In this document: positions 1 through 64,000 of the stretch, piece by piece
Position numbering within the stretch: position 1 is the stretch's first letter
Layout: every line of letters starts with the position of its first letter
NCBI GenBank assembly: GCA_030595795.1
Contig: JAUVCH010000001.1
Coordinates: forward strand, 38,678-102,677
Direction: 5' to 3'
DNA length: 64,000 bases
DNA from: Gammaproteobacteria bacterium
GTDB lineage: Bacteria; Pseudomonadota; Gammaproteobacteria; GCA-001735895
Made by a program: the position numbers and the translations under genes
Notes under the pieces: model-generated
Told to the model about the DNA's origin: nothing
Database searches by the model: none
The model's input: only the letters and a program-made list of their open reading frames with translations

Positions 1-1495
1 CACCGGGGCAGCCGAAAGCATCGGCCAGCTTCAAAAAGTCGGGTGCTTTTGGGTTGACACCAATTTCGGGGATGCCGCGTTTTACCATGCCATCGCGAAT
101 CATCGCGTAGCTGTGGTTGTGCCAGATGATAATCGGGATGGAGAGTTCCTCCTCGACTGCCGTAGCTAGTTCATTTACCGTGAACATGAAGCCGCCGTCA
201 CCGACCAGCGCGACGACTTTGCGCTCGGGCAGTGCCAGTTTGGCACCGATGGCATCGGGTAGTGCACAACCGAGAGTGCCGAATCCGGCCGGATAAAACC
301 AGGTTCGTGGCAGCAGGATTTTCATCGCGGCGGTACCGGTATAAACCAGTTGCGCGATATCGCCCATGATTATCGCATCGTCGGGTAAAATCTGACGTAG
401 CGCATTGAGCAGGGTAATGTGCTGTCTTTCTACCGACGTATAGTCTTCGAATTGTTGGGCTTTGACTGCTTCGAGCTGCGACAGGATGCTGGCTTTTGCT
501 GTTTCGATACTTCTATCTGCCAGTGCATCGACCAGTTGAGCGCAGGCCGAGCGAGCATCACCCTGTATGGCAATGGTGGCCGGGAAGGCATCATTAAATC
601 TTGTAGGATCGATATCGATTCGGATAACCTTGCCGTTCACTGGTAGGTCGTAAATGAAACTGTCGGCTTCGGCGAGTTCAGTGCCTATCGCGAGCACGAC
701 TTCGGCGCTGGCCAGGTGAGCCTGAATGGCAGGGCTAATGACACCGCCACCGAGGCTTAACGGGTTGGTATCGGCAACAATACCTTTGCCCGCGTTTGAG
801 GCGATAACGCCGACATTCAGTCGCTCGGCGAGCTGTGTTATCTCTTCACTAGCGTGCTGTGCGCCACCGCCCACCATGATCACCGTTTGCCTGGAAGTAG
901 AAAGCAAATCGGCCGCAGCGGCGATGGGTTCCGCCGCCGGGATAGGTAATGCCGGGGTTTGCTGTGGTGCCCAGTTGACGTTAACCGGCATTTCCATTAC
1001 ATCGATTGGAATAGCGATGTGTACCGGGCGCGGGCGTCGTGAACGAAATACGGTAAAGGCTTGCGCGATAAGCTCGGGTATTTCCGATGGGTCGTGAACC
1101 ATCGTACTGAATGCTGTGATTGGTCGGGTAATCGCGCACAGGTCGGTAGTCTCGTGTAATCGCCCCCAGCCCTTGCCGAGTGACGGGCTGTCGTTTGCGC
1201 TCGAAATCACCAGCATCGGAATCGAATCGGCGTAGGCCTGCCCGATGCCGGTGGCGGCGTTGGTAACACCGGGGCCGGTGATAATCGTGCAAACGCCTGG
1301 ATTGCCAGTGACTCTGGCATAGCCATCGGCCATGAAGCTCGCGCCCTGTTCGTTGCGCGGTGTTACCGCTCGCACGTTACTTTTTTCGATGCCCCGGTAA
1401 AGCTCCAGAGTGTGTTCACCTGGTATGCCAAATACAGTGGTTACCCCGTAGGCTTCGAGTAAATGCATTAAGGCTTCGCCACATGATTTGGTCAT
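1..1495 (-). CDS. ThDP-dependent decarboxylase, 5-guanidino-2-oxopentanoate decarboxylase (AruI)-like; 3' end runs off the window
   Basis: Not in the ORF track because the stop lies outside the window. Manual translation from ATG 1495: MTKSCGEALMHLLEAYGVTTVFGIPGEHTLELY...RNEQGASFMADGYAR...GPGVTN...KGWGRLHE; ThDP motif GDGGFMF...N near 210-120; AGGAG about 10 nt upstream. Confidence 0.8.
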   Translation of the reverse strand, partial: MTKSCGEALMHLLEAYGVTTVFGIPGEHTLELYRGIEKSNVRAVTPRNEQGASFMADGYARVTGNPGVCTIITGPGVTNAATGIGQAYADSIPMLVISSANDSPSLGKGWGRLHETTDLCAITRPITAFSTMVHDPSEIPELIAQAFTVFRSRRPRPVHIAIPIDVMEMPVNVNWAPQQTPALPIPAAEPIAAAADLLSTSRQTVIMVGGGAQHASEEITQLAERLNVGVIASNAGKGIVADTNPLSLGGGVISPAIQAHLASAEVVLAIGTELAEADSFIYDLPVNGKVIRIDIDPTRFNDAFPATIAIQGDARSACAQLVDALADRSIETAKASILSQLEAVKAQQFEDYTSVERQHITLLNALRQILPDDAIIMGDIAQLVYTGTAAMKILLPRTWFYPAGFGTLGCALPDAIGAKLALPERKVVALVGDGGFMFTVNELATAVEEELSIPIIIWHNHSYAMIRDGMVKRGIPEIGVNPKAPDFLKLADAFGCPG

Positions 1496-1584
1496 TGTTG
1501 CATGGCTCCTGTAATTTTAGCGGACGAGATCGATTATATTTGTAGCCTGAATGCTACTCTGTATTGGCGATACTCGTCAATATC

Positions 1585-1594
1585 TGTGATCACT
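1585..1594. promoter_or_regulatory. TGTGATCAC(T) operator, copy 1, just upstream of a minus-strand TTGACG-N18-TAGCAT promoter candidate
   Basis: 9/10 match to the palindrome TGTGATCACA that recurs at 1663, 14005, 21007 and 31731. Confidence 0.6.
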
Positions 1595-1661
1595 AATACA
1601 TTGAACAATAAATTAATAAAACTAAATACTATTGATGGAAATAGTAGGAGGGATTAATATG

Positions 1662-1673
1662 CTGTGATCACAG
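1662..1673. promoter_or_regulatory. CTGTGATCACAG operator, copy 2
   Basis: Perfect 12-bp palindrome immediately downstream of TTGATG-N17-TAATAT (1632-1660), upstream of the aminotransferase operon. Confidence 0.65.
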
Positions 1674-1706
1674 AATAATTAAATCATTACCAATACAGGA
1701 TTGCGC

Positions 1707-2792
1707 ATGCCGATTTCACCAAAGGAAGCTCTAGCTGTTGTCGACTATTATATGGTTGGCATTTCAAAACTACCCGGTTTCGACGAGCCAGTAAAGCTGT
1801 CTTCAAACGAGTCGGCGCTTGGCATGAGCCCAGCAGCAGTCGAGGCAGCGCAGCAGGCTATTGCGAATAGCCATCTCTACCCAGAAATCGATACCGAAAC
1901 TCTGGCGCAGGTTATTGCCAGCCGATATGCCCTGGCCCCCGAACGAATGGCCTTCGGCCCTGGTTCGGATGAAATTCTACAGCGCATTGTGAATACATTT
2001 GCGGGATCTGGTGAAGAGCTGATTCACAGTAAAAACGCTTATATGCAGTTTCCCATATATGCGAAGCTGGCCGGTGCTACACCGGTTGCGGCGGATGACG
2101 ACGATTTTCATTACGATGTAGATTCGATCTTAAGCCGTGTCAATTCGAAAACACGCGTTGTACTAATTGCTAACCCCGACAATCCCTCGGGCACCCATTT
2201 GTCATCGCAGGAAATCCGTCGTTTACACGCCGGTCTGGCCGATAATGTATTGTTAATTGTCGATGCTGCCTACGAAGAATTTGCCTTTGCGGACAATTAC
2301 GAGTCAGCAACCAACCTGGTTCATGAATTTGATAACGTCATAGTGACGCGAACTTTCTCCAAGGTTTATGGTTTGGCCGGGCTACGACTCGGCTGGTGTT
2401 ATGGCCCTGCCTGGGCTGTCGATATTCTGACTAAAATCGGGCCATCGTTCCCGGTCAACACAGCGTCGTATGCCGCTGGCATTGCTGCGGTGAAAGATAC
2501 TGCCCATGTCGAGCGGGTGTTAGCGCATAACCGGAAGTGGATTGACGAAATGGCCCGACAGTTTTCCGGTTTTGGGCTTAAGGTTTATCCGAGCCAGACT
2601 AATTTTATTCTTGTCGAGTTTCCAGAAGATGGTAATAAAACCGCCCATCAGGCGAATGCTTATTTAAATGGAAACGGGATTATTCCACGCCAATTTGCGG
2701 TCGACGATTTTAATAATAAACTACGTTTCACTGTTGGTGATGAACGTGGCATGGAGAAAACGATTGACGTCATGCGTCGCTTTATGAAGTAA
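1707..2792 (+). CDS. HisC-family (class I/II) PLP aminotransferase
   Basis: KLSSNES, GSDE, ANPDNPSG, VDAAYEEF, RTFSKVYGLAGLRLGW motifs. ATG 1707 chosen because it follows CAGGA. Not in a his operon. Confidence 0.85.
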   Translation: MPISPKEALAVVDYYMVGISKLPGFDEPVKLSSNESALGMSPAAVEAAQQAIANSHLYPEIDTETLAQVIASRYALAPERMAFGPGSDEILQRIVNTFAGSGEELIHSKNAYMQFPIYAKLAGATPVAADDDDFHYDVDSILSRVNSKTRVVLIANPDNPSGTHLSSQEIRRLHAGLADNVLLIVDAAYEEFAFADNYESATNLVHEFDNVIVTRTFSKVYGLAGLRLGWCYGPAWAVDILTKIGPSFPVNTASYAAGIAAVKDTAHVERVLAHNRKWIDEMARQFSGFGLKVYPSQTNFILVEFPEDGNKTAHQANAYLNGNGIIPRQFAVDDFNNKLRFTVGDERGMEKTIDVMRRFMK

Positions 2793-2824
2793 TTGCGGTA
2801 CTCGATTGCAATGGATACAGTTCT

Positions 2825-4213
2825 ATGTCAACACTGGTAAGCCAGCTGACCGAAGTGGTCGGCGATGCTGGAATCCTCACGGGTAAGGCGCTGGCAGGGC
2901 GTAGCGCCGGAATCTGGTCGGGCGAGGCATTAAAAGCACTGGCGCTAGTACGTCCGAAATCAACTGAAGAAGTCTCAGCCGTTTTGAAAATCTGTCATCA
3001 GGCCAGGCAGAGCGTTATCCCAGCTGGTGGCATGACCGGGCTGGTCGGTGGCCATGAATCCGGCGATACTGATATCGTATTATCGCTTGAACGAATGAAC
3101 AGTATAGAAAGCTGCGATCCGCGCTCGCGTACCATGGTGGTTGAGGCGGGTACGATACTGCAGACGATTCAGGAAAAAGCCAGTGACGCGGGGTTAATGT
3201 TTCCGCTAGACCTGGGAGCCAGAGCTTCTTGTACCATCGGCGGCAATATCGCAACCAATGCCGGCGGTGTACGCGTATTGCGCTATGGCATGACACGCGA
3301 CCTGGTGCTTGGTCTCGAAGTAGTACTCGCCGACGGTACTGTGGTTTCCTCAATGTTCGACATGCTAAAAAACAATACTGGCTACGATTTGAAACAGTGG
3401 TTTGTCGGTTCCGAAGGGACCCTCGGTGTGGTCACTCGCGCGGTACTTCGTCTCTATGAAGCGCCTATTGCAACCGAGACAGCCTTACTTGCAGTGCCCT
3501 CCTGGGAAGACGTAATGGGTTTACTGCGCCATTTTGACGGTGTATTGGCTGGTGGATTAGTCGCTTTCGAAGTACTGTGGCGAAATCACTACGAGCTGAA
3601 TACCGGGCCTTATTCTGAGCTTGAACCGCCGCTATCTGAGTCCGCCCCCTATTATGTTTTAATCGATGTCTTTATTTCAGACGCGAAGCAAGGCAGGGAA
3701 AATCTGGAAGCTCTGTTAATGCAATGTCTGGAAGAAAATAAAATTGTCGATGGCGCACTCGCAAGTTCTGAAACCGAGCGCTTAAAGTTCTGGCAAATAC
3801 GCGAAAACTTTGAACCGGAACAAAACAAATTCGATACCATTTGTGGCTACGACGTGAGCCTGCCGATAGAGGCCATGGAGAAATATGTCGAAGCGGTAGA
3901 AACCAATCTTATCAGCCAGTTCCCCGATGCTGAATTATACGCCTACGGACACATCGGCGATGGTAATTTACATTTTTCAATTTACCCCGGTGTTGCGAAA
4001 GACTTCGATGTCGTGAATAAAATTATCTACGGCCCGCTAAAAGATTTGAACGGATCGGTATCCGCCGAACATGGTATTGGTTTGGAAAAGAAAGCTTATC
4101 TGAGCCTGACTCGAAGTGAGACCGAAATTGATTTAATGCGGCGTATGAAAATGATGATGGATCCGAATGGAATTTTGAATCCCGGGAAATTGTTTGATCT
4201 GGTTGAGGATTAA
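2825..4213 (+). CDS. FAD-binding oxidoreductase, D-2-hydroxyacid dehydrogenase (D2HGDH/GlcD) family
   Basis: GGMTGLVGG, IGGNIATNAGG, GSEGTLGVVT, GHIGDGNLH, SAEHGIG, LNPGK. Confidence 0.85.
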   Translation: MSTLVSQLTEVVGDAGILTGKALAGRSAGIWSGEALKALALVRPKSTEEVSAVLKICHQARQSVIPAGGMTGLVGGHESGDTDIVLSLERMNSIESCDPRSRTMVVEAGTILQTIQEKASDAGLMFPLDLGARASCTIGGNIATNAGGVRVLRYGMTRDLVLGLEVVLADGTVVSSMFDMLKNNTGYDLKQWFVGSEGTLGVVTRAVLRLYEAPIATETALLAVPSWEDVMGLLRHFDGVLAGGLVAFEVLWRNHYELNTGPYSELEPPLSESAPYYVLIDVFISDAKQGRENLEALLMQCLEENKIVDGALASSETERLKFWQIRENFEPEQNKFDTICGYDVSLPIEAMEKYVEAVETNLISQFPDAELYAYGHIGDGNLHFSIYPGVAKDFDVVNKIIYGPLKDLNGSVSAEHGIGLEKKAYLSLTRSETEIDLMRRMKMMMDPNGILNPGKLFDLVED

Positions 4214-4258
4214 TATAGGTTAATCAATATTATACAAAGTGATAGAGGGCGATTTAAA

Positions 4259-5149
4259 ATGAATGAGTCGAACAACGATGATGCAGTTCAATGTGATATC
4301 AGGGCACAAACTGGCGTGTTAACCGATGTCCTGTTAGGGAAACCCGATCATTTTCGCTGGGTGCCACTTAATTCGATTTCTGCTGTCAATCAAGCAAATC
4401 AGGAGCAGTTGGGTTATCGCTTTGATAAAGAAAAAGCCATGCGACAACACCAGCATATGGTCGAAGTCTACGAAGCTAACGGGGTTTCCTGCCATTTTGT
4501 GGAAGCCGATGAGGGCCTCCCCAGCAGTGTCTTTACCCGTGATTCCAGTTTTATGACACCCTGGGGCGCGGTTATCACCAGCATACAGACTCCGCCACGA
4601 CGGCAAGACTATTCTGTCGTCTCCGAGTTTTATCACAATGCCGGAATCCCCATCTGGAAATGGGTGACTGCCGATCACTTCGAGGGTGGAGACTTCGTCA
4701 TCATCAAACCGGGCGTCGCTTTACTGGGTTGGGCAGGTGACCGATCTACTCAGGTTGGCGCCGAACAGGTTGCTAGCTGGTTGGAGGGCAAGGGTTGGGA
4801 GGCTTTTGTCGTTCCGATCCCACCGCAGTTTGTCCATATGGATGCGGTAGTGGTAATGCTGGAAGAAAATCTGGCTCTGGTATGCGAAGACGCTTTGCCG
4901 TCTTACGCAATCGACTGGCTCGACCAGCATCATATCGAACGGATTGTTGTACCCTATGCGGACTGCGTGAAGCTCGGTGGCAATGTCGTAAGCCTGGGTG
5001 ACATGCGGGTATTATCCATGAGCCACAATGTAAATATTAATGCGCGTCTGAAAGCGGAAGGCTTTGAAGTTACCGCAGTTGACTACGACATGTTCGCGAT
5101 CGGTGGCGGTGGTGTTCACTGCTCCTGCCACGAACTCAGACGAGAGTAA
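4259..5149 (+). CDS. Pentein-superfamily guanidino hydrolase (DDAH / arginine deiminase-like), paralog 1
   Basis: FTRDS, FEGGDF, HMD and C-terminal GGGGVHC with the catalytic Cys. Confidence 0.8.
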   Translation: MNESNNDDAVQCDIRAQTGVLTDVLLGKPDHFRWVPLNSISAVNQANQEQLGYRFDKEKAMRQHQHMVEVYEANGVSCHFVEADEGLPSSVFTRDSSFMTPWGAVITSIQTPPRRQDYSVVSEFYHNAGIPIWKWVTADHFEGGDFVIIKPGVALLGWAGDRSTQVGAEQVASWLEGKGWEAFVVPIPPQFVHMDAVVVMLEENLALVCEDALPSYAIDWLDQHHIERIVVPYADCVKLGGNVVSLGDMRVLSMSHNVNINARLKAEGFEVTAVDYDMFAIGGGGVHCSCHELRRE

Positions 5150-5284
5150 AAAGGCAGCGTGGATTATCCAGATTTTTGCCTACGGTAAGAAATTTTTGCG
5201 ATATAGTTCAAATTCAAGGATAATTCCCACGATTTTTTCTGCCCGTCTATAGTTAAGACTAATCAATATTTCTGGAGATCTCGA

Positions 5285-5767
5285 GTGAGTTCAGCACAAG
5301 ACGACACATTTTCGCCGCGCAACCTGGCAGTTTTAGGTGGTTTGCTATTTTTTGCTTTATTCCTGGGTGAAGCGGTATTTCCACGTCAGGGCGGTATTTT
5401 TAGCGATTCCATAGATCCCAGCATGAGTATTGGCAGCATGGACGATATCGCTATGCGAATTAGACCGGTAGTAATGCTGGACGATATCCTCGCCAACGCC
5501 AGTAGTAGTTCGGCCGGTGGCGGTGAAAAATCACCGAAGCAATTATACGAAGGCGCCTGTCTGGCCTGTCACGCTTCTGGTGTGGCTGGAGCGCCCAAGC
5601 TTGGCGATAGTGCTGCCTGGGAATCACGACTGGCTAACGGTATCGACGGTATAACCACTTCAGCCATTAATGGTAAGGGTGCTATGCCACCGAACGGCGG
5701 TTCGGCTTACAGCGCGGATCAGATTCGTGCCGTGGTTGAATATATGTTGGCCGAGTCTGGTTTGTAA
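5285..5767 (+). CDS. Cytochrome c5 family protein
   Basis: N-terminal TM segment, RIRPV, CLACH heme motif, GVAGAPKLGD, GAMPPNGG; GTG start after GGAG. Confidence 0.85.
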   Translation: MSSAQDDTFSPRNLAVLGGLLFFALFLGEAVFPRQGGIFSDSIDPSMSIGSMDDIAMRIRPVVMLDDILANASSSSAGGGEKSPKQLYEGACLACHASGVAGAPKLGDSAAWESRLANGIDGITTSAINGKGAMPPNGGSAYSADQIRAVVEYMLAESGL

Positions 5768-5792
5768 AACTCTCGCGATAATCAGGTTAAAG

Positions 5793-5816
5793 AAGCGGAG
5801 CTTGCTCCGCTTTTTT
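5793..5816. terminator. Intrinsic terminator between convergent cytochrome c5 and comM genes
   Basis: AAGCGGAGC-TT-GCTCCGCTT followed by a T tract. Confidence 0.75.
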
Positions 5817-7320
5817 ATTGCCAGCGTCTTTCCTGTTTCCGATAGGTGATCGCTTCGGCTATATGGGCCTGGGTAATGTTTTCGATATCGGCCATATCGG
5901 CTATGGTGCGCGCCAGTTTTAGTAGTTTGTGGTAAGACCTGGCGGTAAGTTTGAGCTTATCGATAGATTTCATCAGCAATTGTTCACAGGCATCATCCAG
6001 TCGACAAAATTTTTCGATTTGTTTATTGCTGAGTTGGCCATTCAGACAACCCTGCCGAGAGAGCTGATGTACTCGCGCACTTGCCACTCGCTCGCGGACT
6101 TCCGCGCTGGATTCACGTTTACGCGGGTCTCGTCCCAGTAACTCTTCTTTCTCCAGCCGTGGTAATTCAATTTGAATATCGATGCGATCCATTAATGGCG
6201 CCGACAATTTATTACGATAGCGATTGAGTTGTTCTGGGCTGCAATGACAGCTGAGTATCGAATCGCAGCCGCTGGGACAGGGATTCATCGCTGCAACGAG
6301 CTGGAACTCGGCTGGGAATTCGGCCTGCCGCGCGGCGCGCGAGATGTGTATTTTCCCGGTTTCCAGCGGCTCTCGGAGTACTTCGATGGATTTGCGGTCG
6401 AATTCGGTGAGTTCGTCGAGGAATAACACGCCATGGTGCGCGAGTGAAATTTCACCGGGTTTCGGATTGCTACCGCCGCCGACCAGGGCGACTCCTGAGA
6501 CGGTGTGGTGCGGTGACTGGAAGGGTCGTTGCAACCAGTTTTTGGCGGTAACCGGTTTATGACAGATCGAACGGATGCTGGCACTGCTCATGGCTTCGGA
6601 TTCGGTCATCAGTGGCAATATCGTATTCAACCGCTGTGCGAGCATGCTTTTGCCGGTGCCGGGAGGCCCCATCATAATAATATGATGCGAGCCAGCGGCG
6701 GCGATTTCGAGCGCTCGCCGGGCCTGGTGCTGTCCGTAGACATCCTCAAGGTCGAGTTCAAAGACGGTTTCTACTGGCATGTCGATGTCTTCAAGGCCGG
6801 GTAATGCCGTGCCGCCATTTAAACTGGAACAGACTTCTACCAGCGACTGAGCGGTGTAAATCGGTAAGTCTTTCACCAGCCGTGCTTCGAGATGATTGTC
6901 TAAGGGTATGATGACCTGTTTCTGTGCGCGCTTACTGGCGATTAATGCGGGTAGCAGGCCAGCAACGGCACGACATTCTCCACTGAGCGCAAGCTCGCCG
7001 TAGCAGTCGAATTGATCTAGCGTGGCCGGGTTGATCTGTTCTGAAGCGGCAAGGATGCCTAGCGCGATAGCGAGGTCGTAACGGCCGCCTTCCTTGGGTA
7101 AATCGGCGGGTGCCAGGTTAACGGTAATTCTGCGCGATGGAAATTCAAAACCCGAATTAATGATCGCCGAGCGCACTCGGTCGCGGGCTTCGCGTACTGC
7201 AGCTTCCGGTAGGCCGACGATGGTAAAGGCAGGCAAACCGTTTGATATATGCACTTCGACACTAACTTCGGGGGCTTGAATACCTTCCTGTGCGCGAGTG
7301 GTGAGTTGGGTGAGTGACAT
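5815..7320 (-). CDS. comM: YifB/ComM Mg-chelatase-like AAA+ ATPase
   Basis: IVGLPEAAVREARDRVRSA, VNLAPADLPKEG, GPPGTGKSMLA, PGEISLAHHGVLFLDE. Start moved to MSLTQ at 7320. Confidence 0.9.
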   Translation of the reverse strand: MSLTQLTTRAQEGIQAPEVSVEVHISNGLPAFTIVGLPEAAVREARDRVRSAIINSGFEFPSRRITVNLAPADLPKEGGRYDLAIALGILAASEQINPATLDQFDCYGELALSGECRAVAGLLPALIASKRAQKQVIIPLDNHLEARLVKDLPIYTAQSLVEVCSSLNGGTALPGLEDIDMPVETVFELDLEDVYGQHQARRALEIAAAGSHHIIMMGPPGTGKSMLAQRLNTILPLMTESEAMSSASIRSICHKPVTAKNWLQRPFQSPHHTVSGVALVGGGSNPKPGEISLAHHGVLFLDELTEFDRKSIEVLREPLETGKIHISRAARQAEFPAEFQLVAAMNPCPSGCDSILSCHCSPEQLNRYRNKLSAPLMDRIDIQIELPRLEKEELLGRDPRKRESSAEVRERVASARVHQLSRQGCLNGQLSNKQIEKFCRLDDACEQLLMKSIDKLKLTARSYHKLLKLARTIADMADIENITQAHIAEAITYRKQERRWQ

Positions 7321-7345
7321 GGATTCCTTTCCGTTTAGTTTGAAG

Positions 7346-7594
7346 CTACTGGTCGAGCTTCTGTTCCATTTCGTCAAGCCGAGCTTCGAGTGTTTCTAGC
7401 TTCGCTCGCGTTCTCTGTAAAACCCTGGTCTGGATATCGAACTCCTCGCGACTGACAAATTCCAGTTCGCTTAATTGCTGTTGTAGCAGTGTTTTCAACT
7501 GCGTGTCGAAGTCTGATTTCACCTGCTGTAACTGTGGCGGCAGCAATTGATAGATGCGCTCAGAGAGTCGATTAATAGTCTGATTGTCCAGCAT
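7346..7594 (-). CDS. ubiK: Ubiquinone biosynthesis accessory factor UbiK (YqiC)
   Basis: LEFVSREEFDIQTRVLQRTRAKLETLEARL coiled coil; usual position between comM and glnK. Confidence 0.85.
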   Translation of the reverse strand: MLDNQTINRLSERIYQLLPPQLQQVKSDFDTQLKTLLQQQLSELEFVSREEFDIQTRVLQRTRAKLETLEARLDEMEQKLDQ

Positions 7595-7599
7595 TATTG

Positions 7600-7647
7600 C
7601 GCCCTATATCGGTGCATTGATTCGGATTTAAGCACCATTACAGTGCA
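7600..7647. promoter_or_regulatory. Pair of NtrC-type binding sites upstream of glnK-amtB
   Basis: GCCC-N7-GTGCA (7601-7616) and GCAC-N7-GTGCA (7632-7647), 31 bp apart, matching the GCAC-N7-GTGC consensus. Confidence 0.7.
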
Positions 7648-7798
7648 AAAGTGGTCGGATTAACCCCTATGTTAACGCCAAATTGCGTCTATTCCCAGCT
7701 TTCTGCTTAAGTGTTGCCAATCGTGATCTCGATGTTCTGCCAGCTTTGGTTGAACAGCCGATGATCATTTTTATTTTTTAGCAACTTTGTAGGAGTGA

Positions 7799-8140
7799 AT
7801 GATGAAAATGGTGACTGCCATTATTAAGCCTTTCAAGCTTGATGATGTTCGCGAGGCTCTCTCAGAAATTGGGGTACAGGGTCTAACGGTATCAGAAGTT
7901 AAAGGTTTTGGTCGACAAAAAGGGCATACCGAACTTTATCGGGGCGCAGAGTACACGGTAGATTTTCTACCGAAAACCAAACTCGAGCTTGCGATTGATG
8001 ATGATCTACTCGATGTGACTATCGAGGCGATTACTGCGACTGCTAATACCGGGAAAATCGGTGACGGCAAAATTTTTATTACCAATCTCGAACAGGCTGT
8101 CCGTATCCGTACGGGTGATTCTGGTTCTCAGGCGCTATAG
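7799..8140 (+). CDS. glnK: PII nitrogen regulatory protein GlnK
   Basis: AIIKPFKLDDVREAL, GFGRQKGHTELYRGAEY, TGKIGDGKIF; directly upstream of amtB. Confidence 0.95.
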   Translation: MMKMVTAIIKPFKLDDVREALSEIGVQGLTVSEVKGFGRQKGHTELYRGAEYTVDFLPKTKLELAIDDDLLDVTIEAITATANTGKIGDGKIFITNLEQAVRIRTGDSGSQAL

Positions 8141-8150
8141 GGGGCGAATC

Positions 8151-9434
8151 ATGGACAATGAAATTATAACTAACCAAATCTTTCAATTGCAATATGCAAT
8201 CGATACTTTTTATTTTCTGGTTTGCGGTGCGCTGGTCATGTGGATGGCGGCTGGTTTCTCGATGCTCGAAGCCGGTCTGGTGCGATCTAAAAATACGACC
8301 GAAATCCTCACCAAAAATGTATTGCTATACGCTATCGCCAGTATTATGTACATGCTTTACGGCTATGACCTTATGTATGGTGGCGGGGCGTTTCTGTCTG
8401 GCATTAGCGGTGGCGAAACCCTGGTAGCCGATGCATTGACTGCTTCCGCAGAAAATGGCTTTGAAGGCGATTCGGTCTATTCTGGCGCATCCGACTTTTT
8501 CTTCCAGGTGGTGTTTGTCGGCGCCGCGATGTCGATAGTCTCCGGTGCAGTGGCCGAGCGCATGAAGCTCTGGGCTTTCGGATTATTCGCCGTGGTTATG
8601 ACCGGTTTTATCTATCCCATGGAAGGTTACTGGACCTGGGGTGGTGGAAGTGTATTTGGTTTATACAGCCTCGGCGATGACTTCGGTTTTTCAGATTTCG
8701 CTGGTTCGGGGATCGTACATATGGCTGGTGCTGCAGCCGCTTTGGCGGGTGTATTGCTGCTCGGAGCACGCAAAGGCAAATATGGTAAAGACGGTCAGGT
8801 CTATGCAATTCCTGGTGCTAATTTACCACTGGCGACGCTGGGTACCTTCATCCTGTGGATGGGCTGGTTCGGCTTCAATGGCGGTTCAGTATTAAAACTG
8901 GGTGATATAGCCAGCGCCAACTCTGTCGCGATGGTGTTCGTTAACACCAATGCGGCAGCAGCTGGTGGTGTCGTCGTCGCCCTGTTAATCGCTCGCCTGA
9001 TGTTCGGTAAGGCCGATCTGACTATGGCGCTAAACGGTGCACTAGCTGGACTGGTTGCGATAACTGCCGAGCCATCTACGCCATCCGTGTTGTCTGCGAC
9101 CTTAATCGGTGCCGTGGGTGGTGCTATTGTTGTCTTTTCGATAGTTACACTCGATAAGCTCAGAATCGACGATCCGGTCGGTGCCATTTCGGTACACGGC
9201 GTAGTCGGCTTGTGGGGCTTAATGGCAGTGCCTTTGACGAATGATGGCGCGAGCTTTATCGGTCAGCTAGTTGGCGCAGCAACCATATTCGGCTGGGTAT
9301 TCGGCGCCAGCCTGATAGTCTGGTTTGTAATCAAGTCGATCATGGGAATACGCGTCAGCGCCGAGGAAGAATACGAAGGTGTGGATATTGCCGAATGCGG
9401 CATGGAGGCTTATCCTGAATTTACAGGTAAGTAA
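8151..9434 (+). CDS. amtB: Ammonium transporter
   Basis: GFSMLEAG, DFAGSGIVH, LWMGWFGFNGGS, NGALAGLVAIT, DDPVGAISVHG. Start moved to ATG 8151. Confidence 0.95.
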   Translation: MDNEIITNQIFQLQYAIDTFYFLVCGALVMWMAAGFSMLEAGLVRSKNTTEILTKNVLLYAIASIMYMLYGYDLMYGGGAFLSGISGGETLVADALTASAENGFEGDSVYSGASDFFFQVVFVGAAMSIVSGAVAERMKLWAFGLFAVVMTGFIYPMEGYWTWGGGSVFGLYSLGDDFGFSDFAGSGIVHMAGAAAALAGVLLLGARKGKYGKDGQVYAIPGANLPLATLGTFILWMGWFGFNGGSVLKLGDIASANSVAMVFVNTNAAAAGGVVVALLIARLMFGKADLTMALNGALAGLVAITAEPSTPSVLSATLIGAVGGAIVVFSIVTLDKLRIDDPVGAISVHGVVGLWGLMAVPLTNDGASFIGQLVGAATIFGWVFGASLIVWFVIKSIMGIRVSAEEEYEGVDIAECGMEAYPEFTGK

Positions 9435-9441
9435 ATAACTG

Positions 9442-9470
9442 AAGGGGCGCGAATTATCGCGCCCTTTTTT
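9442..9470 (+). terminator. Intrinsic terminator after amtB
   Basis: GGGCGCGA-ATTA-TCGCGCCC followed by T6. Confidence 0.8.
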
Positions 9471-9519
9471 ATTGATTTTGATATCATCCCCGGCTATCTA
9501 AGCCATTCCTAAATTTCCC

Positions 9520-9789
9520 ATGTTTTGTTACATCTATCGTAGTAACCGGAAACCAGATACCTTCTTATATTTAGCTGCTAAGGACGATTTTTCCGAAATT
9601 CCCGAGGAGCTATTAACCGTTTTTGGTGAGCCAGAATTTAGTTTTAGTTTTAACCTGAAAGCCGAGCGAAAGCTTGCGAAAGAAGACACTGCCGAGGTTC
9701 TGAAAAACCTGGAAGAGCAGGGCTACCACCTGCAATTGCAGAAGGATGTTCTGGTGGAGCAGATGCTGGCTTTGAAGGGGGTTAATTAG
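9520..9789 (+). CDS. YcgL domain protein
   Basis: CYIYRSNRKPDTFLYL...FGEP...RKLAKED...QGYHLQL. Confidence 0.85.
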   Translation: MFCYIYRSNRKPDTFLYLAAKDDFSEIPEELLTVFGEPEFSFSFNLKAERKLAKEDTAEVLKNLEEQGYHLQLQKDVLVEQMLALKGVN

Positions 9790-9804
9790 TCCCGAGTGAT
9801 ATGA

Positions 9805-11115
9805 TTAAAACCTATCCCGCAAAGCAAAATAAGTCATTCCCAACACCAGCCCTGGATAGCGAAGCCAGGCTCCCCCGGGAAAAGATCGAGTAGGTAGTTT
9901 CCCAAACAAATCCAGTTTTTCGCTTTCTCCGGCAACCGCATCGGCCATGATTTTACCGCCGAGTGTGGCCATTGCGACACCGTGTCCCGAATAACCCTGG
10001 GCGAAATAAATACCACTATTATCGAGTCGACCGAAGTGTGGCATGCGATTGAGGGTGACAGCGAGTGTGCCGCCCCAGGCGTAGTCGATTTGTTTATCGG
10101 CTAGCTGAGGATAAATTTCTAGCATCGGTTTACGCACGAAACTTTTTATATCCGCCGGGAAGTTACGGCCATAATTTTCCCCGCCGCCGAAGAGCAGGCG
10201 TTTGTCGGCTGAGAGTCGGTAGTAATTTATGACGAAGCGCGAGTCGGCGATGGCGACGTCATTTGGGTTGATCGAATTAGCAGTGGCTTCATCGAGTGGT
10301 TCGGTAGCGATGATGAAGTTGTTAATGGGCATGATCTTTCCGGCCATGCGCTTTTCGAGGTTGCCCAGATAGCCGTTGCAGGCGAGGATAACGGCATCTG
10401 CTTCGACCGTGCCGTGGTTAGTGACGACTCGATTCGGTTTACCCCGTTGGTAGCTTTCGACAATGGTTGACTCATGCAGTATCGCGCCACTATTCCTGGC
10501 GGCATCGGCGAGTCCGAGCGCGTAATTCAGTGGGTGTAAATGGCCAGCACTCATATCCATGCTGCCACCGAAATAAGTATCACTACCGGTGACCTCTGCC
10601 ATTGCCTCCTGGCTCAGGTATTCGATTTGGTCGTGTCGATATTGCTTTTGCAGGTGCTCGACATATTCGCGCGATTCTTTGGCGTATCCGGCTTTATGGT
10701 CGGGGTGTGCAACGCCGGGTTTGAGATCGCACTGAATGTCATTTTCGCTGATAATTTGCCGTGCCAGGTTTTTAGCCTCTTCCGCAAGCTGCCAAAGTTT
10801 GGTCGCATCGGATAGACCCAGACGCTTTTCCAGATACCATTGATCTTTGCGTTGACCACTACCAAGCTGGCCACCATTTCTACCCGAAGCACCCCAGCCC
10901 ATTTTTCGGGCTTCCAGCAATACCACTTTATAACCGCGTTTGGACAGGTGTAGTGCGGCCGATAACCCGGTATAACCGCCACCGACGATGCAAACATCGG
11001 TTCGACAGGAGCCATCTAGTGGCGTCAGGTCGAGCTGTCGGTTTTGCGAGGCATGATAATAGGATGCCGGGTAGCTTTCGGTATCGCTGCGATCCTGGGA
11101 AAGTGTAAAACTCAT
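9805..11115 (-). CDS. FAD-dependent oxidoreductase, gamma-glutamylputrescine oxidase (PuuB)-like
   Basis: VCIVGGGYTGLSAAL, GASGRNGGQ, HLHPLNYALGLA, GYSGHGV; in an operon with a glutamylase and an aminotransferase. Confidence 0.85.
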   Translation of the reverse strand: MSFTLSQDRSDTESYPASYYHASQNRQLDLTPLDGSCRTDVCIVGGGYTGLSAALHLSKRGYKVVLLEARKMGWGASGRNGGQLGSGQRKDQWYLEKRLGLSDATKLWQLAEEAKNLARQIISENDIQCDLKPGVAHPDHKAGYAKESREYVEHLQKQYRHDQIEYLSQEAMAEVTGSDTYFGGSMDMSAGHLHPLNYALGLADAARNSGAILHESTIVESYQRGKPNRVVTNHGTVEADAVILACNGYLGNLEKRMAGKIMPINNFIIATEPLDEATANSINPNDVAIADSRFVINYYRLSADKRLLFGGGENYGRNFPADIKSFVRKPMLEIYPQLADKQIDYAWGGTLAVTLNRMPHFGRLDNSGIYFAQGYSGHGVAMATLGGKIMADAVAGESEKLDLFGKLPTRSFPGGAWLRYPGLVLGMTYFALRDRF

Positions 11116-12500
11116 TTTGTTTTTTTAACGTCTTGCTGGGTTAAATCCAGGCATTTCCAGGTGCGTTCGATAAATAGATCGATTTCTGTTTTTTGCAGAA
11201 TTAAGGGCGGCGATATGATCATCGCATCGCCAACCGCTCGCATAATTAAATTATTATCAAAACTATGAGTGCGGCAAATAGAACCCACGCCGTCGTCTTT
11301 ATCGAACTTGATAAAGTTTTCCTTGTCTTTAACCAGTTCCAGGGCGCCGAGCATGCCGACACCTCTAACCTGGCCTACCAGTGGATGATCGCCGAGTTCG
11401 CGCAGGCGCTTTTGCAGGTAGGGCGCGGTTTCGTCGTGAACTTTTTGCACGATGTTTTCCTTCTGCATCAACCTGATATTGGCTACCGCTGCGGCTGCGC
11501 ACACGGGGTGTCCTGAATAGGTGTAACCGTGGTTAAATTCGCCGCCCTGGTTGATGAGTACATCGGCGACGCGATCCCCTACCATCACTCCGCCGATGGG
11601 TAAATAACCCGATGACAGGCCCTTGGCGATAGGCATTAAATCGGGCTTGAGGTCGTAGTAGTCGGTGCCGAACCAGTGACCAGTTCGACCAAAGCCACAG
11701 ATGACTTCGTCCGCCACCAGCAAGATACCGTAGTGGTCGCAAATTTTCTTTACTTCTGGCCAGTAGGTCTCGGGTGGCACGATGACGCCACCTGCTCCCT
11801 GGATGGGTTCGGCGATGAATGCGGCGACTTTGTCGACGCCGAGCTCTTCGATTTTATCGGCGATCGATTGTGCGACTTCGAGACCGAATTCGTTAGCGTC
11901 CAGGTCATGGCCGAGTTCACAGCGTTTGGCGAACCAGTGTGGCTGCTCGACGTGTACGATATCGGGGATGATGCCACCCTGCTTGTGCATGTCTTCCATG
12001 CCGCCAAGGCTGGAGGCTGCGATAGTGCTACCGTGGTAGGCATTTTTGCGGCTGATAATAACGCGCTTTTCGGGCTTGCCGAGAATATCCCAGTAGCGCC
12101 AGGCCATGCGGATAACGGTGTCGTTGGCTTCCGAACCCGAGCTGGTGAAGAAAGTGTGGTTCATGTGATCCGGAGTCACTTCTGCGAGTAATCCAGATAG
12201 CTCTGCGGCGGGTGGGTGCGAAGTCTTGAAGAATGCGTTGTAGTAGGGTAGTTGTTCGATTTGAGTGCTAACTGCTGCAATGATATCTTTTTGACCATAA
12301 CCCATGTTGACGCACCACAGGCCAGCCATCATATCGAGATAATCGTTGCCTTCAGAATCGGTGAGGTAAACGCCGTGTGCCGACTCGATAATGCGAGCGG
12401 CCTGCTCTTTTAATTCCTTAGGGTCGGTAAATGGATGAAGATGATGGGCACCATCCAGGCTTTGCCATTTTTCGGTATTGACTGCGTTAGTTTGTGACAT
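11112..12500 (-). CDS. Class III aminotransferase, SpuC-like putrescine/polyamine:pyruvate transaminase
   Basis: HHLHPFTD, AGLWCVNMGYG, AEPIQGAGGVIVPP, ADEVICGFGRTG, AKGLSSGYLP, HGYTYSGHP. Confidence 0.85.
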   Translation of the reverse strand: MSQTNAVNTEKWQSLDGAHHLHPFTDPKELKEQAARIIESAHGVYLTDSEGNDYLDMMAGLWCVNMGYGQKDIIAAVSTQIEQLPYYNAFFKTSHPPAAELSGLLAEVTPDHMNHTFFTSSGSEANDTVIRMAWRYWDILGKPEKRVIISRKNAYHGSTIAASSLGGMEDMHKQGGIIPDIVHVEQPHWFAKRCELGHDLDANEFGLEVAQSIADKIEELGVDKVAAFIAEPIQGAGGVIVPPETYWPEVKKICDHYGILLVADEVICGFGRTGHWFGTDYYDLKPDLMPIAKGLSSGYLPIGGVMVGDRVADVLINQGGEFNHGYTYSGHPVCAAAAVANIRLMQKENIVQKVHDETAPYLQKRLRELGDHPLVGQVRGVGMLGALELVKDKENFIKFDKDDGVGSICRTHSFDNNLIMRAVGDAMIISPPLILQKTEIDLFIERTWKCLDLTQQDVKKTK

Positions 12501-12575
12501 GCTGTGCTCCTGACTTGGTGCAGGCTCTATCGTCCTGCTTAAGTAAATTAAGGCTAAATAGTCTTGCTGGAAAAA

Positions 12576-13901
12576 TTAAACTTTGAGCAATAAATGCTCG
12601 CGTTCCCAGGGTGTAATGGTATTCAAAAATTCCTCAAACTCGACTTCTTTAATGGCGACATAGAGATCGATAAATTCGTCGCCGAGTACCTCCCGAAGTG
12701 CCTGACTGTCGGACAGCCGCTGCAACGCCTGATACCAGTTGCGTGATAATTCAAATGGCTTATTAAAGGCGTTTTCCAGCATTGGCTGGCTTGCCTTCAT
12801 CGACTGCTTCATGCCGACATAACCGCAGGCCAGAGAAGTCGCGATAGCGATGTAGGGGTTTACATCGGCAGAGGCGATTCGGTTTTCTATCCGCATCGAG
12901 TCTGGATTGTTGTCGGGCACGCGAAATCCAACGGTACGATTGTCGAAACCCCAATGTGCATTAATCGGCGCGGACATGTCACGTACAAAGCGTCGGTACG
13001 AATTTACGTAAGGTGCCATCAGAGCCTGAGCCTGTGGCAGGAGCTTTTGCAGACCGCCTATATGGCTAAGAAATAGCTTATTGGGCTCGCCATCAGGGGT
13101 GGAAAACAGGTTTTTCCGGCTTTCCAGGCCGACTACACTCTGGTGAATATGCATCGCGCTACCGGGTTGGTGTTCGACCGGCTTGGCCATAAAGGTCGCG
13201 TAAATCTCATTATGCAAAGCCGCTTCTTTAACCGTGCGTTTTAATAAAAAGGCCTGATCTGCTAGTTCCACCGGGTCGCCATGGAGTAGATTGATCTCCA
13301 TTTGTGCTTTACCTTCTTCGTGGAGAAAGCTGTCGATCTGTAGTTGTTGTGCTTCAGCATAAGCATACATATCGTCTAGCACTGGTTGGTATTCATAGTT
13401 TGCTGCGATATTAAACGACTGTCCGTTTGACTCTGCGCGACCATTGCGACCTTTCGGTGGTTGCAATGGTTGATTTGGGTCTAAATTTGGCTTTACCAGA
13501 TAAAATTCGAGTTCTGGCGCGATCACTGGATCCCAGCCTTCGTTACGATACAACTCGACTACCTGGCGCAATACCTGGCGTGGAGCAATTTTGACTGGCT
13601 GCCCCTGTTTATCGAAGCAATCGTGAATTACCTGGGCCGAGTTGCCTTTCGCCCAGGGCAATCGGCGAATCGAGCCTGGGTCAGGCTGTAGTATCATATC
13701 CCTATCAAGAGGATTGATATCACTTTGTAGATCAGGGTAACTACCCGCTAACGACTGCATGAAAATTGATTCGGGTAGTCGCAGCACGGAGGCATCATTA
13801 AATTTTGACGCGGACATTAGCTTGCCGCGAGCGGCACCAGCCATGTCAGAGACAACGCATTCGATTTCGGTGACCTGGTTTTTTTCGATCCAGTCTTGCA
13901 T
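12576..13901 (-). CDS. Glutamine synthetase-family gamma-glutamyl-polyamine ligase (PuuA/PauA-like)
   Basis: ARGK, APELEFYL, HEEGKAQMEINL, FMAKP, GSAMHIHQS, DNRTVGFR, IENRI. Confidence 0.85.
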   Translation of the reverse strand: MQDWIEKNQVTEIECVVSDMAGAARGKLMSASKFNDASVLRLPESIFMQSLAGSYPDLQSDINPLDRDMILQPDPGSIRRLPWAKGNSAQVIHDCFDKQGQPVKIAPRQVLRQVVELYRNEGWDPVIAPELEFYLVKPNLDPNQPLQPPKGRNGRAESNGQSFNIAANYEYQPVLDDMYAYAEAQQLQIDSFLHEEGKAQMEINLLHGDPVELADQAFLLKRTVKEAALHNEIYATFMAKPVEHQPGSAMHIHQSVVGLESRKNLFSTPDGEPNKLFLSHIGGLQKLLPQAQALMAPYVNSYRRFVRDMSAPINAHWGFDNRTVGFRVPDNNPDSMRIENRIASADVNPYIAIATSLACGYVGMKQSMKASQPMLENAFNKPFELSRNWYQALQRLSDSQALREVLGDEFIDLYVAIKEVEFEEFLNTITPWEREHLLLKV

Positions 13902-14002
13902 AAACTGCTACTCGTATTTAATGTAAATTTATTTCAGGCCGGATCTTGATCGGCTTGTGATAAAACCTGCTGCTTCCAGACATTGTATGCAACCATTCGG
14001 AT

Positions 14003-14031
14003 ATTGTGATCACAAAATTAATATAAGTCAA
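14003..14031 (-). promoter_or_regulatory. Sigma70-type promoter of the puuA-like operon with operator TTGTGATCACAA (14004-14015) over the -10 box
   Basis: Minus strand reads TTGACT-N17-CACAAT; the palindrome overlaps the -10. Confidence 0.65.
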
Positions 14032-14064
14032 CAAACCTGTTACTCTCTGATTATAGAAGAGTAA

Positions 14065-14094
14065 TTGACAGTCTAAGTGACGGCGTGATAGCTT
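14065..14094 (+). promoter_or_regulatory. Candidate sigma70 promoter for pentein hydrolase paralog 2
   Basis: TTGACA-N18-TAGCTT with a TGn extension. Confidence 0.45.
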
Positions 14095-14150
14095 TTTCGC
14101 TCCATTTAAAGGGGCGGTTCCGATAGCCCAACTATTTAGCAGGATTAATT

Positions 14151-15071
14151 ATGAATTCCGAATTTAAATTACGTGCAAGGAATGAGGGTGGTGGTACGCC
14201 AGCTCTCGATAACTGGGGCGCCGATTGTGAATATGGCGTATTAAGAGACATCCTGTTAGGTCCTGCAGACCATTATCAGTGGTTAGAGACCAGTTCGGTT
14301 TCGAAGAAAAGTATTCGTCGCAATTATCAATTCGATGCAAAGATCGCTCAGTCTCAACATGCCGAAATGGTTTCAGCTTACGAGTCTGCAGGCGTAAAAG
14401 TACACATGCACGCCGCCGACCCAGAATTGCCTTATCAGATTTTTGCCCGGGATTCGTCGGTTATGACGCCATTCGGGGCGATTATTACCAGCATGGCTAA
14501 CTGGTGGCGTCGTGGCGAGAACTTTCGCGCCATCGAAACCTATGAGCGCCTGGGTATTCCGATTTATGATTATGTTACCGCAGGCACTTTCGAAGGTGGT
14601 GATTTCAATGTCGTCGAACCGGGCACGGTATTAATTGGCTGGGAAGGCGACGAGGGTCGTAGCCAACAGCAGTCCGCCGTGCAGTTGAAGAACTGGTTTG
14701 AGGCCGAAGGTTGGGAAGTCATGCTCACTGACCTTGATCCTTTCTATGTTCATATCGACTTAATGGTCGTTATGTTAGCGCCCAAGCTTGCGGCTGTGTG
14801 CCTGGAGTCAACCGACGCCGACGTGGTCGACTGGCTCAAGTCGAAACAAATCGAAATCATCAGCGTGCCGTTTAAAGACACGCTTGATCTTGGCTGTAAT
14901 GTCGTGGCACTGGGTAATGATCGGGTGTTACTGCCAGAGAAAAGTCTGGTGCTCAAGGAGAAAATCAAAGCTCATGGTTTAGAGATTTACGACCCGGACG
15001 TGTCGATGATTACGCCCGGTGGTGGTGGAGTGCATTGTATGTGTCAGGCTTTGCGACGGGATCCGGGCTAA
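14151..15071 (+). CDS. Pentein-superfamily guanidino hydrolase (DDAH-like), paralog 2
   Basis: FARDS, FEGGDF, HID, GGGGVHCMCQAL; clearly homologous to 4259..5149. Confidence 0.8.
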   Translation: MNSEFKLRARNEGGGTPALDNWGADCEYGVLRDILLGPADHYQWLETSSVSKKSIRRNYQFDAKIAQSQHAEMVSAYESAGVKVHMHAADPELPYQIFARDSSVMTPFGAIITSMANWWRRGENFRAIETYERLGIPIYDYVTAGTFEGGDFNVVEPGTVLIGWEGDEGRSQQQSAVQLKNWFEAEGWEVMLTDLDPFYVHIDLMVVMLAPKLAAVCLESTDADVVDWLKSKQIEIISVPFKDTLDLGCNVVALGNDRVLLPEKSLVLKEKIKAHGLEIYDPDVSMITPGGGGVHCMCQALRRDPG

Positions 15072-15177
15072 AAGAGTTACCCGGATAGTGAATTTATTCC
15101 TGTAGATTATTTTTGTTTTTCGCTTATACTTGATTATGGGAAATTTATCCCATTTAATTTAAGTCGAGGCAATTCTA

Positions 15178-15501
15178 ATGACAAATGATATTAAAAAGCC
15201 TGAATTGGGCGATGAAACAGTAGATACCAGCCGACGAAACGCGCTTTCGCGTCTTGGTCTGGTAGCGACGGCGGCCTATGCGGCTCCAGTATTAATGACA
15301 TTAAGTCAATCGGCACATGCTTCTGGTGGTTCTGGCGGAGGTGGAGGCTCTGGAAACGGTGGAGGCTCTGGGAACGGCGGAGGTTCCGGTGGCTCTGGAA
15401 ACGGCGGAGGTTCCGGTGGCTCTGGTGGCTCCGGCGGAGACTCAGATGGCGATACTGGTTCCTCAGGTGGATCGCTCGATGAAGACCAAACCACTGATTA
15501 A
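15178..15501 (+). CDS. Small Gly/Ser-rich protein with Tat-like leader; putative RiPP-like precursor peptide
   Basis: GAGG RBS; SRRNAL twin-Arg; hydrophobic stretch containing YAAPVL; AHA cleavage motif at residue 48; 59-aa core of SGG/SGNGGG repeats with an acidic tail. Third codon positions vary across repeats, as expected for a real coding frame. Confidence 0.75.
   Translation: MTNDIKKPELGDETVDTSRRNALSRLGLVATAAYAAPVLMTLSQSAHASGGSGGGGGSGNGGGSGNGGGSGGSGNGGGSGGSGGSGGDSDGDTGSSGGSLDEDQTTD
15322..15438 (+). repeat. Coding tandem repeats (18-bp and 27-bp units) giving SGNGGG / SGG
   Basis: AACGGCGGAGGTTCCGGTGGCTCTGG occurs at 15373 and 15400 (period 27); GGAGGCTCTGG(A/G)AACGG units have period 18. 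Confidence 0.85.
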
Positions 15502-15543
15502 GACGCCCAATCTGACCGCTTTTTAATTATTTATGATTTACAC

Positions 15544-15574
15544 ACCGGACAGATATTTTGTCCGGTTTTTTTTT
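15544..15574 (+). terminator. Hairpin plus T tract between the precursor and kinase genes
   Basis: ACCGGACA-GATATTT-TGTCCGGT followed by a run of T. Confidence 0.75.
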
Positions 15575-15614
15575 GCCCGTATTATTGAGTCAGATTTTAA
15601 ACAGGAGTGGATGA

Positions 15615-16805
15615 ATGCCCGACAGCATCGTGCATCTAAAGTTCGATGATATGTCGAAACTGGTTAAGTTTGTTGATTGCGGCGAACTGATTGAGTGTCT
15701 TGAAAGTGTTTTCCCGACCTGGAATATTATTGAGGTCTCACCAGAAGATTCTGGCGAGGCTCCGATACTTTGTATTACCAGAGAAGATAATGCTTATTGC
15801 ATCGATGGATTTTGGCTAGGAAAGCAGATGCATCGCGTAGACATAGTCGATGCCGCCTGTGGTCTGGTCGCCGAGCTGATTCGAGCTTATGTGCGGGAAG
15901 ATCCTCAATTACTGTGTTTACACGGTGCATCCGCAGAATTTGCTGGCAAACTGGTAATATTTCCTAGTCAATACAGGTCGGGTAAAAGTGTTTTATCGGC
16001 CTGTTTGGCATCCGCTGGAATTCAGTTGTACGGCGATGATGTTTTGCCTCTTAGTTTGTCGGAAGGCAAGGGGATTGCACCGGGTTTGGCGTTACGTTTG
16101 AGGCGGCCTTTACCTGAAAACTTAACCACAGAATCGTCAGAGTTTATCCGGGAGCACACTGGCCTAACCGGCAAAAATTATCAATATCTTGATCTTAGCA
16201 ATGAACAATTAGCGCAAAAAGGAGCGCAAGCATCAATTGGTGCGTTTGTTTTGCTGGAACGCGAGGAAAATACGGTAGCGACATTCGAGGAAACCTCGGA
16301 GGCAGAAGTATTGCGGCAAGTTGTCTGGCAAAATTTCGCTCGTGAGGCAGAGGCCCCACATATCCTGGATGTGTTGAGTCAGTTAGTGGCGAATTCACAG
16401 TTCTATCGGCTCCGTTTCGACCGAGCTGAAGATGCGGTTAAGTTGCTTAAAGAAAAGTTTAAAACCTGGCCTGGTAGAGTAGACCATCTCAACAGGAAGC
16501 TGAAGCAGTCTGAAGTCAATAATAAGCAAGCCTTACAACCAGAATATTTTATAAGAAAACCTGATACTAGCGTTATCCAGGTTGGCGATGATAGTTTTAT
16601 AGCAGACAAACAGGGTGCTGCAATACACCATTTGAATACCGTTGGAACTGCTATCTGGACACTGCTTGCCGAACCAGTGCGGGTCGAAGATATGACCGAT
16701 TTATTGCTGACTGCCTTTCCTGAGATCGATGCCGATTCGACAACAGAGGATGTAAAGGAATTGATTAACGAACTAGTAGATAAGGGATTATTGCTAAGCG
16801 GCTAA
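15615..16805 (+). CDS. HPr-kinase-related P-loop kinase fused to a C-terminal PqqD/RRE domain
   Basis: LHGAS (His), P-loop PSQYRSGKS and LYGDD reproduce the HPrK-family motif order. The C-terminal ~90 aa (IHHLNTVGTAIWTLL...DVKELINELVDKGLL) has the PqqD-family pattern. CAGGAG RBS. Confidence 0.75.
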   Translation: MPDSIVHLKFDDMSKLVKFVDCGELIECLESVFPTWNIIEVSPEDSGEAPILCITREDNAYCIDGFWLGKQMHRVDIVDAACGLVAELIRAYVREDPQLLCLHGASAEFAGKLVIFPSQYRSGKSVLSACLASAGIQLYGDDVLPLSLSEGKGIAPGLALRLRRPLPENLTTESSEFIREHTGLTGKNYQYLDLSNEQLAQKGAQASIGAFVLLEREENTVATFEETSEAEVLRQVVWQNFAREAEAPHILDVLSQLVANSQFYRLRFDRAEDAVKLLKEKFKTWPGRVDHLNRKLKQSEVNNKQALQPEYFIRKPDTSVIQVGDDSFIADKQGAAIHHLNTVGTAIWTLLAEPVRVEDMTDLLLTAFPEIDADSTTEDVKELINELVDKGLLLSG

Positions 16806-16810
16806 GACGA

Positions 16811-17650
16811 CTAGTCCTCACCAGACATCTGCAATTCCAGTTGGCGTTGTTTTTGCTGCCGCAGCATTATCCAGGCAGCTAGTAGTACACCGATGGCGAC
16901 TACTAAAATTATAATGGTCGCAAGTGCATTTATATCCGGCCGAAGACCCAGTCGCACCCGGGAGTAAATCAACATTGGCAGCGTGACCGCACCGGGGCCT
17001 GAAACAAAACTGGCAATAATTAAATCATCCAGCGACAGTGTGAATGATAATAACCAGCCAGCGAGCATACCGGGCGCGATTAGAGGCAGGGTAATGTCGG
17101 TAAGCACTCGAAATGGTTTCGCGCCCAAATCCTGCGCGGCTTCTTCCAGGTCTTGCGCCATGCCAGCGAGTCTTGACTGGATGATGACCGCGACATAGGC
17201 CATGGAAAATGTGATATGGGCGATGGTGATGGTGGTGAATCCACGCTTGTCCGGCCATCCGATAAATTCTTTTAGCGTAATAAACAACAAGAGCAGGGAT
17301 AAGCCGGTGATGACCTCTGGCATGACCAGTGGTGCGGTAATCATGCCGCTGAATAAGGTGCGCCCTTTGAATTGACCGAAACGCACCAGGGCCAGGCCCG
17401 CCAAGGTACCGAGTATGGTAGCAAAGCAGGCATTCACAGTGGCAATTTTCAAACTCAGAGTTACTGCGCGCCAAACTTCTTCACTTTCGAATAAAACACC
17501 GTACCAGCGCGTAGAAAAACCACCCCACACCGGCACCAGTTTGGAATAGTTGAACGAGTATACGATCAACATGAGCATGGGAATATACAGAAAAGCCAGC
17601 CCGAAACAGGTGACTGTGAACAGGAATCGGGATTTCTTGCCGTTATTCAT
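16811..17650 (-). CDS. potI: Putrescine/polyamine ABC transporter permease
   Basis: FLYIP, PLVMPEVITGLSLL, LEEAAQDLGA, FTLSLDDL. Confidence 0.9.
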   Translation of the reverse strand: MNNGKKSRFLFTVTCFGLAFLYIPMLMLIVYSFNYSKLVPVWGGFSTRWYGVLFESEEVWRAVTLSLKIATVNACFATILGTLAGLALVRFGQFKGRTLFSGMITAPLVMPEVITGLSLLLLFITLKEFIGWPDKRGFTTITIAHITFSMAYVAVIIQSRLAGMAQDLEEAAQDLGAKPFRVLTDITLPLIAPGMLAGWLLSFTLSLDDLIIASFVSGPGAVTLPMLIYSRVRLGLRPDINALATIIILVVAIGVLLAAWIMLRQQKQRQLELQMSGED

Positions 17651-18558
17651 TTCGACTCCGTTTCTTTGCCTTGCACATGCTGATAAAGCATCATCGGCAA
17701 TACTAGAACTAACAGCAGGGCAATTGCGACCGCAGAAGCGACCGGCCAGTCGACATTGGCATTAAATTCGTTGTACAGAATTCGACCGATCATTAAGACG
17801 TTACCACCGCCGAGCAGGTCGGGTATGACGTATTCACCAGTCGCTGGGATAAAAACTAGCAAGGATCCGGCGATGATACCGGGCAGGGTCATCGGAACAG
17901 TAACGGTCAGAAATGTCGTTGCCGGTCGCGCACCGAGATCTTCAGCGGCTTCCAGCAGGGTCCAGTCGAGCTTTTCCATATTGGCGTAAAGCGGCAGTAT
18001 CATGAACGGTAAATAAGTATAAACAATGCCGACATAGACGGCGAAATGCGAATATAAGAGCCGAATCGGCTCATCAATGAGGCCAATTGCTATGAGTAAA
18101 TTATTGATTGTCCCCTGATCGGCGAGCAGCCCCATCCAGGCGTAAACCCGAAGTAAAAACGAGGTCCAGAAAGGCAGGATAACCAGCATTAGTAAAATGT
18201 TTTTACGGGTCTGGCTGGAACGTACGATAGCGTAGGCCATCGGGTAGCCGATGAGCAGGCAAATTAGAGTCGATATCGACGATATTTTTAACGAACTGAT
18301 GTAGGTCTTAACGTATAAATCGTCTTCCCAGAGGTAGGCGAAATTGTCGAATACCAGTTTGATATGCATCACACCTTCATCGACCCAGTTGATCATCGGT
18401 AAAAATGGGGGGCTGGCTATGGTGGCTTCGGAGAGGCTTATCTTGAAAACGATGAAAAAAGGCGCGAGAAAGAATATCAGCAGCCAGAAGAAGGGGATGA
18501 AGACGACTACTGACTTCCAGTTTCGTTGCAGCGATCGGGATATCCCCTGCAATGTCAT
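17647..18558 (-). CDS. potH: Putrescine/polyamine ABC transporter permease
   Basis: LPFWTSFLLRVYAW, YLPFMILPLY, LLEAAEDLGA, GEYVIPDLLGG. Confidence 0.9.
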   Translation of the reverse strand: MTLQGISRSLQRNWKSVVVFIPFFWLLIFFLAPFFIVFKISLSEATIASPPFLPMINWVDEGVMHIKLVFDNFAYLWEDDLYVKTYISSLKISSISTLICLLIGYPMAYAIVRSSQTRKNILLMLVILPFWTSFLLRVYAWMGLLADQGTINNLLIAIGLIDEPIRLLYSHFAVYVGIVYTYLPFMILPLYANMEKLDWTLLEAAEDLGARPATTFLTVTVPMTLPGIIAGSLLVFIPATGEYVIPDLLGGGNVLMIGRILYNEFNANVDWPVASAVAIALLLVLVLPMMLYQHVQGKETESK

Positions 18559-19700
18559 TTGCTGAGTACCACCGAGCTGGAAGCTTCCCAGCTGAGATAA
18601 ACTTCGTCTTCCCAGTCTATGGCCAGGTTGCCATCTTTGGGTCTGGAGAGGTTTGGTGAGGTGACCTCAATCAGCGTGTCATCGTCTATTTTGACACGAT
18701 AAATCGAAATTTTCCCGAGGTAAGCGATATCGTGAACAACCCCTTTAACCTGATTAGCGCGCGCTTCATCCGGTGCCTGCTTTGATATTTTTATCTTCTC
18801 CGGGCGCAGTGCAACCCATACTTTGTGGCCCTCCTGAATTTCAAGTCCGTGGTCGATATAAATTTCACATTCGGGCTGTTTGCTCTGTACAACAACATGA
18901 TCGGGACCATTCTCAATGATTCTACCCTGAAACATATTGGCATTGCCGATGAAATTGGCAACCAGTCGTGATTCGGGGAATTCGTAAATTTCTGTCGGTG
19001 TGCCAATTTGCATAAATCGGCCGGTATCCATCACTGCGATACGCGTGGACAGCGTCATCGCTTCTTCCTGGTCGTGGGTGACGACGACAAAGGTGACGCC
19101 GAGTTGTTCCTGGATATTCATGAGTTCGAACTGAGTCTGCTCGCGTAGGCGTTTATCCAGAGCGGCTAAAGGTTCGTCCAGGAGTAGCACTTTAGGGCTT
19201 TTTACCAGGGCTCGGGCTAGCGCGACACGTTGCTTCTGGCCACCGGATAACTGGTGCGGTTTACGCTTACTAAACTGGGTGAGTTCGACCATGGCCAACA
19301 TATCATCGACACGTTGTTTGATTTCGATTTTACCAAAACCTTCACGTTTCAGGCCATAAGCGACATTATTTTCGACCGTCATATGCGGGAATAGCGCGTA
19401 GGACTGAAACATCATGTTGACCGGGCGTTCATAAGGCGGCACATCGTTCATGTTAACGCCGTCGATAAAAATATTGCCGGATGATGGGGTTTCAAATCCT
19501 GCCAGCATTCTTAGCAGCGTTGTTTTGCCGCAGCCGGAACCGCCGAGCAGAGAGAAAAGCTCACCCTTGTAGATATCGAGATCCACATTGTCTACTGCGG
19601 TGAAACTACCAAATTGTTTGCTGACGCTTTGAACCTTTATGAATGGTTCGGCATCGGAATCCATCCAGGGTCGATCCGTGTATTGAGAAGGGTCAGGCAT
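18555..19700 (-). CDS. potG: Putrescine/polyamine ABC transporter ATP-binding protein
   Basis: GGSGCGKTT, FQSYALFPHM, LSGGQKQR, LLLDEP, VTHDQEEA, C-terminal TOBE region. Start moved to ATG 19700. Confidence 0.9.
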   Translation of the reverse strand: MPDPSQYTDRPWMDSDAEPFIKVQSVSKQFGSFTAVDNVDLDIYKGELFSLLGGSGCGKTTLLRMLAGFETPSSGNIFIDGVNMNDVPPYERPVNMMFQSYALFPHMTVENNVAYGLKREGFGKIEIKQRVDDMLAMVELTQFSKRKPHQLSGGQKQRVALARALVKSPKVLLLDEPLAALDKRLREQTQFELMNIQEQLGVTFVVVTHDQEEAMTLSTRIAVMDTGRFMQIGTPTEIYEFPESRLVANFIGNANMFQGRIIENGPDHVVVQSKQPECEIYIDHGLEIQEGHKVWVALRPEKIKISKQAPDEARANQVKGVVHDIAYLGKISIYRVKIDDDTLIEVTSPNLSRPKDGNLAIDWEDEVYLSWEASSSVVLSK

Positions 19701-19731
19701 TGCGAGTAGCTCCACAACAAATATCAATCAT

Positions 19732-19766
19732 AAAAAAACCGGAGTGACATGATATCACTCCGGTTT
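19732..19766 (-). terminator. Hairpin/terminator between potF and potG
   Basis: AAACCGGAGTGA...TCACTCCGGTTT with an A tract on the plus strand (U tract in the minus-strand transcript). Confidence 0.75.
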
Positions 19767-19778
19767 CGGGTTGTGGCC

Positions 19779-20882
19779 TTAATTTCCCGCTTTGAAGTTT
19801 GTCCAGGTGCGGGTACGGATGCGCTCGATTTTGGGAGGTACTACTGCCAGCGTGTACATTTTTGCAACCTGATCTGAGGTCGGGAAAGCTGCTGGACTGC
19901 CGGTAACCTCCTCATCAATCATTTTGATCGCTGAATAGTTGGCGGTTGCATACCAGGAGTAGTTGGAGTCGGCTGCTGCTACTTCGGGTCGCATCATATA
20001 GTCTAAAAATAAGTGTGCGTTTTCGATATTTTCCGCGTCAGCCGGAATCACCCAACCATCTACCCAGAGATTAGCTGCCCCGTCCCCAGGTGGCAGGAAG
20101 AAATCCAGAACTACACCCGTGTTGGCCTCTTCTGCACCAGACATCGCCAGTAGGCCATCAGGACCCCAGGTAACCGATACGCAAAATTCGCGTTGAGGCA
20201 TTCTCTGGTAGGCGTAGTTATCAAAGGTTTTGATGTAAGGACGTACTTTCTTGAGCATGTCTTCGACTTTCTTGTAGTCTGCCTTGTTGTTTGAGGCTGG
20301 ATCGAGTCCAAGATAGGCCAGTGCCATAGGGATGACATCGGTCGGAGAATCGAGGAAAGAAACACCACATTTTGCCAGCTCTTTCATATGCTTCGGGTCA
20401 AAGATCATGTCGAGCGAGCCAATCGGAGCACCTGGGTGGGTTTTCAATACCAGTTCCTCATTATAGGTAACGCCATGCGTACCCCACATATACGGAATAA
20501 CATATTGGTTACCAGGATCCCAGTTCGTCGAAAGCTGTGCCATGATAGATGCATCCATGTGCCTGAGATTAGACAGTTTTGAAATATCAATTTTTTGTAA
20601 AATACCACCCGGAATTAAGCGGCCTATTGCTGAACCTGAGTGGGCGACGACATCGTAACCCGAACTACCAGCTAGCAGCTTGGCGTCGATGGCTTCGACC
20701 GAATCGTAGTTATCGTAGATGACTTTGATGTCATATTCTTTGGCAAAGTTGGCGATGGTTTCTTCGCCAATATACTCCGCCCAGTTAGTGACGTTAAGTG
20801 ACCCAGCCGCGCTGACGGCGGATGAGCCGACTATCATCACTGTGGCAAGTATGCCGTTAATAGTGTTCTTCGTTGTTTTCAT
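19779..20882 (-). CDS. potF: Polyamine ABC transporter substrate-binding protein (PotF/PotD family)
   Basis: Signal peptide, LNVTNWAEYI, AKLLAGSSGYDV, PYMWGT, RTRTWTNFK; GGAGG upstream of ATG 20882. Confidence 0.8.
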   Translation of the reverse strand: MKTTKNTINGILATVMIVGSSAVSAAGSLNVTNWAEYIGEETIANFAKEYDIKVIYDNYDSVEAIDAKLLAGSSGYDVVAHSGSAIGRLIPGGILQKIDISKLSNLRHMDASIMAQLSTNWDPGNQYVIPYMWGTHGVTYNEELVLKTHPGAPIGSLDMIFDPKHMKELAKCGVSFLDSPTDVIPMALAYLGLDPASNNKADYKKVEDMLKKVRPYIKTFDNYAYQRMPQREFCVSVTWGPDGLLAMSGAEEANTGVVLDFFLPPGDGAANLWVDGWVIPADAENIENAHLFLDYMMRPEVAAADSNYSWYATANYSAIKMIDEEVTGSPAAFPTSDQVAKMYTLAVVPPKIERIRTRTWTNFKAGN

Positions 20883-21004
20883 TAGTGTTCCTCCGGTGGA
20901 CTGAATTATGATATTGGATGCCGGTTGCATCCGCAATCTTGTAGAATAGTATAACTTTAAAACTGTACTGAAACTTAATTGAGGCTCTGTTTTCTGCTCG
21001 ATTA

Positions 21005-21033
21005 ATAGTGATCACAAAAACCATGAATGTCAA
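21005..21033 (-). promoter_or_regulatory. Sigma70 promoter of potFGHI with operator AGTGATCACA (21007-21016) over the -10 box
   Basis: Minus strand reads TTGACA-N17-CACTAT. Confidence 0.65.
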
Positions 21034-21072
21034 TCGGGTATTGTGGGCTTGTAGGTTTTACTGGTTTATTTT

Positions 21073-21741
21073 TCATGCTTCTTTCATAAACTGCCGAATT
21101 GATACCGATTCATTTGGATAAATTATTTCGATTAATCGATATATCTCCTGTATTGCCTGCTGGCGCTTAAAGTTTGGCGGGCCGATTAAAAAGTTTTGCC
21201 AGAGTCCGTCGATTATGGCCTCAATTGTTATAGCAGCAGAGTCGGCAGGAAGGGTGGCGCTGGTATTTTGCTCGATTTTCTGACATACCTGGCTTAAAGC
21301 TTCTGAAAAGGCACGGTCCTGTTCGCCGCAGAGAGACATATAAATAGGGCGTGAACGAGCTTCTCCCCAAAATGCGAACCAGACGCTGATCTTTTTGCGG
21401 CTACAGATAGACGCTCGAAATGGTACGGCAATCAGAGCGCAGAGTTGTTCAATCGGGCTTTTACCGGTCTCGGCTAATACACTCTTCCAGCAGCGTAAAT
21501 ATTCTTCACTGAGGTGACGTAAGGCCTGTTCCAGTAGTAAATCCTTGCTTTGAAAATGGAATATAACATTACCCTGCGAAACCCCTGCGTGTTTGGCGAT
21601 ATGGGCTAAAGTTGTTTGAGACAGGCCGAGTTTGTCTATGCAGTCGAAGGTTGCTTCGACTAATTGTTGCTTGCGAAACTCGCTTTGCCTGGCGCGACTT
21701 CGGCTGTGCAAATTTTTCTCGGTGACGCTGATTGCGTTCAA
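21073..21741 (-). CDS. TetR-family regulator, BetI-type
   Basis: RKQQLVEAT, IAKHAGVSQGNVIFHFQSKDLL HTH, VWFAFWGEA, IDGLW (BetI-type C-terminal domain). Confidence 0.85.
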   Translation of the reverse strand: MNAISVTEKNLHSRSRARQSEFRKQQLVEATFDCIDKLGLSQTTLAHIAKHAGVSQGNVIFHFQSKDLLLEQALRHLSEEYLRCWKSVLAETGKSPIEQLCALIAVPFRASICSRKKISVWFAFWGEARSRPIYMSLCGEQDRAFSEALSQVCQKIEQNTSATLPADSAAITIEAIIDGLWQNFLIGPPNFKRQQAIQEIYRLIEIIYPNESVSIRQFMKEA

Positions 21742-21884
21742 GTACTATTCCAGCAACTGCTTTTAACTGGAATTTAATTTAAACTGAGTGTTTAGTCAAT
21801 GAAAAATTGTATATCGTTGAAATATTTGAATTTAATATATAAATAGTTAGAATACTGGTTACCAAATTGAAAAGCGGGTGTGAC

Positions 21885-23267
21885 ATGTCAGAAAAAACAG
21901 CAGAGTTGAGACGAAACGATAACCAGTTTATCCATCCCTGGGATGATATTGCTAAACTCGGTGAGAATCAGCGCACCGTGCTTGAGCGTGGCGACGGCGT
22001 TTACGTTTATGATAGCGATGGTCATCGGTTACTCGATGCGCCGGCTGGTATGTGGTGTGTTAACATTGGTCATGGTCGGGAGGAAATGGCGCAGGTCATT
22101 TACGACCAGATCATGCAACTGTCTTATGCTTCGCCCTGGTCTTTGACTACTGGTCCGGCCGCACAGTTTAGTGCTCAGATTGCAGCAGAAGCGCCCGGTG
22201 ATATGAATCACGTGTTTTTTACCACCTGTGGCTCTACTGCAGTCGATTCGGCATTACGCTTTGTGCAGTTCTATAATAACGTACGCGGTAAGCCGCAAAA
22301 AAAGGGCATCATCGCGCATCAAAAAGGTTATCACGGCAGCACCTATCTTGGCGCTAGCGTTTCTGGAAAGGAAAGAGACAAGAACTACCTCGATTTTGCC
22401 GACCAGCTCGTGCATCACATTCCGGCACCGCATCCGTTACATAAAGACCCCAGCCAGTCTGATGCGGATTTCCTCGAGCAATGCGTCGCTAATTTAGAAA
22501 AGAAGATTCTGGACGTTGGGCCGGATTCGTGCGCGGTTTTTGTGTCTGAGCCAATCCTGGCCTCGGGCGGTGTCATCGTGCCGCCAGAGGGTTACCACGC
22601 GCGTTGCCTCGAACTTTGCCGTAAATATGACATGCTGTATTTATCGGATGAGGTAGTTACCGCCTTTGGCCGACTTGGTCATTGCTTTGCTTCCGAGGCG
22701 GTATTTGGCATTCAACCCGATTTAATTACCACAGCGAAGGGTTTGACCTCCGGTTATATCCCAATGGGAGCCGTACTGGTGTCTGATCGATTACTCGATG
22801 AATTACGTGCCTGTGGGGGCGATAGTGCGGTATTTTCGAATGGTTTTACCTATTCGGGTCATCCGGTTGCCGCTGCCGCTGGCATTAAAAACCTCGAAAT
22901 TATGAAGCGTGAGAAACTATTTGAGAACGCTCAGACAGTCGGGCAGTATTTTCAGCAGCAATTACGAACCCTGAGCGATATTCCGATTGTCAGCGATGTG
23001 CGCGGTGTCGGGTTAATGGGTTGTGTCGAATGCGAATTGAATCAGGGCGCTGGCGATCTTGAGCTGGATTATGATTTAGGTAATCGAATCGACAAACACT
23101 GCCAGGAACTTGGTTTGATCGTACGCCCAATCATCAATATGTGCGTCATGTCGCCACCTTTAATAATCACCAAAGATCAAATCGACGAAATGGTTTTAAT
23201 TCTGCGTACCGGCGTCGAACGCGCTATGCAGGATTGCATCGACGAAGGTATCTGGAAACCTGAATAA
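21885..23267 (+). CDS. Class III (omega-amine) aminotransferase
   Basis: FIHPW, AGMWCVNIGHG, EPILASGGVIVPP, SDEVVTAFGRLG, AKGLTSGYIP, GFTYSGHP. Confidence 0.85.
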   Translation: MSEKTAELRRNDNQFIHPWDDIAKLGENQRTVLERGDGVYVYDSDGHRLLDAPAGMWCVNIGHGREEMAQVIYDQIMQLSYASPWSLTTGPAAQFSAQIAAEAPGDMNHVFFTTCGSTAVDSALRFVQFYNNVRGKPQKKGIIAHQKGYHGSTYLGASVSGKERDKNYLDFADQLVHHIPAPHPLHKDPSQSDADFLEQCVANLEKKILDVGPDSCAVFVSEPILASGGVIVPPEGYHARCLELCRKYDMLYLSDEVVTAFGRLGHCFASEAVFGIQPDLITTAKGLTSGYIPMGAVLVSDRLLDELRACGGDSAVFSNGFTYSGHPVAAAAGIKNLEIMKREKLFENAQTVGQYFQQQLRTLSDIPIVSDVRGVGLMGCVECELNQGAGDLELDYDLGNRIDKHCQELGLIVRPIINMCVMSPPLIITKDQIDEMVLILRTGVERAMQDCIDEGIWKPE

Positions 23268-23281
23268 TTAGAGGTGAAAAA

Positions 23282-24502
23282 ATGAAATTCACAAACGCAA
23301 AAAAAATATTCGATCAAACCGGCAATGGCCGTAAAGGCCTGCCCCCCTGGACGTTTAATAACCCAGAACTGTCACAACTCGAGATGGAACAGGTGTTTTT
23401 GCGTAACTGGTTCTGGATCGGTCATATTTCAGATATTCCGAATACCGGTGACTATAAATGTCAGGAACTGGGCAACGAGCGCGCTGTAGTTATACGTGGT
23501 AAAGACGACAATATCCGAGCCTTTCACAATCTCTGTCGGCATCGTGGCTCACGCGTTGTCGAAGGTAAGGAAGGTAATTGTAAGAATGCTATCGTCTGCC
23601 CATTTCATGCCTGGTCTTATCATTTGGATGGGCGTTTAAAGACCATACCGCGCGCAGATACCTTCCCCGATATCGACAAGTCTGAATATGGCCTCAAACC
23701 ACTCGATTGCGAAGTTTGGCATGGTTTGATTTTCATTCGCTTTGGCGGTGAGGGTTCATCGGTTGCTGAGGCTATGGCAAGCGCCGAAGACGAGGTCAGC
23801 CTGTATAAAATGGCTGATATGAAACCAATCGATACTTTCTGGGATTTCGAGTTTGATCTGGACTGGAAGGCCGTGCTCGATATCGACAACGAAGGCTATC
23901 ACGTACCTAAAGGGCACCCTGAATTATACGATCTGTTCGGCAATACTTATCGGGATCAGATTACCGAGTGCGGACTATCCCGCGCACATGGTTATCTAAA
24001 AGATTCGCCTGCAAAGGGCCCGCTGGTGCAAAATTACCTCGATACTTTACCCGAAGGCAGCTACCTGCCTGAATCGCACCAGCGAATCTGGATTTACTGG
24101 GGCATGTTCCCAGGTTTCGTGGTCACGTTAATGCCAGACATGATTGAGGTTTACCAGACCTACTCGCTCGGTCATCAAAAAAGTATTATGGCCGGGGCCT
24201 GTTACGCGCTTGACGATGAACGCCCTGATATGCAAAAGGCGCGCGAATACAATCGCAAAATCAACATGACGGTCGGTGAAGAAGACATCAAACTGGTGAA
24301 GTATTCGGATCAGGGTATGCGTTCACAAGTGTATCAGGGAGCATTATTGTCAGACCTGGAGCTTGGTATTGCATCATTTCAGAACCAGTTGCGTGACCTG
24401 TTGCCCGTGGTGACGCTGGAGCTGCCACCCGAAACCGGTAAGCTCGTCGATAAAAACAAAGAGTTGCTCTATGCTCGACCCGCGCTACGCTCAGCTATTT
24501 GA
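23282..24502 (+). CDS. Rieske non-heme iron oxygenase alpha subunit (choline/betaine/carnitine-type group)
   Basis: CRHRG...CPFHAW Rieske motif; NEGYHVPKGHP mononuclear Fe ligands; EED. Confidence 0.85.
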   Translation: MKFTNAKKIFDQTGNGRKGLPPWTFNNPELSQLEMEQVFLRNWFWIGHISDIPNTGDYKCQELGNERAVVIRGKDDNIRAFHNLCRHRGSRVVEGKEGNCKNAIVCPFHAWSYHLDGRLKTIPRADTFPDIDKSEYGLKPLDCEVWHGLIFIRFGGEGSSVAEAMASAEDEVSLYKMADMKPIDTFWDFEFDLDWKAVLDIDNEGYHVPKGHPELYDLFGNTYRDQITECGLSRAHGYLKDSPAKGPLVQNYLDTLPEGSYLPESHQRIWIYWGMFPGFVVTLMPDMIEVYQTYSLGHQKSIMAGACYALDDERPDMQKAREYNRKINMTVGEEDIKLVKYSDQGMRSQVYQGALLSDLELGIASFQNQLRDLLPVVTLELPPETGKLVDKNKELLYARPALRSAI

Positions 24503-26519
24503 ACCGATAAAAATCGGCCCGGTCACCGCGCCGAACCGGTTTTATCAGGTTCCACATTGTAGTGGTATGGGTTACAGCCGCCCGCAAATGCTGGCTAGTA
24601 TGCGAGGTGTCAAGGCCGAAGGTGGCTGGGGCGTGGTCTGTACCGAGTACTGCTCGATTAATCCGAGTTCCGACGATATGCCATTTCCGCATGCCTCGAT
24701 CTGGGATAATGATGATGTCAAAAATTTAAAATTGATGACAGACGCAGTGCATCAGCAGGGTTCGCTAGCGGGTGTTGAACTCTGGTACAGCGGACACTCC
24801 AGCGCCAACCTCTATAGTCGCGAAGCTTCTTTCGGTCCGGTTAGTTTGCCGAATAATGCTATGGTAGGTATGCCTGTTCAGACCCAGCCGATGACACTGG
24901 ATGATATAGTCGAATTACGCGGCTGGTACCAGGCTGCGACCAGACGAGCTATCGAAGCGGGTTTCGATATCGTTTACGTTTACGCAAATCACGATTATCT
25001 GCTGAGCAACTTTCTATCACCTGAAACGAATACACGTAGTGACGAATACGGTGGTTCGGCCATGAATCGTGTCCGTCTGATTCGAGAGGTTATAGAAGAT
25101 ACGCTCGAAACGGTCAGGGATAAATGTGCGGTTGCGGTGCGTTATTCGATTCCGGCTGATGTCGACGATGATCCCCTTGAACTCATCGACATGTTTAAAA
25201 GTATCTCTGAGTTACCCGACCTCTGGGATATTACCGTGACCGATTATGGCCTCGAGATGGGAAGCTCGCGCTTTGTCAAGGAAGCGTCGACCCAGGCCGC
25301 AGTCGCCAAAATAAAATCAATGACCAGCAAACCGGTTGTGAGCGTAGGGCGATTTACCTCGCCCGATACCATGCTCAGGCAGATCAAAAGGGGTGTGCAG
25401 GATTTTATCGGCGCAGCCCGACCTTCGATAGCAGATCCTTTTTTGCCGAATAAAATTAAGCAGGGACGGCTGGATGATATCCGTGAATGCATCGGTTGTA
25501 ATGTTTGCTATGCGCACAATAGCCTCGGCGTGCCGATTCGTTGTACTCAAAACCCGACTATGGGTGAAGAATGGCGGCGCGGCTGGCATCCTGAGCAAAT
25601 CACAGAAAAGCACGCGGATGAATCAGTGTTGATTATAGGTAGTGGCCCGGCTGGGTTAGAAGCCGCCTGTGCACTGGGTCAACGCGGCTACGCGGTAACA
25701 TTGGCCGAGGCCAATACTGAACTTGGCGGCCGTATTAGTCGTGAGAGTGTCTTGCCCGGCCTGTCCGAATGGAGCAGAGTCCGCGACTGGCGGCTCGGTC
25801 AGCTCGCGAAATTAACCAATGTGGAGATTTATCCGGATAATCGGCTTGATGCAGAATCCGTGCTCGAACTCGATATGCAGCACGTTTTCGTCGCTACCGG
25901 CGCAAGCTGGCGTAGCGATGGTGTTGGTCGTTATCGAAGTTCAGCGTTTTCCGGACACGAACTCGATTCGGTGATGTCGGTTGATTCAATTCTCGACGGA
26001 GATATGCCATCGGGTTCGGTATTGATTTATGATGACGATCATTATTACCTCGGAAATGCCATCGCGTTAAAATTGCGCGAAGCAAATATTCCTGTAACTA
26101 TGGTAACGCCCGAAGCACGTATCGGTGGCTGGAACCACCACACCACCGAACAGCATCAGTTGATTCGTAGCCTGATTGAAGCTGGTGTAGAAATGGTTTG
26201 TGATCGAGGACTTGTTGGCTGGGACGGTAAAATTGCACAACTCGAATGTATATTTAGTGGTGATGTTTTTGAGCTGGCAGCCGATTATGTTGTACCGGTT
26301 ACTGCGCGTTTACCAAACGACCAACTTTGGCATGAATTACAGGCGCAAAAATCCCGATTTAAAAGCCTGCAACGTATTGGTGATTGCCTGATGCCTGGCA
26401 TTATTGCCACTGCTGTTTATTCCGGTCATAAAGCCGCACGTGAACTCGGCGAGCGGATATCCGAAATCGAATTACGGCGTGACCGAATCGTCTCGACAAA
26501 ACTGGAACCTTTTACATAA
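24471..26519 (+). CDS. Trimethylamine/dimethylamine dehydrogenase-family iron-sulfur flavoprotein, paralog 1
   Basis: NRFYQVPHC, KAEGGWG, TEYCSINP, ARPSIADP, ECIGCNVC...CTQNP, GSGPAGLE. Confidence 0.85.
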   Translation: MLDPRYAQLFEPIKIGPVTAPNRFYQVPHCSGMGYSRPQMLASMRGVKAEGGWGVVCTEYCSINPSSDDMPFPHASIWDNDDVKNLKLMTDAVHQQGSLAGVELWYSGHSSANLYSREASFGPVSLPNNAMVGMPVQTQPMTLDDIVELRGWYQAATRRAIEAGFDIVYVYANHDYLLSNFLSPETNTRSDEYGGSAMNRVRLIREVIEDTLETVRDKCAVAVRYSIPADVDDDPLELIDMFKSISELPDLWDITVTDYGLEMGSSRFVKEASTQAAVAKIKSMTSKPVVSVGRFTSPDTMLRQIKRGVQDFIGAARPSIADPFLPNKIKQGRLDDIRECIGCNVCYAHNSLGVPIRCTQNPTMGEEWRRGWHPEQITEKHADESVLIIGSGPAGLEAACALGQRGYAVTLAEANTELGGRISRESVLPGLSEWSRVRDWRLGQLAKLTNVEIYPDNRLDAESVLELDMQHVFVATGASWRSDGVGRYRSSAFSGHELDSVMSVDSILDGDMPSGSVLIYDDDHYYLGNAIALKLREANIPVTMVTPEARIGGWNHHTTEQHQLIRSLIEAGVEMVCDRGLVGWDGKIAQLECIFSGDVFELAADYVVPVTARLPNDQLWHELQAQKSRFKSLQRIGDCLMPGIIATAVYSGHKAARELGERISEIELRRDRIVSTKLEPFT

Positions 26520-26530
26520 GAAGTTAATTT

Positions 26531-28585
26531 ATGAGCAGAGATTCAAAATACGATATTTTATTCGAACCCGTCCAGATTGGTCCGATTACCACCAAAAATC
26601 GTTTCTACCAGGTTCCCCATTGTAATGGTTTGGGTCATGCACGACCGCGTGCCGAAGCCGCGAATCGTCGCGTCAAGGCCGAAGGTGGCTGGGGTGTGAT
26701 CTGTACGCAGGAAGTGGAAATTCACCCCAGTTCGGATGTATCCCCCTTTCTGGAAGGCAGGCTTTGGGATAATCTTGATATTCCACAGCATCGCCTGATG
26801 ACCGATGCCGTACATGAAAGTGGTGCGCTGGCCGGTATTGAGCTCGCCTATACAGGTCTCCATGCATCGAACCTCTATAGTCGTATCGCGCCGATGGCTC
26901 CTAGCGATGGCATGGTGTACGGCAATAACCCCTCGCAGTCGCGTGAAATGACTAAACGCGACATCAGAAATGTTCGTAAATGGCATGTCGAGGCCGCCAA
27001 ACGATCTCGCGAAGCGGGTTACGATATTGTCTACGTGTATGCCAGCCATGATCTCAGCGTGTTGCAGCATTTTCTCAAGCCGCAATACAATCAGAGGAGC
27101 GATGAATACGGTGGTAGTATCGAAAACCGCGTCCGTTTAACTCGTGAAATTTTGACCGATGTAAAAGAAGCGGTCGGCGATACCTGTGCCATCGCATTCC
27201 GTTTTGCGGTCGATGAGTTGCGTGGTCCGGATGGTTTGCAGGCCGAATGCGAAGGTCGAGACGTGATTGGACTGCTCGCCGAAATTCCCGATCTCTGGGA
27301 TGTGAATATTAGCGACTGGAGTAACGATTCGGCAACGGCGCGGTTTGAGCCCAACGAGGGTTTTCAGGAACCTTATACCGCGTTTGTGAAGTCGATGACC
27401 AGCAAGCCGGTAGTGGGTGTCGGGCGTTTTACTTCAGCCGATGCGATGGTCTCACAAATCAGGCGTGGCATACTCGATTTGATCGGCGCGGCTCGTCCCT
27501 CGATAGCCGACCCATACTTGCCGAATAAAATCGACGAAGGCCGCATCGAAGATATTCGAGAATGTATTGGCTGCAATATTTGCGTCGCACAAGACAACCT
27601 GGCCGCACCAATTCGCTGTACACAAAACCCGACTCAGGGTGAAGAATGGAAACGTGACTGGCATCCCGAGAAAATACAACCCGCTACCAGTAATGAGTCG
27701 GTACTGGTAGTCGGTGCAGGACCAGCCGGTCTGGAATGCGCGATGCAACTGGCGAATCGGGGTTATGAAGTGACGCTCGCCGAAGCCGGTGATGAACTCG
27801 GTGGTAGAGTGAGCCGAGAAAGTCAGTTACCGGGTTTATCGAGCTATGCGCGAGTACGGGACTATCGCGAAACTCAAATCGTGCAAAAACCAAATGTTCA
27901 AATATACAAAGGCAACCGACTCAGTGCTGAAGATATTTTTAAACTCGAAATCCCACATGTCATTTGTGCCACAGGCTCCAGTTGGCGACGCGATGGAGTC
28001 GGGCGGCATCATGCTTTTGCGGTCGATGGTATCGACGCAGTTGCGGTCTTAACCCCTGACGATGTGATGGCAGGTTCTGAAATTGGGCAACGCGTTTTAA
28101 TTTATGACGACGATCACTATTACCTTGGTAACACGATTGCGGAGCTTTGCGTTCAACGGGGTAAGCAAGTGTGCCTGGTCACGCCGGACAGTCTTATTTC
28201 AAGCTGGACAGAATATACGCTTGAGCAGGAAAAGGTTCACGCTCGCTTGTCGGCCCTCGGTGTTGAGATGATTACGTTACATGCCTTGCAATCTGTGAAT
28301 GCCGAACGAGCGTCGATTGCCAGTGTTTATGATGCTAATCAGGCGCGTGATATTGAATATGACTCGTTGATTATGATTACTTCCCGAACACCAGATAACT
28401 CGGTTTACACTGATTTGCTAGCGCAAGAGAATAAATTTAAAACGCTGATCGCAATCGGTGACTGCGAAGTGCCGAGTACCGTCGCTGCTGCGGTTTATGC
28501 AGGGCATTTGGCAGCTCGGAACCTGGATAGTGGCGAGGATTTTTATGCGCCGTTGTTTCGGCGGGAAATGCCGGGGCTGGATTAG
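26531..28585 (+). CDS. TMADH/histamine dehydrogenase-family iron-sulfur flavoprotein, paralog 2
   Basis: NRFYQVPHCNG, CTQEVEIHP, ARPSIADP, ECIGCNIC...CTQNP, GAGPAGLE. Confidence 0.85.
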   Translation: MSRDSKYDILFEPVQIGPITTKNRFYQVPHCNGLGHARPRAEAANRRVKAEGGWGVICTQEVEIHPSSDVSPFLEGRLWDNLDIPQHRLMTDAVHESGALAGIELAYTGLHASNLYSRIAPMAPSDGMVYGNNPSQSREMTKRDIRNVRKWHVEAAKRSREAGYDIVYVYASHDLSVLQHFLKPQYNQRSDEYGGSIENRVRLTREILTDVKEAVGDTCAIAFRFAVDELRGPDGLQAECEGRDVIGLLAEIPDLWDVNISDWSNDSATARFEPNEGFQEPYTAFVKSMTSKPVVGVGRFTSADAMVSQIRRGILDLIGAARPSIADPYLPNKIDEGRIEDIRECIGCNICVAQDNLAAPIRCTQNPTQGEEWKRDWHPEKIQPATSNESVLVVGAGPAGLECAMQLANRGYEVTLAEAGDELGGRVSRESQLPGLSSYARVRDYRETQIVQKPNVQIYKGNRLSAEDIFKLEIPHVICATGSSWRRDGVGRHHAFAVDGIDAVAVLTPDDVMAGSEIGQRVLIYDDDHYYLGNTIAELCVQRGKQVCLVTPDSLISSWTEYTLEQEKVHARLSALGVEMITLHALQSVNAERASIASVYDANQARDIEYDSLIMITSRTPDNSVYTDLLAQENKFKTLIAIGDCEVPSTVAAAVYAGHLAARNLDSGEDFYAPLFRREMPGLD

Positions 28586-29499
28586 CCCTTATTAGCCGCC
28601 AAAACATAAAGCATTTCCAGCCCTAATGTAGCACCCGCCAGCGCAGTAATCTCCGCGTAATCATAAGATGGTGCAACTTCGACCAAATCCATGCCGACCA
28701 GGTTAAGGCCTACTAACCCGCGAATTATTTTAAGTGCTCGATCGGAACTCAATCCTCCGACGACCGGTGTACCGGTTCCCGGCGCATACGCCGGATCCAG
28801 GCAATCTATATCGAAGGTTAGGTAACAGGGCATATCACCTACGCGTTGTTTAATACGAGTGATAATTTTATCCGCCGTCAGGTCATTCGCTTCGGCAGCA
28901 TTAATCACTTCGAACTCGTGTTTGCTCTCGGTGTATTCAGTGCGTATGCCAATCTGGATACTATGATCAGCATCGATCAGGCCTTCGCGTGGTGCGTGAT
29001 AAAACATACTGCCGTGATTGTAGGTTGAGCCTTCTTCTTCGTAGGTGTCTGTATGCGCGTCAAAATGAATCATCGCGAGTTTGCCATGTGCTCTTTGGTG
29101 GGCACGCATTAACGGCAGGGTGACATAGTGATCGCCGCCAAAACTTAATGTGGTTTTGCCTGCGGCTAACAGAGCGTCGTAGTGCTGGTCGATGCCATCA
29201 CAGAAGGCTTCGTGACTACCTGCGGGAAATTCGAGATCGCCGTAGTCAGCTACACGAATTTTATCGAAAGCACAGAAATTCCAGGGAAAGCGTTTTTCCT
29301 CCCATCGCAGATTAGCACTGGCTTGACGAATTGCGGCTGGACCACTACGCGTACCAGCACGACCTGTGGCTGCAAGATCGTAAGGCAAACCAATGATGAA
29401 TACATCCGCGTCGTCCAGGTTACGGCTAAGCGGCGCACCCATATAGCCAAATATATTGGCGTGGATGGAAAAGCTATTGGTGAAGTCATGGTCTGCCAT
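28582..29499 (-). CDS. speB: Agmatinase (ureohydrolase family)
   Basis: GPAAIRQAS, GGDH, HFDAHTD, HGSMF, TFDIDCLDPAYAPGTGTP, DLVEVAP. Confidence 0.9.
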   Translation of the reverse strand: MADHDFTNSFSIHANIFGYMGAPLSRNLDDADVFIIGLPYDLAATGRAGTRSGPAAIRQASANLRWEEKRFPWNFCAFDKIRVADYGDLEFPAGSHEAFCDGIDQHYDALLAAGKTTLSFGGDHYVTLPLMRAHQRAHGKLAMIHFDAHTDTYEEEGSTYNHGSMFYHAPREGLIDADHSIQIGIRTEYTESKHEFEVINAAEANDLTADKIITRIKQRVGDMPCYLTFDIDCLDPAYAPGTGTPVVGGLSSDRALKIIRGLVGLNLVGMDLVEVAPSYDYAEITALAGATLGLEMLYVLAANKG

Positions 29500-29518
29500 A
29501 TTGATGTTTATCCTTTAT

Positions 29519-30880
29519 TTATAAATACCAGTCGTATTCTCTGGCGCTGATGTATTGTTCGAATGCAAATGTTTCAGATTCACGATGCTGGCAATATAGC
29601 TCGATAAAATCACGTCCTAATAGTTTGATGAAAGCTTCGCTGCCGATAGTGGCGCTTAGCGCTGAAGCCAGATTTAACGGCAGATTCTGGTCCCGACCTT
29701 TTACGGACTCCTGACAGGCTTTGCCGGGTTCAAGTTTATTCTTGATGCCGTGGAGCATACTGGCAAGAGTAATCGCCATTGCCAGATAAGGATTAGCATC
29801 GGCTCCTGGGACTCGGTTTTCGACTCTCCAGGCATTGTCTTTTGCCAGCGGAATACGAAATGCCACGGTTCGGTTTTCGTTGCCCCAGGTCAGACTAACG
29901 GGTGCGCAGTTGCTGCCACCGGTATATCGACGGTAGGAGTTAATATTCGGTGCCCAGAAAGACATCGCCGCTGGCATGCAGTCGATCAGTCCACCGATGG
30001 CCTGCATGAGACGCGGATGCGGTTTGTCGCCAGCGGCAAAAATATTCTGACCTTTTTTGTCAACCACACTGATGTGCATGTGCAATCCGTTACCCGGTTG
30101 CTCTAGCACCGGTTTTGCGATAAAACTCGCCATCATGCCGTGCTTTTTCGCAATTTCCATTACCACTCGTTTAAACAGGCAAGTCTCATCTGCTGCGCGT
30201 AATACATCGCTATGATGGTTGAAATTGATTTCGAATTGCCCGGCTCCCATTTCTGATGAGATTGCGCCGGTTTCGATATTCTGTAATTTGCAGGCCGCAG
30301 TGATGTCATCAATCACCTCTTCGAAATCGGATATTCGGCTGCTGGAAAGCACTGTTGCGGTATCGATCTGCCCCGTTTTTGGGTTCCGCACGGTTTGCAC
30401 CAGATTGTTTTCGTCCCGGTTTTTATCGAACAAATAAAATTCCAGCTCGAAAGCAACCATCGGCCGCCATTTGTTTTTTTCGAAGCTGTTTAAAACGTGG
30501 GACAGGACATTGCGGGGCTCAAAAAATACCGGTTGCCCATCATTAACAGAGGTGGCCATGACCTGTAATCGAGGCTTGTTACCCCAGTTGTTTACTGCCA
30601 GGCTATCGCCGATGAGATTAAAATGCGCATCTGGGTCACCGTCTTCGGTACCATAATATATATCGTCGAGGGATTCACCGCGGGTGCCAAGGACGAACAT
30701 GCTCATTGGAAACGCTAATCCATCCTGAATAAAAGATTTTATTTTATCGACAGGGTAGCGTTTGCCGAAAAAGTGGCCGCTTATATCGACACATAGCACT
30801 TCGAGCTCTTCGATTTTGGGGTATTGTTTTAATAAAACAGCTGCTTTTTGCAATATCGGGTTGCCGGATTTCTGATTCAT
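29519..30880 (-). CDS. Second glutamine synthetase-family gamma-glutamyl ligase (PuuA-like)
   Basis: AFELEFYL, SEMGAGQFEINF, GNGLHMHIS, WGNENRTVAFRIP, ENRVPGADANPYL. Confidence 0.85.
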   Translation of the reverse strand: MNQKSGNPILQKAAVLLKQYPKIEELEVLCVDISGHFFGKRYPVDKIKSFIQDGLAFPMSMFVLGTRGESLDDIYYGTEDGDPDAHFNLIGDSLAVNNWGNKPRLQVMATSVNDGQPVFFEPRNVLSHVLNSFEKNKWRPMVAFELEFYLFDKNRDENNLVQTVRNPKTGQIDTATVLSSSRISDFEEVIDDITAACKLQNIETGAISSEMGAGQFEINFNHHSDVLRAADETCLFKRVVMEIAKKHGMMASFIAKPVLEQPGNGLHMHISVVDKKGQNIFAAGDKPHPRLMQAIGGLIDCMPAAMSFWAPNINSYRRYTGGSNCAPVSLTWGNENRTVAFRIPLAKDNAWRVENRVPGADANPYLAMAITLASMLHGIKNKLEPGKACQESVKGRDQNLPLNLASALSATIGSEAFIKLLGRDFIELYCQHRESETFAFEQYISAREYDWYL

Positions 30881-30916
30881 AATCCCTGGTCCTCGGTTAT
30901 TTAGTCTCAATATAGT

Positions 30917-31636
30917 TTAGATAGGCTCGGGCGTTGCCATGAAAAAGTCGTGTATGCCTTTGATGGATTTAATCGAAGCGATACCGTCGCGTATGTCGGA
31001 TTCGATGGCCTGTTTCAGCGCCTCGGCATCCTTCTGTTTTAGCGCAGCGATAGCTTCCTGATGCCGGTCAACCAGATAGACCTTTTCCAGTCGACTAATG
31101 GCGACTCTTGAGAAAGGCCCAAGCTGTAACCATAGGCTCTCGATAAGTGGCACTGAAATTTGAACTGGATTATTCATGTACAGGCTGCGATGGAACTCCT
31201 GATTTACAAGGCTGATATCCTCAATATTACCAGCCGCAATCGCATCATCGATTTGTTTGTCGAGTTGTTCCAGCCTGTCGATGTCTTCTGTCTCGATATA
31301 AGGTAGTGCATTTACTGCGGCGTGAGTCTCCAGCAATATCCGCAGCTCGCATAATTCGTTAAATTTTTCGGCAGTCATGTCTGGAACAATCATGCGGCGA
31401 TTACCCTTCACTTCGACTGCACCCTCGCTAGCGAGTCGGTGTAAAGCTTCTCGAATCGGCATTGGGCTGACATCAAGCACAGCAGCCAGTCCACGAATGG
31501 TCAGTGCCTTGCCAGGTTCTATTCTGCCGCATAACAGGTTGCTACGTAAAAGCTGATAAACCCATTGATGGGTTTTCAAATCAGATGATTTTTCCTGCAT
31601 GCGCAATCCCAGCTTAGACGATCTGGATGATTTCAT
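30917..31636 (-). CDS. GntR/FadR-family (FCD) transcriptional regulator
   Basis: TIRGLAAVLDVSPMPIREALHRL wHTH; FCD domain motifs NQEFH, DRH. Start uncertain (31600, 31636 or 31672). Confidence 0.85.
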   Translation of the reverse strand: MKSSRSSKLGLRMQEKSSDLKTHQWVYQLLRSNLLCGRIEPGKALTIRGLAAVLDVSPMPIREALHRLASEGAVEVKGNRRMIVPDMTAEKFNELCELRILLETHAAVNALPYIETEDIDRLEQLDKQIDDAIAAGNIEDISLVNQEFHRSLYMNNPVQISVPLIESLWLQLGPFSRVAISRLEKVYLVDRHQEAIAALKQKDAEALKQAIESDIRDGIASIKSIKGIHDFFMATPEPI

Positions 31637-31712
31637 GGATACGCTGTTACCTCTGTAACGTCGGATAATCATAGCCGCTGGATCACCAGGATTAGTAATT
31701 GATATAAGCGGC

Positions 31713-31757
31713 TTGATCTTATTGGGGCATTGTGATCACATTGTCAGCGTCATGCAA
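31713..31757. promoter_or_regulatory. Divergent promoters sharing operator TGTGATCACA (31731-31740)
   Basis: Minus strand: TTGCAT-N17-CACAAT toward the GntR gene. Plus strand: TTGATC-N18-CACATT toward the amidotransferase. Confidence 0.6.
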
Positions 31758-31814
31758 GGCATTAGGCGTCGCTAGTTCTTCGGCGGCATTTAAATTGGAT
31801 CAGGTAGTAGAAAA

Positions 31815-32540
31815 ATGAATATCGGTATACTCGAAACGGGATTATTGAACGAGAAGCTCAATGGTCGATACGAACCCTATCCAGTGATGTTTGCCGCATT
31901 GCTAGATCGGGCGGGCAAAGGCCTGAGCTATCAAAGCTATAGTGTTATTAATGGTGAAATGCCTGACTCGGTTCGCGACTGTGATGGCTGGTTAATTACC
32001 GGCTCACGTCATGGCGTTTATGAAAACCTGCCCTGGATGCTCGATTTGCAGACTTTCATTCGCGAGATTGATGCAGCCAAAATCCCATTGGTTGGTATTT
32101 GTTTTGGCCACCAGATAGTTGCTCAGGCGCTTGGTGGTGAAGTAGTTAAATCGGATAAAGGCTGGGGTATAGGCGTGCAGTCTTATCAGATAGATAATGT
32201 CCAGCCATGGATGCAGCAAACTCGCGATCAGGTCTATATCTATGCGTTTCATCAGGACCAAATAGTTGAGTTGCCGCCGCGGGCACAGATTTACTCGAGC
32301 TCTGAATTTTGCCCCTACGCGGGACTTAGCTATGGAGACTCGATCATCACTATGCAAGCTCACCCTGAGTTTGAAGAAGAGTACGAAGTGGCGCTGCTGG
32401 AAATGTATGGTGGAAATATAGTGGCCGAAAACGAGGCCGAAGAGGCGCTGAAATGGATGAGAAGCACAGGTCAGAAAGCGGATACTCAGATGCTGGCTGA
32501 GTGGATAGTGGAATTTTTTGTGCGCTCTAGTCAGGTCTGA
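31815..32540 (+). CDS. Class I glutamine amidotransferase-like hydrolase (candidate gamma-glutamyl-amide hydrolase)
   Basis: ITGSRH, GICFGHQ nucleophile elbow, HQD, QAHPEF. Confidence 0.85.
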   Translation: MNIGILETGLLNEKLNGRYEPYPVMFAALLDRAGKGLSYQSYSVINGEMPDSVRDCDGWLITGSRHGVYENLPWMLDLQTFIREIDAAKIPLVGICFGHQIVAQALGGEVVKSDKGWGIGVQSYQIDNVQPWMQQTRDQVYIYAFHQDQIVELPPRAQIYSSSEFCPYAGLSYGDSIITMQAHPEFEEEYEVALLEMYGGNIVAENEAEEALKWMRSTGQKADTQMLAEWIVEFFVRSSQV

Positions 32541-32665
32541 GGAATAAGAGGCATCATCGCCCAAACTTATTAGTTTCATATTGAAACTAGAAACTTGCTG
32601 GGTGGGTCTTAATCATATACTGTTGCATTTAATCTCGTTGCTGGCTACCGATACAGGATATTGCA

Positions 32666-35164
32666 ATGAATATCTTAATTTTTCTGGGCGCTTTACTGGC
32701 GCTAATTTACGCCATAGCGCGGCATAACCTGGTATTTAAGGCCGTTACTGTGGTCACCGCAGCGTTTCTCGCAGTGTTTACGCTAGCAGGTGGTTTTAGT
32801 TTCTTTTGGGGGCTGCTGGTCTGGGTTCTATTCCTCGTCCCGACTATTTTTCTGGGACTCCCTGAAATACGATTACAATTTCTTTCCAGGCCTCTATTAA
32901 AACGTATCAAGTCTGTGCTGCCGCCAATGTCGGACACTGAGCGCGATGCTATACAGGCGGGTTCGGTCTGGTGGGAAGCAGAATTATTTCGCGGTGCACC
33001 CGACTGGAGCCTGTTGCAAAATTATGAAAAACCTCAGCTGAGCGATGAAGAGCAGACCTTCCTCGATGGGCCGGTCGAAGAATTATGTCGGACTATCGAC
33101 GACTGGGATATTACCCACAACCGCATGGATTTGCCGGAATCGATGTGGACTTATCTGAAGAAAAATGGTTTCTTCTGCATGATTATCCCCAAAAGGTACG
33201 GTGGGATGGAATTTACCGCCCTGGGTCATTCCGCTGTAGTGTGCAAGATTTCTGCGCGAAGCATATCTGTCGGGGTTACGGTCATGGTGCCGAACTCATT
33301 AGGCCCGGCCGAGTTGTTATTGCATTACGGTACCAAAGCTCAAAAGGATCACTACCTGCCGCGTCTGGCTGATGGCAGAGAAATTCCCTGCTTCGCCCTT
33401 ACTGGCCCGACTGCCGGCTCCGATGCCGGCTCGATACCTGATACCGGTATTGTTTGCAAGGGCAAGCACGATGGCAAGGAAGTTATCGGACTTCGATTAA
33501 ACTGGGAAAAACGCTATATCACACTGGGGCCAGTGGCGACAGTGCTGGGTCTGGCGTTCAAAGCTTACGACCCGGATGGCCTACTCGGTGACGAAGTCGA
33601 ACTTGGAATCACCTGTGCGCTAATACCGACAGACGCCGAGGGCGTCACGATTGGTAATCGACATTTCCCACTCAATTCGGCTTTCATGAATGGCCCAAAC
33701 AGTGGCAAGGATGTGTTCATTCCGATGGGATATCTGATTGGCGGCGAGGCTAACATTGGCAAAGGCTGGCGTATGCTGGTCGAGTCTTTATCGGCAGGCC
33801 GGGGAATATCGTTACCCGCAGTAGGAGCTGCATCTGGAAAGTCCTGTTCGAGATTAACCGGTGCTTACGCTCGAATCAGGCATCAATTCAATACATCGAT
33901 TGGTAAATTTGAGGGTGTCGAAGAAGCCCTGGCGCGCATCGGTGGTATGACTTATATGATGGATGCTGGGCGGTTATTGACACTGTCTGCCCTCGACAGT
34001 GGTGAGAAACCATCGGTTGTGACTGCCATATTGAAACACTACAACACCGAACATATGCGTCAGGTAATCAATGATTCGATGGATGTGCATGGTGGCAAAG
34101 GAATATGTATGGGCCCCAGCAATTACCTGGGGCGTGCCTATCAATCGATTCCGGTTGGTATCACGGTCGAGGGTGCTAATATTCTTACCCGTAGCATGAT
34201 CATATTTGGACAGGGTGCGATTCGTTGTCATCCGTTTCTGATGAAGGAGATGGAAAGCGCTTCCATGATCGACAAAGCGGTTGCTGAAAAGGCCTTTGAT
34301 CGTGCTCTTAGAGGGCACATGGTTTATTTCGCGACTAATCTCTGTCGTGCTTTTATCTTTGGATTGAGCGGCAGTCATTTTGCACGGTCGCCGGTTTCGG
34401 GGCGACTGGCGAATTATTACCAACGACTGGGACAAATGAGTGCAGTGTTTGCAGTGACCTCGGATCTTGCGTTGATGATTCTGGGCGGAGCATTTAAGCG
34501 CAAGGAAATGCTTTCGGGACGCTTCGCTGATGCCCTCGGTTATATGTTTTACGCCTCGGCCGTGTTGAAAAAATTTGATGATGACGGGCGCCCAAGAACT
34601 GATTTGCCGTTAGTCGAATGGGCCGTCAAATACTGCCTCTATGAGATACAGGAAGCCCTTGATGAGGTATTACGTAATTTTCCAGTTAAGTGGCTCGGTG
34701 TACTGGTGCGCTCGATTGTATTTCCGCTGGGCACGAGTTTACGTCAGCCGAATAACTCGCTCAGTCATCGAGTCGCTGCATTAATGATAAAACCGGGAGA
34801 GGCACGTGACAGGCTCACCGAAGGGCTATATATTAGCGATGATCCGGACGACGTCACCGGTTGCCTGGAGGATGCGCTCAGCAAACGTGTCATTGCTGAA
34901 CCGATAGAGCGACGATTACGGGCCGAAGGTCAGGTGAAATCAGATTTGCAGAGCGACCAGCAATGGTTAGAATCTCTTTGTGCTGATGGCTTTGTAACCA
35001 AAGAAGAAGCAGAGATATTGAAAGCTGCGCAGATAGCTACCAGAAAGGTTATAATGGTCGATGATTTTTCCCCGGAGCAAATGGGTAAAACAGCCACCAA
35101 AAAAGCAAAAACAAAAAGTAACGTGAAAAGGGTCATTAAAAAAGATAAGTCAGCGGAAGATTAA
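32666..35164 (+). CDS. fadE: Acyl-CoA dehydrogenase FadE
   Basis: PPMSDTE, VMVPNSLGPAELL, CFALTGPTAGSDA, KRYITLGP, ITVEGANILTR; N-terminal TM segments. Confidence 0.9.
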   Translation: MNILIFLGALLALIYAIARHNLVFKAVTVVTAAFLAVFTLAGGFSFFWGLLVWVLFLVPTIFLGLPEIRLQFLSRPLLKRIKSVLPPMSDTERDAIQAGSVWWEAELFRGAPDWSLLQNYEKPQLSDEEQTFLDGPVEELCRTIDDWDITHNRMDLPESMWTYLKKNGFFCMIIPKRYGGMEFTALGHSAVVCKISARSISVGVTVMVPNSLGPAELLLHYGTKAQKDHYLPRLADGREIPCFALTGPTAGSDAGSIPDTGIVCKGKHDGKEVIGLRLNWEKRYITLGPVATVLGLAFKAYDPDGLLGDEVELGITCALIPTDAEGVTIGNRHFPLNSAFMNGPNSGKDVFIPMGYLIGGEANIGKGWRMLVESLSAGRGISLPAVGAASGKSCSRLTGAYARIRHQFNTSIGKFEGVEEALARIGGMTYMMDAGRLLTLSALDSGEKPSVVTAILKHYNTEHMRQVINDSMDVHGGKGICMGPSNYLGRAYQSIPVGITVEGANILTRSMIIFGQGAIRCHPFLMKEMESASMIDKAVAEKAFDRALRGHMVYFATNLCRAFIFGLSGSHFARSPVSGRLANYYQRLGQMSAVFAVTSDLALMILGGAFKRKEMLSGRFADALGYMFYASAVLKKFDDDGRPRTDLPLVEWAVKYCLYEIQEALDEVLRNFPVKWLGVLVRSIVFPLGTSLRQPNNSLSHRVAALMIKPGEARDRLTEGLYISDDPDDVTGCLEDALSKRVIAEPIERRLRAEGQVKSDLQSDQQWLESLCADGFVTKEEAEILKAAQIATRKVIMVDDFSPEQMGKTATKKAKTKSNVKRVIKKDKSAED

Positions 35165-35227
35165 AATGAATAAGCAGCTCGAAAGCCATTAATTGGTTAA
35201 TGCTGCAACCAGAGCGAGGAATAACAA

Positions 35228-36886
35228 ATGGAAAAAATATGGTTGAAAAGCTACCCACCAGGTATGCCGGAATCAATCGATATCGATGCCTATCAGTCGG
35301 TAGCCGATGTATTTGAACAGGCAGTAAAAGAGTATGGTGATCGGCCCGCGTTTAGCAATATGGGCACAACCTTAACTTATAACGAACTCGATAAATTAAC
35401 TGCTCATTTTGCCGCCTATCTGCAAAATCTTCCAAATATGCGCAAGGGTGATCGTGTTGCGATAATGATGCCTAATGTATTGCAAAACCCCATTGCCATA
35501 TTCGCCGCATTGCGCTGCGGATTTACTGTTGTTAATACCAATCCGCTTTACACGCCACGCGAACTGAAGCATCAACTAAGCGACTCTGGTACAAAAGCCA
35601 TTGTTGTCATGGAGAACTTCTGCCATACCCTGAAAGAAGTTATTGATGAAACGCCGATACAACACGTAGTTACTACCCAGTTAGGGGATTTGCTGAAATT
35701 TCCGAAATCCCTGATTGTGAATCTGGTTGTCAAATACGTCAAAAAGATGGTGCCGGCATTCACGCTGAATCGCGGTGTAAAATTTAAGACGGCTTTAAGT
35801 AAAGGTGCCGGTCAGGAATTTACCCGTGTGCAAAGTACCCATGAAGATATTGCGTTTCTGCAATATACCGGAGGTACGACCGGGGTAGCCAAAGGTGCGA
35901 TGCTGACGCATCGAAATATGGTTGCGAATATGCAACAATCTTCGGCCTGGATTAAGGATGTTGTCGAAGATGGGCAGGAAGTGATAATCACCGCGCTACC
36001 GCTCTATCATATATTTTCTCTAACTGCTAATTGTCTCACTTTTATGAAGGTCGGGGCACTTAATTATCTGATTACCAATCCGCGTGATATGCCCGGATTT
36101 GTGAAGGAACTAAGCGGGGTACCCTTCTCTGTTATTACGGGCGTTAATACATTATTTAACGGACTATTGAATACGCCGGGGTTTGATGAAATTGACTTTT
36201 CACCATTAAAACTCACACTAGGTGGGGGTATGGCGGTGCAACAGCCTGTAGCGGAACGTTGGGAACAGGTAACTGGCGCACCCATACTGGAGGCTTATGG
36301 CCTGACGGAAACCTCCCCTGCAGTTTGTATTAACCCACTGAATTTGTCTGGATTTAACGGTAGCATCGGCTTACCAATACCGTCGACCGAGGTTTCTATA
36401 CAGGATGATAAAGGAGTAATCATGCCGCAGGGAGAAGCCGGTGAGCTTTGTGTTCGTGGCCCCCAGGTCATGAAAGGCTACTGGCAGCGCGATGATGAAA
36501 CTGCAAAAGTAATCTCAGCTGAAGGCTGGCTTAAAACTGGCGATGTGGCGAAGATGGATGCCAAAGGATATTTTCGTATCGTCGATCGTCTCAAGGATAT
36601 GATTATAGTTTCTGGATTTAATGTTTACCCGAACGAAATCGAGGCCGTGATTGCCGGGCATGCTGGTGTTCTTGAGGTAGGAGTCATTGGTGAACCCGAC
36701 GAAAAGAGTGGAGAGTCAGTCAAAGCCGTTATCGTCAAGAAAGATCAGTCAATTACAAAAGAAGATATTATTAATCATTGTCGTGAAAATTTAACTAGTT
36801 ACAAAATTCCAAAAATAGTAGAGTTCAGGAAAGAATTGCCTAAGACTAACGTGGGTAAAATCCTAAGACGTGAACTGAGAGGCTAG
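35228..36886 (+). CDS. fadD: Long-chain fatty acid-CoA ligase
   Basis: LQYTGGTTGVAKGA, YGLTETSP, TGD, ELPKTNVGKILRREL. Confidence 0.9.
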   Translation: MEKIWLKSYPPGMPESIDIDAYQSVADVFEQAVKEYGDRPAFSNMGTTLTYNELDKLTAHFAAYLQNLPNMRKGDRVAIMMPNVLQNPIAIFAALRCGFTVVNTNPLYTPRELKHQLSDSGTKAIVVMENFCHTLKEVIDETPIQHVVTTQLGDLLKFPKSLIVNLVVKYVKKMVPAFTLNRGVKFKTALSKGAGQEFTRVQSTHEDIAFLQYTGGTTGVAKGAMLTHRNMVANMQQSSAWIKDVVEDGQEVIITALPLYHIFSLTANCLTFMKVGALNYLITNPRDMPGFVKELSGVPFSVITGVNTLFNGLLNTPGFDEIDFSPLKLTLGGGMAVQQPVAERWEQVTGAPILEAYGLTETSPAVCINPLNLSGFNGSIGLPIPSTEVSIQDDKGVIMPQGEAGELCVRGPQVMKGYWQRDDETAKVISAEGWLKTGDVAKMDAKGYFRIVDRLKDMIIVSGFNVYPNEIEAVIAGHAGVLEVGVIGEPDEKSGESVKAVIVKKDQSITKEDIINHCRENLTSYKIPKIVEFRKELPKTNVGKILRRELRG

Positions 36887-36923
36887 CCTATGTGGCTATA
36901 AATCTCGCGAGTAAACTCCGGAA

Positions 36924-36942
36924 AGTGTTCCCCGCGAACACT
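36924..36942. terminator. Short hairpin between convergent fadD and DUF1244 genes
   Basis: AGTGTTC-CCCGC-GAACACT; no T tract. Confidence 0.35.
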
Positions 36943-36957
36943 ACCGTCTCATTGGGT

Positions 36958-37275
36958 TTATTTGTGACCGCTTATGACAGCATGCATGGGTTTGGTCGAT
37001 TCGAATAGTGCTTTCTGCTCGTCACTCGCAGGTGTTTGGTGGTTACTCTTCCATTCATCTATACTTATGCCATACACCTCTTCTTGCGCACCGGAATAAT
37101 CGATTTCAAGCCCCTGTTTTTTGGCTTCTGCGGCGTACCATTTGGCCAGGCAGTTGCGACAGAAGCCGGCCAGGTTCATTAAGTCGATATTCTGTACATC
37201 AGTACGGTGTTGAAGATGCTCGATGAGACCGCGAAACGCAGCGGCTTCAATTTGTGTTTTTTGATCTTTTGTCAT
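36958..37275 (-). CDS. DUF1244 family protein
   Basis: EAAAFR, RTDVQNIDLMNLAGFCRNCLAKWY. Confidence 0.85.
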   Translation of the reverse strand: MTKDQKTQIEAAAFRGLIEHLQHRTDVQNIDLMNLAGFCRNCLAKWYAAEAKKQGLEIDYSGAQEEVYGISIDEWKSNHQTPASDEQKALFESTKPMHAVISGHK

Positions 37276-37341
37276 AATGAATTAGATACCTATAATGGAT
37301 CGAAAATTTAAACAGAGAAAGCTTCTCCAGTCCAATTAATA

Positions 37342-39435
37342 ATGTCAAATTTAGCAACACCTTATGCGCCTTGCGTTGACAACATAACAGCCTGGTTTGA
37401 AACGCTCCTTCAGCAGCTAGACAATGCCCATCAGCGTGTTCTGGTTTCCTGTCAAGGTACAGAGGATTGGTGTGACACGATGGTGGATGCAGTTATTCCA
37501 CAGTGCAGGAGTCGATTAGTATTATCAAACCGGAATCTGTCGGCGGAATCGGTGCCATTTGGAAAATCTGAAGTATTACTGGGACAGGAAGCCCATGTGG
37601 TGATAGTTGATTTATTTCGGGGATTGAACCCGGACGTTTTATGCATTGCTGGCGGGCTAGTGAAATCGCCTGGCATACTACTGTTGCTTTCTGATAAGCC
37701 GACAGCCTGGACCCAGGTAGATGATCAATATGCAATATGGCAGAATCAGTCCAGGCCTGACAAAGCTCTATTTGTTGATTTCTTTTTTGACCAAATTAGC
37801 AAGAAGCCAGATGTCGCTATGCGCTTATGCGAAGGAGATATCCTTCCCACCTTAACTCCGTTACCTGTTGGGAAAGAAACGGCAATTACAAAGGGAAAAA
37901 CTGCTGAACAGGTAAATCTACTACAGGAAGTAGCGGGCTGGTTGCAGCGTCCCAAACAAAGAATCGCATTGATCACTGCAAACAGGGGACGCGGTAAGAG
38001 TACTGGTCTTGGAATTATTGCCGACGAGCTGGTGAACCGGCAAAAGCTATCGGTTTGCGTCACTGCCTATTCACGACAATCAGCGGCGATGCTGCTCGAA
38101 CAATTCGATGCGGCCAGCTTCGTTAGCCCCGATCAGTTGATCGAGAGCCCGGTCGATGCAGATGTATTAATCATAGACGAAGCCGCGATGCTGCCTTATC
38201 CCATGCTAGCAAAACTCACTCGGCAATTTAAGCGCGTAATAATGGCGACCACGACCGGTGGCTACGAGGGCACGGGCGGTGGTTTTATGCTTCGATTTGT
38301 GGCGAGACTGGCATCCGAACAGATATTGCGACTGGAGCTAACTGATCCTGTGCGCTGGTCGGTGAACGACTGTCTGGAAAACTGGTTAGATGAGACTTTG
38401 TTGTTATGCCCGGGTTTACCTGAGCCGAAGAATGTGGGGGCTACCTTGTTACCTGATAGCTCTCGGTTTCGATACCGTATCCTGGAACGCGAAGAAAGCC
38501 AGCAGAATACCTCCCTGTTACTTAGAATCTATCGATTAATGGTATCGGCGCACTACCGCACCAGGCCATCGGATTTGCGCGCTTTGATGGAAAACCCCGA
38601 TTTGTTGCTGGTGCTTGCCGAACTCGATGGAGAGTTGTTGGGTGTTGCGCTGCTAAACCGCGAGGGTGGATTTGATACGGGGCTTTGTCGTCAGGTCTTT
38701 TTAGGCCAAAGGCGGCCCAAAGGCCATTTGCTAGCTCAGATTTTAACCGCACAGGCAGGCGCGAAAAATTTCGCCAAATTTAGCGGATTACGCATACAAC
38801 GTATCGCCGTGCATGAAGCCTGGCGACGTCAGGGAGTCGGACGACAGTTGATATCGATAGCTGACGACTATGCTCGCGAGCATTCGTATGATTACGTGGG
38901 CGCCAGTTTTGCGTTCGACGGCCAGTCTTCGGAGTTTTGGCGAAATACTGAATTTAATCTGGTTCACATAGGCTTTGGGCAGGGTAAGTCGACTGGCAGT
39001 CATTCTGTGGCGGTACTCAGAGCATTGAATCCAGCTGTTGATGAACTTATTCGCAGTCTGATGAATAGGATTCATATCGGTCTTCCGCTTTGGTTGTGTC
39101 AATATTTGCGAGCTATGGATGTAGAGAGTGTCGTCGCCTTAATTCGTTATTGTCAATATTCGACGCAGTTCAGTGACATCGAGCTCGATGAGATTGAGGC
39201 CTTTACAGAGGGACACAAGGGGTTTGAGCTTAGTTTTGTCAGTTTGCAGCGTTTCGTCATGCAATCGATTGCTGGTCTCCCCGATAATTACCCCGTGCAT
39301 CCCTGGTTGATCGAAAAAGTAGTGCAAAATTGTGACTGGAAAATGTTAAGTTTGGACTCAGAAATAGATGGAAGAAAATCAATCCAGAATAAATTACGCG
39401 AACTAGTAAAACATTTGCAACTAACTAAAGGGTAG
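37342..39435 (+). CDS. tmcA: tRNA(Met) cytidine acetyltransferase TmcA
   Basis: TANRGRGKS, IDEAA, GYEGTG, AHYRTRPSDL, RRPKGHL, GNAT motif RIAVHEAWRRQGVG. Confidence 0.85.
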   Translation: MSNLATPYAPCVDNITAWFETLLQQLDNAHQRVLVSCQGTEDWCDTMVDAVIPQCRSRLVLSNRNLSAESVPFGKSEVLLGQEAHVVIVDLFRGLNPDVLCIAGGLVKSPGILLLLSDKPTAWTQVDDQYAIWQNQSRPDKALFVDFFFDQISKKPDVAMRLCEGDILPTLTPLPVGKETAITKGKTAEQVNLLQEVAGWLQRPKQRIALITANRGRGKSTGLGIIADELVNRQKLSVCVTAYSRQSAAMLLEQFDAASFVSPDQLIESPVDADVLIIDEAAMLPYPMLAKLTRQFKRVIMATTTGGYEGTGGGFMLRFVARLASEQILRLELTDPVRWSVNDCLENWLDETLLLCPGLPEPKNVGATLLPDSSRFRYRILEREESQQNTSLLLRIYRLMVSAHYRTRPSDLRALMENPDLLLVLAELDGELLGVALLNREGGFDTGLCRQVFLGQRRPKGHLLAQILTAQAGAKNFAKFSGLRIQRIAVHEAWRRQGVGRQLISIADDYAREHSYDYVGASFAFDGQSSEFWRNTEFNLVHIGFGQGKSTGSHSVAVLRALNPAVDELIRSLMNRIHIGLPLWLCQYLRAMDVESVVALIRYCQYSTQFSDIELDEIEAFTEGHKGFELSFVSLQRFVMQSIAGLPDNYPVHPWLIEKVVQNCDWKMLSLDSEIDGRKSIQNKLRELVKHLQLTKG

Positions 39436-39440
39436 GCGAT

Positions 39441-39980
39441 ATGTACCAGGATTTAATCGATTTCTGGTTTAGCGAAAAGGTGAGTCGGTACTGGTTTAAT
39501 TCTACCGAAGAGTTTGACCGCCAGTTGTTTGAAGACTATGCCGAACTGTGGCAGCAGGCTGCCGATGAGGCGCTGACCGAATGGCAGGAGAGTGCGTCTG
39601 GTAGCCTGGCACTGGTTATTTTGCTGGATCAATTCCCACTGAATATGTTTCGAGGCGAGGCTAAGTGCTTTTCGACCGAAACGCAATCGCGCGAAGTGGC
39701 TCAGGCAGCGATTGATCGAGGCTTTGATATTGATATGCCGACGAAACAAAAGGCCTTCCTGTATATGCCTTTCATGCATAGTGAAAGTCTGGACGACCAG
39801 GCGAAGGCCTTATTATTATTTGATCAACCGGGTCTGGAAGATAATTTCCGGTTTTCCAAACACCACTACAGTATTGTCGAGCGATTTGGACGTTTCCCAC
39901 ACCGAAACACCATTCTTGGTCGGGATAGCACCAATGCCGAGATTGAATATCTGAATTCCAAAGAGGGCTTCCAGGGTTAA
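39441..39980 (+). CDS. DUF924 family protein
   Basis: FWF, ILLDQFPLNMFR, FLYMPFMHSE, RFGRFPHRN. Confidence 0.9.
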   Translation: MYQDLIDFWFSEKVSRYWFNSTEEFDRQLFEDYAELWQQAADEALTEWQESASGSLALVILLDQFPLNMFRGEAKCFSTETQSREVAQAAIDRGFDIDMPTKQKAFLYMPFMHSESLDDQAKALLLFDQPGLEDNFRFSKHHYSIVERFGRFPHRNTILGRDSTNAEIEYLNSKEGFQG

Positions 39981-39985
39981 ATGTC

Positions 39986-40801
39986 ATGAAAATAGTCTCG
40001 TTTAATGTCAACAGTATTCGACAACGCCTGCACCAGCTCGCCGAAGTCATCGATCGGCACCAGCCCGAATTTATCGGTTTGCAGGAAACCAAGGTTCAGG
40101 ATCACGAATTCCCTATGGCTGAAATTGAAGCACTCGGTTATCAGGTTATTTATATGGGTCAGAAAACGCATTATGGCGTCGCCCTGATGTCTAAAACACC
40201 CTGCCTCAATCCCAGTTATGGCTTTCCGGGCGATGATGAAGCGGCACAAAAGCGTTTTATAGGCGGTGAATTTTTGATTGAAGGGCGCAAAATCCAGGTT
40301 TTTAATGGTTACTTCCCCCAGGGAGAAAGTCGTGATCATCCGGTGAAGTTCCCCGCAAAACGAAAGTTTTATAGCGATCTCGAATCGTTTCTAGATCAAT
40401 TTGACTTGCAGTCGACTAATCTAATCGTTATGGGAGATTACAATATCGCGCCACAGAATGAGGATATCGGTATTGGCGAGGATAATGCCAAACGCTGGTT
40501 GAAAACGGGCAAGAGTAGTTTCCTTCCAGAAGAGAGAGAATGGTTTGAAAGCTTGCTGGCGAGAGGTTTATACGATGGTTTTCGACTCTGCCACGCAGAT
40601 GAAGATCGTGTGTTTAGCTGGTTCGATTATCGTAGTAAAGGTTTTGACCGTGAACCGCGTCGAGGCTTGCGTATCGACCATTTGTTAGTTTCTCAACCTT
40701 TGAAAGCTAGCGTGGTAGGTGCGGGAGTAGACTATGATGTCCGAGCGATGACAAAACCTTCGGATCACGCACCTGCGTGGATAGAATTGCCATGGGAGTA
40801 A
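39986..40801 (+). CDS. xthA: Exodeoxyribonuclease III
   Basis: SFNVNSIR, GLQETK, YFPQGE, GDYN, FSWFDYRS, RIDH, SDHAP. Confidence 0.95.
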   Translation: MKIVSFNVNSIRQRLHQLAEVIDRHQPEFIGLQETKVQDHEFPMAEIEALGYQVIYMGQKTHYGVALMSKTPCLNPSYGFPGDDEAAQKRFIGGEFLIEGRKIQVFNGYFPQGESRDHPVKFPAKRKFYSDLESFLDQFDLQSTNLIVMGDYNIAPQNEDIGIGEDNAKRWLKTGKSSFLPEEREWFESLLARGLYDGFRLCHADEDRVFSWFDYRSKGFDREPRRGLRIDHLLVSQPLKASVVGAGVDYDVRAMTKPSDHAPAWIELPWE

Positions 40802-41085
40802 TATAGGCGGCCAGGAAAAAATCCAACAGGCTATTGTGGTTTAGGCGGCACCGGAGTATTGTGTTGATAAAATTTTTAGAAAAGCTGCATAAGTAAATAA
40901 TAAATAAAGAAATATTAAGATTATTCCCTGGCAATTTATTTCGAATTTCGTGATATGAGGAAAATGCGTAAAATCCGATTTACATCGGTTAGCCCTAATT
41001 ATTGGTTGTTCCCAGTTTGGGAATGTGCACTATTATATATTTTGGGGGTGGATAGGGATTATCCGATAGCGGCCAGATAACCCCG

Positions 41086-43794
41086 ATGATCAAAAAACAC
41101 TATAGTTTAAAACTAATCGTAGCGATTGCCATGATTGCTATGATAGTGCTTGTTTATGCGCTGGTATTCCTAAGTGCGCAAACTTATCGAGAGCTTGCAG
41201 TCGATAATCAAACCGAAGCGTTGCAATCTCTGCTCGCAATAAAATCCCGGGATATCATCGACGAATCTCGTGATGAACAACGTGATTTTGCTTTTACTAT
41301 GCAAAGTCAGTCGCAATTTTTAAAAGCGCTGGATCAGGCGGATAATATTCGGCTAGAAGCCTGGATGCTTCAGTATTTCGCTGAACAGATTGAGCTAGAC
41401 CCCCAGCTGAAATTAAAAGTGATCGTTGTGAGGGATTTGCGTGGTGAAGTGATATCTCAAGCTAGTGATACCGATTTACTTGGCTTCCATGGTTGTCCTG
41501 CCCAATTGACTTCTGCAGGTCAGTTATTTACCACCGAACTCAAACCAAAATTTACCTTATGCAAATTTGAATCTCGTTACTATAGCGAGGTTATGGTGCC
41601 GGTTAATCGATTTAAGCCAATTGCCTATATCCAGATACTGGTCGATATCGTCGATAGATTAAAACAACTGGAAGATGCCATTGATTTACCCCTGGTGATA
41701 TCAACGTTTAAAGGGGACGAAATTTATCGCTCCGAACAATGGCCGGGGACTGAAGAAAATCGATATTTGAATCCAGCGCATCGCGTGTTTACCAGCGATA
41801 ATCTTTCAGGTATTGATATTGCCGCTTCATTTGATCAACAGCGATTTATCAGTCGTCTTGGTCGGACTGAAACCAATCTCCTGATATTAGCCAGTGTTTC
41901 GGCGACGGCTGTCTTGCTTCTCGTGTTAGTAGGGCTAGTCTTTGCTTTTCGGCCGTTGAATAAATTACGCAATTCCGTAGGTGCCATGCTGACGGGTAAA
42001 TACGGGAGGATTGATGTCGAGCATTTACCGAGCGAATTACACGATTTAATTCTCGCCTATAACGAAATTGTCGAGGGACTTGAAAACGAAATAATATCTC
42101 GGCGTCAGGTTGAAGAAAAACTGAGATCAGAAAAGGACTTTATTTCTACGACTTTAAATTCGATACAAAACCCGGTCATAGTAATCGATTCGAAAGAGAA
42201 GATTAGATTACTTAACCCGTCTGCTGAAATGTTTTTAGGTGAAAAAGAGGGTAAATTAATCGAGAAATCAATCCACGAGATTTTGATTTTATATTCGAAT
42301 GAACAAACTACACGGATTATCGATATTACTCAGTTACTGTCTCAGAAGAAAACATGGACCACAATGTTCTATCACCATCCAGATCGAAGAGTGGTCGAGC
42401 TGGAATTTCTGGCTTCACCGATGATCGATCTCGAAACCGAAGACGTCGGCTTTGTCATAATTTTAAAAGACGTTTCAGAGGATCGACTATTACGCAGGAA
42501 ATTGAATTATGAGGGTAGTCACGACCAGTTAACCGGAATTCTGAATCGGACCGCATTTGAGCAGAAGTTTGAAACGGTTGTTGTCGAAGGTAGTGGATCG
42601 CATCAGCACGTGCTGGCTTATCTCGATATAGATCAGTTTAAGGTGATTAACGAGACCTGCGGTAGTGCTGCCGGTGACCGCCTGTTAAAGCAGGTAGCAG
42701 AGGTATTAATCTCGCATGTACGCCGGTCGGATATCCTGGCACGACTCAGTGGTGACGAGTTCGGTATTATGATGCCATATTTTGAAATTGAGCCCGCGCT
42801 GGAGGTGATGCAGAAAATAATTATCGATATCCAGCATACAGGCTTTATCTGGCAAGAAAGGGAATACCAGGTGACCGCCAGTATTGGTATCATGCAGTTC
42901 GGGCGTATGCGCGATGAGTTTCCTGATTTCCATGCAAAGGTAACCACGGCCTGTCATCTGGCAAAAGAAAATGGTGGCAATCAATATCATTTTATAGATG
43001 AGTTCGATGAAAAAATTGAAGCGCAGCAGCAATCTCTGGAATGGGTTTCAAGTATTCTGGAGGGCTTTAGTGAAGATCGCTTTCGCCTGTATGTGCAACC
43101 AATTGTATCGATTAATCCCGATGAAGATTTTTCTCATTACGAGGTGTTGATTCGATACCGCAGGGACGACGGTACCATCGTCGAACCCAATGACTTTTTA
43201 CCCCCCGCAGAACGATATAATTTAATCGAAAGAATCGATTGCTGGGTGGTTAAAAGTATAATTAGCTGGTTGCAGAAAAACCGAGAACAGGTCAAAGGCA
43301 AGGTATTTTCTATCAACTTATCCGGTCGTAGTATCGGTTCCGATACTTTCCACCGTTTTTTGAACGAAAGTCTGACCAATAGCGAGCTTGATTTAGGGAG
43401 CCTCTGCTTCGAAATTACCGAAACGGCGGCCGTGGATAATATCGATAAATCGGTTGAATTTATTACTTCGGTCAAGAAATTTGGCGCCAAGATTTCACTC
43501 GATGATTTTGGCACGGGACTGTCGTCGTTCAGTTACCTGAAACAGTTTCCGGTAGATTATCTAAAAATCGACGGCGAGTTTATTCGCGATATTATCGATG
43601 ACGACAAAAGTTTCGTATTCGTGCGGTCGATGACCGAATTAGGTCACTGTCTCGACATGAAAGTAATTGCTGAGTTTGTCGAATCCGACGAGATGTTTGA
43701 TCGACTACGCGATGCTAATGTGGACTACATACAGGGTTATACAGTCGGTAGACCCGTTGATATCAAGACGCTATTGGAAGATAAGTCCGAATAA
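41086..43794 (+). CDS. Membrane-anchored PAS-GGDEF-EAL c-di-GMP enzyme
   Basis: Two TM segments, HAMP-like region, PAS, HDQLTG, RRSD...SGDEF, EVLIR, FEITE, LDDFGTG, KIDG, QGY. Confidence 0.85.
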   Translation: MIKKHYSLKLIVAIAMIAMIVLVYALVFLSAQTYRELAVDNQTEALQSLLAIKSRDIIDESRDEQRDFAFTMQSQSQFLKALDQADNIRLEAWMLQYFAEQIELDPQLKLKVIVVRDLRGEVISQASDTDLLGFHGCPAQLTSAGQLFTTELKPKFTLCKFESRYYSEVMVPVNRFKPIAYIQILVDIVDRLKQLEDAIDLPLVISTFKGDEIYRSEQWPGTEENRYLNPAHRVFTSDNLSGIDIAASFDQQRFISRLGRTETNLLILASVSATAVLLLVLVGLVFAFRPLNKLRNSVGAMLTGKYGRIDVEHLPSELHDLILAYNEIVEGLENEIISRRQVEEKLRSEKDFISTTLNSIQNPVIVIDSKEKIRLLNPSAEMFLGEKEGKLIEKSIHEILILYSNEQTTRIIDITQLLSQKKTWTTMFYHHPDRRVVELEFLASPMIDLETEDVGFVIILKDVSEDRLLRRKLNYEGSHDQLTGILNRTAFEQKFETVVVEGSGSHQHVLAYLDIDQFKVINETCGSAAGDRLLKQVAEVLISHVRRSDILARLSGDEFGIMMPYFEIEPALEVMQKIIIDIQHTGFIWQEREYQVTASIGIMQFGRMRDEFPDFHAKVTTACHLAKENGGNQYHFIDEFDEKIEAQQQSLEWVSSILEGFSEDRFRLYVQPIVSINPDEDFSHYEVLIRYRRDDGTIVEPNDFLPPAERYNLIERIDCWVVKSIISWLQKNREQVKGKVFSINLSGRSIGSDTFHRFLNESLTNSELDLGSLCFEITETAAVDNIDKSVEFITSVKKFGAKISLDDFGTGLSSFSYLKQFPVDYLKIDGEFIRDIIDDDKSFVFVRSMTELGHCLDMKVIAEFVESDEMFDRLRDANVDYIQGYTVGRPVDIKTLLEDKSE

Positions 43795-43797
43795 TAT

Positions 43798-44796
43798 TTA
43801 TTTGGGTAGCGTTGCCTGCATCTGCTGGAAACTGGGGATTTTACCCTCGGGCAACATCGCCTTACGCTTATCGTGATCACGCGTTGATACCACTTCTTTT
43901 ATCGTATCAATATCCAGATACGGTGCTAGCATGTGGAGAAAATCGTACTGAAATGTTGAAATATGACGGGAATGTCTAAAGCCAACCTTGATCAGGCTGT
44001 CAGGAAACAGATGACTGGCATCGATGTACACCAGGTCAGAGTCGTTCTGATTGCAAGCCATTTCGGCAATTATCCCTGCGCCTAGTCCGAGCCGGACATA
44101 AGTTTTAATGACATCCGAGTCGGTCGCGGTAAACGCGACTTTGGGTTCCAGGTTAGCGGCCTGAAAGGCCTTATCGAGTTGCGAGCGGCCGGTTAAACCG
44201 AGCATGTAGGTTAAAATGGGAAATTCTGCTAACTCCGATAATGAAATCGTCGCCATGCGTGTGAGTTCGTGGTTATTAGGCACCACGATGTATCGATTCC
44301 AGCTATAGGCTGGGATGGTGATCAACTCACCTTGCTCATCGATCACTTCAGAAGCGATGACAAAGTCGACCTGATTATTAGCCGCGAGCTTGCACATGGA
44401 CTTTGGATTGCCCTGATGAACCCTTAGTTCTATATGCGGATATTTTTCTGAAAAGCGTTGTAATATTGGCGGTAAAATAAATTGTGCCTGGGTATGTGTA
44501 GTGGCAATAGTCAGGCTGCCTCGATTGCTTTTACTAAATTCGCGTGCAGCCTGTTTTATATTTTTTGCGTTGTTGAGCAGGTTGGTGACATGCTCGAGGA
44601 TTGCCTCGCCCGCAGGTGAGATATTGGTGAGTTTTTTCCCGGAGCGTTCGAAAATCTGAATATCAAGTTCGTCCTCGAGTAATTTGATTTGATGACTGAC
44701 GCCTGGCTGGGAGGTGTATAACTCTTCGGCTGCCGAAGAAACATTTAAATTGTTACGGACCACCGCGTCCAGAAAACGAAGTTGTTGCAATTTCAC
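43798..44796 (-). CDS. cysB: CysB/Cbl-family LysR regulator
   Basis: MKLQQLR, LYTSQPGVS, ATTHTQA, DSDVIKTYVRLGLG; GTG start. Confidence 0.85.
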   Translation of the reverse strand: MKLQQLRFLDAVVRNNLNVSSAAEELYTSQPGVSHQIKLLEDELDIQIFERSGKKLTNISPAGEAILEHVTNLLNNAKNIKQAAREFSKSNRGSLTIATTHTQAQFILPPILQRFSEKYPHIELRVHQGNPKSMCKLAANNQVDFVIASEVIDEQGELITIPAYSWNRYIVVPNNHELTRMATISLSELAEFPILTYMLGLTGRSQLDKAFQAANLEPKVAFTATDSDVIKTYVRLGLGAGIIAEMACNQNDSDLVYIDASHLFPDSLIKVGFRHSRHISTFQYDFLHMLAPYLDIDTIKEVVSTRDHDKRKAMLPEGKIPSFQQMQATLPK

Positions 44797-44895
44797 CCTA
44801 GTTTAAATCCTCTTTACTATCGAATTCGCTAATACCGAACCCAAATGAGTTTACAAGGAAATAAACGCATGACAACTGCTTTTTCAGGTTCGGGG

Positions 44896-45609
44896 CTATT
44901 TTGACTTTCTGGCCGAAAAATCAATCGATTTAACCCTGGGGGTTAATTGCACTTCGTCAAATACGATATTGTCATCGCTATCGAGGATATGCCCAATTAG
45001 CGCGGCGACCTGCTCTGTGGAGATCGCGTTTTCGGGCTGCTCGGCTGGTGCAAAACTCAATTCATCAAAAAAGGGACTGCGTACCATACCGGGATTGATC
45101 AGGGAGACCTGAATACCATCGCTAGCGCAGTCCTCTCGTAAGGCTTGACAAAAACCACGTAGGCCGAATTTGGCAGCACTGTAAATTACACCTTTTCGCC
45201 CAGCAGTCAGACTCGATTCCGAACCGACAAAAATCAGTTTCCCGGATTGTCGCTGTCTAAAGGTAGGGATTAGCTGTCGGCAGAGAACTAATGCGCTAGT
45301 TAAATTTACCTGGATGGCGCGTTCGATTTGGGCGACTGAAAATTGTTCGATAGAGCCAAATTCACCGTAACCAGCGGCGTGAATGAAATAGTCGAATGCC
45401 TGTTGTTTCAACAATAGTTTTAACTGACTGTCGGTTTCATTCGAGTCGGCAAGGTCGAGGGCAACAGCAGTAAAATTTTTACCCTTCAATTCGGCGACTT
45501 GACCGCGTCGGCTGATGCCGGTGACCCCGATTCCTTTATGGAGTAAAAGTTGTGCAGTAGCAAGCCCAATACCCGAGCTCGCACCCGTAATTAAAGCCTG
45601 TTTATTCAT
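44896..45609 (-). CDS. Short-chain dehydrogenase/reductase
   Basis: TGASSGIG, YSAAKFG, INPG. Confidence 0.9.
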   Translation of the reverse strand: MNKQALITGASSGIGLATAQLLLHKGIGVTGISRRGQVAELKGKNFTAVALDLADSNETDSQLKLLLKQQAFDYFIHAAGYGEFGSIEQFSVAQIERAIQVNLTSALVLCRQLIPTFRQRQSGKLIFVGSESSLTAGRKGVIYSAAKFGLRGFCQALREDCASDGIQVSLINPGMVRSPFFDELSFAPAEQPENAISTEQVAALIGHILDSDDNIVFDEVQLTPRVKSIDFSARKSK

Positions 45610-46600
45610 ACCACTCGCAAGGGAAATAGGTGTCGGGATTTATGTAATTCATCAGCATGGATTCACAATCTTTGATCATGCTCTGTTCCTGTGACAGAGG
45701 GTAACTCATCATAGCATTATTGAGTTCCAGATTTTGCGCAAACAACGCTTCGTCAGGATAGAGTCGATGGATTTGACGAAAGTTATCTTTAGGCAACCTA
45801 AATGCGCCGAGACTGACCGAATGAATTCGATTCGGATCGATAGCCGAAAATATCTGTTCGAGTAACTGAGCGAACGACTGGGCGAAATTGTCATAATAAA
45901 CCAGTGGGTCGAAACGCAGGCCAACTGGCCAACCTGCCTCGCTCAGGGTCTTCATTGCCTCAATGCGTTTTGAAATCGATGGCACACCATGCTCCAGTTT
46001 TGCATGGCTGTGAGCATCGGTGAAACTAAAAGCGGTGACTACTCGCTCGCAAGGCTGTATTTTCAATAATTGCCGAACCTGCGTACTTTTGGTGCGTAGC
46101 TCCAGCCAGGCATTTTTAGTTCGTGCGATGAAAGGTACGAAATATTCGGCAAATCGAGTCACTGGTTCGTAAGCCAGGCTATCGCAGTCGTAACCGGAAA
46201 AGAACCAGACCGGGTCGGGGGCATGGAGCTCGACAGTCTCGGTGATACTGTCAGAAAAGTCTTCGTAATTGACGAAGATAACCTGATGCGCCGAAGGGTA
46301 CATGCCCTGCAGAAAACAATAGCGGCAGTCATACAGACAATTCAGCATGTGCGAGAAATAGTAATTGTGTTTTACGCCAAGACCGTAACCCTCTGGCGCA
46401 GCTAGAACACGGCGTTTATGCTTGCTAGATATGATCAGCGCCGGGTTGGATTTCTGCAGACGAAAGTTTTGCGCACGCGGATTGAATACTTCGCCGTGGT
46501 GTTCAATTTCTACCACAGGTACTTGTCGGTATCGGTCGAGTATTTTCTGGGCTCGGGGGTGGTCGCTAACCGCTGTCTCAATATAAATGCAGCTCACCAT
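45602..46600 (-). CDS. Spore photoproduct lyase (SplB)-like radical SAM protein
   Basis: NCLYDCRYCFLQ (CxxxCxxC followed by xLQ), ELRTKS, GLRFDP. Confidence 0.75.
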   Translation of the reverse strand: MVSCIYIETAVSDHPRAQKILDRYRQVPVVEIEHHGEVFNPRAQNFRLQKSNPALIISSKHKRRVLAAPEGYGLGVKHNYYFSHMLNCLYDCRYCFLQGMYPSAHQVIFVNYEDFSDSITETVELHAPDPVWFFSGYDCDSLAYEPVTRFAEYFVPFIARTKNAWLELRTKSTQVRQLLKIQPCERVVTAFSFTDAHSHAKLEHGVPSISKRIEAMKTLSEAGWPVGLRFDPLVYYDNFAQSFAQLLEQIFSAIDPNRIHSVSLGAFRLPKDNFRQIHRLYPDEALFAQNLELNNAMMSYPLSQEQSMIKDCESMLMNYINPDTYFPCEWYE

Positions 46601-46602
46601 GG

Positions 46603-47412
46603 CTATAAATTCCGGCTTTCGTCGAGGCGAATCTGGTTTAACTGTTTGAGTATATCTCGGCTCGATGATAACCCCGAAACCTGTCGGATCAGTGTTTCAG
46701 CATCAAAATCTCGGTTCAATAAAAATCCTAACACGGTTTTGAGCTGCGCCTGCTGTGTCATGCTAAATCGCGCTCGATCAAGAATCGAATGCCAGTCAGT
46801 ATCGCTAATTTTGAGATTTATGCTTTGCTGGTTAAGCATCTCTAATTTTTTTGCAAACTTGTCGATTGAATCTATGTGCTGGTTGATCTGGGCGCTGATG
46901 ACAGCTTTATCGAACCCCGGTTGCTGATCCTGATTGTCACTCACAATTTTTAGACAATGAATAAATTCTGCACTGCTAAAGCGGGTGGCTGTCGAGAAAA
47001 ATCCACTGGCTTCCATATCAAACAGAGTTTCCGGGTGATATTCGTTGCTGGCTTCGTCCAGTGTTGTGCAAGCGCTGGAATCAAAACCTGTGGTAAAGGT
47101 CGGCACTGGGAAATAGTGCTGTCGTGGCGATTCGCTGGTGATTTTGTGTATCCAGAATGCGCTGCCAATGTCCTGGATCGCGGCACCCGCGATGCCGAGG
47201 TTTATCCAGGCGATGGAGGTATAGCTTGGCAGGAGCGCCGCAACCCAGGCAGTTGCTGCGGCGGCCGATGTTTTGCCGATGCCACTGACCACAAGGCACA
47301 TGTCGTCGTTTTGGTACAGGTCGAAGCCTCGATGAGCAGGCGATTTTTTCAGGCGATAGAAATCGATGACTGGTTTCGCCTCGCAATGTAATGCTGTAAT
47401 CCAGATTAGCAT
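46603..47412 (-). CDS. Nucleoside phosphorylase / MTA-SAH nucleosidase-fold protein
   Basis: TALHCEA, SGIGK, INLGIAG, DMEASG, KIVSD. Confidence 0.75.
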   Translation of the reverse strand: MLIWITALHCEAKPVIDFYRLKKSPAHRGFDLYQNDDMCLVVSGIGKTSAAAATAWVAALLPSYTSIAWINLGIAGAAIQDIGSAFWIHKITSESPRQHYFPVPTFTTGFDSSACTTLDEASNEYHPETLFDMEASGFFSTATRFSSAEFIHCLKIVSDNQDQQPGFDKAVISAQINQHIDSIDKFAKKLEMLNQQSINLKISDTDWHSILDRARFSMTQQAQLKTVLGFLLNRDFDAETLIRQVSGLSSSRDILKQLNQIRLDESRNL

Positions 47413-47418
47413 GCCTTT

Positions 47419-48243
47419 TTAGGCCTGCTGGTAGTTTGCGAGTAGCGGTGAAAATTCATCGATAACGACTTGATTGGCGTGCTTGCGAGCGCCCTTGAGC
47501 AGGATATTTAATTTTTTCTCGAGCATTTTTCCAGCGGCCTGTCGGTTTTCTTTAGCCAGATTTGCGTTGTCTAACAGGTTTTGTAATGCACGGATGCGGA
47601 ATCGATCCATGCCCCAGTAGCGATTCGAGAGTTGATCGCTGTGGCCGCCATATTTGGTGATGAGTGGTCTATCGAGGTAGTAAACCGGATGTTGATGACA
47701 GACTCGCAGCCACAGGTCATAGTCTTCGCAGGCGGGTAATGTCTCGTCGAACAGGCCGGTAGTTTCGAGTAGATCGTGGCTTATCACTACTGCCGACGGG
47801 GAAACGACGCAAAGTGGCAAGCAATTCTGAAATATCCAGCCACCCGATTTCCCATGCTTGTTCATGGGATTGACACGAACGCCATTTCGTATCCAGATTT
47901 CATCCGAATGAAACAAAAGGTAGTCAGGATTTTTTTGCCGTGCCCGACGGATACTTTCGATCTTGTTGGGTAACCAGCTATCATCCGAATCGAGTAGCGC
48001 TATCCAACGATACTGAGCCTGCTTAATACCATTATTCCTGGCTGTGCTAACCCCCTGGTTGTCCTGAAAGATAAATTTTACCTGAGGGAAGTTCTCTCGT
48101 ATTTGAATTTCAGTGCCATCATCGGAACCATCATCTACGACGATAATTTCGTCTACCGGTGATGTCTGCCCGATGACAGAGTCGATTGCTCGAATAAGCG
48201 TCGGCAGGCGATTAAAAGTCGGGATGACAACCGATATTTGCAT
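47419..48243 (-). CDS. Glycosyltransferase family 2
   Basis: ISVVIPTFNR, VVDDGSDD, ARNNGI, LDSDD, EDYDLWLR. Confidence 0.9.
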   Translation of the reverse strand: MQISVVIPTFNRLPTLIRAIDSVIGQTSPVDEIIVVDDGSDDGTEIQIRENFPQVKFIFQDNQGVSTARNNGIKQAQYRWIALLDSDDSWLPNKIESIRRARQKNPDYLLFHSDEIWIRNGVRVNPMNKHGKSGGWIFQNCLPLCVVSPSAVVISHDLLETTGLFDETLPACEDYDLWLRVCHQHPVYYLDRPLITKYGGHSDQLSNRYWGMDRFRIRALQNLLDNANLAKENRQAAGKMLEKKLNILLKGARKHANQVVIDEFSPLLANYQQA

Positions 48244-48251
48244 ACCGGTGG

Positions 48252-48581
48252 TTAATTATGTGGCGCGATGGTTGATCCAGGAAAGCTGGTGACGGTACTT
48301 CCTTCGGAGTCTAGAATGCGATTCTTTCCGCTTTGTACGACCTCGTCGATGCGGATAATCGAGTGGTGCGGAATATAAGTATGTTTAACATTAGCAAACT
48401 CGGTTTTGAGCTTTTCCTCGGCCGGGTCTATCAATAGCTTCGACTGCTCACCGAATATAATTTTGCCTATTTCGATAAAACCGGCCATTTGCGACTGGCT
48501 GACTTCATGCGCGTAAAGCTCATAAATTCGATTATTGTTATGAAACTGAATGCGGAAGGTGTTTTTGTCAGATTTAGTCAT
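48252..48581 (-). CDS. DUF1820 family protein
   Basis: YELYA, GFIE, DPAEEKLKTEF, IPHHSIIRIDEV. Confidence 0.8.
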   Translation of the reverse strand: MTKSDKNTFRIQFHNNNRIYELYAHEVSQSQMAGFIEIGKIIFGEQSKLLIDPAEEKLKTEFANVKHTYIPHHSIIRIDEVVQSGKNRILDSEGSTVTSFPGSTIAPHN

Positions 48582-48592
48582 TTTAAGGTGAT

Positions 48593-48853
48593 CTATTCTG
48601 ACGGCATGAGGTGATCGAGATCACCATCCATGTGTAACTCGGTGAGTTCGGTAAACCCGCCGATGAGTTTACCATCAATTATGATTTGGGGCACAGTACG
48701 AGCGCCCTGAGTGACTTCAGCAAATTCGCGCATGGCTTCGTTATCCCGGTCGATGGCAACTTCGCCATATTCGATATTCCATTTTTGCAGCATGCTTTTT
48801 GCTCTGTCGCAAAACGCGCAGTTTGCGGCACTGTAGATGGTTACTCTGGGCAT
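48593..48853 (-). CDS. Dithiol glutaredoxin (GrxC-like)
   Basis: CAFC, RTVPQI, IGGF. Confidence 0.9.
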   Translation of the reverse strand: MPRVTIYSAANCAFCDRAKSMLQKWNIEYGEVAIDRDNEAMREFAEVTQGARTVPQIIIDGKLIGGFTELTELHMDGDLDHLMPSE

Positions 48854-48946
48854 AATAGATTCATCGTTGAAGGGATGGGGATTTTACAACGAAACTTCCC
48901 GTCTTTGCTATAATTTCGATGGCTATTAGTCTTTCCAGCGATCCAG

Positions 48947-51307
48947 TTATCGCAAGGTTTTGATGGCCAGTAGCGCCTGGTTACGCAATGTCTTCAATAA
49001 GCCAAGCTGATTATCAGTTATCGAAATCGACTCGCCCTGCGCATTATCAATGTATATGAGTGCGATTGGAGAGTGATTAATATTGATCGGGAATATGGTA
49101 AAGCTCTTTGCGCCGATATTCTGGTGGTACCAGTTTGGAATCCTTTTTTTGATATTTTCATCCCGGGTATCTTCGATTCGGATGTCCTGATTATTTTTGA
49201 ATGCGATATGAAAAACATCGGCCTGGTACGCCAGTGGAATCGTTAAATTTTTGACGACTTGATCGATATTCTCGCCATAACCAAAGCGTGCTCGAATCGA
49301 GTTACTCGGTTTATCCTTCATACAAAGCACCACTCGTGACCCGGAGAGTGCTCGATAAATGGTTTCCAGAATCATCTGGAAAACCTGATTTAGATTAAAA
49401 TCACCCGTTAAAGTGTTAGTGATATCCTGAATACCGTCGGTCAGCGCCTTCTCTGCGGTCCGATCAAAAGACTCGGTGTCCTCTTTGAGTATTTTGATAT
49501 TTGCGTCGGCGTTTAGCTCGCTATTGGTGACGTCGGCCAGTGAATTTTCATCGTGAGACGACTCTAAACTCTGGTAGTAAGCGCTGTCTTTCAAATTAAA
49601 CTGTATCAGACGAGAAAACTCGACCAGTTCTTTTAGGCAGTTATTGAGAATCGAATCGATTTTCTTGTCATCAAGCTTAAGTACTCTCGAATAACTGGCG
49701 CATAAGCTCTTAATCGCTGCAGATTGTTGATTGGCGGGCAGTTTAAGCAGAGCACCGAGTGCGTTGCTGAATTGAGATATAATCTGGAGGTTCGCCGAAC
49801 TGGTTGACGGATTGTTGAGAGTCGATAAGTCGAGCGGCTCCATGCTGTCTACTATCTGTTCTGGAAAGCCCCATTCGCGCGCTACGGAAATGCCGAGTTT
49901 ATGATAGCTGATACCTAAAACCCTGGCAGCGGCACTGGCTTCGGTTAGTCCTTCCTGAGAGACAAATTTGTCGATCGCCTGACTCTCGTCGTGCAGGTAA
50001 AAGCGTACCAGGGTTTTTCCTAAATTCTGCAACAAGGCGCAAAGAAATGCTTCTTCGTGGTCCTCCCTGGATAGCGACCTGGAAAGCTCGTTAGCGATTA
50101 GCGCGCTGAACAGTGACTCCACTGCATTTTCTTTTAACTGGTTCGATTGCTGTTTATTTTGCATATGCTCAAACAGCATTAGCGCTGCTGCGATACTGCG
50201 CACCGGATTTATTCCGAGCATAACCACGGCACGGGAGATGGTGCTAATCTTACCCCCGCCACGGTTGTAATAGGCAGAATTGACCAGTCTCAAAACTTTG
50301 TTGGTCAGGGAGTAATCCTTCAGAATAGCGTTGGAGACACTGGTCATGCTCTCGGTATCGCTGGAGCTGACTTTGTTGAGTACGCTAATGGTCTGCGAGA
50401 ATACCGGGAAGTCGCTTTTGTGTCGCATGCGACGTAATAAAAAGCTCACCGTTGAATCGTGATTGTCGCTACTGGCTTCCTGGTCATTGAGCGAAAGATA
50501 GTCGTTAAATGCCTGGAGCATGACCCCGGCATCAGCATATCGTTGCTGCGGGTCTTTGGTCAGTGATTTCAGAATTAAGTCGTCCAGCCTTTCGTCGATG
50601 ACCTTATTGATTTTAGAAGGGGCTTCGATTTCCCCATTACTAATGCTATTCAGGATTTGATAGATATCGTCACCATCGATGGCGGATTTTCCTGTGAGCA
50701 TTTCGTGAAATACCAGGCCGAGAGAAAAGACATCAGAAACAATTTGATGTTGACGAGTCTCTATGTACTCGGGTGCCATATATAAAGGTGTGCCCGATAA
50801 ACTGGTATCTTCATACTGAACCGATTCAGAGAAATGTGCCAGGCCGAAGTCAGCTACCTTGGCGTTGCCTGCAGCATTGATCAGAATATTGGCTGGTTTT
50901 ATGTCACCGTGAGCTATTTTCTTGGCGTGTGCCGCCGCAACGCCAGATAACATATCGCGCATAATTCGTAGCGCTTCCTCGGTGCTTAAACCATCCCGAA
51001 TTTTGTCCTGTAACGAGGTTCCTTCGATGTACTCCAGCACCAGATAGGGTCGGTTTTCGGCAATGCCCATATCGTAAACAGTGACTATATTATTGTGCTG
51101 TAGGCGACTTACCATGCGCGCTTCAGACAGTAATTGATCGAGGTTGGCCTGTTGTTGTAGCTCGCTACTGAGGTGGACTGCCTTAATCGCGACCTGCCGA
51201 TGTAGATCGGTATCGGTAGCCAGATAGACAACGCCCTGTTTGCCACGACCAAGTTCGCGATCAACGATAAATCGATCAATAGTATTAGGGGTCGCAGATT
51301 TGGCCAC
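48947..51307 (-). CDS. Hanks-type Ser/Thr kinase with HDOD and C-terminal GAF-like domains
   Basis: LGRGKQGVVY, VAIK, HGDIKPANIL, DFG, GTPLYMAPE; HDOD motifs ILKDYSLTNKVLRLVNSAYY, ISTISRAVVMLG, WGFP. Confidence 0.85.
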   Translation of the reverse strand: MAKSATPNTIDRFIVDRELGRGKQGVVYLATDTDLHRQVAIKAVHLSSELQQQANLDQLLSEARMVSRLQHNNIVTVYDMGIAENRPYLVLEYIEGTSLQDKIRDGLSTEEALRIMRDMLSGVAAAHAKKIAHGDIKPANILINAAGNAKVADFGLAHFSESVQYEDTSLSGTPLYMAPEYIETRQHQIVSDVFSLGLVFHEMLTGKSAIDGDDIYQILNSISNGEIEAPSKINKVIDERLDDLILKSLTKDPQQRYADAGVMLQAFNDYLSLNDQEASSDNHDSTVSFLLRRMRHKSDFPVFSQTISVLNKVSSSDTESMTSVSNAILKDYSLTNKVLRLVNSAYYNRGGGKISTISRAVVMLGINPVRSIAAALMLFEHMQNKQQSNQLKENAVESLFSALIANELSRSLSREDHEEAFLCALLQNLGKTLVRFYLHDESQAIDKFVSQEGLTEASAAARVLGISYHKLGISVAREWGFPEQIVDSMEPLDLSTLNNPSTSSANLQIISQFSNALGALLKLPANQQSAAIKSLCASYSRVLKLDDKKIDSILNNCLKELVEFSRLIQFNLKDSAYYQSLESSHDENSLADVTNSELNADANIKILKEDTESFDRTAEKALTDGIQDITNTLTGDFNLNQVFQMILETIYRALSGSRVVLCMKDKPSNSIRARFGYGENIDQVVKNLTIPLAYQADVFHIAFKNNQDIRIEDTRDENIKKRIPNWYHQNIGAKSFTIFPININHSPIALIYIDNAQGESISITDNQLGLLKTLRNQALLAIKTLR

Positions 51308-51458
51308 AGGAAAATTACCGCTGTTATCTTATTGGCATAAGTATAGTTGGCGATTGCTGGCTTGCTGGAAATGTTTATGTCAAGCTATCGAATCTTTTCT
51401 GACTGCCGGAGTCGGCGTTGATTTCGATGGCAGAGCAATAAACCACAGGAGATTAGCG

Positions 51459-51743
51459 ATGGCCGCTTACTGGATTGCCCATGTTACCGTCAACGACGCA
51501 GACGCCTATGGCGAATATGCCAAACGCGCTACCGGCGCTATTGAAGCCCACGGTGGCGAATTTCTCGCACGTGCGACGCGTACAGTCTGGCTCGAAGGTA
51601 ATGAGCGAACTCGCAATGTAGTGGTACGTTTTCCCAGTGTCGAAGATGCCGAACGCTGTTACCAATCGACTGCCTATCAGGAAGCTTTGGTCTTCGCGAA
51701 GAGCGCTGCGGTGCGTGACCTTTGTATTGTCGAAGGTAGTTAA
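51459..51743 (+). CDS. DUF1330 family protein
   Basis: AGGAG RBS; MAAYWIA, HGGEFLAR, RNVVVRFPS, YQEA, IVEG. Confidence 0.85.
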   Translation: MAAYWIAHVTVNDADAYGEYAKRATGAIEAHGGEFLARATRTVWLEGNERTRNVVVRFPSVEDAERCYQSTAYQEALVFAKSAAVRDLCIVEGS

Positions 51744-51779
51744 AGCAACGGGAAAATCTCCGCTGATGTTAACTGCAGA

Positions 51780-52538
51780 TTAGTTAGGCTTACTGGTCGG
51801 TCGGTTTTCGGCCATCCACGAAACAATTCCGTCCTTAACATTGAGCACCTTCTTATAGCCACCTTTGGTCGCTAGCCAGTTAGATAGATTGGAGGTTCGA
51901 TTACCAGTGCGACAAATAATGGCAAACTCTTCATCGGGCTGGACGGTTTTTTTCAGCATTGCCAGGAATGACTGCTGAAATTGTCCCTGGCCATTGAATG
52001 CGGTTGATTTGATGCTGCCTTCGACAATGCCTGTTTGTTGCCATTCTTCCGCTCGGCGAATGTCGATGAGTTTGATGCCTTTTTCCATTTTTGTGACGAG
52101 CTGCGCATTGTCGATATTGGTAAACGGTGGTGGTGTGACTGAGATCAGTTCGACATCAAAAATTAAAGTGGCATTCGATGGGATAGCGCCACCAGCGCCT
52201 TGTTGCCCATAAGCCAGGTCTGGCGGAATGGTTAACACTCGCTTGCCGCCGGGCTTCATGCCCTTAATACCCATATCCCATCCAGGAATCACCTGCCCGG
52301 CACCCAGGGTGAATTGAAACGGCTTGTTGCGCTCTATACTCGAATCGAAAACAGTACCGTCTTCGAGTTTACCGGTGTAGTGAACATTGACGACTGAGAA
52401 TAATGAGGCTGAATCACCCTGCCCGATTTTCATTTCCTGTATCGTAACTTCTGACGTGGGGCTGTGGCCTGCCTGGGCGACTTGCATGAACAGGCCCAGA
52501 CAGAGGGCTGATAAAAAAATTTTAGCTTTAGAAAACAT
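51780..52538 (-). CDS. Exported FKBP-type PPIase fused to a rhodanese domain
   Basis: Signal peptide; [37 protein letters not shown]; then LIDIR...EW...ICRTGNRT...GIVSW. Confidence 0.85.
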
Positions 52539-52585
52539 GGGTAACTCCAAATGAAAATTAATTTAGCGTAGCAGTAGTACTGGCG

Positions 52586-52900
52586 TCACTTCCTATCCTG
52601 AATCAAGACCCAGGGCTTCACCACCACGGCCCAGACCGATTTATCTTGTTCGATCCAGCGTTTGGCCTGTTCGGTGGACACGGCTAGCACCTCTTCGCTA
52701 TCAAGCCATTGTCGAACCTGTTTGCTGTCATCTTGATGAAAGTTGAAGGCAACTTCAACAAGATCGAGACTGGTATCGACATAAAAGCTTCTGCCCGAGG
52801 CAAAGAAGCGCTGTAATTCTTTCCAGGGAATTTGCGCAGTTTCGCTATTAATTTTTGCCCGCACTAGCTGTGGGTCGGCTTCGTCTATTTTGTCGGTCAT
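52586..52900 (-). CDS. DUF2288 family protein
   Basis: ETAQIPWKELQRFFASG, LDLVEVA, WAVVVKPWVLIQ. Confidence 0.85.
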   Translation of the reverse strand: MTDKIDEADPQLVRAKINSETAQIPWKELQRFFASGRSFYVDTSLDLVEVAFNFHQDDSKQVRQWLDSEEVLAVSTEQAKRWIEQDKSVWAVVVKPWVLIQDRK

Positions 52901-52907
52901 TGGTGAT

Positions 52908-53828
52908 TTAGTGAATAATTTCGACACCATTTAAGGGTGTCTCCTGTATGGTGTCGCGGATAGTCTCTATGGCTTTCTTGCGCGGGAAGTGTTTGCGCCA
53001 GGCGATAGCCACGGTTCGGCTTGGTGAAGGCGATTTGAAAGGCTTGATATCGATCAGGTTTTCGTGCTGCTGGCTGCGCAATACGCTGGTTCGTGGTAAT
53101 ACGGTAATGCCGGTGCCGGCTGCGACCATGTGGCGAATGGTTTCCAGTGACCCGCCTTCGAATGTCCGAGTTAATTCGCTGTTGCCCGACAAGCAGTTCG
53201 GGCAGGCGGCAACGACCTGGTCTCTAAAACAATGACCGGAGCCCAATAGCATCAAATCTTGCTGCGAGAGGTCTTCGGTAGGGATTTCGTCGCGGTTTTT
53301 CCATTCGTGTTGTTTTGGCAATGCCACGATAAATGGCTCTTCGTAAAGAGGTGCAGTTTCGATGCCGGGCTCCTCAAAGGGGTAGGAGATAATGATCGCA
53401 TCCAACGAGCCCTGTTTTAACGATTGCAGTAAATTCGCAGTAAAATTTTCTTCGATAATAAGCCTTAGTTTTGTCGCTGTTTTGGTCAGCCGAGGTATTA
53501 AGTCGGGCAGTAAATAAGGGCCGATGGTATAGATCACGCCGAGTCTGAACTGCCCTGAAAGTGGGTCTTTCCCCTGTTTTGCTATTTCAGTGAGTATTTG
53601 TGCTTCCTGTAATACCACAAAAGCCTGATCGATGATTTGTTGCCCGATCTCGGTAATTCGGATTTCGTTTTTCGAACTGCGCTCGAAGAGTCGTACGTCG
53701 AGCTCTTCTTCGAGTTTCTTAATCGCAATGCTGAGCGTGGGCTGGCTGACGAAACAGGCCTGCGCGGCACGACCGAAGTGGTTCTTTTGCGAGACAGCAA
53801 CGACGTAGCGTAACTCGGTGAGGGTCAT
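52908..53828 (-). CDS. oxyR: Hydrogen peroxide-sensing LysR regulator OxyR
   Basis: MTLTELRY, CFVSQPTLS, GHCFRDQVVAAC (both redox Cys), SLETIRHMV. Confidence 0.9.
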   Translation of the reverse strand: MTLTELRYVVAVSQKNHFGRAAQACFVSQPTLSIAIKKLEEELDVRLFERSSKNEIRITEIGQQIIDQAFVVLQEAQILTEIAKQGKDPLSGQFRLGVIYTIGPYLLPDLIPRLTKTATKLRLIIEENFTANLLQSLKQGSLDAIIISYPFEEPGIETAPLYEEPFIVALPKQHEWKNRDEIPTEDLSQQDLMLLGSGHCFRDQVVAACPNCLSGNSELTRTFEGGSLETIRHMVAAGTGITVLPRTSVLRSQQHENLIDIKPFKSPSPSRTVAIAWRKHFPRKKAIETIRDTIQETPLNGVEIIH

Positions 53829-53832
53829 CAGT

Positions 53833-54438
53833 TTAAAAACTTCCCAGATAGACAATGGGTGGGATTATTAGCATTTTTAAAACCATGATGCCCAGGGTGG
53901 CAAACAGTGGCGTCAAATCAAGTCCGCCCAGAGGTGGTATGAGTTTCTGGAAGGGTCGCAATGCGGGTCTCGCGATAGATTGCACCAGTCCGATCACCGG
54001 ATTGTATTGGCCGGGGCTAATCCAGCTTAAAATAACCTGGATAATAATCGCGATTAAAAAAATGGTCAGAGTCAGTGAAATCAAATCGGCGATAGCGTAT
54101 ATCAGTAAACCAACATAGCTCACAGAGCCGATTGCGGCAGTGGCGTTGCCGATGGGTACGGCGGGAATGTCGAGCGTTCGCAAAATAATAAACTTGATGT
54201 AAATCAACGCCAGACATAAAACGATAGCGGCGGTATCCTGGCCGGACATACTGGGGATAAAGCGCCTGAGCATGCGTAGCGGTGGCGTACTGGCTTTGAT
54301 GATGAACTGCGAAACCGGGTTATAAAAATCGGCGCGGAAGGCCTGTAGCAAAAAGCGTAATAACACCAGAAAAATATACAGATCAAACAGCGTATTGATG
54401 ATAAGCATAAGTGGTGAAGTTAAGTAGTTAGAACCCAT
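53833..54438 (-). CDS. yggT: YggT family membrane protein
   Basis: RADFYNPVSQF, ILSWI, IPPLGGLDLTP. Confidence 0.9.
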   Translation of the reverse strand: MGSNYLTSPLMLIINTLFDLYIFLVLLRFLLQAFRADFYNPVSQFIIKASTPPLRMLRRFIPSMSGQDTAAIVLCLALIYIKFIILRTLDIPAVPIGNATAAIGSVSYVGLLIYAIADLISLTLTIFLIAIIIQVILSWISPGQYNPVIGLVQSIARPALRPFQKLIPPLGGLDLTPLFATLGIMVLKMLIIPPIVYLGSF

Positions 54439-54462
54439 ATCTGATCCGAAAGTGGTTAAGTT

Positions 54463-55284
54463 TTATGGTTGATTGGCCAATTCTCTGGCGAGTTCGGCAG
54501 AGCGGTCAAATGCTGCTTTGGTGGCGTCCTTCATCAGTGTATCCAGGTGATTCTTCTGGAAAGATAAAATCGCCTGTTCGGTGGTTCCTTTTTTTGAAGT
54601 CACTCTGGCGCGCAGCTCGCTGGCATCGTCTGACTGGGCCATTGTTGTGGCACCGAGAGCGGTTTGGCGCGCGAGTGCCAGCGCGGTTTTGCTATCGAGG
54701 CCGAGTTCGATGCCAGCCTGCTGCAATAATTCAATAAAATAAAAGAAATAAGCCGGGCCGCTGCCGGAGATCGCGGTGACGGCGTCGAGCGCGGTCTCTT
54801 CTTCTACCCAAACCGTTATGCCAACCGCATCGAGTATCGACTGGGCTGTTCGTTTTTGTGTGCCACTCACCTGCGAGTTTGCATATAAACCGGTGGCGCC
54901 AAGCTGTATTAGCGATGGCGTGTTCGGCATGCAGCGAACCACTGCACGCGATCCGCCCAGCCATCGATTAATATCGGCTTCGCGCACTCCGGCGGCGATG
55001 CTAATGAATAGCTGTGTACTCTGGTTTTCGAGTGCCGCTAGTTGTTCGCAGACTACCTGCATGACCTGTGGTTTAACCGCGAGCATGACGATGTCGGCCT
55101 CGGCTGCCGAGGCGATATTATCGTTCGATGTGTTGACTGAAAAATCAGTGGCCAGCTTGTCTAATTGTTCGATATTGATATCACAGGCGGTGATTTGTCC
55201 TGCGTCGAAATCATTGGCGATGAGTCCACCGATTAAACTGGTGGCCATGTTGCCACCGCCGATAAAGCATAATTTTTGATTCAA
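54463..55284 (-). CDS. proC: Pyrroline-5-carboxylate reductase
   Basis: FIGGGNMA, LAVKPQ, RCMPNTP, SGSGPAY, VTSKKGTT. Confidence 0.95.
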   Translation of the reverse strand: MNQKLCFIGGGNMATSLIGGLIANDFDAGQITACDINIEQLDKLATDFSVNTSNDNIASAAEADIVMLAVKPQVMQVVCEQLAALENQSTQLFISIAAGVREADINRWLGGSRAVVRCMPNTPSLIQLGATGLYANSQVSGTQKRTAQSILDAVGITVWVEEETALDAVTAISGSGPAYFFYFIELLQQAGIELGLDSKTALALARQTALGATTMAQSDDASELRARVTSKKGTTEQAILSFQKNHLDTLMKDATKAAFDRSAELARELANQP

Positions 55285-55964
55285 AGCCGTTCTCCGAAAA
55301 TCGCTGTGCCTATTCTAACCAGCGTGGCGCCTTCTGCAATGGCGGCAGGCATGTCGTGCGTCATACCCATAGACAGAGTGTCGCAATCAAGGCCTTTGTG
55401 ATTCAGTCTTTCGAGCGCCTGGCGCAATTGCGAGAAGGGCTTGCGTTGCGATTCGAAGTCATCCTGTGGAGCAGGGATCGCCATTAATCCACGCAGGCGT
55501 ATGCCCGGCAGGTCGGCAATTTGTTCTGCGAGTTGATCGACTTCATCGAGTCTGATGCCTGCTTTGCTAGCTTCCTGCTCAACGTTTACCTGGATGCATA
55601 AATTTAATGGTGGCATAGATTGCGGGCGTTGATCGCTCAGGCGTTTGGCAATTTTCAAACGATCGATACAATGCACCCAGTCAAAGCTTTGCGCTAACTG
55701 CTTTGTTTTGTTGGACTGCACTGCACCGATAAAATGCCAGACGATATCGAGATCGGAGAGTTCGTCGACCTTATCCAGGGCTTCCTGCAGGTAGTTCTCG
55801 CCAAAATCTCTTTGCCCACAGGCGTAGGCATTACGAATATCTTCTGTGGGTTTTCTCTTGCTAACAGCTAATAGCGCAATATCCCCTGGCTTGCGTTTAA
55901 ATTCAAGCGCAGCCGATTCGATCTGGTGGTTTATAGCTGAAAGATTTTTTTCGATGTTCTGCAT
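55281..55964 (-). CDS. yggS: PLP homeostasis protein YggS
   Basis: LLAVSK, FGENYLQE, WHFIG, LSMGM, VRIGTAIFG. Confidence 0.95.
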   Translation of the reverse strand: MQNIEKNLSAINHQIESAALEFKRKPGDIALLAVSKRKPTEDIRNAYACGQRDFGENYLQEALDKVDELSDLDIVWHFIGAVQSNKTKQLAQSFDWVHCIDRLKIAKRLSDQRPQSMPPLNLCIQVNVEQEASKAGIRLDEVDQLAEQIADLPGIRLRGLMAIPAPQDDFESQRKPFSQLRQALERLNHKGLDCDTLSMGMTHDMPAAIAEGATLVRIGTAIFGERL

Positions 55965-56062
55965 AGGTTTTGCTATAGTCTGGCTGTCGGAATATTCGCT
56001 ATTGTTTAAAAGAACATTAAAACATGGTGATTAAATAACATAAACCAATCGCAGGACTTTTC

Positions 56063-57097
56063 ATGGATATAGCTCAATTATTAGCCTTTGGCGTTAAACA
56101 GGGTGCTTCTGATTTACATCTTTCTTCTGGTCTGCCGCCAATGATTCGTGTCGATGGCGATATTCGTCGTATCAACGTGCCGGAGATGGATCATAAACAG
56201 GTTCACGACATGATTTATGACATCATGAGTGATAAACAGCGCAAAGACTACGAAGAGTTTCTGGAAACCGACTTTTCCTTCGAAATTCCGGGGTTGGCGC
56301 GATTTCGCGTGAATGCCTTTAATCACAACCGGGGTGCCGGTGGTGTTTTCCGAACCATCCCTTCCAAGATATTATCGCTCGAAGATCTGGGTGCGCCAAA
56401 AATATTCCAGGAAATATCCGAATATCCGCGTGGTATTGTTCTGGTGACCGGGCCCACGGGTTCTGGCAAATCGACAACTCTTGCGGCCATGGTCGATTAC
56501 AAGAATGACACGGAGTATGGTCATATCCTAACCGTCGAAGACCCGATCGAGTTTGTCCACGAAAGCAAAAAATGCCTGGTCAATCAGCGCGAAGTCCATC
56601 GTGACACGCTAGGGTTTAACGAAGCATTACGTTCAGCGCTGCGGGAAGACCCCGATACCATCCTGGTTGGCGAGATGCGTGATCTGGAAACCATTCGACT
56701 GGCACTCTCGGCGGCAGAAACCGGTCACCTGGTATTTGGTACGCTACATACCAGTTCAGCCGCGAAAACCATCGATCGTATCGTCGATGTATTCCCGGCA
56801 GCTGAAAAAGATATGGTGCGCTCGATGTTATCGGAGTCGCTGAAAGCAGTTATTTCTCAAACCCTGATGAAGAAAATTGGTGGTGGGCGGGTAGCCGCAC
56901 ATGAAATCATGCTCGGTACACCGGCGATTCGTAACCTGATTCGTGAAGCTAAGATCGCACAAATGTATTCGGCGATTCAAACCGGTCAAAATGTTGGTAT
57001 GCAGACACTGGATCAAAATTTGAAAGCGTTACTGGCCCAGGGCGTAGTTTCAAAAGAAGAGGCGTTAAAGAAAGCGGCTAATCCAGATCAACTCTAA
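56063..57097 (+). CDS. pilT: Type IV pilus retraction ATPase PilT
   Basis: GPTGSGKSTT, EDPIE, ALREDPD, TLHT, AIRNLIRE. Confidence 0.95.
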   Translation: MDIAQLLAFGVKQGASDLHLSSGLPPMIRVDGDIRRINVPEMDHKQVHDMIYDIMSDKQRKDYEEFLETDFSFEIPGLARFRVNAFNHNRGAGGVFRTIPSKILSLEDLGAPKIFQEISEYPRGIVLVTGPTGSGKSTTLAAMVDYKNDTEYGHILTVEDPIEFVHESKKCLVNQREVHRDTLGFNEALRSALREDPDTILVGEMRDLETIRLALSAAETGHLVFGTLHTSSAAKTIDRIVDVFPAAEKDMVRSMLSESLKAVISQTLMKKIGGGRVAAHEIMLGTPAIRNLIREAKIAQMYSAIQTGQNVGMQTLDQNLKALLAQGVVSKEEALKKAANPDQL

Positions 57098-57130
57098 GCT
57101 AGTGTCTACTATTTTTGCGGGAGTAAATTA

Positions 57131-58300
57131 ATGGATCGTAACAAGGCGATAAGTTTCATGCACGACCTGTTGCGCATGATGGTGAGCAGGGACGGGTCGG
57201 ATTTATTTATCACATCCGGTTCCCCACCGGCGATGAAGGTCGATGGCAAAGTGACTACCGTTTCGAAGCAAAACCTGTCACCGAACCACACACAAATGCT
57301 GGCGCGTTCGATCATGAACGACAAGCAAGTTTCGGAGTTTGAGGAAAAGCAGGAATGTAATTTCTCGATTGCTCTGCCCGGTGTCGCACGATTTCGTGTG
57401 AATGCTTTCATACAACGTGGCAGCAGCGGGCTGGTATTACGGATTATTAATTCGGTAATCCCCAGCTTTGAAGAACTGAGCTTGCCGTCTATCCTACAAG
57501 ATATTGCGATGACCAAACGCGGTTTAGTTATTTTCGTCGGGGGTACTGGTTCGGGTAAATCGACTTCACTGGCGTCCATGGTCGACTATCGTAACCAAAA
57601 TAGCCATGGCCACATTATTACCATCGAGGATCCGGTCGAATTTGTGCACAATCACCGCAATTGCCTGGTAACGCAACGCGAAGTCGGCGTCGATACTGAA
57701 TCCTACGGAATAGCACTGAAGAATACGCTGCGTCAGGCACCTGATGTGATTCTAATCGGTGAGGTTCGTGACCGAGAAACCATGGAACACGCGATTGCTT
57801 TCGCCGAAACAGGCCATCTATGTTTGACGACCTTACACGCGAATAGCACCAACCAGGCGCTCGACCGGATTATCAACTTTTTCCCTGACGAGCGTCGCTC
57901 ACAATTGTTAATGGATTTATCTTTGAATTTGAAGGGTCTGATTTCGCAGCGGTTGATTCCTAAAATTGATGGTGCTGGTCGAATTCCAGCCATCGAAGTC
58001 ATGATCAATACGCCGTTAATGGCGGATATGATATTCAAGGGCGAGGTGCATGAAATGAAGGCGCTGATTGCCAAGTCGAACGAGGCAGGCATGAAAACCT
58101 TCGACCAGGCATTATTTGATCTGTTTGAAACTCGTCAGATCACATTCGAAGATGCCCTGCGCAACGCTGATTCGGTGAACGATATTCGCCTACGTATTAA
58201 ACTCGAGAGCGAGACTGCGCGAAAAACAGGCCTGGTGGAAGACCATCGCGACTTCGAGCTGGAAGAATCAGACGACGACACTAAAGGTGGGTTGATTTAG
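57131..58300 (+). CDS. pilU: Type IV pilus ATPase PilU
   Basis: GGTGSGKSTS, LKNTLRQAPDVILIGE, TLHANSTNQALDRIINFFP. Confidence 0.9.
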   Translation: MDRNKAISFMHDLLRMMVSRDGSDLFITSGSPPAMKVDGKVTTVSKQNLSPNHTQMLARSIMNDKQVSEFEEKQECNFSIALPGVARFRVNAFIQRGSSGLVLRIINSVIPSFEELSLPSILQDIAMTKRGLVIFVGGTGSGKSTSLASMVDYRNQNSHGHIITIEDPVEFVHNHRNCLVTQREVGVDTESYGIALKNTLRQAPDVILIGEVRDRETMEHAIAFAETGHLCLTTLHANSTNQALDRIINFFPDERRSQLLMDLSLNLKGLISQRLIPKIDGAGRIPAIEVMINTPLMADMIFKGEVHEMKALIAKSNEAGMKTFDQALFDLFETRQITFEDALRNADSVNDIRLRIKLESETARKTGLVEDHRDFELEESDDDTKGGLI

Positions 58301-58302
58301 TT

Positions 58303-59472
58303 ATGAGCCGCGAACCAACAACACAAATGTTAGAGCCTTACTTAAAAATCATGGTGGATAAACAGGGCTCTGATCTGTATTTCATCTCTGGTGCGCCACC
58401 GAATATGAAGGTACAGGGAAAGACCAATGCTATCGCCAAAAATGCTTTCCAGAACGGTCAGGTGGAGAAACTCGCCTATAGCCTGTTAAACGACGAACAG
58501 GTGCGCGACTTTGAAATCACCCGTGAACTAAATCTAGGTTTTACATTGGCGGATGTTGGCCGATTCCGAGTTAATATATTTATTCAACGCTCCGAAGTGT
58601 CGATGGTCATACGATACATCAAATGGGATATCCCAACCATCGACGAACTGGGGCTGCCCCAGATATTGAAGAAGATCGTGATGAATAATACCGGTCTGGT
58701 ACTGGTAGTTGGTTCAACCGGTTCGGGTAAATCGACTACGCTGGCTTCGATGATTAATCATCGCAACCACGCGGAAGGCGGGCATATCCTCACCATCGAG
58801 GATCCGATTGAATTCGTATTTAGACATAATAAATCAATCGTTTCCCAACGCGAAGTTGGAATCGATACCTTGAGCTATCAAAACGCCTTGCGCGAGGCAC
58901 TACGCGAAGCACCCGAAGTGATCATGATAGGGGAAGCGCGTGATGCTGAAACTATGAAAGCGGCCATTGATTTCGCCGATACCGGTCATTTATGCCTGAC
59001 GACTTTGCACGCAGTTAATTCCAACCAGGCCATGGATCGAATTATGAACATGTTTCCGTCGGACATGCGTGAACAGTTGTTGATGGATTTATCGCTTAAT
59101 TTGCGCGCAGTAGTTTCGCAGCGTCTGGTGCCTGGTATGCATGGCAAGCTCGCCTGTGCTGTCGAAGTAATGATGAATACGCCTTATATCTCCGAGTTAC
59201 TTCGCGATGGTAATTTCAACGAGATTAAGGAAATTATGGAAAAAGGTGATACTACCGGCATGCAGACCTTCGATCAGTCGCTTTATAACCTGTACAAGGC
59301 CGATATTATTACCATTAAAAGTGCCCTCGCTTATGCGGATTCGAGTACCAATCTGGAATGGAAGATTAATTTTGGTGGTGAGCAGCACCAACAATCATCT
59401 GATGAAAAACGGCATAACCTGAACGCGCAAGGTGGGCTCGAGGAATTGACCCTGCCATCGGAAGAAATGTAG
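58303..59472 (+). CDS. Second PilU-like ATPase
   Basis: GSTGSGKSTT, EDPIE, LREAPEVIMIGE, TLHAVNSNQAMDRI, GMQTFDQ. Confidence 0.85.
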   Translation: MSREPTTQMLEPYLKIMVDKQGSDLYFISGAPPNMKVQGKTNAIAKNAFQNGQVEKLAYSLLNDEQVRDFEITRELNLGFTLADVGRFRVNIFIQRSEVSMVIRYIKWDIPTIDELGLPQILKKIVMNNTGLVLVVGSTGSGKSTTLASMINHRNHAEGGHILTIEDPIEFVFRHNKSIVSQREVGIDTLSYQNALREALREAPEVIMIGEARDAETMKAAIDFADTGHLCLTTLHAVNSNQAMDRIMNMFPSDMREQLLMDLSLNLRAVVSQRLVPGMHGKLACAVEVMMNTPYISELLRDGNFNEIKEIMEKGDTTGMQTFDQSLYNLYKADIITIKSALAYADSSTNLEWKINFGGEQHQQSSDEKRHNLNAQGGLEELTLPSEEM

Positions 59473-59491
59473 ATTTAATTGATCGTTGCTG

Positions 59492-60769
59492 TTAACGCTG
59501 GTAGGCGATTTTACCCGCTACGATAGTGGTTAAAACCTTGCCATTAAAGTCCCAGCCTTCGAATGCAGTATTTTTCCCCTGAGATATAAAGTCTTTACTT
59601 CGGCAGATCTGGTGTGCATCTGGATCGACAATAATGATATCGGCTAGCTCGCCCGTCTCTAATTTCCCAGCCGGTAAACCGAGAATTTGGGCAGGGTTTA
59701 CGGTTAAGCAAGCAATTATCTCAGGTAATGTGAGTAACTTTTCTTCAACCAGTCGTAATGCGAGTGATAAAAAGGTATCGAAAGCACTAATACCCGGTTC
59801 GGCCGATGGAAATGGTCGTAATTTGGCATCGGTTTCGTGGGGTTGATGGTCTGAACACAGGCAGTCGATCGTGCCGTCGGCTATACCCTCGCGCAGTGCC
59901 TCTTTATCGGTTTGACTGCGTAGTGGTGGCAGCGTGAGTTTGCTGGTATCGAAGCTGCCAATATCATGGTCGGTCAAAAATAATTGATGCATAGCGCAGT
60001 CAGTGCTAATCGGTAAGCCCTTGGCTTTTGCGCGTCGAATCATATCGACCGAGCGGGCGCATGATAACTGGCCGAAGTGTGTCCGCGCGCCGGTTTGAGC
60101 GACCAGCTCGATGTCTTTAGCGAGCGCTGCAGTCTCGGCGGCTTCTGGGATTGCAGGTAGTCCGAGCCGAGTAGCAATCGCACCCTCATGGGCGCAGCCG
60201 TTGCCCTGTAAATCGACATCGATCGGTTGAATAATAACCAGCATGTTCTCGCCCGCAGCGTAATCCATTGCCCGGCGTTGAACCAGATTATTGAGCAAAG
60301 GACGTGTCGCGTTACTGAAGGCTACGCAACCGTTAGCCTTCAGGCTCGCCATGTTACTGAGTTGATCGCCGCCGAGATCACGGGTTAATGCGCCAATGGG
60401 ATAGACCCGCGCGCTATGTCCGAAGGTGGCGTTGCGGTGGTGAATAAGTTCGACGGTTGCCGAATTATCGATGACCGGTTGAGTGTCGGGGGGCAGGCAC
60501 ATGCTGGTAATACCATTTTGAATCGCAGCAGAAGTTTCACTGGCGATATTGCCTTTTTCGGGTTGTCCAGGATCGCGCAACCGCGCCTGAATATCTACCA
60601 GCCCGGGCATGACCCAGCAGCCCCTGGCATCGATAGTTCGATCGGCAGTAAAATCTTTTGGGGCTTTGCCGATAGCAGTTACGCGATCATTCTCGATGAA
60701 CACATCGGCCACAGTCGTGGTCTTAGCGACAGGGTCCACCAGCAGGCCGTCGCGGATATGCAGGTTCAT
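59492..60769 (-). CDS. Dihydroorotase-like protein, probably the inactive PyrC' structural partner of ATCase
   Basis: [10 protein letters not shown] in place of the DxHxH metal motif; PPLRS, SDHQPH; 4-bp overlap with pyrB. Confidence 0.8.
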
Positions 60770-61743
60770 GATTCATCTCCACGCAGACCCGATTGTCCAA
60801 CGATCATCGACATGATAGCCATGCGTACCGAGATGCCAAAACTGACCTGGTTTAATATCACCGACTGACTACCATCCATCACACTCGACTCGATCTCCAC
60901 GCCTCGGTTAGCGGGGCCCGGGTGCATGACAATAGCATCAGGCTTTGCGCATTTCAGTCGCTCCTGCGACAGGCCGTAAAGGCGGAAGTATTCCTTTTCG
61001 CTGGGTAGCAGTGCGCCGCGCATACGCTCTTTTTGTAGGCGCAGCATGATGATCACGTCGACATCCTTTAAGCCATCCTCCAGATTGTTATAAATGCTGA
61101 CTCCAAGCGCCTCGGTTTCGACCGGTAACAGGGTTCGAGGTGCGATGACGCGCACTTCGGCAGTGTTGAGCAAATTCAGCGCGTGTATTTGGGAGCGTGC
61201 CACTCTGGAATGCAGAATATCACCGACTATGGCGACTCGCAGTTGGCTAAAATCTTTTTTAAAATGTCGAATGGTAAACATGTCGAGCATTGCCTGGGTT
61301 GGGTGCTCATGCTGACCATCGCCAGCATTGAGCACACTGACGCCGGGGCTTACATGTTGCGCAAAAAAATGCGCGCTGCCGCTATCCTGATGTCGGATGA
61401 CGAACATGTCGATTTGCATCGCTTCGAGATTTCGCAGGGTGTCGAGTAGTGACTCGCCTTTGGTTGTCGCCGAAGTGTTAACGTTGAGGTTAAGAATATC
61501 GGCCGACAGGCGTTGCGCCGCGAGTTCGAAAGTCGAACGCGTACGGGTGCTGGGCTCGAAAAATAGATTAGCAACGGTTTTACCGCGTAGTATCGGCACC
61601 TTCTTGACATTACGTTCGGTGATCGAGGTGAAAGATTCTGCGGTATCGAGTATCTCAGTGAGAATCGGTTGGTTAAGCCCTTCGATGCTCAGAAAGTGCA
61701 GTAGCTTGCCATTCCCATCGAGTTGAAGGTTTTTATCCGGCAT
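60766..61743 (-). CDS. pyrB: Aspartate carbamoyltransferase catalytic subunit
   Basis: [28 protein letters not shown]. Confidence 0.95.
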
Positions 61744-62254
61744 GTTCGCCTACGGATTTCAGGGTTAAGCGAAGTGGGTCGGGGCCCTGGAGTTTTATGT
61801 GTTCACCAGATTTCAGTGCAATAGTCTCGCCGACGATATCGGCCTGGATTGGAATTTCGCGCCCGCCACGATCAATGAGTATTGCCAGCACGATGCGTTT
61901 AGGGCGACCGTAGTCGAAAATTTCATTCATCGCGGCACGGATAGTTCGACCAGAATGCAGTACGTCGTCGATTAGAATGATGGTTTTATCATCTATATTA
62001 GAGGACAGGCTGGACGGACTTACCGTTGGGTGTAATCCTTTCTTGGTAAAGTCATCGCGGTAAAAGGATATATTTAAACGCCCCAGATCGGTGCTGGGAT
62101 TGATCGCTCGGTGAATCGCCTCTGCTACCCAGTAGCCACCGGTTTCAATGCCGACGATAATGGGCTGTTCTAAAGTTGATTGATCGCTGGGGAAATAGGA
62201 TTTGAGTGCCTCGGTGAGCTTATCGATTAATAGTTCGACGGAAGGTAAGGACAC
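61733..62254 (-). CDS. pyrR: PyrR / uracil phosphoribosyltransferase-like
   Basis: [34 protein letters not shown]. Confidence 0.9.
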
Positions 62255-62326
62255 AAATATTCCACTGGTTACACTGGGGACGCTTTATATCATAAATTAA
62301 AACGCCATACGATATTTTGGCCTATT

Positions 62327-62764
62327 TTATTTTTTTGGTTTCTCAGCGTAGCTGCGTAACCACGACTCGGTAATTAAAACGGCGGCGATACTGTCGATTT
62401 CGGATTTGCTTTTGTATTGTTCGCTGTCCTGGGCGACGAGGTAAGCCTCGCGAGTGGTCAGTCGCTCGTCCACCAGGTCGGTATCGATATGGAATCGGCC
62501 ATGGAGTTGTCGGCTGAATTTTTTGGCGACTTCGGTCATTTCGTCTGGCTCGCCGTCGAGCATAGTAGGCAGACCGACGATGAGTCTTTGTGGCTGCCAC
62601 TCTTTTATCAGGTGTTCGATCAACTGCCAGTTGGGTTTCTGCTTTATCGATTTGATGGCTTGCAGCGGGGTAGCCTGGGCAGTCAGAGTCTGGCCGACAG
62701 CGATACCGGTCCAACTGGTGCCGAGATCGAAACCCAGGACGGTTTTGACTTCGTTGTCAGGCAT
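62327..62764 (-). CDS. yqgF: YqgF/RuvX pre-16S rRNA nuclease
   Basis: LGFDLG, GIAVG, VGLP, DERLTT, IDSIAA. Confidence 0.9.
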   Translation of the reverse strand: MPDNEVKTVLGFDLGTSWTGIAVGQTLTAQATPLQAIKSIKQKPNWQLIEHLIKEWQPQRLIVGLPTMLDGEPDEMTEVAKKFSRQLHGRFHIDTDLVDERLTTREAYLVAQDSEQYKSKSEIDSIAAVLITESWLRSYAEKPKK

Positions 62765-63323
62765 TACCACTGACGGGCGACAAATTATTGATGTCGAATC
62801 CTAGCGAATCGAAAGCAATTTGCCATTTGTCATCGGCGTTGTCGTGAAATAGTAAATCGACGCCAGCCGATGAGGTCAGCCAGGAATTTTCCTGTAACTC
62901 GGATTCGAGTTGACCCGATTCCCAGCCAGAAAAACCAAGGATTACCATGTACTCATCAGGGCCTTTGTGTTCCGCGATGGCTTCCAGAATATCCTTCGAA
63001 CTGGTGACGTAAATACCTGCTGAAACTTCGGTGCTTTTTTGCCAGTCGCCGGTGTTGGTATGGAGTACAAAACCCTGTTCGAGCTGTACCGGACCGCCAA
63101 GGTAAACGGGTTGCTTACGAATTCCTTCGTCTTCGCATTCGATGTTGAGCTGTACAAAGATTTCTTCCAGGTTCTGGTTGGTCGGGTGGTTGACGACCAG
63201 GCCCATACTGCCCGATTCATTATGCTCACACATATACACCAGGCTCGAAGCAAATAGAGGATCCTTGATCGCCGGGGTTGCGATAAGACATTTGTTGACC
63301 AGGCCAGCGTTTTCTTCAAGCAT
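62757..63323 (-). CDS. yqgE: YqgE/AlgH family protein
   Basis: DPLF, GSMGLVVN, GGPV, GFVLH, GWESGQLESEL. Confidence 0.9.
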   Translation of the reverse strand: MLEENAGLVNKCLIATPAIKDPLFASSLVYMCEHNESGSMGLVVNHPTNQNLEEIFVQLNIECEDEGIRKQPVYLGGPVQLEQGFVLHTNTGDWQKSTEVSAGIYVTSSKDILEAIAEHKGPDEYMVILGFSGWESGQLESELQENSWLTSSAGVDLLFHDNADDKWQIAFDSLGFDINNLSPVSGNA

Positions 63324-63325
63324 GA

Positions 63326-64000
63326 TTAACTCACTCCATTGTCGGTTCTGAAACGGTTACTGTTGAAGTCCCAGGTTCTAATTATAACCACCTGATCTGC
63401 CTGTTCACGCATTTCCAGCGGAAATTCCGGAAAAGGTTGGGCTAGCCGCAATATTCGTTTGGCGGCTTCATCGAGCAGACTACTACCCGATGACTGGGTA
63501 ATATCTACTGCGAGAATTTCTCCAGCTGCATTGAGTCGAACGCTCATACGTAATTGACCATCGATTTTTTTAATTCGAGCTTCTGCGGGGTAGTTGAGGT
63601 TTCCGACACTTTCAATTCTTTGTACCCACGCCGCGAGATAACCCGCCTCGATCGCTTTTTTAGTGCTGGCAGTAAGCACGACGACTTTGGGCCGTTTTGC
63701 ATAGTCGATGGTCATTTTTCGGATTTCTGCCTGCAATCGTGCAATAGCGCTTTGCTGCTGATCGACCTGATCGGACTGATTTGATTCGGATTGTTGCAAT
63801 TTTTCCTGTTGTTGCTGATTAATACTATTCGGTGAATCTAGCTGACTGATGTAATACAGTTGGTTGATTGCCAATTGACTCTTTTGTAATTCGGCACGGG
63901 CCTGATCAGCAAGGCCGCGTTGGTCTAGCGGTGTATTCGCCGATATGGGAGCGCTTGGCCGAGCCTTTTCATCCGCTTTACCACCACCCGCCTGATCTAC
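63326..64000 (-). CDS. TonB-family energy transducer (C-terminal part; 5' end outside the window)
   Basis: Frame is open to base 64000 (VDQAGGGKADEKARP...); IESVGNLNYP, SSGSSLLDEAA, PFPEFP, IRTWDF; lies upstream of yqgE. Confidence 0.8.
   Translation of the reverse strand, partial: VDQAGGGKADEKARPSAPISANTPLDQRGLADQARAELQKSQLAINQLYYISQLDSPNSINQQQQEKLQQSESNQSDQVDQQQSAIARLQAEIRKMTIDYAKRPKVVVLTASTKKAIEAGYLAAWVQRIESVGNLNYPAEARIKKIDGQLRMSVRLNAAGEILAVDITQSSGSSLLDEAAKRILRLAQPFPEFPLEMREQADQVVIIRTWDFNSNRFRTDNGVS

Follow-up and report, generated by a model that had tools for sequence, protein, structure and literature searches.

The window (the whole stretch of 64,000 nucleotides analysed here) contains, on its forward strand, a short gene for a candidate precursor peptide, followed directly by a gene for a protein in which a kinase domain is joined to an RRE. 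The features of this two-gene locus are as follows.

15178..15501, forward strand: precursor gene (107 aa), a 48-residue leader followed by a 59-residue tail
15229..15258, forward strand: n-region S18-G27 with a conserved RRxALxRLG block; R19/R20 at 15232-15237; Ala replaces the Tat Phe
15253..15303, forward strand: uncharged h-region L26-L42, assigned from conservation in leaders
15277..15294, forward strand: Y34-x-x-P37-x-L39, predicted RRE recognition motif, from conservation and the matching Asn/Asp of the RRE
15313..15321, forward strand: A46-H47-A48, predicted signal peptidase I site, from AxA conservation
15322..15498, forward strand: Gly/Ser-rich low-complexity core, predicted kinase substrate, first residue Ser
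15544..15576, forward strand: strong terminator-like hairpin with a T-run, between the precursor and kinase genes
15615..16805, forward strand: kinase-RRE gene (396 aa), directly downstream of the precursor gene
15615..16487, forward strand: HprK/PEPCK-fold kinase domain, with H103, G123-K124-S125 and D141-D142 intact
16530..16805, forward strand: C-terminal RRE (PqqD fold), PF05402 over its cut-off

A residue map of the open reading frame at 15178-15501 (S18 at 15229, Y34 at 15277, P37 at 15286 and L39 at 15292) places S18, the arginine pair, Y34 and the AHA site exactly where an earlier sequence-only reading of this DNA had put them. The precursor has no family match above cut-off in Pfam or NCBIfam. 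The pair is flanked by a dimethylargininase-like gene upstream and by a convergent transporter operon downstream, neither of which is conserved as a partner. More broadly, it is set among genes for polyamine/amine uptake and catabolism (9805-15071 and 16811-24502 of the window), including aminotransferases, a glutamine-synthetase-like gene, an ABC transporter and the dimethylargininase-like amidinotransferase, a context that is not kept in relatives. The hairpin at 15544..15576 may set an excess of precursor over kinase, and a similar hairpin was found in 15 of 50 precursor-kinase intergenic regions in a crude scan run with no shuffle control. A promoter scan stayed at chance level, with 3 found versus 3.2 expected.

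The enzyme encoded by the second gene has intact key residues in both of its domains. The kinase domain matches TIGR04352 (HprK-related kinase A) with an E value of 3.9e-9 and 36 bits, below the cut-off of 200, and the AlphaFold2 model of the whole protein (mean pLDDT 88) gave Foldseek matches to PEPCK and HprK. An alignment of 53 kinase domains shows H103 in 52 of them, G123-K124-S125 and D141 in all 53, and D142 in 51; we take these residues to be the HprK catalytic motifs, in agreement with the weak HprK matches. The model's C-terminal portion superposes on the lasso RRE TbiB1 with a TM-score of 0.88 by target length and an rmsd of 1.5 Å. N341 and D379 are present in 56 and 58 of 60 RREs, respectively, and by our own residue count they align with N33 and D70 of PDB 9X8Z, an entry named solely PqqD family protein that is probably LppB, judging by the agreement in residue numbering. 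In LppB, as reported, N33 and D70 bind the Tyr of the YxxP motif and hold the Pro kink in place (PMC13381572). The RRE is the sole PqqD match in its own genome, which is 92% complete. Fusion of the two domains is dispensable, since the kinase and the RRE are encoded by separate genes at several loci (L034, L035, L038, L040, L041, L043, L046-L052, L054, L056, L058 and L059).

The leader motifs that the sequence-only reading had picked out in this one peptide are conserved in homologs. The consensus of 66 leader matches from kinase loci is RRxALxRLG-x6-YxxPxLxxLSxAxA, with the two arginines in 65/66 and 66/66, Leu at Tyr+5 in 59/66 and an identical R-to-Y spacing throughout; Tyr and Pro are each present in 66/66, counts that are partly circular because the matches were anchored on aromatic/Val plus Pro, although none was dropped for lacking Tyr or Pro. 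A leader profile matched 706 protein clusters at 50% identity; of the best 150, 149 carry RR and all have Tyr, Pro and a hydrophobic residue at +5, figures that are circular since the same profile selected the clusters. Tyr and Pro are invariant across leaders of ~40-90% identity from Gamma- and Alphaproteobacteria and Desulfobacterota. The bare RR-x13-YxxPx[LMIVF] pattern occurs in 5 of the 8,615 open frames in the genome, a total that counts spurious frames, and is weak evidence taken alone; it is the conservation among relatives that lifts the leader motif above chance and led us to reject a chance motif as its source. Among the 14 Tat-like candidates retained by a home-made filter in the same genome, YxxP is found solely in the product of 15178-15501.

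The gene pair is widespread. A scan of species genomes yielded 60 kinase loci, spread over Gamma- and Alphaproteobacteria and Desulfobacterota; several come from a genome or lineage that also holds another of the loci. A leader-bearing gene lies directly upstream of the kinase at 50 of the 53 loci counted, 1 of the 50 being divergent, and an adjacent precursor is absent at 3; the other 7 loci were left out for having fewer than 600 bases upstream. In a sample of 201 Paracoccaceae genomes, the centre genome included, the leader was found in at least 22 (E<=3e-7) and the kinase in 23 (E<=2e-37), and all 22 leader-bearing genomes also carry the kinase. The odd kinase genome has two in-frame stops in the kinase gene (L134, G093). 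Two weak leader matches (E ~0.004) were dropped, and some leaders could have been missed since at most 38 candidates were scored per genome. In another genome (L144, G224) the kinase gene is in two pieces and the leader is still present. Within the genus of the window, a strong leader accompanies 8 of 9 kinase genomes, and in a sample drawn at order level around a Desulfobacterales genome, both components occur in the centre genome alone (1/151), a patchy distribution. Such co-occurrence stems largely from the two genes being adjacent; it indicates a stable module and is not in itself proof of binding.

What we observe, then, is that the leader carries both sets of motifs, that the two genes are paired, that the key residues of kinase and RRE are intact, and that no exporter or peptidase is co-conserved with them. 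Our working hypothesis, which we hold to be probable with some reserve, is that of a two-gene system in which the leader docks the RRE-kinase via YxxPxL, the tail is phosphorylated, and the product is then exported by Tat and cleaved by signal peptidase I. In this sequence of events, the RRE of the adjacent kinase would likely bind the YxxPxL of the leader, and the kinase domain would likely phosphorylate Ser/Thr residues of the Gly/Ser-rich tail. The leader would then likely be released to TatBC, where it would act as a Tat signal, and signal peptidase I is predicted to cut after A48, at the AHA site. Since YxxPxL lies inside the h-region, RRE binding would hide that region, and we speculate that export would thereby be delayed until modification is done. 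On the present sequence comparisons, the evidence for the proposed docking is good and that for Tat export of the predicted-signal precursor is moderate.

The explanation that best competes with this one holds that the whole leader, twin arginine included, is a docking surface for the RRE-kinase, that modification takes place, that the product is retained in the cytoplasm or exported by Sec, and that the likeness to a Tat signal is incidental. We consider it unlikely, although the absence of the Tat Phe speaks for it: the Ala found at this position in the window, already pointed out in the sequence-only reading, proved to be family-wide, the 231 short precursors having Phe in 1 case and Ala in 181, and most other Tat-like candidates of the same genome have Phe there. 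The fixed R-to-Y spacing goes the same way, as does the score of the precursor against TIGR01409, 15.6 bits for a cut-off of 16.7, with E<=0.1 in 15 of 62 leaders. Against it stands the anatomy of an export signal. A twin arginine, required of Tat substrates, is present in the n-region, the h-region is free of charged residues in 60/66 leaders (median hydropathy 1.7), AxA is present in 62/66, and K or R occurs in the c-region of 42/66, a basic residue there being a mark of Sec avoidance. A pattern for the n-region modeled on TatFind fits 230 of 237 leaders, that of the window precursor among them. The genome contains tatC and one S26 signal peptidase, and unfolded hydrophilic chains can be carried by Tat. 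The cargo also argues against a purely cytoplasmic role: among 27 longer leader-bearing proteins scanned, we found Peptidase_S8 in 6, PepSY in 5 (below cut-off), a dihaem cytochrome c in 1 and Ysc84 in 1 (P0176 and P0132 for the last two), all domains that work outside the cytoplasm.

Natural variants in which the two codes come apart bear on the same question. Three orphan paralogs that lie away from any kinase (one on contig C142 of the genome of the window, the others in genomes G014 and G020) retain RR together with an Ala-x-Ala-type end, and the position of the precursor's Tyr is taken by V, C or I; G014, which is 97% complete, has no kinase match. That these Tyr-less proteins keep RR is at odds with an arginine pair used for docking only. 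Conversely, four internal leader copies near kinase loci (L010:8575-9264, L011:8642-9274, L012:8575-9282 and L023:8645-9265) sit behind a separate signal-like N-terminus and show acidic residues where the h-region had been, with YxxP intact. Tyr thus tracks the kinase and an uncharged h-region tracks the signal position, with the caveat that the orphans are one paralog family from one genus and the internal copies are close relatives, so that each loss may be a single event. The internal copies also retain the RRxAxxRLGL block, in favor of the docking-only explanation, a hint that the enzyme recognizes the n-region block as well. Because these copies, unable to act as signals, keep RR, Tat alone does not account for its conservation, and RR may serve docking besides, or in place of, Tat. 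The tails of the orphans (C142:84163-84438, which is L086, L084 and L085) start with His-Lys and carry a Cys pair.

The sequence-only reading had proposed that the signal peptide doubles as the RiPP leader. The part of this that stands is a likely RRE docking site with the anatomy of a signal peptide; the attribution of RR to Tat does not stand by itself. It had further proposed that Tat and signal peptidase replace a dedicated exporter and leader protease. In line with this, a survey of 117 neighbors from 25 of the 60 loci, in which long genes were represented by 520 residues, showed no recurrent peptidase, ABC exporter or NTP transferase; the missing Phe and the subthreshold TIGR01409 score weaken the Tat half of the proposal.

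Returning to the phosphorylate-then-export hypothesis, the tails are plausible kinase substrates. That of the window precursor counts 31 Gly, 13 Ser and 3 Thr among its 59 residues and no Pro, hence no Pro-containing repeat. Family tails are hypervariable and of low complexity, with a median S+T content of 25% and fewer than 10% S/T in 11 of 199. Pairs of S/T three residues apart are enriched 1.47-fold, and [ST]xP[ST] is present in 108/199 tails versus 45 in shuffles, both figures being inflated by tandem repeats. An S/T residue falls within the first 3 residues past the predicted AxA cleavage in 153 of 192 precursors. The target of phosphorylation is thus most likely the Ser just past the cut, the S/T-x-P-S/T repeats or both, the first of these echoing the single site, Ser3, of the LPP system discussed below. 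A subgroup of tails with Arg runs and repeated S-F-S, often ending in S-F-S-R (P0135, P0162, P0165, P0189, P0205 and others), differs from the acidic or Gly-rich tails.

A second alternative, which we judge improbable, is that the RRE-ATPase is a chaperone or regulator of signal peptides in the manner of NapD or TorD, perhaps in envelope signaling, and that no stable phosphopeptide is made. The wide variation of the tails would suit such a role, and so would the company of the leader, found on subtilases and on PepSY proteins beside two-component genes, with an ECF sigma/anti-sigma pair beside the system at 10 of 60 loci (L010, L011, L012, L023, L030, L033, L044, L047, L049 and L060); overlap between Tat and chaperone epitopes has a precedent as well (PMC3712460). 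However, the full HprK catalytic set is kept, LPP provides a precedent for phosphorylation, the tails are rich in S/T with the spacing biases given above, and the genome of the window has no match to the ECF-linked anti-sigma or to the leader-bearing subtilase.

The longer leader-bearing proteins raise a possibility of broader scope, about which we are doubtful, namely, that the leader serves as a transferable "phosphorylate, then export" tag for peptides and folded periplasmic proteins alike. Subtilases, PepSY proteins, the dihaem cytochrome c and ECF-linked proteins would be its cargo, and the RRE-kinase would phosphorylate a linker and gate Tat, a scheme that we put forward tentatively and would not bet on. 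If true, bacteria would have in RiPP machinery a general protein kinase of the secretory pathway and a proofreader for Tat. The leader-bearing subtilases (L044:1481-2812, L099, L109, L111 and L113 look intact) retain the catalytic motifs, and where Tat signals have Phe, all 6 of 6 show L, M or I. PepSY-type proteins with the leader are found at L022, L062, L095, L098 and L100, the one at L062 beside response regulator and histidine kinase genes.

Finally, YxxP could be an inherited trait of one signal-peptide lineage, the kinase-RRE acting elsewhere and the genes merely traveling together; linked genes co-occur anyway and the bare pattern does arise by chance, but the invariance of Tyr and Pro over such divergent leaders, the matching RRE residues, the loss of Tyr in orphans and an RRE that is the only PqqD domain of its genome make this very improbable.

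The sequence-only reading had called YxxPxL a lasso-type motif, which is too narrow, since YxxP is described as common to several RiPP classes (PMC12710340, PMC13381572), and the closest system is LPP (lppAKBSDN, Bacillota; Popov et al. 2026, PMC13381572). As described there, LPP shares with our pair a YxxPx[V/L] leader, the RRE Asn/Asp pair, an HprK-like kinase and no cyclase, a similar distance from Tyr to the cleavage site (Y-16 in LPP, Y-14/-15 here), signal-peptidase-I-type cleavage (predicted here), a highly variable core and a Ser soon after the cleavage site (PMC13381572). Its LppK, of the same fold family as the window kinase, is reported to polyphosphorylate core Ser3 (PMC13381572). 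Unlike in LPP as described, the leader here combines RR with an h-region and AxA, the RRE is in most cases joined to the kinase rather than discrete, no SpI peptidase, MsbA-like exporter or NTP transferase is encoded in the cluster, and the hosts are Proteobacteria and Desulfobacterota rather than Bacillota (PMC13381572). Without this cluster-encoded peptidase, exporter and transferase, we rejected membership in LPP.

Lasso systems (TbiA/TbiB1, FusA/FusB1) have the same YxxPxL motif, TbiB1 is the closest solved structure to the window RRE, and HprK-like (paeninodin-type) kinases occur in some lasso clusters. Unlike lasso precursors, ours has a long low-complexity core. The B2 leader peptidase PF13471 has 0 matches in the 92%-complete genome, and Asn_synthase matches, sought for a macrolactam cyclase, lie solely on other contigs, with none in the locus or among the 117 neighbors; a lasso peptide was rejected on these grounds. 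HPr-rel-A (TIGR04352) likewise combines an HprK-related kinase with a PqqD partner; the score of 36 bits against a cut-off of 200 and the absence of NTP_transf_5 from the genome of the window led us to reject this membership too.

Two further comparisons concern the export side. Bufferins, like the system proposed here, use a general export signal in place of a dedicated exporter and protease, and they differ in relying on Sec rather than Tat and on MNIO chemistry on Cys (PMC11626156, PMC12452194). Their signal is described as having no conserved RRE motif (PMC12710340) and as dispensable for modification upon overexpression (PMC11626156). In NapD-NapA Tat proofreading, the chaperone epitope overlaps the Tat signal, as proposed here; the fold is another one and the process serves cofactor loading of a folded enzyme, whereas ours would be a RiPP-type RRE tied to a kinase (PMC3712460). 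The masking proposal itself is not new, the masking of a Sec signal by a partner protein having been proposed, with preliminary support, for bufferins, for which the way a signal-bearing RiPP precursor avoids early exit is a stated open question (PMC12452194).

Neither "Tat" nor "signal peptide" appears in the main text of PMC13381572, and "kinase" does not appear in that of RRE-Finder (PMC7470986). Word searches of the supplements of PMC12710340 and PMC13381572, which covered text and not figures, gave no match to Tat, and the family could sit unnamed in their networks. No paper describing a Tat-type leader that contains YxxP and is paired with an RRE-kinase turned up in a literature search outside of which most subscription papers lay. 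The window pair would seem to represent a genuine variant of phosphorylated RiPP systems, widespread and apparently not yet described. With two genes, a YxxPxL epitope in the h-region, natural single-code variants and a +80 Da read-out, it offers a minimal test of premature export. If our hypothesis is true, it would link RRE recognition to Tat quality control, explain one route to extracytoplasmic phosphoproteins and supply a 30-residue tag with which secreted phosphopeptides could be made.

The surroundings of the ECF pairs have features of their own. The four genes with internal leader copies are divergent from an ECF sigma/anti-sigma pair, which is also found at L109 and L111, and the anti-sigma carries PF16998 in those scanned. 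Assignment of the neighboring ECF to group ECF26 was considered and not confirmed from the available text of PMC7826278. Leader-bearing proteins near an ECF pair frequently terminate in a conserved acidic motif and then G/N-W, and a similar acidic ending stands behind a leader-less signal at L047:7293-7826. Lastly, a second, tandem precursor-kinase pair occurs at L032:5928-7608 and L061:7351-9123, where the core is very short and the Arg pair is shifted by 1 residue.
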